From: Octopus bimaculoides
Taxonomy: Eukaryota
Assembly (NCBI RefSeq): GCF_001194135.2
Contig: NC_068983.1
Location: 57,699,521-57,740,843, forward strand
Reading direction: 5' to 3'
Length of the DNA stretch: 41,323 nt
Shown one piece after another: positions 1 to 41,323 of this stretch (its first letter is position 1; every line of letters begins with the position of its first letter). The translations under genes and the position numbers were made by a program. A model generated the notes under the pieces. The model was given only the letters and a program-made list of their open reading frames with translations. It searched no databases and was not told the DNA's origin.

Positions 1-232
1 ATAGAAAGCTTCTGGCAATGAGGTTAGTTTAATAAAAGCTTTATATTCCAGGCGCAAAGTTCCATCTTCAGAAGAAGAAAACGGTCTGAGAAAAGTTCAA
101 TTATGCAGACCCCGTTAACCCAAATGGAACCGACATGACTGGACTTTTCTCAGACTGTTTTCTTCTTCTGAAGATAGACCTTTGCGACTAGAATATAAAG
201 CTTTTATTAAACTTTTTGTCAGAAGCTTTCAA
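1..232. repeat. Imperfect foldback (about 95-bp arms, about 45-bp spacer)
   Basis: Arm 1-99 (gaaagcttctg...aataaaagctttatattc...atcttcagaagaagaaaacggtctgagaaaag) is the reverse complement of 142-232. Confidence 0.9.
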
Positions 233-254
233 TGTTCTCTCATTTTACCTTCTT

Positions 255-555
255 TGTGTGTGCGTGTGTGTATGTGTGTATGTGTGTGTGTGTGTGTGTA
301 TGTGTGTGTGTGTGTATGTGTGTACATATATGACGTTTGTTCATCACTTCAGTGATATTACCTATTTCACTAGTACAACCAGAGAAGTACTGCCATGGAA
401 TTTAAAGTCCAAAGACTTTAAATAGTCTGAAACTATGCTGAGTCTGGGCTATATGGCTGATGAGAGGATTTCCATGTATATTTGTCCTTTCCCATTTTGC
501 AGTAATTGTTTCCACATTTTATTTTGATTTTCATATAGATGTGTACGTATACACG

Positions 556-612
<57 letters not shown>
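255..612. repeat. (GT)n and (CA)n microsatellites (255-325, 560-612)
   Basis: Directly visible. Confidence 0.95.
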
Positions 613-613
<1 letters not shown>

Positions 614-1054
614 AATATTGATAAATTTCACATATGAAAATTAAATTCAATCAACACTTCACTTCAGCACTTCGCCGTATTAGAATGTTTCCACTTCTTC
701 TCATCAAGCAGACTAAACCAATCAGACTATATTTATTAAATAAATAATTACCATTTATTTTTCTATCTTTGACGAAGATTAATTGTGTCATTTTAACCTC
801 TACTCTGTTTTGACACCAGACAGCTGGTCTGCAAAACAAGTAATTAGAGTTTTTGATAAGTTATATTTATCAAAACATTTTAAATAATTACATATGATAA
901 CTATTTAACACTAGGTTTCTTATAACATTATAGTTATTTTGTGATTCAGATATATATTTCTCTCTTAAATGGTAAATATCTATTCAAATATAGATTTTAC
1001 AGTTGAATCTATAAATTAGACATAATACATAGATCTGTATGCAGGTATGTATGT

Positions 1055-1102
1055 GTACGCATATGTGCATTTACGTATGTAAATGTATGCGAATGTGTAC
1101 AA

Positions 1103-1148
<46 letters not shown>

Positions 1149-1534
1149 ATGTGTGTGTATGTGTGTATACATATATATTTATATTTATAAAGGTAATGTT
1201 TATCCCTAGAATACAAGATATGGTAAGAGAACTTCTATTGTGGTCTTTTGGTGAATATATGTACTCTTGTTTACAGCGCTAGCAGGAAACAAATCTCTGC
1301 TACTGCTAGCGCCGAGACTACATAATCACGTGATTTCAGCCTTTTCTGGCCTTGTCACTGGTAGATGCCCGGCTGTCGAACACAGAAGCAATGTCTCAGT
1401 AGTGATATACATAGACTCACAAAAGACCATACAAAAGGTTTTCTCACGGTAAACATCATAGGACTCTATGTTCCAANNNNNNNNNNGTACGCATATGTGC
1501 ATTTACGTATGTAAATGTATGCGAATGTGTACAA

Positions 1535-1580
<46 letters not shown>

Positions 1581-1908
1581 ATGTGTGTGTATGTGTGTAT
1601 ACATATATATTTATATTTATAAAGGTAATGTTTATCCCTAGAATACAAGATATGGTAAGAGAACTTCTATTGTGGTCTTTTGGTGAATATATGTACTCTT
1701 GTTTACAGCGCTAGCAGGAAACAAATCTCTGCTACTGCTAGCGCCGAGACTACATAATCACGTGATTTCAGCCTTTTCTGGCCTTGTCACTGGTAGATGC
1801 CCGGCTGTCGAACACAGAAGCAATGTCTCAGTAGTGATATACATAGACTCACAAAAGACCATACAAAAGGTTTTCTCACGGTAAACATCATAGGACTCTA
1901 TGTTCCAA
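1055..1908. repeat. Apparently identical 422-bp tandem duplication split by a 10-N gap
   Basis: 1055-1476 matches 1487-1908; ORFs 1267-1452 and 1699-1884 are identical, offset 432. Confidence 0.95.
1277..1448 (+). CDS. Candidate internal exon, unknown protein (LAGNKSLLLLAPRLHNHVISAFSGLVTGRCPAVEHRSNVSVVIYIDSQKTIQKVFS); duplicated at 1709-1880
   Basis: Acceptor tcttgtttacag, donor CG|gtaaac, one open frame, higher GC than flanks; no recognisable homology. Confidence 0.25.
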
Positions 1909-2049
1909 CACAACGTCCACTTTTAATAGGAGATACATATTACCCTTTGGTATTAATACTGGTTCTGTAGGTTCTAATTATTTTTTAGTAAATCCACTGG
2001 CTATGCGCGACACCTGTGCTTGATTGACCGATATACATCTCGTTAAACA

Positions 2050-2521
2050 TTAAGATAGGGCTTTACTTTTCTCTGATGAAAAAGCCCTGTATAGAGCAGA
2101 TACCAGAATTTATGACAAGTTGTTAGGGAATAACATCACACAAAACTATAGACAGACTTTTTAACACATATAGGATAGCATAAACAACAAAGTTAAACGG
2201 TTATCTGGCGCTTTATGTATAACTGACGAAGTGGAGTCCTTAGCTAAGAGGAATGCATATATTATCATCAAAGATCATAAACCAAACTTTGCCTCCAACC
2301 TCAAATGCTGCCTGATTAACCCAGTTAAAGCGGGAATGAGGCTGGTGAGTAAGTATATAACTGGGGAAAATAAATGGAGACCAAAGGAAGGCATCCCGTG
2401 TCTCCTTATAGCTTAATATTAATGAAGTAATTTCATGGTTTAAGCAAACAAGCTTTGAGACAGGGCAAGACTCATTCAACTCGATATAGCGGTTCTTTCC
2501 CATCTCTATCGAAAGGGTATT

Positions 2522-2577
<56 letters not shown>

Positions 2578-2995
2578 ATATAGATAGATGGATAGATAAA
2601 TATCTGTATGTGCGCGCGCGCGTGTGTGTGTGTGTGTGTGTGTGTGCATGTTTGTTTTAACTCAGTCACAGCAGTGCTCCCAAATAACGTAATCGAAAAG
2701 AAAATTTAACATCAGTTTATGCAATGGAAATTTTGAGAGACGATATATAAACCATCAGTCATCTTTTGGATACATCGACAAAGACAGAGCCACTAATATG
2801 GGTAACCATTTATGGGATTTGAAAACCAACTGCACACCACAAACGATCAAGGGAATCACCGTGGAGAAATCTACCCCATATGTAGATGAACCAAAGAGAT
2901 GTAAATTATGTATAGCTGAACAATCCCACCTTATTTTTAGATCTAAGAATTCTGCCATTCAATTCTAGATCCGAAATTTTTAGCAATTACAAGCT
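2050..2995 (+). mobile_element. Decayed, internally deleted Penelope-like element (RT N-terminus + GIY-YIG endonuclease)
   Basis: Translation: YDKLLGNNITQNYRQ...AKRNAYIIIKDHKPNFASNLKCCLINPVK...EVISWFK...RLIQLDI (PLE RT start). From 2705: LCNGNFERRYINHQSSF...HLWDLK...KRCKLCIAE...NSRSEIF (C-terminal GIY-YIG). Stops and frameshifts present; gap in the ORF at the microsatellite 2520-2650. Confidence 0.85.
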
Positions 2996-3569
2996 CATGG
3001 ATAAATTAATTTTATCGAACTGGAGGGCACTACCCTCTCTGGATTGAGCGGCTATCGCCCAGATTTGGTCCCTTCCCAATTGAACTAGTATACATAGAGC
3101 TGGATTAATTATGACTTCGACAGACAAAAGAAATGCAACTCGGTTTTCCTTTCTTTTGTTTTAGTTTCATTTTCTCCCTATATTTATTTTTTGTTTTTTC
3201 GTTCCACTTTTGGCATCAATCTTCTCGTTTTTTCCCCTTGTTTTCTCAGAGTCCGTCTTTCAAATAAGACCAACCATGTCTGGAAGACCTGAAAACTTGC
3301 TTCAATACATAAGGGATGTTTTAAGAGTCTGCCGAATTGTTATGTTTCCTCGGCATGAAACTATTAGCAGCTCATATTTGAATATTGTGTATAACAAGTG
3401 ATATATAGGTAGACGTAGGTATGCACACACCTGTACGTATATATGCATATACTCATTTATTATTTGTTTTTACATGACCGAACGCCAACGTCACCACTGT
3501 TGTAAGTAATTTCAACTTTATATTTTCTGACACTACTCTATCTCTTTCTCTATCACTTTTCCCCCTCTC

Positions 3570-3738
3570 GTTCTTCCTCTGTTACTACTACGTATCTCTC
3601 TTTACCCCTCTCATTCTTCTTTCTGTTACTACTATAGCTCTCTCTTCCCCCTCGTACTTCCTTCTGTTACTACTATATTCCTCTCTTTCTCTCGTTGCTC
3701 ACCTATTCTTCTACTTCCTACCTTTGTTTCTCCCCCTA

Positions 3739-3782
<44 letters not shown>
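3570..3782. repeat. About 40-bp pyrimidine-rich minisatellite (3 units) followed by (CT)n
   Basis: Repeated cccctctcgttcttc..ctgttactacta units; (CT)n 3741-3782. Confidence 0.8.
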
Positions 3783-3785
<3 letters not shown>

Positions 3786-4094
3786 TACCCCTGCATGGTC
3801 ACATGCTTCCAGTCAATAATCCTTTTCTTCCTTGGCTATCGCCGAGCATACACGCGAACTTACTTCGTCCCCACTTTCATGTTCGTGCCTCACAGCGTTC
3901 ATATACACATAATTTTTTACGTCTGGCCGCATGGCCTTTTCCGTTTGTTTTCCTGTCTTGTTTTCTTTTCCGTTTGTTTTCCTGTCTTGTTTTTTGTCCG
4001 CCACTACATTCCTCCATGGCACAGGTTTAATTTGTGCATACAAATTTAATTTGCGGTCCATGGGAAGAGCCGTTTTAACGATGCGTCCTGCACA

Positions 4095-4281
4095 ACTCTT
4101 CGAAACGCCAGTGTTAAAACGGGGGTAGCTGATGAAGGAAAATGTTCTCTACGTGGCTTGTGTGTTTTCTGTACTCTGGTCATTATTATTTCTTGTCTAC
4201 GTTTTGTTTGCAATGTCCTGTACCCAGATATGCACCTATATATACAGGTAGACGTAGGTATGCACACACCTGTACGTATAT
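4095..4281 (+). repeat. Unclassified interspersed repeat, homologous to 13660-13785
   Basis: Both read cttcgaaacg...ctgatgaag.(a/g)aatgttct.tacgt...aatgt(c/t)ctgtaccca. Confidence 0.65.
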
Positions 4282-5123
4282 NNNNNNNNNNNNNNNNNNN
4301 NNNNNNNNNNNNNNNNNNNNNNNNNNNNNNNNNNNNNNNNNNNNNNNNNNNNNNNNNNNNNNNNNNNNNNNNNNNNNNNNNNNNNNNNNNNNNNNNNNNN
4401 NNNNNNNNNNNNNNNNNNNNNNNNNNNNNNNNNNNNNNNNNNNNNNNNNNNNNNNNNNNNNNNNNNNNNNNNNNNNNNNNNNNNNNNNNNNNNNNNNNNN
4501 NNNNNNNNNNNNNNNNNNNNNNNNNNNNNNNNNNNNNNNNNNNNNNNNNNNNNNNNNNNNNNNNNNNNNNNNNNNNNNNNNNNNNNNNNNNNNNNNNNNN
4601 NNNNNNNNNNNNNNNNNNNNNNNNNNNNNNNNNNNNNNNNNNNNNNNNNNNNNNNNNNNNNNNNNNNNNNNNNNNNNNNNNNNNNNNNNNNNNNNNNNNN
4701 NNNNNNNNNNNNNNNNNNNNNNNNNNNNNNNNNNNNNNNNNNNNNNNNNNNNNNNNNNNNNNNNNNNNNNNNNNNNNNNNNNNNNNNNNNNNNNNNNNNN
4801 NNNNNNNNNNNNNNNNNNNNNNNNNNNNNNNNNNNNNNNNNNNNNNNNNNNNNNNNNNNNNNNNNNNNNNNNNNNNNNNNNNNNNNNNNNNNNNNNNNNN
4901 NNNNNNNNNNNNNNNNNNNNNNNNNNNNNNNNNNNNNNNNNNNNNNNNNNNNNNNNNNNNNNNNNNNNNNNNNNNNNNNNNNNNNNNNNNNNNNNNNNNN
5001 NNNNNNNNNNNNNNNNNNNNNNNNNNNNNNNNNNNNNNNNNNNNNNNNNNNNNNNNNNNNNNNNNNNNNNNNNNNNNNNNNNNNNNNNNNNNNNNNNNNN
5101 NNNNNNNNNNNNNNNNNNNNNNN

Positions 5124-5164
<41 letters not shown>

Positions 5165-5193
5165 TATATGTATATATAAGCACATATATATAT

Positions 5194-5245
<52 letters not shown>
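5124..5245. repeat. (TA)n and (GATA)n microsatellites after the gap 4282-5123
   Basis: Directly visible. Confidence 0.95.
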
Positions 5246-5246
<1 letters not shown>

Positions 5247-6296
5247 TATTGATATATAGACAGACAGACTGATAGATATACATATATACCTAATGAGAAG
5301 GATGAGTCCGGCCTTTTATTATGTATGGTTATAATATTTTAACAATAATATTTACAAGAACTGACAGGTGATACCAAATATTTGCAAAAAAATGTCTTTG
5401 TTTTTTTCGTATTTTGTAAATGTGTTTGCATCTCAATCAAAATATTGTCTCTCTCAACAGACATCACAGTTTTATAATTACGTATTTTCTTGGTTGTTAT
5501 AAAATAACGGTTAGAAATTGAAGAAAATACATTTCTGAAATTCAAAGACAACTTCGTAGTTACCTTTTGATATTTGAGAATTATTAAAAAACACTTATAA
5601 TATTATATTTAGAAGTTGTATTTACAATATAGTTTACAATATATGAAATATTTTGGTGTTTGTATAATTTCCGTTTATTGTTTTGCGAAAATATATTTAA
5701 TATATTTATTTAAACTATAGAAGGCATTTAAAAAGAATGGAAGTTATAGTTAAATGTGTTTTTAATTAAATATTACTATTGTTAAGTGTCTTTTCAACAG
5801 TGTTATGTATTTCTTTCATCTTTTTAACATAAGTATTTTTATTAATCATCAGAGATTTTTGACAAGAAGTTTGAAGTATAGCTTCTAAATTTGTAAATCA
5901 TGTTTATTTAAGCGACAAGTGAAAATTATGAATTGTAGAATTTATATCGGGAGGAGATGTGTGATTTTACGAGTTTGGAAGTTGTAGGTTTTACAGGCAA
6001 TAAAATGTATGGGAAGTACATAAAATATTTGAAAGATTCTTGTGTTGCGCAGAGATATATTTATACCACAGTCTTTGCAAATATATATTGAGTATTTATA
6101 ATAATGATTGCCTGTATTATTCTACAGACAAAAGACGTATATATTTGTAAACGCTAAAGCAACAGATTTACTATATACGTCTAGAATTTATTTCATAGAC
6201 CTTAAATGGTTTGGAATTGAAGTAAGTTGTGGATAGGTGGAACAAAATATGAGTCAGAATTATGGAGTTTGTAACTTTATTTCTTCTGAAACTTTG

Positions 6297-6527
6297 TCAC
6301 ATCACATGCTTGGGAAAATAAAGAATGACCTCTGTGAGCAAAGTCATAGCATTCTTCCACCTGTAGTTCTCAGCAAAGATATTTATTTTGCCAACGAGTA
6401 GGGACCTTCTAATTCTATTTGGTGCATTTTGGGCCTTCAGCAAAAATGTTTTGTTGTTTACAAAAACATAATTTACGTTTAATTCTTTAGCATTCAATCT
6501 GGACATATCAGACCCAAAGATTCTACC
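6297..6527 (-). CDS. Weak candidate terminal exon, unknown protein (RIFGSDMSRLNAKELNVNYVFVNN...YFPKHVM*)
   Basis: Open frame of about 76 codons after a possible acceptor tacaacag; non-repetitive; no homology recognised. Confidence 0.2.
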   Translation of the reverse strand, partial: GRIFGSDMSRLNAKELNVNYVFVNNKTFLLKAQNAPNRIRRSLLVGKINIFAENYRWKNAMTLLTEVILYFPKHVM

Positions 6528-7324
6528 TGTTGTACATAACTAGCCTGATCCAGCCTCTCGAAACTATACATCATTCTATAAATTATACAGTCATGTCATC
6601 GAAATCTCAAAACTATGAGATGAATGATTAATTCAATGCAAAGTGAATGATTAATCAATGCATTTGACAGAGTAATTTGAATGTTAAATGGTTAAGGAGA
6701 AGTACTTGCATTTAGAACGAAGGGTTTTTAACATGCAATTGACTTATCTGAAAAGGACTTGCTGTTTGTTTTGTAGGGAATTCTAGACACTTTGTAGAGA
6801 GTGTACATGGAGGAGTTCCATAAAAAAGGAATAAATAAAAACAGAAAGGGGAAAACAGAAAAGGAAACAGAAAGAATCTCGAGCTTTTTATAATTGTAAA
6901 AAATGTGAAGTAAAATATTTGTAATGGTGAATGTCGAAGTAAATAAAACTAGAAATAATACCATGTAGAATATTTACAAATTTGTTATCAGTTCAAATAA
7001 GCTCCAAGTATTGGGTCATCCCATAAATAATGCGCTTTTCTTATACATGTTTTATCGTTCAAAATTAAGATAAACAAAGTTCTTTTTTAATCTAAAATAT
7101 ACTCTCTTTTTCTGCATGGAAAATTGCAATTTATAGCAATTTATATATTAAATTAATAATTATGTGTGTGTGTGTGTGATTATTTCAATGGAGAAAGTCA
7201 AAACAAGACTTATCTGTTCCATAGCAAATTCTAATTAATGTCCAAGCATTACAAAGCTGCCAGAAAAATCTGCATAAATACATGTGATTAACACTCGTAC
7301 AAAACGAGTAGGTGCATATTTTAA

Positions 7325-7460
7325 TTAATATTTCGCAGAAGTAACAAAATGACTCAAGGTACAGGAGTTTTGTGTGTTAGCACTTATCAAACTAGTTTGA
7401 TAAGGGTCAACACACGAAACTCCCGTACCTTGAGTCACTGTCACTTCTGCTAAATATTAA
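7325..7460. mobile_element. 136-bp foldback element, no spacer (centre actagt)
   Basis: ttaatatttcgcagaagt...cttatcaaact is the reverse complement of agtttgataag...acttctgctaaatattaa. Confidence 0.85.
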
Positions 7461-7477
7461 TATATGTATAAAGCTGG

Positions 7478-7671
7478 GCACCACTTTGAAGGACTTTAGT
7501 CGAATGAATTGATCCCAATGCTTAATCTTGTTTTAAGTCCGGCACTTATCCTATCGGTCATTTTTGCCAAACTGCTAAGTTACAGAGTCATACCCAAATC
7601 AACACCAGTTGTCCCATGGTGCTACGGGGCAACATAGACAGAAAGACATACACACATATATATATATATAT

Positions 7672-7722
<51 letters not shown>

Positions 7723-8127
7723 NNNNNNNNNNNNNNNNNNNNNNNNNNNNNNNNNNNNNNNNNNNNNNNNNNNNNNNNNNNNNNNNNNNNNNNNNNNNNN
7801 NNNNNNNNNNNNNNNNNNNNNNNNNNNNNNNNNNNNNNNNNNNNNNNNNNNNNNNNNNNNNNNNNNNNNNNNNNNNNNNNNNNNNNNNNNNNNNNNNNNN
7901 NNNNNNNNNNNNNNNNNNNNNNNNNNNNNNNNNNNNNNNNNNNNNNNNNNNNNNNNNNNNNNNNNNNNNNNNNNNNNNNNNNNNNNNNNNNNNNNNNNNN
8001 NNNNNNNNNNNNNNNNNNNNNNNNNNNNNNNNNNNNNNNNNNNNNNNNNNNNNNNNNNNNNNNNNNNNNNNNNNNNNNNNNNNNNNNNNNNNNNNNNNNN
8101 NNNNNNNNNNNNNNNNNNNNNNNNNNN

Positions 8128-8171
<44 letters not shown>

Positions 8172-8331
8172 GACGTGATTTTTTTCATTTTCCGTCTACT
8201 AAATATGCACACAAGTATTTGGTTGGCTCGGGGCTATAGTAGAAGATACTTTCCCAAGTTGCCTGGCAGTAGGACTGAACTTGGAACTATGTGTTTGGGA
8301 AGCAAATTTCTTACCACACAGCCACACCTGA
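7478..8331 (-). mobile_element. SINE family B (tRNA head, CORE-like motif, internal (TA)n, 3' module); spans gap 7723-8127
   Basis: Diverged match to the full copy at 35359-35770. Confidence 0.8.
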
Positions 8332-9023
8332 CCCGATGCACAACTACGCCCGCAACTGTATGTACATATAGTTCATTTAAGCATGTTGTTTACAATTTAA
8401 GCTGACAATACTCAACTTTAATTTATCAGTAGTAACACAATACTTAATATGTTAATATTTATTTCCACTTACGTTTATTTAGTGCTAATACAGATTCCAT
8501 CAAGAACCATAAAACTTATGATGCCATCACTTGCTGATGATGCACAAACTGGTTAACTTGCATGGCTTTCATATTCAAAACGCTCATTCCGCTAAGAATA
8601 AAGATGTTTACATAGTGAAAATTGGAAATAATAGCCATTTACATTAAGAAAATTGTGTAGTAATAAATATGTAACATTTATGTGTACAAATATGTTGACA
8701 GAAATATTAACATGTGTAAAATTATTTTCAAATTAATATTTACAGAAAGAAAAATATGTTTGCACACAAAAATGTTATGTTATCAATAATTGTTTCATTG
8801 GTTTATTACGACAGAATCTGTTTAAAGTTTATTTGCTTCATTAATGAAATATTGAAAATTATAATGAGTGTAATGAAGATAAACATAATAATATTCCATC
8901 AGCAGGTCACGTGCTTTACACAAAATTTAATGAGTAGCAAATCTGATAATGTCTAAATAATTGAAAATAAAGTATTATAGAAATCCGCAAATAATAAACA
9001 ACTATATGTAATATACTTTTCCA

Positions 9024-9205
9024 GGCAGCAAGCTTGCAGAATCATTAGCACGCCGAGCAAAAGGCTTAGTGGTATTTCGGTCATCGCTACGTTCTGAGTT
9101 CAAATTCCGCCGAGGTCGATTAAATTAGTGCCAGTTACGCACTGGAGATGATGTAATCGACTTAATCTCTTCCCCCAAATTTAAGGCCTTGTGCTTCCAG
9201 GAGAA
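9024..9205 (+). mobile_element. tRNA-derived SINE family A
   Basis: ggcagcaagcttgcagaa head, B-box gagttcaaattcc, gatgtaatcgacttaatc body; central domain partly deleted. Confidence 0.85.
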
Positions 9206-9313
9206 ACGATATGTAATACGCTCTTTGATTTAGAGACCAAAATTTTAATTAGCCGGAAAAACATTTTGCTGTGACACCCTCGTTTTATAATTTTGATTTT
9301 AGTAAAAAGTGTA

Positions 9314-9518
9314 CTGTAATCACTCGACTATCACGGGTTTACGTTCCAAAACCTCTCACAGAAATAATTAAAATCTAAAAAAATGTAAACACCAATCGGC
9401 CGTAGAAATCCGCGATATATTGAGAAGTCTGCGATATAAATTCACATATATTAGCCTGAAAAATTCGCGATATACTGAGTGGGCGATAAGTGAGCCATGA
9501 TATGGTGAGGGATTACTG
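9314..9518. mobile_element. pogo/Tigger-like MITE
   Basis: TA then c(t)gtaatcactcgactatcacgg; matching right TIR ccatgatatggtgagggattactg; internal repeated cgcgatata motifs. Confidence 0.65.
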
Positions 9519-9859
9519 TGTATGCATTAAATTGGGTTTTATGGTGAATAATAAAAGTTTATAATAAAAATTGATAGAATTGTTTGAATGTATTTAATGC
9601 TGTTAGAGCTGTTTAGAACCAGTGCAGATCTGATCAAATAAACTAATAGTCAAAGACATTCAAGCCGTGGCCTTTGGTTTTATTTCTGAACATAAAACAT
9701 GCAGAAGATCATTATTCACCTTGTCGTACCTGACTTGAGGGACATTTGGCACATATATTGAGCAAATCGAACAAACATTTATAGGATCACTCTTAGACCC
9801 ATTCATTTGCACATGTGAGATCACATAGAGGGAAAAAACAATGAGGAAGTATAAACAGT

Positions 9860-10200
9860 ATTGGTGTGTATGTATGTATGTATGTATGCCATTATTCAGT
9901 TTATTTCAAGATTTCTTGCCGATAGAGAAAGAACCAGTTTCTAACTTAGATCCAAGGTTCCTTCATTGAAATTTCAACATCAACAACAAGGTTTGTATGT
10001 ATGTATACTTGTATGTATGTACAGATTTGTATGTTTTATGTATGTATTCTCATGCATATAGTCACATATCTAAACATGCTCATATATATATTTAAATGAT
10101 AAACTTCTGGAAAGTTTTGCAGATTTTTACAGTTCCAGTGATGGATTGGATCTGCAGTTTTCGAATGAGCATATGTATGTATATATGTATATACTCTCAG
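9860..10200. repeat. Unclassified interspersed repeat with (TATG)n
   Basis: The segment cagatttgtatgttt..tatgtatgtattctcatg recurs at about 28325-28370. Confidence 0.5.
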
Positions 10201-10309
10201 TGGAACTTAAACTGAGAATCTAAATTTGCGTAAAAAAAAAACACCACAAAAATTATAGTTAATCGTCGTTTTAGTTCTGCTATTCCATTATTCTGCATTG
10301 TTACATTTT

Positions 10310-10372
10310 TTATCGACCTCAAATGAAAGAAGGCAAAAATTGGCCTCGCCAGAATTTGAACTCAAAACATAG
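10310..10372 (-). mobile_element. SINE family A fragment
   Basis: tttatcgacc..aaatgaaag..ggcaaa...agaatttgaactca. Confidence 0.6.
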
Positions 10373-11028
10373 ATAGAACGTATCCTGCATGGCACTCTGT
10401 CTGACCCCAACAAATCTATCAATTTCTCAACTGGTTAGAAAGGATAGAAAAACATAATGCATTCAACTTATTCACTGAATTCAGATATGAAATACAAATG
10501 AAAATAAGGTTTGTGTTTTATTTTTTGGTCAATGTATATTTTTTCCATCGCACATAACCAAAAACATGACCGTGAATAATTCACCCTCAAATACAACAAT
10601 TGACTGTGATGAAAACAAATATTAAACTCAGGCAGGCTGGTAGTAGATGGAGAAAGATAATAAAGACAAGCAAATTTAATTAAACCCTTAGCCAATTAAA
10701 CAATTACTCCTCTTTGAAACGTATTTAGAATTGATTAACGCAGTTCCTTCAAACACTTGAAACAATTATATTTTTGAGGTGGTAAAACTATTTTGAAAAC
10801 TTTTCGGTCAGTTAAACTCCCGATTAGGCTTTTTGTAAGATGAATATATTACTTTCAATTTAAATACTGATAAAGAGTAATTTTAAGATCTTAAAAGTGT
10901 CATAAAAACGTCCTTTCTTATGAATGAAGCCAATTTACTGAAACATCATTTACCATTTTGTTTATGTATTATAGTATTTGGGTTAAGAAATTCCGTCGAA
11001 ATATTATATCAATGCTGTTCTATAATGT

Positions 11029-11214
11029 GGAATTATGTACATTATTTACAATGGACAGATAAGTATCATCATCTTGTTTGTTGTTATCGCAACGTTTCTG
11101 CTGATGTACTCTCCAGCCTTCATTAGGTGTTCTGGTGGAATTTCAAACCCATCCCTTTATTTGACTACTGAGATACTCTGTTCTCATTCCTAAGGTATTC
11201 TTTTTGCTGGTATT
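11029..11214 (-). mobile_element. HHR-SINE (family C) 3' part, inverted arm
   Basis: Reverse complement matches 12205-12398, including the subfamily-specific tagtcaaataaaggg segment. Confidence 0.9.
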
Positions 11215-12103
11215 ATTACTTCTGCCTTAGCGAAGGCGGAGATATTGTCTTCAGTCGTGTTTGTTTGTTTGTTTGTCTGTGGACAAGATATCTCAAGAAC
11301 TACGAGATGGATTCGGATGAAACTTCCAGGGATGTTTAACCTTGTGACTGGCACGAACCGATTAGATTTTGGGATGAATGTGGTACCAAACAAGGATTCT
11401 GCATTAGTTACTATATTTACTATACAAGATTACGATCTTACGTTGACTTTCAAGTCTTTCTCAATTATCTCCCTTCAGGCTGTTTCCAAAGTTTTATTTT
11501 CGTTTCTCTATTATTAATTTTACTCGCGTCTCTGTCTTAGTAGAAATCAAACTACATAAACAAACGGCAGCAAAACCGTTCAGAAATTAAAGAACACTAA
11601 CATATCTTTACATTATACATTACACATACACATTAACATTTTACAGTATACTTACATATATACGTACATCTATACATCGATCTAAAACAACAGGAATACT
11701 AAAGGAAGGCCAGAATTTAAGAGAAGAGAAAGCCAAAATTCTTGAGTAGAGCTTACTATTATTACCTCTGCTTTTGAAACTATTTTGAATGGTGAATTTG
11801 TAAATTTTGGTTTGTATTAGATAAGGATAAACTATTTATTACTGTTACTAAATTTTCTACAGCCATATTCATATTTCATGACTACCATTGGGACCGATCC
11901 AGCAAAAGACAAGGATTCTGGGTTATTTTCCCTGTTTCTTTTATTTCATTTTTGAGAGCGGTAGGGTTCCTTTTTAATATTCTCGTTTGTGAGAGCAGTC
12001 AAGTATATTTCAGATATTCTCATTTCAAACATCAGCTCCGGCTAATCGTCGAGAGGACATTGGTGTTGCCTTGGTGGAGGTTTGCGCCCACTGAGTGATC
12101 TTG
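11215..12103 (+). mobile_element. Helentron-associated non-autonomous element (HINE/DINE-1-like)
   Basis: 5' attacttctgcc with hairpin (tctgcctt-agcg-aaggcgga), then (GTTT)n and ggatgaaactt; 3' sub-TIR ccttggtggaggt and tgcgcccactgagtg before a T run. Confidence 0.75.
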
Positions 12104-12127
12104 TTTTTTTTTTTTCATTCAAGTCAC

Positions 12128-12398
12128 GGGCATATAGTGTAGTGGTTAAGAGCGCGGGCTACTAACTCTAAGATTCCGGGTTCAATCCCAGGCAGTGACT
12201 TGAATAAATAATAATGATAATAATAACATCAGCAAAAGATATTTAGGAATGCGAACAGAGTACCCCATTAGTCAAATAAAGGGCTGGGTTCAAAATTCCA
12301 TCAGGACACCTGATGAAGGCTGGAAAATACATCAGCCGAAACGTTGTGAAAACAACAAACAAGATGGGGACACCTATCTGTCCAATATAAATAATATT
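12128..12398 (+). mobile_element. tRNA-derived SINE family C with hammerhead-containing 3' tail
   Basis: A-box TAGTGTAGTGG 12135-12145, B-box GGGTTCAATCCC 12178-12189, (AAT)n spacer, tail shared with 4 other copies. Confidence 0.9.
12307..12348 (+). ncRNA. Minimal type I hammerhead ribozyme motif, core intact
   Basis: CAC-CTGATGA-A-GGCTG(gaaaatacat)CAGCC-GAAAC-GTT-GTG; stems I and II pair; stem III is the palindrome AACGTT. Confidence 0.75.
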
Positions 12399-12733
12399 AT
12401 ATTAAAATTGTGAATAAAATCATTATAATAATATTTCTTTTGGCATTCATTGTCTGCTCCACAAATTACTAGCATACACATACAGCTTTACAGGTGTGAG
12501 GGACTATTATCTAATTATTCGACTTGCTAGAAATATTAACCAAGTCCCTTTCGAATCAGTCACAAAAGACAACTTAATGATGAAAATCGAACCTTGATTC
12601 GGATCATTGTTTATAGAAATGATATCCAACTAAATGTAGATATTGTCGTATGTACTGATTGTGCCAAATGTGAAATGAAATATTTCAAAAATAAACGTCT
12701 TTAGTTAAACAATATCAGAATATTATTAGAATA

Positions 12734-12959
12734 CTGTTGTGTCTGGGGAGAGTCATTTTCTTTTGGTGCCTAATAATTTAACACACATATTGGTAAAGTT
12801 TCCAGTTATTTCTTCTTTATTTTTCCAAAAACTATTGAAAAGTTTGCAAGACGCAACGAAAAGTTTAGAAAAATAAAAAAGCAGTAAGTGGAAATTTTAC
12901 TGCTGAGTGTGTTAAATTATAAGGCACAAAAAGAAAATAACTCTCCCCAGACACAACAG
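12734..12959. mobile_element. MITE with about 53-bp TIRs
   Basis: ctgttgtgtctggggagagtcattttc...taacacac and its inverse; AATA on both flanks. Confidence 0.85.
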
Positions 12960-13459
12960 AATATACTTCAACACACGAACTCACATAAAAAGTCTTGCAA
13001 ACCAAATCCAAAAACGAAATTATTTATATAGCCTTCATTGAAGAAGACTCCATCTGTCACACTTTATCATCAGATCAAGATGATTTTCAAATAATTTATT
13101 TGCAGAAACGAAAGAAAAGTGAATTTATTCAATTTATTCATTGAAGTCTCATAAGAAACTTTCACTTTATTAGGAAAATATAAAATCCAAGAAGTCGAAC
13201 ATATATTCTATTCTAAAAGGAATTCTCAATAACTGAAACTATAGAAAATACTATGAATATTTTATTATAAATAAGTATGTATTCATAAGTAGAATGAATT
13301 AAACGAGCAAGAAAAGTAAGGTTTGTCCTGTGTATGATATGAAAATTTCATTATTATGTATATGATATTTATTTCTCATAGTCAAAAATATTTCAAATTT
13401 TAAGAAAGCACAGTAAGAAAATAATATTTAGTTCCTTTAATGTTTTTAGAAAAATATCA

Positions 13460-13590
13460 AGTGTGTGGGTGTTTGTGGGGCTAAGAATCTCCCTTTAAAA
13501 CCACGTGGTTTTTGGTAGCTGAGTCCCACGGTGTGAAACTATAGCTCAGGTCAAGCAATGCCTTGTGAATGACTTTGGTAGACAGTGACT
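13460..13590 (+). mobile_element. Degenerate SINE family B head
   Basis: accacgtggtt...actatagctcagg...gccttgtgaatgactttggtagac. Confidence 0.55.
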
Positions 13591-13595
13591 ATGTA

Positions 13596-13640
<45 letters not shown>

Positions 13641-13899
13641 GTATGCATATATATATTTGTCCCTACCTTCGAAACGCGGAGTAGATAAAACAGGGGACAA
13701 CTGATGAAGAGAATGTTCTTTACGTTGCCTGTCTCGTTTCTCTTTTTGTCCCCGTTTTTTTAATGTTCTGTACCCATACATGCATGTATGTATACATACA
13801 TATGTAGATATGTACATGTATGTGTGTATATATGTATATATGCATATATTTATATATTATTTATATTATTATATGATCGAACGCTACGCATCCATTTCC

Positions 13900-14100
13900 T
13901 CTTTTATTTGTTTCAGTCATTTAACAGCGGCCATACTGAAGCACCACCCTTAGTCGAACAAATTGCCCCCAGGACTTATTCTTTGTAAGACTAGTACTTA
14001 TTCTATCGGTCTCTAATACTGAACCACTAAGTTACAGGGACGTAAACATACCAACGTCGGTCACTAAGCGATGGTGGGGGGGACAAACACAGACACACAA
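13900..14100 (-). mobile_element. SINE family B 3' module
   Basis: Matches 35370-35570. Confidence 0.85.
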
Positions 14101-14110
14101 ACACATATGT

Positions 14111-14175
<65 letters not shown>

Positions 14176-14234
14176 TGTGTGTGTATGTGTGTGTGTGTGT
14201 ATGTATTGGCGTGTGTATGTGGTTGTGTTTCCGT

Positions 14235-14455
14235 ATGTATGACTTTGTGTTTATGTTTGTCTCCAATCACCACGTAACACTCAATGTTGGTTTGTTTACA
14301 TCCCCATAATTTAGCTGGCCGACAAAAGAGGTCAAAAGAAGCCCAAAATGAAGTTCTGGGGCTGATTTCTTCGACCAAAACCTTCAAGACGGTGCCCAAC
14401 ATGGCCAGAGACATATAACTGAATCCAGTAAAATATATAAGATACAAGATCAATG
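14235..14455 (+). mobile_element. SINE family B 3' module (older copy)
   Basis: tttacatccccataatttagc...ctggggctgatttcttcgacc...ggtgcccaacatggcc. Confidence 0.75.
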
Positions 14456-14689
14456 TCCTATTTATGAAATAATATATCAGATCCGTATTGACATCATGTG
14501 CAACCAGAATGCGTTAAGCAATGGATTTCTTTCGATTACATAATTTTTCTATCGTTAACTGTAGCCAGTTTGTTGTGTCGACGCCCCCCAGACGATGAAG
14601 TAGGCTAGCCCAATACGTAGATATAGAGGGAGAAGTCTAGATGTCGGGGTAGTTGAGTAGAGGTCATCCGAATGTGCGATATAACACGA

Positions 14690-15610
14690 TTGAAGCACAT
14701 TTTGACATTTCATTTAATGAATGACCGAATATAAATGAGCAGCGCAAAATTTGTGGCAGGGAAACAGCAACAATGTGATAACAAGCAACAAAGAGACAAG
14801 GAATGAATGAAGCTGAAAAGAGAAAAAAATCAGACAACTGAATGTACGTTGGTGAAGACAAGCACATGGGCAACTTTCCTAAGAGCAGCTAGAATGCATT
14901 GGCGTTCAAAAATGTTGATCAGTGATTTTTGTGGCACTCTGTCGGTTATGGTGTCGAGGGTTCCAATTGATCCGATCAACAGAACAGCCTGCTCGTGAAA
15001 TTAACAGGCAAATAGCTGAGCACTCCACAGACATGTGTACCCTTAATGTAGTTCTCAGGGAGATTCAGCGTGACACAGAGTGTGACAAGACTGGCCCCTT
15101 TGAAATACAGGTACAACAGAAACAGGAAGAAAGGGTGAGAGAAAGGTTTTGAGAAAGAGTACAGCAGGTTTCACTACCACCCCTGCCAGAGCTTCGTGGA
15201 GCTTTAGGTGTTTTCGCTCAATAAACACTCACAACGCTCGGTCTGGGAATCGAAACGGTAATCCTACAACCACGAGCCTGCTATCTTAACCATTGAGCCA
15301 TTGCACCTCCACACTGATCAGTATAAAGAAGTACAAAAACAACTCTCAAAAAAGAAGTGAGGATGAATTTTGGCTGAAATGCTGAGAAACGGATGCAGAT
15401 AGAACAAGTTTCTCGTGAACATCATGAACGTATCTTGAAACAAGATGCTATGCAATAAAGACGAGTATGGAAAATTCTTTGTGATGAGTAGCAAAAACTT
15501 GTGGATCATAATGTGTGACACTTTGGAGAACCACAGAAAGAACTGCGTGAATGGATGTTGATACAAAATAGTGAACAGCATTAAGCAGCAAAATAAGTTC
15601 CTAAAAAGCA
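14690..15610 (+). pseudogene. Decayed Q/E/R/K-rich ORF of unknown origin, split by a SINE
   Basis: Frame AEKRMQIEQVSREHHERILKQDAMQ*RRVWKILCDE*QKLVDHNV*...; several stops could arise from single C-to-T changes in CAA/CAG/CGA. Confidence 0.3.
14924..15314 (-). mobile_element. Full-length tRNA-derived SINE family F with 8-bp TSD
   Basis: Head gtggaggtgcaatggctcaatggttaag...gtttcgattccc; TSD tgatcagt at 14916-14923 and 15315-15322. Confidence 0.85.
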
Positions 15611-16011
15611 ATGTAAACAGATTTTATATCATGATACTAAGTAACGTCATCCAACACGCCATTGATTTTTTTTTTCAAGAACAAAGACGGCATTTAATAG
15701 CTTAGGATAAGAATTAATCGTTTAAACATACAAAGCAGGATGTTGAATGTTTCGAGACAGCATGACATAGATTCAGTAGCAGATGTCGCAATCAGTGTGA
15801 CACTTCATGCTTATGGTTTAATAGCCATCGTTGCAGCACAGTAATAAAGAACATACTCGAGGAACATTAGCCTATCCTGATTTTCGTATACGTTGTAAAT
15901 CTGTTTTAATCCGTACTCAAGAAATTCTGGATTTACCTAATGAACTACAACAGAATTGGTTCATCAGAAGCAAAATATTTCAGAACACACATCCAGATCA
16001 GTTCTATATTT

Positions 16012-16128
16012 AAGAGATGAGGAATTATGTACATTATTTACATTTGATGGATATTTGTCCCCATCTTGTTTGTTGTTAACACAACGTTTCGGCAGATATA
16101 CCCTCCAGCCTTCATTAAGTGTCTTGGG
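16012..16128 (-). mobile_element. HHR-SINE tail, inverted arm
   Basis: Reverse complement of 16332-16433; HHR core reads TTAATGA (mutated). Confidence 0.9.
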
Positions 16129-16200
16129 TATATGGCATAGTGGTTAAGAACATGGGCTACTAACCCCAAGATTCCGATTTCGATTCCAGGTAGTGACCTA

Positions 16201-16277
<77 letters not shown>

Positions 16278-16433
16278 CAACAACAACATCGAAAAATACC
16301 TTAGGAATGAGAACCCAGGTTCGAAATTTCCCCCAAGACACCTAATGAAGGCTGGAGGGTACATCAGCTGAAACGTTGTGTTAACAAACAAGATGAGGAC
16401 AAATATCCGTCAAATGTAAATAATGGAAATAAT
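16127..16433 (+). mobile_element. Full HHR-SINE family C
   Basis: A-box TGGCATAGTGG 16133-16143, B-box-like gatttcgattcc, (AAT)n/(AAC)n 16200-16287, HHR motif 16337-16382 with core CTAATGA. Confidence 0.9.
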
Positions 16434-16617
16434 ACACATCCATATGTTCAGCACAGCTATTGCCAGGTGTAGCATGAAAGCAGACGATTCTGCATTTACT
16501 CAAATTGTTGTCCCTTCCAGAATTCATTGAGTCATTCATTAGTTTGTTTTGGAGAATCAAGAAATGCTGCTACTGGTACACTACTCTGTCTGCAAAACTA
16601 CGTTTACGTTTCCGAAA

Positions 16618-16980
16618 AACATGATCGTTGCCAGCGTCGCCTTACCGGCACTTATGCCGGTGGCATGTGAAAAGCAACATTTGAGCGTGGTCCTTGCCAG
16701 TGCCACCGGACTGGCTCCCATGCAGGTAGTATGTAAAAAACAACATTTGAGAATGGTCGTTGCCAGAAACGCCTGACTGGCCCTTGTGTCGGTGGCACGT
16801 AAAAGCACCCACTACCCTCTTTGAGTGGTTGGCGTTAGGAAAGGCTTCCAGCTGTAGAAACTTTGCCAGATCAGATTGAACCTGGTGCAGCCTTCTGGCT
16901 CACCAAGTCCCCAGTCAAACCGTCCAACCCACGCCAGCATGGAAAGTAGATGTTAAACGACGATGATGATTACGACGATG
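16618..16980 (+). mobile_element. RTE-type LINE 3' UTR fragment
   Basis: ggcacgtaaaagcacc units, ggttggcgttaggaa...ccagctgtagaaac, (GAT)n end; homologous to 32200-32512. Confidence 0.85.
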
Positions 16981-17534
16981 TTCGATAACATATGTAGAGG
17001 GTGGCTGCTGACAATGGACAAGAAATACTTGAGACTCTTATTCTCTGAACACCTCTTTCAGCAATAATTCTTACCCGTCCAAGAAAAATTTGATGCAGCA
17101 ATAATACCAGAAAATGTTTCTGTAGGATTACATAACGACAAAAAGGCCAGAAGGTATAAATTTGTCTACATACAATGAGAAGACTGTATTGATTCCTTGT
17201 AATGACGAAGAAACGCATCAAACTAGAAGAACATGGTTTAGCAAGTTTCAAGCAGAGAACAATTAGGAAAATCGTCAAATATTTAGCGACTCTTATGAAG
17301 CTTATTACCCCATGATGTATTCATGTTTTGGTTTGTGTTTTATTTTCCAGTGTCTTAGATAAATAGCATCTCAATATACAAAACCAAAGAGGCAACAGCA
17401 AAGTGACATGTCTTCAATTTTATTCTTTTCTGATAATGAAGAAAGTTGAATCAGGTAATATGTTACACCACAGTCACTGTCATTTCCAATAGTTTTGTGT
17501 AGACCAATGTGCCAAAGTGTAATCTCTTATTTTA

Positions 17535-17628
17535 CATTATTTACATTTGATGGATATTTGTCCTCATCTTGTTTGCTGTTAACACAGCGTTTCGGCTGAT
17601 ATACCCTCCAGCCTTCATCAGCTGTTTC
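17535..17628 (-). mobile_element. HHR tail module (CTGATGA and stem II intact; GCT instead of GTT)
   Basis: Reverse complement: cagCTGATGAaggctggagggtatatcagccGAAACgctgtgttaac...aaatgtaaataatgta. Confidence 0.85.
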
Positions 17629-17701
<73 letters not shown>

Positions 17702-17704
<3 letters not shown>

Positions 17705-17868
17705 GGCAGGCTTCTTTCAGTTTCCGTCTACCAAATCCACTCACAAGGCTTTGGCCGGCCCGAAGCTATAGTAGAAGACACTTGCCCAAGGTGCCCCACA
17801 GTGCGAATGAACGCGGAACCATGTGGTTGGTAAGCAAGCTACTTACCACACAGCCACTCCTGCACCTA
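17702..17868 (-). mobile_element. SINE family B head
   Basis: Reverse complement: ggagtggctgtgtggtaagtagcttg...ggcaccttgggcaagtgtcttc. Confidence 0.9.
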
Positions 17869-18163
17869 TGAAAGAAATTTGGTAAACAAAAGCTGTAAAA
17901 AAAGTCTATCAATAACACATTGATATATGAGCATCAGAGAGGAAAACGGTGCATTTGACCAGGAATGCCTTTCATTCTTCATGTCTAACTGAGTTAACTC
18001 CCTGCACTCCAATGCCTTTTGCATATTTTTGAATGTTACAAGAAAAATGAATTAGTTACCACACAAAATATTGGAGCAAGAACAAAATTTAACAAATAAC
18101 TCTTGAAGGTTGTAATGCCTGAATGTGGTCACAGCCAAATAAAGGAATCGATAAAAAGTGAGG

Positions 18164-18632
18164 CGGAATTCTGCTTTACGCACGGCATATAACCCCTCGT
18201 AAATTTTCTTTATATTTTGGGAATTTCCAGAAAATTTTTCGAATTTGTATTCTACACAAGATTGGAAAAAAATTCTAATATTTCGAATTTATTTTTATAA
18301 TCACAGTTTAAAAAAAAAACGAATGGGCAGTCCGAATTTTTGGCTTAAATTCCAGCAACAAACCATTAAATGTGTTTATTGGGAGAAAGATATTAAAAAC
18401 ATCAATACGTCAACTGACAAACAAACGAGAAGGACATGAGGTGGTCATGAGATGTGCTAAAAATAACAGTTAAATAGCCCTTAAATTATGCAGCAAAAAT
18501 TTTTTATCGTGGTTTTTGCATAATGCTATGAATTCCCGTGTGTAGAATACAAATTCATAAACATTTTCTGAAAATTCCAAAAAATAAAAAGAGTTATGAG
18601 GCGTTATATGGCATGCATAAAGCAGAATTCTG
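18164..18632. mobile_element. MITE with about 95-bp imperfect TIRs
   Basis: gaattctgctttacgcacggcatataac...gaatttgtattctacac and its inverse at about 18540-18632. Confidence 0.8.
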
Positions 18633-18931
18633 TCAAAAGTGAATGTAAAGATAAAAACAACCTTCTATGAGTCTCTGAGACTCATGGGAGGAATAACAGA
18701 AGTGATCCACAGGCAAGGTACATGGTCTGAATATTTGCATTAGAGTAGAGTGGACTCTGAATGCAGGGACCAAGTGGTCATGTTAAACTGGACAAAAGAT
18801 TAAGCATGTCACGAAAAGAAAACATGTTCATATATGCCCAATAGCCAGACTAGAGTAAATATGTATATTACGCTCACTATCGTTATTTAAAATAGATTTT
18901 CTGTTGGTAGTTTTATACTCTTATTATCACT

Positions 18932-19143
18932 GGAGAGCTGGCAGAATCGCTAGAACACTGGGAAAAATGCTTCAAGGCACTTTGTCCATCCTGACTTTCT
19001 GAGTTCAAATTCCGCCGGGTCGACTTAGCCTTTCATCCTTTTGGAATCGATAAATTAAGCACTAGTAAAACACTGGGGTTGATGTAATCAACAAGTCCCC
19101 TTCCCATAAATTTCAGGATTTGTGCCTATAGTAGAAATGATTA
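18932..19143 (+). mobile_element. SINE family A
   Basis: Head, B-box, gcctttcatcc domain and aaatttcagg..ttgtgcctatagtagaaa tail. Confidence 0.85.
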
Positions 19144-19214
19144 TTTGTGATGTGCGTGTGTGTGGGTACTTGTATGTGAGAATGAACGTATACATATATA
19201 TGTATGCATACATG

Positions 19215-19485
19215 TATATCATCGAGTGAGAGAGCCGTGCATGCCATCAAAATGACACTGGAGTAAAATATACGAAGCCCAGTACACCTATCGTGACTAC
19301 CCGTCTGATAAGGGTACACCAGGCACATGCATCACAACCATGTGTGTGCGACATGGTGATCTCCTAGCTAGATAAACAGCACATGACCTTACAGGTGGGA
19401 CCCAATTAGAATTTTCTTCAGGTTGAGTAGCCCACCCCACTCAAAAGGTCCCTGAATAAGGTTGTTTAAGGATGTTGAACGACAC
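19215..19485 (-). repeat. Interspersed repeat, possibly the 3' UTR of the adjacent R4/Dong-like LINE
   Basis: Lies directly 3' of the REL fragment on the minus strand; the assignment is inferred. Confidence 0.45.
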
Positions 19486-19486
19486 A

Positions 19487-20100
19487 CCTATGTCAATTAT
19501 CATGCATGTTCTTTCTTTTTTATTCACCACAACAATGTCTGGATTCCGATGTCTGGTCGAGTGATCGCACTGGATCATCGCATCCCACAGGATTTTGCAA
19601 TTCCCATTTTCAGTGACTGCTTCTGGAGATTTCTCATACCGTGTCTTTGTTCTTTGTAAGCCGTGATTTCCTCAGAGCTCCCAACAGATCATTCTTGCCA
19701 CATTGTCATGGCGTCTTTTGTATTCGTATTGTGCCAATATCAGGCATTTGTTAACGACGTGCCATACCATTTCACCCATCTCACTACACATTCTGCATTT
19801 ATCGCTGTCAGTAGTGCCGTCTAATCTGGACTTCATATAGTTGGTCCTTAATGCTTGTTCTTGAGCTGCACCTATGAGTGCCTCTGTCCCTATCGTCAGG
19901 TCACTCCTCTTCATCCATAACCACCAGTCCTCTGCATCTATCTTGGCATTCACATCTCTTGCAAACTGACTGTACATTTTCTTTTTCTTCCATGTTTGTC
20001 TTTGTTAGTTTCTTGTTTAAATTTTTCTTTAGTTACACAATTTTCAGTTTTGCTAACGCCTGCCTTCTTCGTGTGTTTCAACCGTGGCTCCACGTCATTT
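19487..20100 (-). mobile_element. R4/Dong-like (restriction-like endonuclease) non-LTR retrotransposon fragment
   Basis: TEALIGAAQEQALRTNY..CRMC...HVVNKC..LAQYEYKRRHDNVA..WEL* ..KILWD...PDIVVVNKKERTCMIIDI: CCHC knuckle, RHD motif and PD-(D/E)xK nuclease. Confidence 0.85.
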
Positions 20101-20109
20101 TTTATATGC

Positions 20110-20123
20110 TATTATTATTATTA

Positions 20124-20182
<59 letters not shown>

Positions 20183-20268
20183 TCAAACTTACACAGTAAC
20201 AAAATGCTATTCTATATGTCTTTATTAAAGATAGAGATAAATAAACAGATAGGCAGACATAGGCATTA

Positions 20269-20330
<62 letters not shown>

Positions 20331-20530
20331 GGATGGATGGATGGAGGGGTGGATGGATGGATAGATAGAAAGCAGGATAGATAGACAGAAAGACAGAACC
20401 ATAGACAGCCAGACAGACAGGGAGATAGATATATAATTAGATTGGAAGAAAGATAAATGTGTGTGTGTGTGTGTGTATGTGTGTGTGTGTATAGATAGAT
20501 AAATAGATAGATAGATAGATAGATAGGTAA

Positions 20531-20583
<53 letters not shown>
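20110..20583. repeat. Microsatellite cluster (TTA)n, (GATA)n, (GATG)n, (GT)n
   Basis: Directly visible. Confidence 0.95.
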
Positions 20584-20584
<1 letters not shown>

Positions 20585-21264
20585 TAGAAAGGAGACAAAA
20601 TTGTTTGATGATGGTATCTTCAAGCTTCTTCATTTCCTGCAGAGCAAAGTATTACCACTAGACGTAATAGTCTAAACCATTTCCAAAGAATTTATTGATA
20701 TATTTCTTTCCTCAAATACTCACCCACCTACCCATTCTCAACCACCATAACCAAATTCCTCTATCTCTTTTCTTTGCAGACCTCAAATCTATTATGAGAT
20801 TTAAGATTAGGTAAACCTACCAATTCTCTCTCTTTCTCTTTCTCTCTCCCCGTCTCTCTCTTCCTCACTATTTCAAATCTCTATTGTAATTCATTTTATT
20901 TTTCATATTCTTTTATTCTTTCTTTTATTACCTTTTCTTTTCCTTTATTATTTGGTTACCTTCTGTACTAAAACAATCTCCTTAAGCCTTTTACTCTTGT
21001 AATGAAGAAAATTGACATTATTAATGTTAACTTCATCATATAAGTTCTTCACTGCTGATTGATCTGATGTTGATCTCTAAGCAGCTCTGATTATTCAAAT
21101 ATAAAAGCTATTCTCGAAGGATCTTGTTTCTATCATAGACATGAATGGTTCTGCCATTGAACTTACTCCAAGAAGCCCTTTTTCTTTTCGCCATTGGTTA
21201 TTCCAATACAGTGAAAAGGAAGTTAATTACAAACATTAAACAACTCTCGTTATTTATTACTCCG

Positions 21265-21542
21265 CTACCACCACCACCACCACCACCAGAACAACAACAA
21301 CAACAACAAAAACAGCAACAACCACCACCATCATCATGACAACAACAAATATTATTGCTACAACCGTTGTCACCACCAACACCACCACATAACAACAACC
21401 AGTCACCCCTACTAGCACCTCCGCCACAACTACTGTTGATATTACAACCGCCACTACGACAACTGCCACTACCACAGCCATAAATAACAACTGCAAGGGC
21501 CACTACTCCGACATCACCACCACCACCACCACCACCACCATC
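21265..21542. repeat. Compound trinucleotide tract (CAC/CAA/ACA)n
   Basis: Directly visible. Confidence 0.9.
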
Positions 21543-21687
21543 GCAATCCTCGTTGTTTTGATTAATATTATAAAATTCCTTTTCTCACCTTGTTGTTATG
21601 ATTGAAACACTTTGTGCAAAACAAAATTTCTTTTAGTATTTTAATCTAGTCTCATTTCATCAAAGCGGTTTAGACATAGGCATGGTT

Positions 21688-21845
21688 GTATGGATAAGAA
21701 ATTCACTTAGAAAGCACATGGTCAGGGGTTCGCTTCCACTGTGCGGAATTCGTTGACTGGTTTCTTTTATTATAGCTGTAAACCGAACAATACTTTGTGA
21801 ATGTAAATGATGGATGAAAACTAGAAAATGCTCTTCGTGTGCATA
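21688..21845 (+). mobile_element. Old SINE family B head
   Basis: ggttgtatggataagaa...cacatggtcaggggttcgcttccactg...attatagc. Confidence 0.5.
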
Positions 21846-22319
21846 TATAAACTAAACACAAATGGCGTTTAAAATATATAAAAGCTGTTTTGGTAGAATT
21901 TCATTTAATGCAGTCATAAAAGTTTACATCATAATATACATACCACTATGTTGGCTACATCCTGGTCTATCTTTAAAATATTGCATGTTTAAAATTTTAT
22001 CTGATGATTGTGGAATGTATATTATGATATCATCATTTCTCACTGCATTAAATAAAATTCTACCGAAACAGCTGTCGTAAATTTTAAACACCATTTGTGT
22101 TTACTTTTTATACATACGTCACACCAAAAACCCACTTGTGAATGGGATTTGTGGTTATAAAATGGATTTGGTACTTGCATATTGAAAATATCCTGCCTAC
22201 ATTAGAATTCTTCACCGTTGTTTATTTTCCTGTGAGATTTATGTTATCGGACCTAACCATTCCTGGTATTCTACGAGCTGATGTGCTTGACTCTTAAGAA
22301 TACATATTACAACATATAT

Positions 22320-22525
22320 GCTGGGCGAAGTGCTTAGCAGTATTTCGTCTTCTGGCAATTTGTTCTGAGTTCAAATTCCCCCGAGGTCAACTTTGCCTTT
22401 CATCTTTTCGGGGTTGATTAAATAAGCACCAGTTATGCATTGGGGTTGATGTAATCGACTTAATCCCTTTGTCTGTCCTTGTTTGTCCCCTCTATGTTTA
22501 GCCCCTTGTGGGCAATAAAGAAATA
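22320..22525 (+). mobile_element. SINE family A (5' truncated)
   Basis: Matches 34578-34775, plus tail ttgtgggcaataaagaaata. Confidence 0.9.
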
Positions 22526-22544
22526 TGTGTATGTGTGTGTGACG

Positions 22545-22812
22545 ATGTATGAGGATTCAGCTTTTGCGGAACGACCTGCACGAATGATTTGTTTATAGAG
22601 ATCAAATGTATGGGCTGCATATTAGCTCACTTTCTCTCCACCAAATCGACGTTGCCTGAACAGGTGTAAGGTGTGCCACGCGTCAGGTGTCTAAGTGATC
22701 ACACAGTAATGTGAAATGAAGTGTTTTGCTCAAGAACAACGTACCCCCAGTCAAGAAACCGAAATCCCGACCTCGTGACCATGAGTTCAACACCCAAACC
22801 ACTAGGCCAAGC
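22545..22812 (-). mobile_element. tRNA-derived SINE family E
   Basis: Reverse complement: tggcctagtggtt...ggtcacgaggtcgggatttcg...gttcttgagcaaaacacttcatttcacatt; related copy at 28505-28740 (+). Confidence 0.7.
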
Positions 22813-22865
22813 ACCCACCCACACACACCCTCATACACACACACACACACACACACACATACACA

Positions 22866-22900
<35 letters not shown>

Positions 22901-23704
22901 ACATAACATAGGTACAAGGGTGGATTTGTTCAACTAAAACCCTTCAAAGCTGTGGTCCCTCAGCGTGCTTGCAGTACGATGATTAAAACCAATAAAAGAT
23001 AAAAAGACATCGATGAATACAGCACTATAGAATTTTCCAGTCTGGTAAAAATTGATGTTTGCTTGTTTTTTTTTGTTGTTTTTTTTTTGTCTTTTTTCTA
23101 GGCCGTATTCATGAGTTGTAGAATCAGCTTTCTTTCAGTACACATAAAATTATAAGATTCATTAAATACTTAAACGTTCAGAGAAAGCTAAAAATCATAC
23201 GAAATCTTTTTTGATAGTGTTTCACTTGTATATATAACACTAAAATACTGTGGTACGTCTTCTTATTATAAATGTATATTAATGAACTCACTTGGGGAAT
23301 AACAGTCACCAGGGAATTTTCACACTTCGCTATTGAAACAAAGAAAGTAACAATGGAAGATGATAATATTAAGTAATGATGTGCTGATAGGCTTTATCTC
23401 TCTCACTGCAGATTACTAGCAGAATATATTCCTTCACTCTTTAATTTATCTGTCAGACAGACACCAAGACGAATATTTCTTTTTGGGTTCTTTTCTAATT
23501 TTTTTTTCCTTTCTATAATTTTGTCCGATTTTTTTCTTTTTGATTTTTTTTCCTGCCGTTTCTCTTACAGCAATGAATTACGTCTTTGTTTTCTCCCAAA
23601 TGAATAATGAATTATTATCGCTGATGTGGTAGATAACAGAAAGACTAATGTCTCCAGTTCTTTGCCAAAACATTCATGAATAAAAAAGGAAATCACACAC
23701 ACAC

Positions 23705-23747
<43 letters not shown>

Positions 23748-23940
23748 CGTGTATGTGTGCGTTAATGTTTGTTTTTATGTTCAATTATAATAAAAACAAT
23801 TTTACATTAATCTGATGGGTAACTCTATAATTTTGTAGAGTACAAGCTTATCATTCTTAGACAAGAATATTATTGACAGGGACCTCGCAGTTTCGACCAG
23901 ATAAGTCATATATGTATATAATAGTTGTATTATGTCTGTA

Positions 23941-23979
<39 letters not shown>

Positions 23980-24002
23980 GCATCTGTGTGTATATGTGTA
24001 TG

Positions 24003-24168
24003 CAGGGTCGGCTCAAGTTACCAGTAACTCTAGCAGTCACCTAGGGCACCATGTACTAGGGGGCGTGAAGGAGGGCGTGACAAAGACAAGGAAATTTCTA
24101 CGACTGTCAGCTTGTACACACCAAAGGTCAACCTACCCGGGTTGCCAGCAACCTTAGGGCTGGCCCTA
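24003..24168. mobile_element. hAT-like MITE
   Basis: Degenerate CAGGGCCGGCCC-type TIRs; 8-bp flanks tgtgtatg / tgtgtgcg. Confidence 0.55.
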
Positions 24169-24334
24169 TGTGTGCGTGTATTTGTAACCCTGAGATACCT
24201 GCAATGGATCCGGAAGAAAGACTTGCAACAAGTCTGAACACCTCCTGTAGTTCCTGGATCAGGTAACGCATCCTCGAAATTTATTCCACCTAATGATAAT
24301 TAGAAATATTTATAACTTAAATTAATTACAAATA

Positions 24335-24802
24335 CAGGTCATCGTCAACTTACGACCTATCCGACTTACGACCAATCAACTTAACGGCGATTGGAGGGCC
24401 GGCTCCTGGCAGTATTAATATATAATAGTCCAATTGAAATCTAATAGGTTTAATTCCTTAGACATTAACCCATCTACGGATAACGTCAGCTCACAAATGC
24501 TTACCCTAGGTTTGGTTTTCGATAGCCACTCTGGTTATCCGAAGTGTTAGATGAATATCCTGTTGCGAGGACATCGAAGCAGCTTCGTAGTTGTTTCTTA
24601 GACAACTGCTTGAGACTCCGAACAAATAACACTGTTGTAGTATAATATAGAATGCTGTGTGTGACATATCTACATGAGAATGTACCTTAAGAATGTAAAA
24701 ATATAAAAGAAAGCTATGTATGTCTATAGACCAACTTACAACCAAATTGACTTACAACCAGTCAGTCAGAACCAATTGTGGTCATAAGTCAACGACGACC
24801 TG
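24335..24802. mobile_element. pogo/Tigger-like MITE
   Basis: TA|caggtcatcgtcaacttacgacc ... ggtcataagtcaacgacgacctg|TA; repeated acttac(g/a)acc subterminal motifs. Confidence 0.85.
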
Positions 24803-25649
24803 TAATCACTCATTTTCTTTACAGTGTATATAAAGATATTTGTACATTTTCAAATGTTTTGTGACAGGTTATATTTTAATCAAATGACCCTTTGATGCCA
24901 CTGGTACTTATTATTTTCTTAATCATTGGATAGTGACAAGTAAAGCTAACACTGGCAGAATTTGGACTAAAATTTAGTTCTGTCTAAGAAAAGAAATATA
25001 ATAAGCATTTTTATTCAACTGTTTCTATGCAGACTTCAATTCTTTTTAAAATTTGAAGTAATTCTGATTCTAGAAATGTATCATTACTTTAAATCAAAAA
25101 TTAATGTATGTGTTTGTGTATGCGTATATATGTTTGTGTCTCAATGTGTTTGCTTTCTGCTTATGCGTGTGTGTGAGTACGAGGCTGTTTTGTGTGTCAT
25201 ACTGGTTAGATACCTTAAGTAAAGTAGAGGCTACATAAGTAGCAGGTGTCGGCAAATATAGGTGTACTAGTCTATACTTGTTACTTTATGAATGAGTAAC
25301 ATGTGGGACTGTAACTGAAGAAGGAGAAAATAAGTTTGCGTGCGTGTAGGTGTATGAATATACTGTTTAAATGTGTTGGTGTGCATGGTGTTGATTATTT
25401 TGTTAAATGGTAAGGAGTAGATGTGTGGAAGGGGTTGTTAAGGGGACCGCCAGACACTGAACGAAAATAAATGAAGTGCGATCAGGTTCAATAAAAGGAA
25501 CCTGGGTTATTGGCCGTAATTACATACTTGAAGTCAGTGTTGGCAGGAATTAAATCAGCTTGCAAATACGCATTCACTTTATTAAATTTATACTCGGGCT
25601 AAGCCTGAACAGCCTGAGTGCCTAAGTCACCACTGGTATGTATGTATGA

Positions 25650-25695
<46 letters not shown>

Positions 25696-25854
25696 ATTTT
25701 TTGTTTAAACTAGCATTGCAAGCAGAGTTGGTACAGAAACAACTATAACGAATAATTAAAGATGTGTTAGAGGATTTCTTTGTCTCATTATTTGGCTTAT
25801 GTGCACGTGTTTGTGTGTGTGCGCGCGTGTGTATGCACATCTATACATACATAC

Positions 25855-25887
<33 letters not shown>

Positions 25888-26130
25888 NNNNNNNNNNNNN
25901 NNNNNNNNNNNNNNNNNNNNNNNNNNNNNNNNNNNNNNNNNNNNNNNNNNNNNNNNNNNNNNNNNNNNNNNNNNNNNNNNNNNNNATATATGCAGGCATG
26001 TATAAACAACATTTGTTATTAATATCCATTTTCCATGCTGGCATCGGTTGAGCGGTTTGACAAGATCCAAATATCCACACGACTACATCATGCAATTTCT
26101 CCATTTGTTTCCAGCATGACAAGATGAGAT

Positions 26131-26226
26131 TTTAGGTTAGCTTAACGGCTATTTCTAGACGATCAGGCAACCATGTAGGAGCATTCGCAATGCTCCTACA
26201 TCGTATACGGAGGATTCAAAGCATTC
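26131..26226 (+). repeat. About 100-bp dispersed repeat with strong hairpin; second copy at 27688-27785
   Basis: ccatgtaggagcatt-cNc-aatgctcctacat(c/g)g. Confidence 0.9.
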
Positions 26227-26759
26227 AGACCTTTGTGATTTGTAGTCGTCAGTACGTCACCAGTAAATATTACATTTTCCGGTACATGATTGAAGAGGAA
26301 TTCTAATTAACTAAGGCTAAACAGAATTAAATATTAATTGTAGATTAAAACATTTATTTTGTACTCATAGTTGGTGTATGTCATCTAATCTATGCAATAC
26401 CATATGCAGACTCTCGGAGACATACTAAGATATCATTGCTTAAATTAAATACCTGCTACTATAATTAACTCATCAAAAAAATTAAATAATGAATTTTGGT
26501 AATACCATATGACAGAATGAAGAATTAGATGCTTTGCAACAGTCTCTTTCAAAGATGGGTGTGAATTTAAGATATTATTTTTTTAAATATGATTAAATTT
26601 CTTTTTTTCATTTAAGAATTTGCATGCTTTTGCAAATATTTGAAGAATTAATTTCTTAACATCATTGAAAAATCAATTGACATACCGGATTACAGCTTGA
26701 CGAAACAAAAAAAATTATTTAGACATTTAGTTCACTCCCAGGTGGTAAAATAATTTCAC

Positions 26760-26870
26760 CTGGCTGTGTGGTAAAAAGCTTGCTTTCCAACCACGTGGTT
26801 TTGGGTTCAGTTCCATTCTGTGGCACCTTGGGCAAGTGTCTTCTACTACAGCCTCAGCTTTGACAAAGCT
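26760..26870 (+). mobile_element. SINE family B head
   Basis: tggctgtgtggtaa...gggttcagttcc...ggcaccttgggcaagtgtcttctactacagcctc. Confidence 0.85.
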
Positions 26871-27054
26871 GGAAACTCTGTACCGTGAAAGAAGTCCTAC
26901 ATATCTGTCACCACATATGTGTGTGTGTGTGTGTGCATCTTTGCCCCCTTCCCCGCCCTGCTTCACAACTAGTTTTGGTGTCCTTGTGACTGTCTGGTAA
27001 GAAGATTGCAGCATAATTACATAATTGCTTCCAAAATTTTGGGGGAGGGGGCCA

Positions 27055-27220
27055 ATCGATTAGATAGACCCCAGTACGCAACTGATACTTGATTTATCGA
27101 CCCCGAAAGGATGAAATGCAAAGTCAACCTCAGTAGAATTTGAACTCAGAACATAAAGACAGATGAAATCCCGCTAAGCATTTTGCCCAGCGTGCTAACG
27201 TTTCTGCCAGCTCACCACCT
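27055..27220 (-). mobile_element. SINE family A
   Basis: Reverse complement of the family A head and central domain. Confidence 0.9.
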
Positions 27221-28371
27221 TATGTATACGTATATGATCTCAAAGAAAAGTGTGATAGTGACTTTGAAATTTTGTCTTGCCAGGCGACATGAGGTTTTAA
27301 AACTGTTTAAGCAAAGACGATTTTGGTCTTTTTGGCTGAAATAACTTTTGTCTGGGTATGATGTCGAATAATGTGAATGAGAAATAGTCGAGGAAATAGA
27401 CAAGAAATGTTGAAGTGGATGAAAGGTTTGGAGAAGAACAGGCAGAACATATACATTTGTAGTGTTTGGGTTAAGAAGACAGAAGTTTCTTCTGGTATGA
27501 TAAAGAAACGCTGTTGTTGAAAGTAATGTTTAGTGTGTAAGTAAAGAAGTAACAGATATGTCACATTCAGATGAGAATTTGTGTTAGTTGAAGTTTACCT
27601 CATGACTAATCAAGATTATTTGTATATAATAATGGATTTATGTTATTTTGGGGTTCAAAATTATGTCCATCGCTAACACCAGTTCAATTTAGGTTAGCTT
27701 AACGGCTATTTCTAGACGATCAAGAAACCATGTAGGAGCATTCTCAATGCTCCTACATGGTATATGGAAGATTCAAATCATTCACAGAGAGTGAGTGAAA
27801 ATAGTGATGACATCAATAGCTTTCTTTTATAGATACGTAAATATATTACATGCACTCATTCAACACCATATCAGTAACACTGTAACCTGCTTCTATTCAA
27901 AGACAAAAAAATATGTACCCTGATGAAAGGTATTGAGCTATCCTTCAATTTAATGAAGGGTCTAGACAAAAAAAACCGATTTGAGGAAATTATGAAAAAG
28001 TGACGGCAGAGTTCCATAGCATTCTAGAGATGTTCCAGAGGTGTTACCAGCAGTGGCAGAACTGGTGGGAGAAGGATGTGAATTACCAAAGGAAGTAATT
28101 TGCAGGTGTGATATGTACAAATACCGAAACGGTCAGATACTTTTTGACAACATTTCATATATACATATACATATATAAAGAAAACGAAAAATGGAGCAAG
28201 AACGTAACAGACGACAACAAAACATCTAGACAGTTAGACGATACAAAAAAGGACAGGAAAAGAACAAGGACGGATCAGTAGTGGTGCGTATGTATGTATG
28301 TATGTATGTGTGTATGTATGTATACGTGCAGATTTGTATGTTTTGCTTTATGTATGTATTCTCATGTATAT

Positions 28372-28475
28372 ACCAGTTATGCACTGGAGTTGATGTAATC
28401 GACTCAATCCTTTTGTCTGTCCTTGTTTGTCCCCTCTATGTATAGCCCTTCGTGGGCAATAAAGAAATAAATATT
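28372..28475 (+). mobile_element. SINE family A 3' fragment
   Basis: Matches 22430-22525. Confidence 0.85.
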
Positions 28476-28504
28476 TACTTCTGACAAATATATGAAAGTT
28501 AGTT

Positions 28505-28740
28505 ATGTTGGCCTCACGATCGTAGGGTTGCAGTTTCAATTCTCAGACTGGCTGCACGTTGTGTTCTTGAACAAAACAGTTCATTTCACATTGCACCATT
28601 CCATTAAGTTGTAAACGGTCGATCCTGTTAAGGACAGTATTCTCACCTGACCAGTGAGGTGACATCATTTGAAAGCTAAAACGATGCATTATGACCAGCG
28701 ATGCACAGCAACATCCGATAGTCTGGTAGATCACGTGATC
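28505..28740 (+). mobile_element. SINE family E-like copy
   Basis: gttgtgttcttgaacaaaacagttcatttcacattgc shared with the 22.7-kb copy. Confidence 0.55.
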
Positions 28741-29282
28741 ACTATTGACAAATAAATGAATCAAGAAATAATTGCAAGAAGAAGAACGGAAAAAAATTGT
28801 CTGTGATAATTGGAATAGTTTTCTAGTAAAGACAAGAAATGGAAATTGTCTCAACAAACATAAGACTGAAAAGATACATAGCTTCCAACTGAAACAAGCC
28901 ATTCTTTGCATCATCCCCAACAGAGTTGAATCTCTGGTTCTTTTTTTATACACTCCTTATAAAGTTCTTGAATGTTCTGGCAGCAATTTTAGGTATGAAA
29001 TTTAATCTTTTCTTTTAGGTTAGCACACCTGCTACAAACTGGCATCAGAAATCCTTGGCTACATTATTACGATATGTAATATTGCTGTTTACCATTAACA
29101 ACTACCATCGTCAGTCTATAATAAAAGAACATATTTAGTATCATCTATTTTAGGCTTAGAACTTAAAACATTCAATTGGTGCTATGACTTTAAGTCTCTC
29201 TCTCTCTCCCCTCTTTCTCTCCCCTATCTCTCTCCCCCTCTCTCTCTCTCTCCTCTCCTTCTCTCTCTCTCCCTCTCTCTAA

Positions 29283-29820
29283 GCAATGACAAAAGACCGA
29301 GACCTCTGGAGATATGCTGTGACTGAGAAGACCCGGCAAATAAAGTGAGTTCACAGCTGTAACCTACACTAGTGTTGCATAACCAACCCACTCAAAAGTA
29401 TCTTGGATTGTAGGGTGACATGCTGTGCTTGAGGAGACGTATTTAGTCAAGTGCATCAGCATCAAATCAAATCACAATCAAATGGAAATTGTAGTTGTGG
29501 ATCCCGTGCCAGTGGCACGTAAAAAGCACCATCCTAATGTGGCCGATGCCAGCGCCACCTGGCTTCCATGCTGATGGCACGTAAAGAGCACCATCCGATT
29601 GTGGTCAATGCCATCCCCCTCTGGCCTCGGTGCCAGTGGCACTAAAACAAGCACCCACTACACGCTCGGAGTGGTTGGCGTTAGGAAGGGAATCCAGCTG
29701 TAGAAACACTGCCAGATCAGACTGGAGCCTGGTGCAGTCTCCTGGCTTGCCAGTCCCAAGTCAAACCATCCAACCCATGCCAGCATGGAAAACAGATTTC
29801 AAACAATGATGATGATGATG
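29283..29820 (+). mobile_element. 5'-truncated RTE LINE (ORF end + 3' UTR)
   Basis: Near-identical to 31973-32512; ends in (GAT)n. Confidence 0.9.
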
Positions 29821-29823
29821 CAA

Positions 29824-29890
<67 letters not shown>

Positions 29891-31530
29891 ATAGTGGAAG
29901 CTAAATAGTATCCTGGTCAATTCTCGAAGAAAACTGATTGCTTCTCATCAGAAGACACTGTCCTTCCTTTTGCACCGTACTTTATGTGTGTGAGTAAAAT
30001 TAAACGTATATCACATCTGTTCTGTGCGTTTTAGAGTGTATATCCAAGTATGTAAGTTTAAATATATTTGTGCGACTGTGTATATGTGTGAAAGTGAGTC
30101 TTTATCTTTTAAAGGAAGTCTAGCTTTGTGATGTTTGAATTCAAGGACCAAAGCTTCATAACAATATGCTGCACAAATTTTTCAAACGTTCTAAAAAGTT
30201 TTCCTGTTCATTTCCTTTAAATTAAATGTGATAGGGATTATAGCGTTGGCATTTTTATCGTGATGATATTCAGAAACGTATCCTGAGAAATAGAAAATTC
30301 AAAATGTGTATAATATATCTTGGTTAACTTTGTTGACTGACTTCAACAAATCCCCATTACCATAATTAATCTCGGTCTAGGTGAAGCTCTATGAAACATT
30401 ATACAATATATTTATCTTGGGGAATATATATACGCATATATCTTCATATTATAACCTATAATGGCTAACAGAACATTAAGGATAGCGTTTTATTTGCTAA
30501 CTGAGATATCCCTTAGAACACAACCTACGATATTACGGATACAACTTCATGCATGTATCTCAATGTGTATATATATATACCTATGTACGTATACAACCAT
30601 ATATATANNNNNNNNNNNNNNNNNNNNNNNNNNNNNNNNNNNNNNNNNNNNNNNNNNNNNNNNNNNNNNNNNNNNNNNNNNNNNNNNNNNNNNNNNNNNN
30701 NNNNNNNNNNNNNNNNNNNNNNNNNNNNNNNNNNATATATATATATATATATACTTATATACACGTGTAAAGATGTGTACATGCTGCTATATGCATTTAC
30801 AACTATATTACACACCTACGAATATGTTGCATATAAAACTATACATGTATACAGTTATATGCATATACAGAAATATGCACACGTATAGATTTGCATACAG
30901 AACTACATATGCTTACAGTTATACGTATATAATTATATGCATACACCACTATATGCTTACGCAACTACCTTATATCTGCAACTGCGTCACATATAGCACT
31001 ATACACATATACAACTCTATGCGTATCCATTTATAATACATATACATATATATTGCACATGTATAGATTTGTTAGACTCAAAGAGAGAAGTGAAATACCT
31101 GCTGCAGGCAGCTTTCTTGCGTTGTAATGGGATATTAATGGCGGTTATCGTTATACTTAGGGATTCTCAGTAAAGTGCAACATGCAAGAGGATAAGATAC
31201 TGGATATTTAGAATAAGCATTAAATTCTGCTAAAAGCTTTATGACTTTGAACAAGAAGCATTAATTTATATTACATTGTAAAACTAAATGGGAACTAACA
31301 ATGCCAAGTAGGTTGGTTGTTAGGTCTTTAAGAATTTAAGAAAAATTGATACGTATGAAGGTTTTGAGATGTTTACGAAGGTGTCGGAGATTAGTAAGAG
31401 AACAGAATTAATTCTTGTTAGATTCGATCTCAGTTCATCACTACACTAAGTTTTAAAACCATTAGAATTCACCTAATCATTGATCGCTTTAATAAAATAA
31501 GGGCCTTTACAATACTGCTGACGTTTGGAA

Positions 31531-31637
31531 GGCGGCGAGCTGGCAGAAATGTTAGCACGGCGGGCGAAATGTTTAGCAGGATTTCGTCTATCTTTACGTT
31601 CCGAGTTCAAATTACACCGAGGTCGACTTTACCTTCC
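31531..31637 (+). mobile_element. SINE family A head
   Basis: ggcggcgagctggcagaa...gagttcaaattacaccgaggtcgac. Confidence 0.85.
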
Positions 31638-31807
31638 AGAGCAAAAGAAAGTTCCAGTTATGTTGATCCTGTCTTTTATTTAGACACAGTGTAAACAGAA
31701 TGCCCTTATGCGTTCTTCCTTTTATAAGACAGTAAATATTATTTGAATGAGATTTGACTGCTGATTCTAGCAGGTCAATTCTTAACTGTGTTTTATGTAT
31801 TTTATTA

Positions 31808-32512
31808 GAGAGACGTTTGCATTGGTATGGTCATGTACTGCGGATGGACGAGGAGAGCTGTGTGAAGAACTGCTACTCCTAAACAGTGGAAGGAACCTGG
31901 GATAGAGAGAGACCCAGGAAAACAAGGGACGAGGTGGTGAAGCATGACCTTCGAACGTTGGGCCTCACAGAGGCAATGACAAAAGACCGAGACCCCTGGA
32001 GGTATGCTGTGACTGAGAAGACCCGGCAAATAAAGTGAGTCCACAGCTGTAACCTACACCAGTGTTGCATAACCAGTCGACTCAAAAGTACCTTGGATCG
32101 TAGGGCGACATGCTGTGCTTGAGGAGACCTACTGAGTCATGTACATCGACATCAACAGCAATATTAAAATCAAATCAAATGGAGATTGTGGTTGTGACCC
32201 GCCATGCCGGTAGCACGTAAAAAGTACCATCTGAATGTGGCTGATGCCAGTGCCGCTTTGACTGACTTCTGTGCAAGTGGCATGTAAAAAGCACCATCCG
32301 TTCGTGGTCAATGCCAGCTACTCTGGCCCCTGTGCCAGTGGCACGTAAAAAGCACCCGCTACACCCTCAGAGTGTAATGGTTGGCATTAGACAGGGCATC
32401 CAGCTGTAGAAACTGCCAGATCAGGTTGGGCCCTGGTGCAGCTCCTGGCTTCCCAGACCCCAATCGAACCGTCCAACCTATTCCAGCATGGAAAGTGGAC
32501 GATGATGATGAT
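31808..32512 (+). mobile_element. RTE-clade LINE 3' end
   Basis: ERRLHWYGHVLRMDEE..*TVEG..RERPRKTRDEVVKHDLRTLGLTEAMTKDRDPWR (stop at 32036-32038), then 3' UTR and (GAT)n. Confidence 0.9.
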
Positions 32513-33061
32513 TCTCACTTGCCAAAACGTTTTCACTCTAGACCTTTGAACAAGACCTTTGAGCAACGACTTTGTGCAAGATCTGTGAGCAAAACCTAGA
32601 AACATTAAGCAAACCAATGTTCAACAGAGTTCAAGTTCAGACAACCCCGTCTTTAATTTCAGGGCATACAGAACCATTCCTATGTCTTTATTTTATAATA
32701 CACTAGATGGAATTTGATAGGGGTTTGGTTGGAAATTCTAGCGGGTCAATAGATTGTCTGGTGGTTCACTTGTCAGCTGAAACTAGTCTTTTATTGTCGA
32801 TTAGAAGTTCACTCGGAAAATAGGAATCGTATTTGTGCTGAAGAGTTACCTTTCTGCCTTACAACGATTTTAGATCGTTCTCTGTAAATAATTTTATGCT
32901 TTCCAAAATCCTATTATGCTACTAGATTAGCATAATCAAATAGATAAGGCAAAGATAATTAAATCTACAACAATACATTCTGATATATGCCCTATAGTTG
33001 ACTTCAAATTTCTGACCTGTGTAACACAAGACTAAGACCTTAACAATTATTCTACTGCATC

Positions 33062-33065
33062 TCTC

Positions 33066-33127
<62 letters not shown>

Positions 33128-33539
33128 AGGTGCTACCATTCCAAAGCCATAACATCTCATTCTTTTTTTTATTCCTTTTATCCAAATCAATATATGTGGA
33201 AATTTTCTGTATCATTAATTAGTGTTATATTATCTCTTATGAATCTGACAGAATTTCAACTAATACTATGATAAAATTAATTTCATATTCATTCCAGCAG
33301 ATTTTCCAAAATATCTTATTCACACCTCTAGATTCCAAATTAACTCATATTCAATGTTTAGGAATTTTCGTTTTTGTTCTTCATTTATTTTATATCATTA
33401 TAATTATTGTGTTTCATTTTATAGAATTTTATTATTTTTCTCATCTTGTTTCTCAATTTTAATACATATTTAATCCACCTCATCATCTCTGTCTAATAAT
33501 TTACATCGCATTCTTTCTTTCTTCCCTTCTTTTTCCTTC

Positions 33540-33573
<34 letters not shown>

Positions 33574-33575
33574 AG
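33062..33575. repeat. (CT)n 33062-33125 and (TTTC)n 33540-33572
   Basis: Directly visible. Confidence 0.9.
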
Positions 33576-34056
33576 TTTCTCTTTTCTAATACTTGTAAAC
33601 TTATACAAAAAATTTTAAAAACTCCCTCCTACCGAACAGTTTGCACATAACCTTTTGAAAGATTTTATGCTTTCTCGCCTACAGTCTCTGTTTCTCTCCC
33701 TTTTCTATTAACTCATATATTTACTACATGCTTATATCATAATCATCATCATCATCATCAACATCACCATGGTCGTCATCGCCGTCGCTGTCGTCGTCAA
33801 AGTGGCTTTGCTTTTGCCATTTTAGTGTGTCTTTTTTTTCCGTGTTAGCATGGGTTAGGGGAGCCATATTTAAGCAAATGTTTGCTAACCAGATCCCCTT
33901 CCTACCACCTGCTCTCCCTTGCTTCTAAGTAAGGTGCTGTTTGCTGCTGTCCTTTCAAACAGAGAGCAGCTCAAAGGATGCCGATGATTTCAATGCATAT
34001 ATAAACAATATGAAAACAATGAGAAGACATGTCACCACACAGTCATACATTTACAC

Positions 34057-34094
<38 letters not shown>

Positions 34095-34289
34095 GTGTAT
34101 TCTATTTATAAGGTATCTGTTAACTCCTGAATACACACTCACACACATACATACATACATACATANNNNNNNNNNACATATATACATGCATTTGTGTGTG
34201 TGTGTGTGTGTATATGCTTGCAAAGCGAACTCCTTAACAACATGAACATCCCCCCACACACACACACGTAATTCAAATTTACAGAAAAC

Positions 34290-34410
34290 AAAAGATGAAT
34301 ACAAATGACAGAACAACAAGCAGGTGTGTTAGTTTGACGCTCAGAAAGATTGGAAAACATCTTTGATGTTTCATACCTATGCTCTTCTTCGGGAAAGGAA
34401 TGAGAGGAAA
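34290..34410 (-). mobile_element. Repeat family H with degenerate HHR-like motif
   Basis: Homologous to 35160-35345; minus strand CCGAAGA-A-GAGC-atag-GTAT-GAAAC-ATC-AAAG. Confidence 0.55.
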
Positions 34411-34412
34411 AC

Positions 34413-34461
<49 letters not shown>

Positions 34462-34577
34462 GAGAGAGGGAGAGAGAGAGAGAGAAATAACAGAGAGAAA
34501 AGATTTTCTAGGGATTAACAGTTTAACATGTTGATGTTTTAAAGCCAAAACAATTCAAGTTATTAGAAATAATAAAA

Positions 34578-34775
34578 GGCAGCGAGCTGGCAGAAATGCT
34601 AGCAGGCCGGGCGAAATGCTTAGCGATATTTCGTCTGCCGTTACGTTCTGAGTTCAAATTCCACCGAGGTCGATTTTGCCTTTCATCCTTTCGGGGTCGA
34701 TTAAATAAGTACCAGTTGCGTACTGGGGTCGATATAATCGACTTAATCCCTTTGCCTGTCCTTGTTTGTCTCCTC
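34578..34775 (+). mobile_element. SINE family A, best-preserved copy
   Basis: ggcagcgagctggcagaa...gagttcaaattcc...gcctttcatcctttcggggtcgattaaataagtaccag; the central domain recalls Meta-type SINE domains (unverified). Confidence 0.9.
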
Positions 34776-35128
34776 GATATTGTTTAAACAGAGAAGTGGT
34801 TTACCGACAACAGAAAACATCAGCATTTCTTTGTACATATATAAGGCATCTCTCAGCCTCAGAGAATATTCATCTGTTGAAGTAAGATTTTGGTTTTGGG
34901 TTTATAGGAAGATTAGAAACCAGGAATGGAAACTACTGGAACACTTGACTGTTACATAATTTCCCCATCAAGATGCAGTTATATAATTTAAATATCCTGC
35001 TTCCCCCTCGTATGTATGCATGTATGTATGTATGGATGGATGGATGGATGGATGGATGTATGTACGCATGCATGCATGTATGATTGTATTTGTATATATA
35101 TATGTGTGGAAACACCCTCCCTCTTTTG

Positions 35129-35159
<31 letters not shown>

Positions 35160-35162
<3 letters not shown>

Positions 35163-35345
35163 AGAATTCACAAAAAGAAACAAAATACGAAGACAGGTGG
35201 TGTAGAAAACAAACAGATGTATTAGTATAACGCTCGGGAAGTGAAAAAGTCTTTAATGTTTCGAGCCTACGCTCTTTCACAGAGAGGAACACAGAAAGAA
35301 ACAAGGAGAGAAATTAAAGAATGTGTAGTGGCTAGTGATCTATCA
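35160..35345 (-). mobile_element. Repeat family H with degenerate HHR-like motif
   Basis: Minus strand CTGTGAAA-GAGC-gtag-GCTC-GAAAC-ATT-AAAG. Confidence 0.6.
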
Positions 35346-35358
35346 TGGCGAATATATA

Positions 35359-35770
35359 TTCTTTTATTCTTTTATTCTTTTACTTGTTTCAGTCATTTGA
35401 CTGCGGCCATGCTGGAGCACCACCTTTAGTCGAATCAAATCAACCCCAGGAATTATTCTTTGTAAGCCTAGTACTTATTCTATCGTTTTGTTTTGCCGAA
35501 CCGCTAAGTTACGAGGACCTAAACACACCAGCATCAGTTGTCAAATGATGTTGGGGGTACAAACACGGATACACACCACATACACACACATACATATATA
35601 TTTACATATATACGACGGGCTTCTGTCAGTTTCCATCTACTAAATCCACTCACAAGGCTTTGGTCGGCCCGAGGCTATAGCAGAAGACACTTGCCCAAGG
35701 TGCCACGCAGTGGAACTGAACCCGGAACCATGTGGTTGGTAAGCAAGCTACTTACCACTCAGCCACTCCT
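35359..35770 (-). mobile_element. Full-length SINE family B
   Basis: tRNA-like head, GGCACCTTGGGCAAGTG CORE-like motif, internal CA/TA tract, 3' module, (AAAAGAAT)n tail. Confidence 0.9.
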
Positions 35771-36114
35771 GGATGGATGGATGGATGGATGGATGAGTAG
35801 ATCGATAGATACATACACATACACACACTCACACATACACACATACACACACACATGCACAGACACATTTTTGTTTGAATTTCATTAGGAGAGTTCAATC
35901 TGGTCGCGAACAAAGTGACCAGATTGAACTTCTCTCTCCCTCTCTCTCTCTTACACACACACTCTCTCTCTCTCTCTCTTACACACACACACACTCTCTG
36001 TCTCTCTCTTATATATATATAGAGAGAGAGAAAGAAAGGGAGAGAGAGGGAGAGATAGATAGGGAGATATACATGCATAAATATAAGTATATATATACAA
36101 ACATGCATAAGCAC

Positions 36115-36162
<48 letters not shown>

Positions 36163-36165
36163 GTA
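35770..36165. repeat. Microsatellite cluster (GGAT)n, (CA)n, (CT)n, (GA)n
   Basis: Directly visible. Confidence 0.9.
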
Positions 36166-37732
36166 TGTATATATGTAAACATATGAATGTAAGTAAGTCT
36201 GTATGTATATTACAACTAGTTAAGTATCTTGGCTCTAAGTGCAGTGCAGAAAATCGGTAACTGGATAACCGGTTACAAAGAGTTGACCCTGCAGGCATTT
36301 ATATGACACCGTATCGATTTGCCAAGCTGTTATATTAAATAATTTAAGCAATCAACTATTAACCTTCTATAACTATATTCTTTCATTTAATATCATTATT
36401 TTCTTCTAAAAGGACACAATTTTACTATTAATATCAAACTGGTTCTTCAAACGGTGGAATGCTTCTTAACTAAACATTTTCTTACATTTCCTCTTCCTCA
36501 TATTTGATCATTCCAAACATTTGAAGAACTTTCTAACGAGTTATATGTATATATATTTTTTTTTATATAGTTCTCATGGTAAACTTACTCTTTCGTTTAT
36601 ATATTATTTCTATATGTTAGTTTTATTGTTTTATTTTATTTTAACTCTTCCGTTCTTCCATGACACATTACTACACATCTGACAACAGATAACTTAAACA
36701 TTGGAACAGACCAAACTGAAAATATTCTTCTTCTATTTCCAACTACAAAAGAAATTCTCATCATCGTTTTGAAGAATTTCTTTTCTTTTCATTTCTTTAT
36801 TTATCACAGAATACATTTCTGCTCAAAACTATTGCAGGATAGGATGCAATCAAACGTAGACTTTCTTGTGCAAGGCGCATTCCACATTTTTCAAAGCTGT
36901 TACCGTATACACGGGATTTCTCAGATCTCTTTCATAAACATAAAAGCTAACAAGTTCCAGAAGTAACTATCTAATTGACATATATTTAGATGTTTTGCCT
37001 TAGGTCTTTCATTAAGAAAACCACATTTCCTTTTATCATCTATTCTAGGACAACTTTTATTTTGTTATCTTTTCGCATGATTATTCGTCTTACTGCCATT
37101 GCAATACTGTTATTGTTGCTATCAGTATTTCTCATATTGATGTTACTTTTGTTACATAGATATTATACATATGGCGCCAACAAATACTTCAGCATTTCTT
37201 ATTATATTTCTATAGTTTTCTTGTGGTTACTGTCGTAGCAGTAAAAAGAAAAATGAAAGTATGGTTAGACATTAGCAATTGTTTGATAAGTCGGTAACTG
37301 TGGCATTTACTCATTCCTATTGGTAAATATTATTTTGATATGTTCGTTAGAAAGTACAGAGGTAAGAAAATTGTGGAATTTAACAGGATGCGTCAGTTGA
37401 CATAAATGGCAAATCAATAGAATTGTTAAAGCATTGCATTGAATGCCTTGCAGTATTTGTCCCAGCTCTCTGGCGTGTTTCGAGTTCAAATCCCATCAAA
37501 ATAAACTCTGACTTTCTTTCTTACATACCCAATAAAAGAAGACTTAAATACCAGAATTGATTCCCCCACTTCTCTCTCTCTCTCTCTCTCTTCCATCTCT
37601 CTTTATTTGTCTCTCTTTCTCTCTCGCACTCAAACTTTATTATGTTATACCAAGAGAATTGTTGAAGTGGACTACAGAGAGTGTCATTTTCTCCAGAGTG
37701 GAGACTGGTTAAGTGAGGGGCGAGCAATTATT

Positions 37733-38300
37733 TCATCATCATCATTTAACATCCGCTTTCCATGCCAGCATGGGTTAGACGATTTAACTGGGAACTGGCG
37801 AACCGGATGGCTACACCAGACTCCAATCTGATCTGGCAGAGTTTCTACAGCTGATTGCCGTTCCTAACGCCAACCACTCCGAGAGTGTAGTGGGTGCTTT
37901 ATACGTGTCACCGGCACGAGGGCCAGTCAGGCGGTACTGGCAATGGCCACACTCAAATGGTGGTTTTTACATGCCACCTGTACAGGAGTCAGTCCAATGT
38001 TTTGTTCACATGCCACCGGCACGAGTGCCAGTAAGGCAAAGCTGGAAACGATCGCGCTCAAATCGTGCTTTTTACGTGCCACCAGCACCGGAGCAAGACC
38101 GCTGCTCTGGCAGTGATCCCGCTCGGATGGTGTTGTTAGCGCTCCACTGGCACGGGTGCCAGTCATCAAATTTGGTTCAGTTTTGATCTCACTTGCCCCA
38201 ACAGGTCTTCGCAAGCTGAGTTTAGTGTCGAATGAGGGAAGGTTGGCATGAGTGCCAGTCATCAAATTTGGCTCAAATTCACAATCAAACCAATATGCTA
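37733..38300 (-). mobile_element. RTE-type 3' UTR copy
   Basis: (TCA)n, ttaacatccgctttccatgccagcatggg, gtgccaccggcac units. Confidence 0.85.
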
Positions 38301-39239
38301 TTTTAACTGTCAAGGTCTGGATCGATGTGTGGTAGAGTAAAGAATGAAAATACAGAAACAGCCAACTGATTCCTTCTTCATTTTCATTCCATGCAGTAAA
38401 AGAGGAACCAAAATGTATTCATTGGTGTTACTTAAGAATCTGAGTTGAAATCCTAAAGACATGCCTTTATTTTCAGACCTTTCTTTGTCTTACAATGACT
38501 AACAGTGACATATCGAGGGGTGAGGGGGCATTTAATTCTCATTCCGTCTAACTGAAAATTTCTTGCTCATGCGCTCTCGGAATTAGGTGATGTTACATTA
38601 TTATGTGGGGCATTGGCAGTGTCAACAGAGTACCAGAGTGAATGCTTTGTAGTACTTATTCCTAATCTCTGTGTTTTGAGTTCAAGTCCCCAATGAAGTC
38701 AATCAACGTTACATTTCACTCTTCTAGGGTCGATAAATAAAGTGACGTTTTGGACTGAATTTCTTGACTAATGCTGCATTCTTATGAAAGAGCATTTTTT
38801 TTCTCCTGTAAATGATTACATATATGTTATTTCTATTGCTAAACCTAAAATTTTATCTCGAATCTGTTCTATATAAATGACTACCAGGTAAAATTGTGTC
38901 AGTTTGGTATTATGAATATTCTAGATATTTCTAATCCAGATTAATATTCCACAATTATTCCATTCCTGGATATTAGTGGCTGTTCTAATATTACGATTAA
39001 TCTTGATATGTATTATTATATAACTAATCCAATTCATACTGAGCAGAATATATTTCAGGTTGGATCGAAATACAACTAATGATATTTAATGAAGATAAAC
39101 TCCTTGTGCTTAGTTAATACTACTAATCTGTATAAGTTTAATTTGGCTTCTTAATTAAAGTTGGCATACGTTTGTGGGTTGACTTGCACATTAATTATAT
39201 AACAGAGAATATGTATATGTATATATATATCTATGTATG

Positions 39240-39292
<53 letters not shown>

Positions 39293-39629
39293 NNNNNNNN
39301 NNNNNNNNNNNNNNNNNNNNNNNNNNNNNNNNNNNNNNNNNNNNNNNNNNNNNNNNNNNNNNNNNNNNNNNNNNNNNNNNNNNNNNNNNNNNNNNNNNNN
39401 NNNNNNNNNNNNNNNNNNNNNNNNNNNNNNNNNNNNNNNNNNNNNNNNNNNNNNNNNNNNNNNNNNNNNNNNNNNNNNNNNNNNNNNNNNNNNNNNNNNN
39501 NNNNNNNNNNNNNNNNNNNNNNNNNNNNNNNNNNNNNNNNNNNNNNNNNNNNNNNNNNNNNNNNNNNNNNNNNNNNNNNNNNNNNNNNNNNNNNNNNNNN
39601 NNNNNNNNNNNNNNNNNNNNNNNNNNATA

Positions 39630-40080
39630 TATATCATCATCATCATCATCAACATCATCATCATCATCATTTAACGTCCGTTGTCCATGCTGGCATGGGT
39701 TGGATGGTTTGACTGGGATGGCACTCTAGGAGGCTACACCAGAATCCAATCTGATTTGGCATGGTTTTCTATGGTGGAATACCTTTCCAAACGCCAACCA
39801 CTCCGAGAGTGTAATGGGTGCTTTTATGTGCCACCGGCACGAGTGCCATTTGCGTGACACAGGTATCTGCCACGATTGCGATTTTTATCGGTTTGATGAG
39901 TCTTCTTCTCAAGCACGACATAATGTCAAATGTTTTGGCCATTGCCTCCATGAGGCCCAACATTCGAAAGGAGCTTGGCCACCTCTATGAGGCACACCGC
40001 TTGAAAGTTACTCAGCCACCTTGCCTCCATGAGGTGCAACGCTTGAAAGGAACTCAGCCACTATGCCTCCATCAGGCCCA
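39630..40080 (-). mobile_element. RTE-type 3' UTR copy with about 39-bp tandem repeats; runs into a gap
   Basis: (ATC)n end shared with the family; gcctccatgagg...gcttgaaag units at 39945-40080. Confidence 0.8.
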
Positions 40081-40494
40081 NNNNNNNNNNNNNNNNNNNN
40101 NNNNNNNNNNNNNNNNNNNNNNNNNNNNNNNNNNNNNNNNNNNNNNNNNNNNNNNNNNNNNNNNNNNNNNNNNNNNNNNNNNNNNNNNNNNNNNNNNNNN
40201 NNNNNNNNNNNNNNNNNNNNNNNNNNNNNNNNNNNNNNNNNNNNNNNNNNNNNNNNNNNNNNNNNNNNNNNNNNNNNNNNNNNNNNNNNNNNNNNNNNNN
40301 NNNNNNNNNNNNNNNNNNNNNNNNNNNNNNNNNNNNNNNNNNNNNNNNNNNNNNNNNNNNNNNNNNNNNNNNNNNNNNNNNNNNNNNNNNNNNNNNNNNN
40401 NNNNNNNNNNNNNNNNNNNNNNNNNNNNNNNNNNNNNNNNNNNNNNNNNNNNNNNNNNNNNNNNNNNNNNNNNNNNNNNNNNTATATATATTTG

Positions 40495-40705
40495 TGTATA
40501 TGTTTGTGTGTCTGTGTTTGTCCCCCCAACATCGCTTGACAACCGATGGTGATGTTTTTACGTCCCCATAATGTAGCGGTTCGACAAAAGCGACCGATAG
40601 AGTAAGTACTAGGCTTACAAAGAATAAGTCCTGGGGTCGATTTGCTTGACTAACGGCGGTGCTCCAGCATGGTTGCAGCCAAATGACTGAAACAAGTAAA
40701 ACAGT
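40495..40705 (+). mobile_element. SINE family B 3' module
   Basis: Matches the reverse complement of 35370-35570. Confidence 0.9.
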
Positions 40706-40819
40706 ACAGAGATATACATTTGCTTTATCTCCTGTCTTTTTCATATTCATTAAATACAACAGTACCTCGGTTTATGAATGCCTCTAATCACAAATAAATG
40801 GTACTTTATATGTATATAT

Positions 40820-40980
40820 AATACAGAGTGGGACAAGGACGCAAAACATCTAGACAGTTAGGTGATACAAGAAAGGGACAAAACATCCAAATAGACGATA
40901 CAAAGAAAACACAGACAGGTCATCCAGAGTTTTTTCTCTTCAGTCGAGATCCAGATTATCAATGCAATTTCGGCTGGTTA
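40820..40980. repeat. Unclassified repeat, partly homologous to 28180-28280
   Basis: Shared aaaacatctagacagttag..gatacaa.aa.ggaca. Confidence 0.6.
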
Positions 40981-41059
40981 TATATATATATATTTTTTTA
41001 AGTTTCAGCTTAGAGCTGCGGCCATGCTGATGCACCACCATGTTGCTACACTGTTATTA

Positions 41060-41323
41060 CAGGGAGCCTCTTACTATATGTGGCACTTGGTGAAGAATGG
41101 AGTTTGATTTAGCAACCCTCATTTGCACCTCCTGCCGCGAGGTAGGTTCATCTGGGACTCTCGATAGGAAGAGGTCCAGCTTTGATTTAAAAACTCCTAC
41201 ATCTACTTTGTGCAGGTTCCTCAGGTTCTTCGGGAGAATATTAAAAAGCTGTGGGCCCCTGAATCCCAAGCTGTTGCAGTAACTGGTCCTGAAGCGCGAT
41301 GGCATTGCTGGGATCTTTGACAC
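41060..41323 (-). mobile_element. CR1/L2-group LINE ORF2 C-terminus (cut by the window end)
   Basis: NSLGFRGPQLFNILPKNLRNL...VFKSKLDLFLSRVPDEP. Confidence 0.8.

What the first reader, a model, noticed from the sequence alone, without database searches (positions are those of the whole stretch)
12128..12398. tRNA-headed SINE carrying a minimal type I hammerhead ribozyme in its 3' tail
Seen: Pol III A/B boxes, an (AAT)n spacer, then CAC-CUGAUGA-A-[GGCUG..CAGCC]-GAAAC-GUU-GUG with all core nucleotides present. In other copies stem I extends to GACAC/GUGUU. Stem III has no loop but is the palindrome AACGUU. Established: loopless, palindromic stem III hammerheads occur in Penelope-like elements and cleave as dimers, and an extra A between A9 and G10.1 is a known natural variant (CChMVd). 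Inference: a Pol III SINE that borrowed a Penelope-type ribozyme tail instead of a LINE tail, able to trim its own RNA 3' end at GUU. I do not know of this being described for this family.
Basis: partly seen in the sequence, partly recalled or inferred. Interest (0 to 1): 0.9.

Follow-up and report, generated by a model that had tools for sequence, protein, structure and literature searches.

The report
SINE with a Penelope-type hammerhead tail
This is a short mobile-DNA element of an animal genome whose tail carries a minimal hammerhead ribozyme motif of the kind found in Penelope-like retrotransposons, but the copies here suggest the motif is an inherited passenger rather than a working self-trimmer.

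Summary
The sequence is as described. At 12128-12398 a Pol III A/B-box head, an (AAT)n run and a body precede a complete minimal type I hammerhead (12305-12350, predicted cleavage after 12345).

The window holds five copies of this tail, all between 11.0 and 17.6 kb. Two of them, A and D, share the whole head-spacer-body-tail layout, so it is a real SINE family. The motif has the traits published for Penelope-like-element (PLE) minimal hammerheads. It is far beyond chance: 1 hit in 67 Mb of random sequence.

Only copy A has an intact core. B, C and D carry G5A and E carries U16.1C. The hammerhead block is no better conserved than the tail after it (85% against 87%), and there is no covariation.

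All five copies keep about 50 conserved bases beyond the cleavage site. C and D appear to be one insertion event and both carry G5A. So uncleaved RNA, probably with a dead core, was what got copied.

Copy C is an inverted, 5'-truncated tail that abuts the head of D inside one candidate target-site duplication. This is a published PLE insertion hallmark.

Best reading: a SINE that uses PLE machinery, with the ribozyme as an inherited module. Self-trimming is not supported. I could obtain no genome-wide copies and no partner element.

The parts
12128..12200 (+). Copy A: Pol III head (A box 12135-12145, B box 12179-12189); tRNA ancestry inferred, not detected
   Evidence: box pair, 0.02 expected by chance; no tRNA call at normal thresholds
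12207..12226 (+). Copy A: (AAT)n spacer (24.7 units in copy D, 16201-16274)
12228..12304 (+). Copy A: body, shared with copy B and in part with D
12305..12350 (+). Copy A: minimal type I hammerhead, all core positions intact. Helix I 3 bp, helix II 5-6 bp, no helix III loop, predicted cleavage after 12345
12346..12398 (+). Copy A: tail beyond the cleavage site, 87% mean pairwise identity among the five copies; homology ends near TAAATAAT (12388-12395)
12098..12127 (-). Vestige of an inverted tail copy abutting the head of A. Also forms an 11-bp perfect inverted repeat with 12196-12206
11017..11222 (-). Copy B: (AAT) remnant, body, tail and a 3' extension; no head. Hammerhead 11131-11086 with G5A and C11.1A
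15996..16128 (-). Copy C: inverted, 5'-truncated tail starting just upstream of helix I and abutting the head of D. Hammerhead 16123-16078 with C3U, G5A and a helix II mismatch. About 24-27 nt 3' extension
16126..16433 (+). Copy D: full-length (head, (AAT)n/(AAC)n, shortened body, tail). Hammerhead 16337-16382 with G5A and C11.1U; helix I 5 bp
15987..15995 (.). Left copy of the candidate target-site duplication ACACATCCA around the C+D unit (13/15 over 15984-15998)
16434..16442 (.). Right copy of the candidate target-site duplication (13/15 over 16431-16445)
17531..17628 (-). Copy E: 5'-truncated tail starting at helix I, directly after a (TA)37 run (17630-17703) that follows another SINE head. 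Hammerhead 17626-17581 with the core boxes intact but U16.1C, which breaks the palindrome

Best explanation
**What it is.** This is a Pol III-type SINE family of about 270-310 bp. It has an A/B-box head of eroded tRNA ancestry, an (AAT)n run, a body, and a 3' module of about 100 nt.

**The 3' module.** It contains a Penelope-type minimal type I hammerhead followed by about 50 conserved bases, and it ends in a 9-nt unit repeated about twice.

**How it most likely works.**
- Pol III transcribes the element from its internal promoter through to the first T-run in the flank.
- The 3' module is the handle by which the reverse transcriptase/GIY-YIG endonuclease of a Penelope-like element (PLE) copies this RNA in trans. 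That leaves PLE-style insertion scars.
- The hammerhead came along with that module. Catalytic activity is not needed for spread. The RNA that is copied is uncleaved, and at least one source lineage already carried the inactivating G5A change.
- With a loopless 4-bp helix III, any cleavage would need two RNAs to pair. It would be inefficient and would yield a dead-end RNA lacking the tail.

**Shown:** the anatomy, the family, the decay pattern and the insertion structure.
**Inferred:** the Pol III transcription, the PLE partner, and the lack of a role for cleavage.
For: 1. **Motif.** The full minimal-hammerhead descriptor is met in copy A at a chance rate of about 1.5e-8 per base. Traits outside the descriptor match those published for PLE minimal hammerheads: a base between A9 and G10.1 in 5 of 5 copies, G10.1-C11.1, a palindromic 15.2/16.2 pair without a loop, and a long helix II.
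2. **Composite family.** A and D share head, spacer, body and tail with unrelated flanks. B, C and E are 5'-truncated at different points.
3. **PLE-style insertion.**
   - C is inverted and 5'-truncated, abuts the 5' end of D, and has its own 3' end pointing outward. Arms are 65 nt at 88% and 51 nt at 92% complementarity.
   - One candidate duplication flanks the unit: 9/9 exact, 13/15 extended. Only 0.85% of random flank pairs in this window do as well.
   - A 3' extension is shared by B and C but absent from D.
   - E lies at (TA)37.
   - All five copies cluster within 6.6 kb.
   - PMC8557442 lists the first four features as PLE hallmarks. PMC4209133 noted paired minimal hammerheads 100-700 bp apart on opposite strands. 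PMC6765202 notes insertion next to earlier copies.
4. **No need for cleavage.** All five copies keep the tail beyond the site at 87% identity. G5A is present in both C and D, and also in B.
5. **No poly(A).** The tail also shows no match to the 3' ends of the two LINE fragments in the window.
6. **PLEs in this genome.** A PLE-like ORF remnant lies in the same window.
Against: - No PLE with a matching 3' end was found. The PLE-like remnant at 2030-2968 has no hammerhead and no tail similarity downstream.
- Only five copies, and about four independent events, could be studied. No more could be fetched.
- The family consensus at position 5 is therefore unknown.
- The short tandem repeat at the 3' end is, from my own knowledge, also typical of tails recognised by stringent LINEs. 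A LINE partner is not excluded.
- The inverted-copy evidence rests on one clear case (C+D) and one vestige (upstream of A). The same junction in both cases is itself unexplained.
- The candidate duplication's first bases resemble the start of the B/C extension, which weakens it somewhat.
- Pol III transcription is inferred from consensus boxes only.
Confidence: 0.5

Rival explanations
1. The hammerhead is active, as a dimer through AACGUU, and trims the SINE RNA at GUU as a working step of the element's life cycle.
For: - Copy A has every core position.
- C and D have a 5-bp helix I.
- PLE minimal hammerheads do cleave weakly as dimers in vitro.
- Genomic SINE copies decay neutrally, so dead cores in old copies do not by themselves disprove an active master copy.
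Against: - All five copies retain about 50 conserved bases 3' of the site, so cleaved RNA was not the template.
- G5A is shared by C and D, which appear to come from one event, and is also in B.
- The core block is no better conserved than the tail (85.0% against 87.0%).
- There are no compensatory changes.
- The copies are dispersed singly and not in tandem. Helix III would need a 4-bp pairing between two separate RNAs.
- In copy A the predicted fold ties up the core in a 7-bp hairpin.
Confidence: 0.12
2. An ordinary LINE-dependent SINE. The tail is copied from a LINE 3' end (stem-loop plus short terminal repeats), and the hammerhead likeness is either chance or a ribozyme borne by that LINE.
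For: - The 3' end is a 9-nt unit repeated 2.1-2.3 times, and a stable hairpin sits about 65 nt from the end. From my own knowledge this layout is known for stringent LINE/SINE pairs.
- Position 5 is A in 3 of 5 copies.
- No Rfam hit.
- Ribozymes in some LINEs and SINEs are reported.
Against: - The chance rate of the full descriptor is about 1.5e-8 per base, and the extra PLE-type traits are present.
- A head-to-head unit with two outward 3' ends duplicates the same tail region. Twin priming on a single RNA does not produce that.
- No similarity to the 3' ends of the two LINE fragments in the window.
Confidence: 0.2
3. A MITE-like DNA transposon. The C+D unit has terminal inverted repeats of about 100 nt and a 9-bp target duplication (Mutator-like), and the single tails are broken copies.
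For: - Inverted arms at 88-92% complementarity flank an internal region, with a 9-bp direct repeat outside them.
- Both full-length copies carry an inverted tail piece at the same junction.
Against: - The ends are not symmetrical. A 24-27 nt extension is present on the C side only, yet the direct repeat abuts both ends.
- B and E start at different internal points, as retroposed 5'-truncated copies do.
- The internal part carries oriented Pol III boxes.
Confidence: 0.07
4. Not a composite element. The tails are lone truncated PLE ends that landed next to unrelated tRNA-like SINE heads.
For: B, C and E lack the head. E follows a different SINE head across a (TA)n run. PMC4209133 read most lone minimal hammerheads as truncated PLEs.
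Against: A and D share the same head (80% over 80 nt), the same (AAT)n position, the same body start and the same tail, at loci with unrelated flanks.
Confidence: 0.05

Closest known systems
Minimal hammerheads of Penelope-like elements (Cervera & de la Pena 2014, PMC4209133; Lunse et al. 2017 as summarised in PMC6765202)
   Same: Type I layout, no helix III loop, palindromic 15.2/16.2, one unpaired base between A9 and G10.1, G10.1-C11.1, long helix II and short helix I. Many lone genomic copies. Pairs occur on opposite strands a few hundred bp apart. They are expected to act only as dimers and weakly.
   Different: Here the motif sits behind a Pol III A/B-box head in a ~300-bp element, not in the pseudo-LTR of an RT-encoding element. 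No PLE with this tail was available to compare.
Sm-alpha / Sj-alpha SINE-like elements of schistosomes (Ferbeyre et al. 1998; Laha et al. 2000; PMC2770079, PMC6765202)
   Same: A short non-autonomous element with a tRNA-derived Pol III promoter part plus a hammerhead.
   Different: Those carry canonical, efficient hammerheads, often sit in tandem arrays and are cut into units. Here the hammerhead is the minimal loopless type, the copies are dispersed singly, and the copied RNA was uncleaved.
Animal non-LTR retrozymes (PMC7229834; bioRxiv 10.64898/2026.07.22.740005)
   Same: Non-autonomous, hammerhead-bearing, and proposed to depend on PLE machinery.
   Different: Retrozymes are tandem 170-400-nt units that give circular RNAs after double cleavage and have no Pol III head. 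No tandem copies are seen here.
Classical tRNA-SINE with a LINE-derived 3' tail
   Same: Head-body-tail build, 5' truncation, and short repeats at the 3' end.
   Different: The tail carries a PLE-type ribozyme motif. One insertion unit has an inverted second copy of the tail with its own 3' end pointing outward.
Hammerheads with an extra A after A9 (CChMVd; De la Pena & Flores 2001, cited in PMC4209133)
   Same: An unpaired base at the 5' end of helix II.
   Different: That is a viroid type III ribozyme. The link is only that this variant is tolerated.

Membership tests
Hammerhead ribozyme, PLE minimal type I | Core C3 U4 G5 A6 N7 G8 A9 ... G12 A13 A14, A15.1-U16.1, H17 | tested here: met
   Met in copy A only. 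B, C and D have G5A (C also C3U) and E has U16.1C.
Hammerhead ribozyme, PLE minimal type I | One unpaired base between A9 and G10.1; G10.1-C11.1 closing pair | tested here: met
   Bulged A in 5 of 5 copies. G-C in A, C and E; G-U in D; broken in B. Trait list from PMC4209133.
Hammerhead ribozyme, PLE minimal type I | No helix III loop; palindromic 15.2/16.2 that allows a dimer | tested here: met
   ACGU in 4 of 5 copies, ACGC in E.
Hammerhead ribozyme, PLE minimal type I | Helices I and II supported by compensatory changes across copies | tested here: inconclusive
   86% of cells are paired, against 17-56% in the slid controls. There are 0 double changes among 5 sequences.
Hammerhead ribozyme, PLE minimal type I | Core better conserved than neighbouring sequence | tested here: not met
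   85.0% against 87.0% mean pairwise identity; 14 of 46 against 11 of 45 variable columns. n = 5 decaying copies, so this is weak.
Hammerhead ribozyme, PLE minimal type I | Match to the curated Rfam hammerhead models | tested here: not met
   No hit at the gathering score or at E <= 10. I think the missing helix III hairpin explains this, but I did not inspect the models.
Hammerhead ribozyme, PLE minimal type I | Site-specific self-cleavage | not testable with these tools
   Needs in vitro transcription and end mapping.
Hammerhead ribozyme, PLE minimal type I | Lies in, or matches, the pseudo-LTR/3' end of a PLE of the same genome | not testable with these tools
   The host genome could not be reached. 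The PLE-like remnant in the window shows no match.
SINE (tRNA-related, Pol III) | Internal A and B boxes at tRNA-like spacing | tested here: met
   Copy A: one mismatch in each box, 33 nt apart, against 0.02 expected. By eye, D's A box fits the consensus fully and its B box has two mismatches.
SINE (tRNA-related, Pol III) | Head recognisable as a tRNA | tested here: not met
   ARAGORN gives a call only at a 70% threshold and with no sensible anticodon. Rfam's models give nothing on a 98-nt search.
SINE (tRNA-related, Pol III) | Dispersed copies with the same head-body-tail build and 5'-truncated relatives | tested here: met
   A and D are full-length; B, C and E are truncated.
SINE (tRNA-related, Pol III) | Target-site duplications | tested here: inconclusive
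   There is a candidate for the C+D unit. None was found for A, B or E.
PLE-mediated insertion | Inverted 5'-truncated copy abutting the 5' end; 30-40-bp extension at one end; microsatellite targets; 5' truncation (PMC8557442) | tested here: met
   C+D unit, a vestige upstream of A, a 24-27 nt extension on B and C only, and E at (TA)37. Few events.
Animal non-LTR retrozyme | Tandem head-to-tail units, each with a hammerhead | tested here: not met
   No tandem copies of the tail.
Sm-alpha-like SINE | Canonical hammerhead with a closed helix III and loop-loop contacts | tested here: not met
   Helix III has no loop. No Rfam hammerhead match.

The most novel reading that the evidence does not exclude
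This would be the first documented Pol III (tRNA-type) SINE family that parasitises Penelope-like elements instead of LINEs. The minimal hammerhead would then serve not as a cutter but as the recognition or dimerisation handle. Its ACGU palindrome would pair the SINE RNA with a PLE RNA and so bring it to the PLE reverse transcriptase. That would also give a use for the weakly active PLE hammerheads.
Probability: 0.3. Interest if true: 0.65.

Novelty: new variant of a known kind. Interest (0 to 1): 0.45.

Why it matters
SINEs are textbook parasites of LINEs. A SINE built on a Penelope-type 3' module would show that PLE machinery can be hijacked by Pol III transcripts.

It would also give a small, abundant natural reporter for two open questions about PLEs. 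The first is what their reverse transcriptase recognises. The second is what their barely active minimal hammerheads are for.

The copies here already hint at an answer to the second question: retroposition did not need cleavage, and probably did not need an intact core. It could also mean that part of the thousands of lone minimal hammerheads counted in animal genomes are SINE tails rather than truncated PLEs.

Tried and rejected
- **Rfam.** Gathering thresholds on the whole window and E <= 10 on 401 nt and 98 nt gave no hammerhead and no tRNA, only chance miRNA-like hits.
- **ARAGORN.** Nothing at normal thresholds.
- **More copies by DNA pattern.** The metagenome scan gave two chance bacterial hits. 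The viral and prokaryote-genome scans gave none.
- **More copies through proteins.**
  - A 54-aa spurious ORF across the SINE found nothing.
  - The PLE-like ORF pieces found nothing with the word-indexed search.
  - The LINE ORF found only relatives at 54% identity or less; the few named hits are from a sponge and a coral.
  - One fetched 20.8-kb locus held no tail and no hammerhead.
  - The host species therefore seems absent from the collections.
- **Literature.** Literal sequence strings gave nothing relevant. No paper on a cephalopod SINE with a hammerhead, or on a SINE mobilised by PLEs, turned up.
- **Thermodynamic folding.** Minimum-energy folds of monomer and dimer do not reproduce the catalytic fold. 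They cannot model the core, so I gave them no weight beyond the competing hairpin in copy A.
- **Twin priming.** Rejected as the origin of C+D, because the inverted part duplicates the tail instead of continuing the sequence upstream.
- **Target duplications.** None convincing for A, B or E.
- **Pfam.** No hit on the PLE-like pieces or on their database relatives.

Full report
**Setting.** The window is an animal-type draft assembly. It is 36% G+C, has 2,228 Ns sitting in (AT)n runs, and is crowded with microsatellites and tRNA-like SINEs. From memory of its commonest SINE I suspect an octopus. I could not verify this, and nothing below depends on it.

**Observation.**
- Head: A box TAGTGTAGTGG at 12135 and B box GGTTCAATCCC at 12179, 33 nt apart. 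With at most one mismatch per box, such pairs occur twice in the window against 0.02 expected in shuffles.
- Spacer: (AAT)n at 12207-12226, followed by a body.
- Hammerhead at 12305-12350: GACAC CUGAUGA A GGCUG (10-nt loop) CAGCC GAAA CGUU, then GUG, with the scissile bond after 12345.
- A descriptor was written to demand helix I of at least 3 bp, CUGANGA, 0-1 bulged base, helix II of at least 4 bp, GAAA, a Watson-Crick 15.2/16.2 pair, U16.1 and H17.
- That descriptor hits only this site in the window. It gave no hit in 300 dinucleotide shuffles and one hit in 67 Mb of first-order Markov sequence.
- The head is not recognised as a tRNA by ARAGORN or by Rfam's models, even on a 98-nt search. 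No Rfam hammerhead model matches. I think the missing helix III hairpin explains the latter, but I did not inspect the models.

**The family.** BLAST and a profile search find five copies of the tail and no more. All lie between 11.0 and 17.6 kb.

| Copy | Position (strand) | Extent | Hammerhead state |
|---|---|---|---|
| A | 12128-12398 (+) | full-length | all core positions intact; helix I 3 bp |
| B | 11222-11017 (-) | starts in the (AAT) remnant; no head | G5A, C11.1A |
| C | 16128-15996 (-) | starts just upstream of helix I | C3U, G5A, one helix II mismatch |
| D | 16126-16433 (+) | full-length | G5A, C11.1U; helix I 5 bp |
| E | 17628-17531 (-) | starts at helix I, right after (TA)37 that follows a different SINE head | core boxes intact; U16.1C breaks the palindrome |

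A and D share the same head (80% over 80 nt), the same (AAT)n position, the same body start and the same tail, with unrelated flanks. So a composite SINE exists, and it has 5'-truncated relatives.

**State of the ribozyme in the copies.**
- Only A has every core position.
- Helix II's 5' strand never varies. Its 3' strand is hit at three different places without compensation. There are no double changes in either helix.
- Mean pairwise identity is 85.0% in the 46-column hammerhead block and 87.0% in the 45 columns after the cleavage site.
- With five decaying copies this says little about the master sequences.
- In copy A the bases CAUCAGG just upstream pair with CCUGAUG of the core in the predicted fold. 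The other copies lack this hairpin.

**What kind of hammerhead.** Cervera and de la Pena defined minimal hammerheads in the pseudo-LTRs of Penelope-like elements. They listed traits that their search did not demand but that kept turning up:
- a base between positions 9 and 10.1;
- the G10.1-C11.1 pair;
- palindromic 15.2/16.2 with little or no loop 3;
- a longer helix II and a shorter helix I;
- action as dimers with low activity in vitro;
- thousands of lone copies per genome, and some pairs 100-700 bp apart on opposite strands (PMC4209133; also PMC6765202).

The motif here has all of these sequence traits (helix II can reach 6 bp). C and D are such an opposite-strand pair, about 210 bp apart.

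**Insertion anatomy.**
- C is an inverted copy of the tail with its own 3' end pointing outward, and it abuts the first bases of D's head. Inverted arms are 65 nt at 88% and 51 nt at 92% complementarity.
- The unit C+D is flanked by the direct repeat ACACATCCA (15987-95 and 16434-42). Extended, it matches 13 of 15. Only 0.85% of random flank pairs from this repeat-rich window do as well.
- C and B share a further 24-32 nt beyond the point where D ends (alignment score 33 against a null maximum of 23).
- Craig et al. describe these features for PLEs: strong 5' truncation, an inverted 5'-truncated copy immediately at the 5' end, a 30-40-bp extension at only one end, and a bias for microsatellites (PMC8557442). 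PLEs also tend to land beside earlier copies (PMC6765202), which fits the clustering.
- Twin priming on one RNA does not explain C+D, because C duplicates the tail of D rather than continuing upstream of it.
- Upstream of A there is a vestige of the same arrangement. The reverse complement of 12098-12127 reads like the start of the hammerhead joined to AACAAACAAGAT of the tail. It also forms an 11-bp perfect inverted repeat with 12196-12206.
- That both full-length copies carry the inverted piece at the same junction is unexplained. Two ideas are microhomology between the 5'-GGG of the head and the C-run upstream of the hammerhead, or a unit that itself carries inverted ends.

**What this says about function.**
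- All five copies retain about 50 conserved bases beyond the GUU site. The RNA that was reverse-transcribed was therefore uncleaved. A trimmed RNA would give progeny without helix I's 3' strand and without the 3' end.
- If C and D came from one event, as the shared flanking repeat suggests, their shared A at position 5 was already in the template RNA.
- Helix III would be four intermolecular base pairs between separately transcribed RNAs, since no tandem copies exist.
- I therefore read the hammerhead as part of a borrowed 3' module, not as a working trimmer.

**Partner.**
- I could not reach the host genome. DNA pattern scans of the metagenome, viral and prokaryote collections gave only chance hits or none.
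- Protein routes failed too. The best relatives of a young LINE fragment are only 54% identical, and the few named hits are from a sponge and a coral.
- The window does hold a PLE-like ORF remnant at 2030-2968. Its relatives carry the CxC..C and IY...YIG...C.LC..EK pattern, which I recognise as the PLE endonuclease. It has 506 hits at E <= 1e-3, the best at 1.5e-13, but Pfam gives nothing.
- That remnant shows no hammerhead and no tail similarity.
- The tail is also unlike the 3' ends of the two LINE fragments present.
- The 9-nt unit repeated about twice at the 3' terminus is a feature I also know from tails of stringent LINEs. A LINE partner therefore stays a live rival.

**Known relatives and novelty.**
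- SINE-like elements with hammerheads are known. Sm-alpha and Sj-alpha of schistosomes are tRNA-derived, transcribed by Pol III and carry canonical hammerheads, often in tandem (PMC2770079, PMC6765202).
- Non-autonomous hammerhead elements tied to PLEs are known as animal retrozymes. These are tandem, yield circular RNA and have no Pol III head (PMC7229834; bioRxiv 10.64898/2026.07.22.740005).
- I found no report of a dispersed Pol III SINE with a PLE-type minimal hammerhead tail and PLE-type insertion scars. Repbase and Dfam could not be consulted.
- I rate it a new variant of a known kind.

**Verdict.**
- Best explanation (0.5): a PLE-dependent SINE with a passenger hammerhead.
- Rivals: a LINE-dependent SINE with a chance or LINE-borne motif (0.2); a working self-trimming ribozyme (0.12); a MITE-like element (0.07); lone PLE ends beside unrelated heads (0.05).
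- Interest: 0.45.

Noticed in passing
window 2030-2968 (+): One reading frame with many stops holds pieces that look like a Penelope-like element ORF: ..IIIKDHKPNF..CCLINP.. and a GIY-YIG/CCHH-type endonuclease end. It is interrupted by (TA)n/(GATA)n/(TG)n at 2500-2660. It has 506 database relatives at E <= 1e-3, but Pfam recognises none of those tested.
   Followed up: partly
window 19444-20004 (-): LINE reverse-transcriptase C-terminus with a single in-frame stop and a weak zf-RVT match. The best database relatives are only 54% identical; the few named hits are from a sponge and a coral. The host species therefore seems absent from the protein collection.
   Followed up: partly
window 41060-41323 (-): An ORF that, from my memory of such sequences, resembles the C-terminal end of a LINE ORF2 (..FKSKLDLFLSRVPDEP..). 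It runs off the window end.
   Followed up: no
window 17671-17862 (-), 35580-35771, 8139-8330: A second, unrelated tRNA-like SINE family. ARAGORN at an 80% threshold calls the head tRNA-Ser(gct)-like. One copy is followed by (TA)37 and then hammerhead tail E.
   Followed up: partly
window 15256-15310 (-): Another A-box/B-box pair at tRNA spacing (TGGCTCAATGG ... GTTTCGATTCC), probably a further SINE head.
   Followed up: no
window 12117-12127 and 12196-12206: An 11-bp perfect inverted repeat (ATTCAAGTCAC / GTGACTTGAAT; 20 nt at 85%) brackets the head of copy A. The same junction sequence precedes the head of copy D, where it belongs to inverted copy C.
   Followed up: partly
window 12299-12315: In copy A only, CAUCAGG pairs with CCUGAUG of the hammerhead core in the predicted fold. 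This 7-bp hairpin would compete with the catalytic fold.
   Followed up: yes
window 1055-1354 and 1487-1786: An exact 300-nt duplicate spaced 432 nt apart. It may be an assembly artefact.
   Followed up: no
window 16621-16804; 29504-29618; 32202-32382: A 66-nt unit repeated 2.8 times, with relatives elsewhere in the window (..GTGGCACGTAAAAAGCACC..). This is another repeat family of unknown kind.
   Followed up: no
window 4700-5120, 7730-8130, 39250-39630, 40080-40500 (approximate): The N gaps I looked at are bordered by (AT)n runs, so the assembly seems to break at microsatellites. These runs dominate the repeat-finder output.
   Followed up: no
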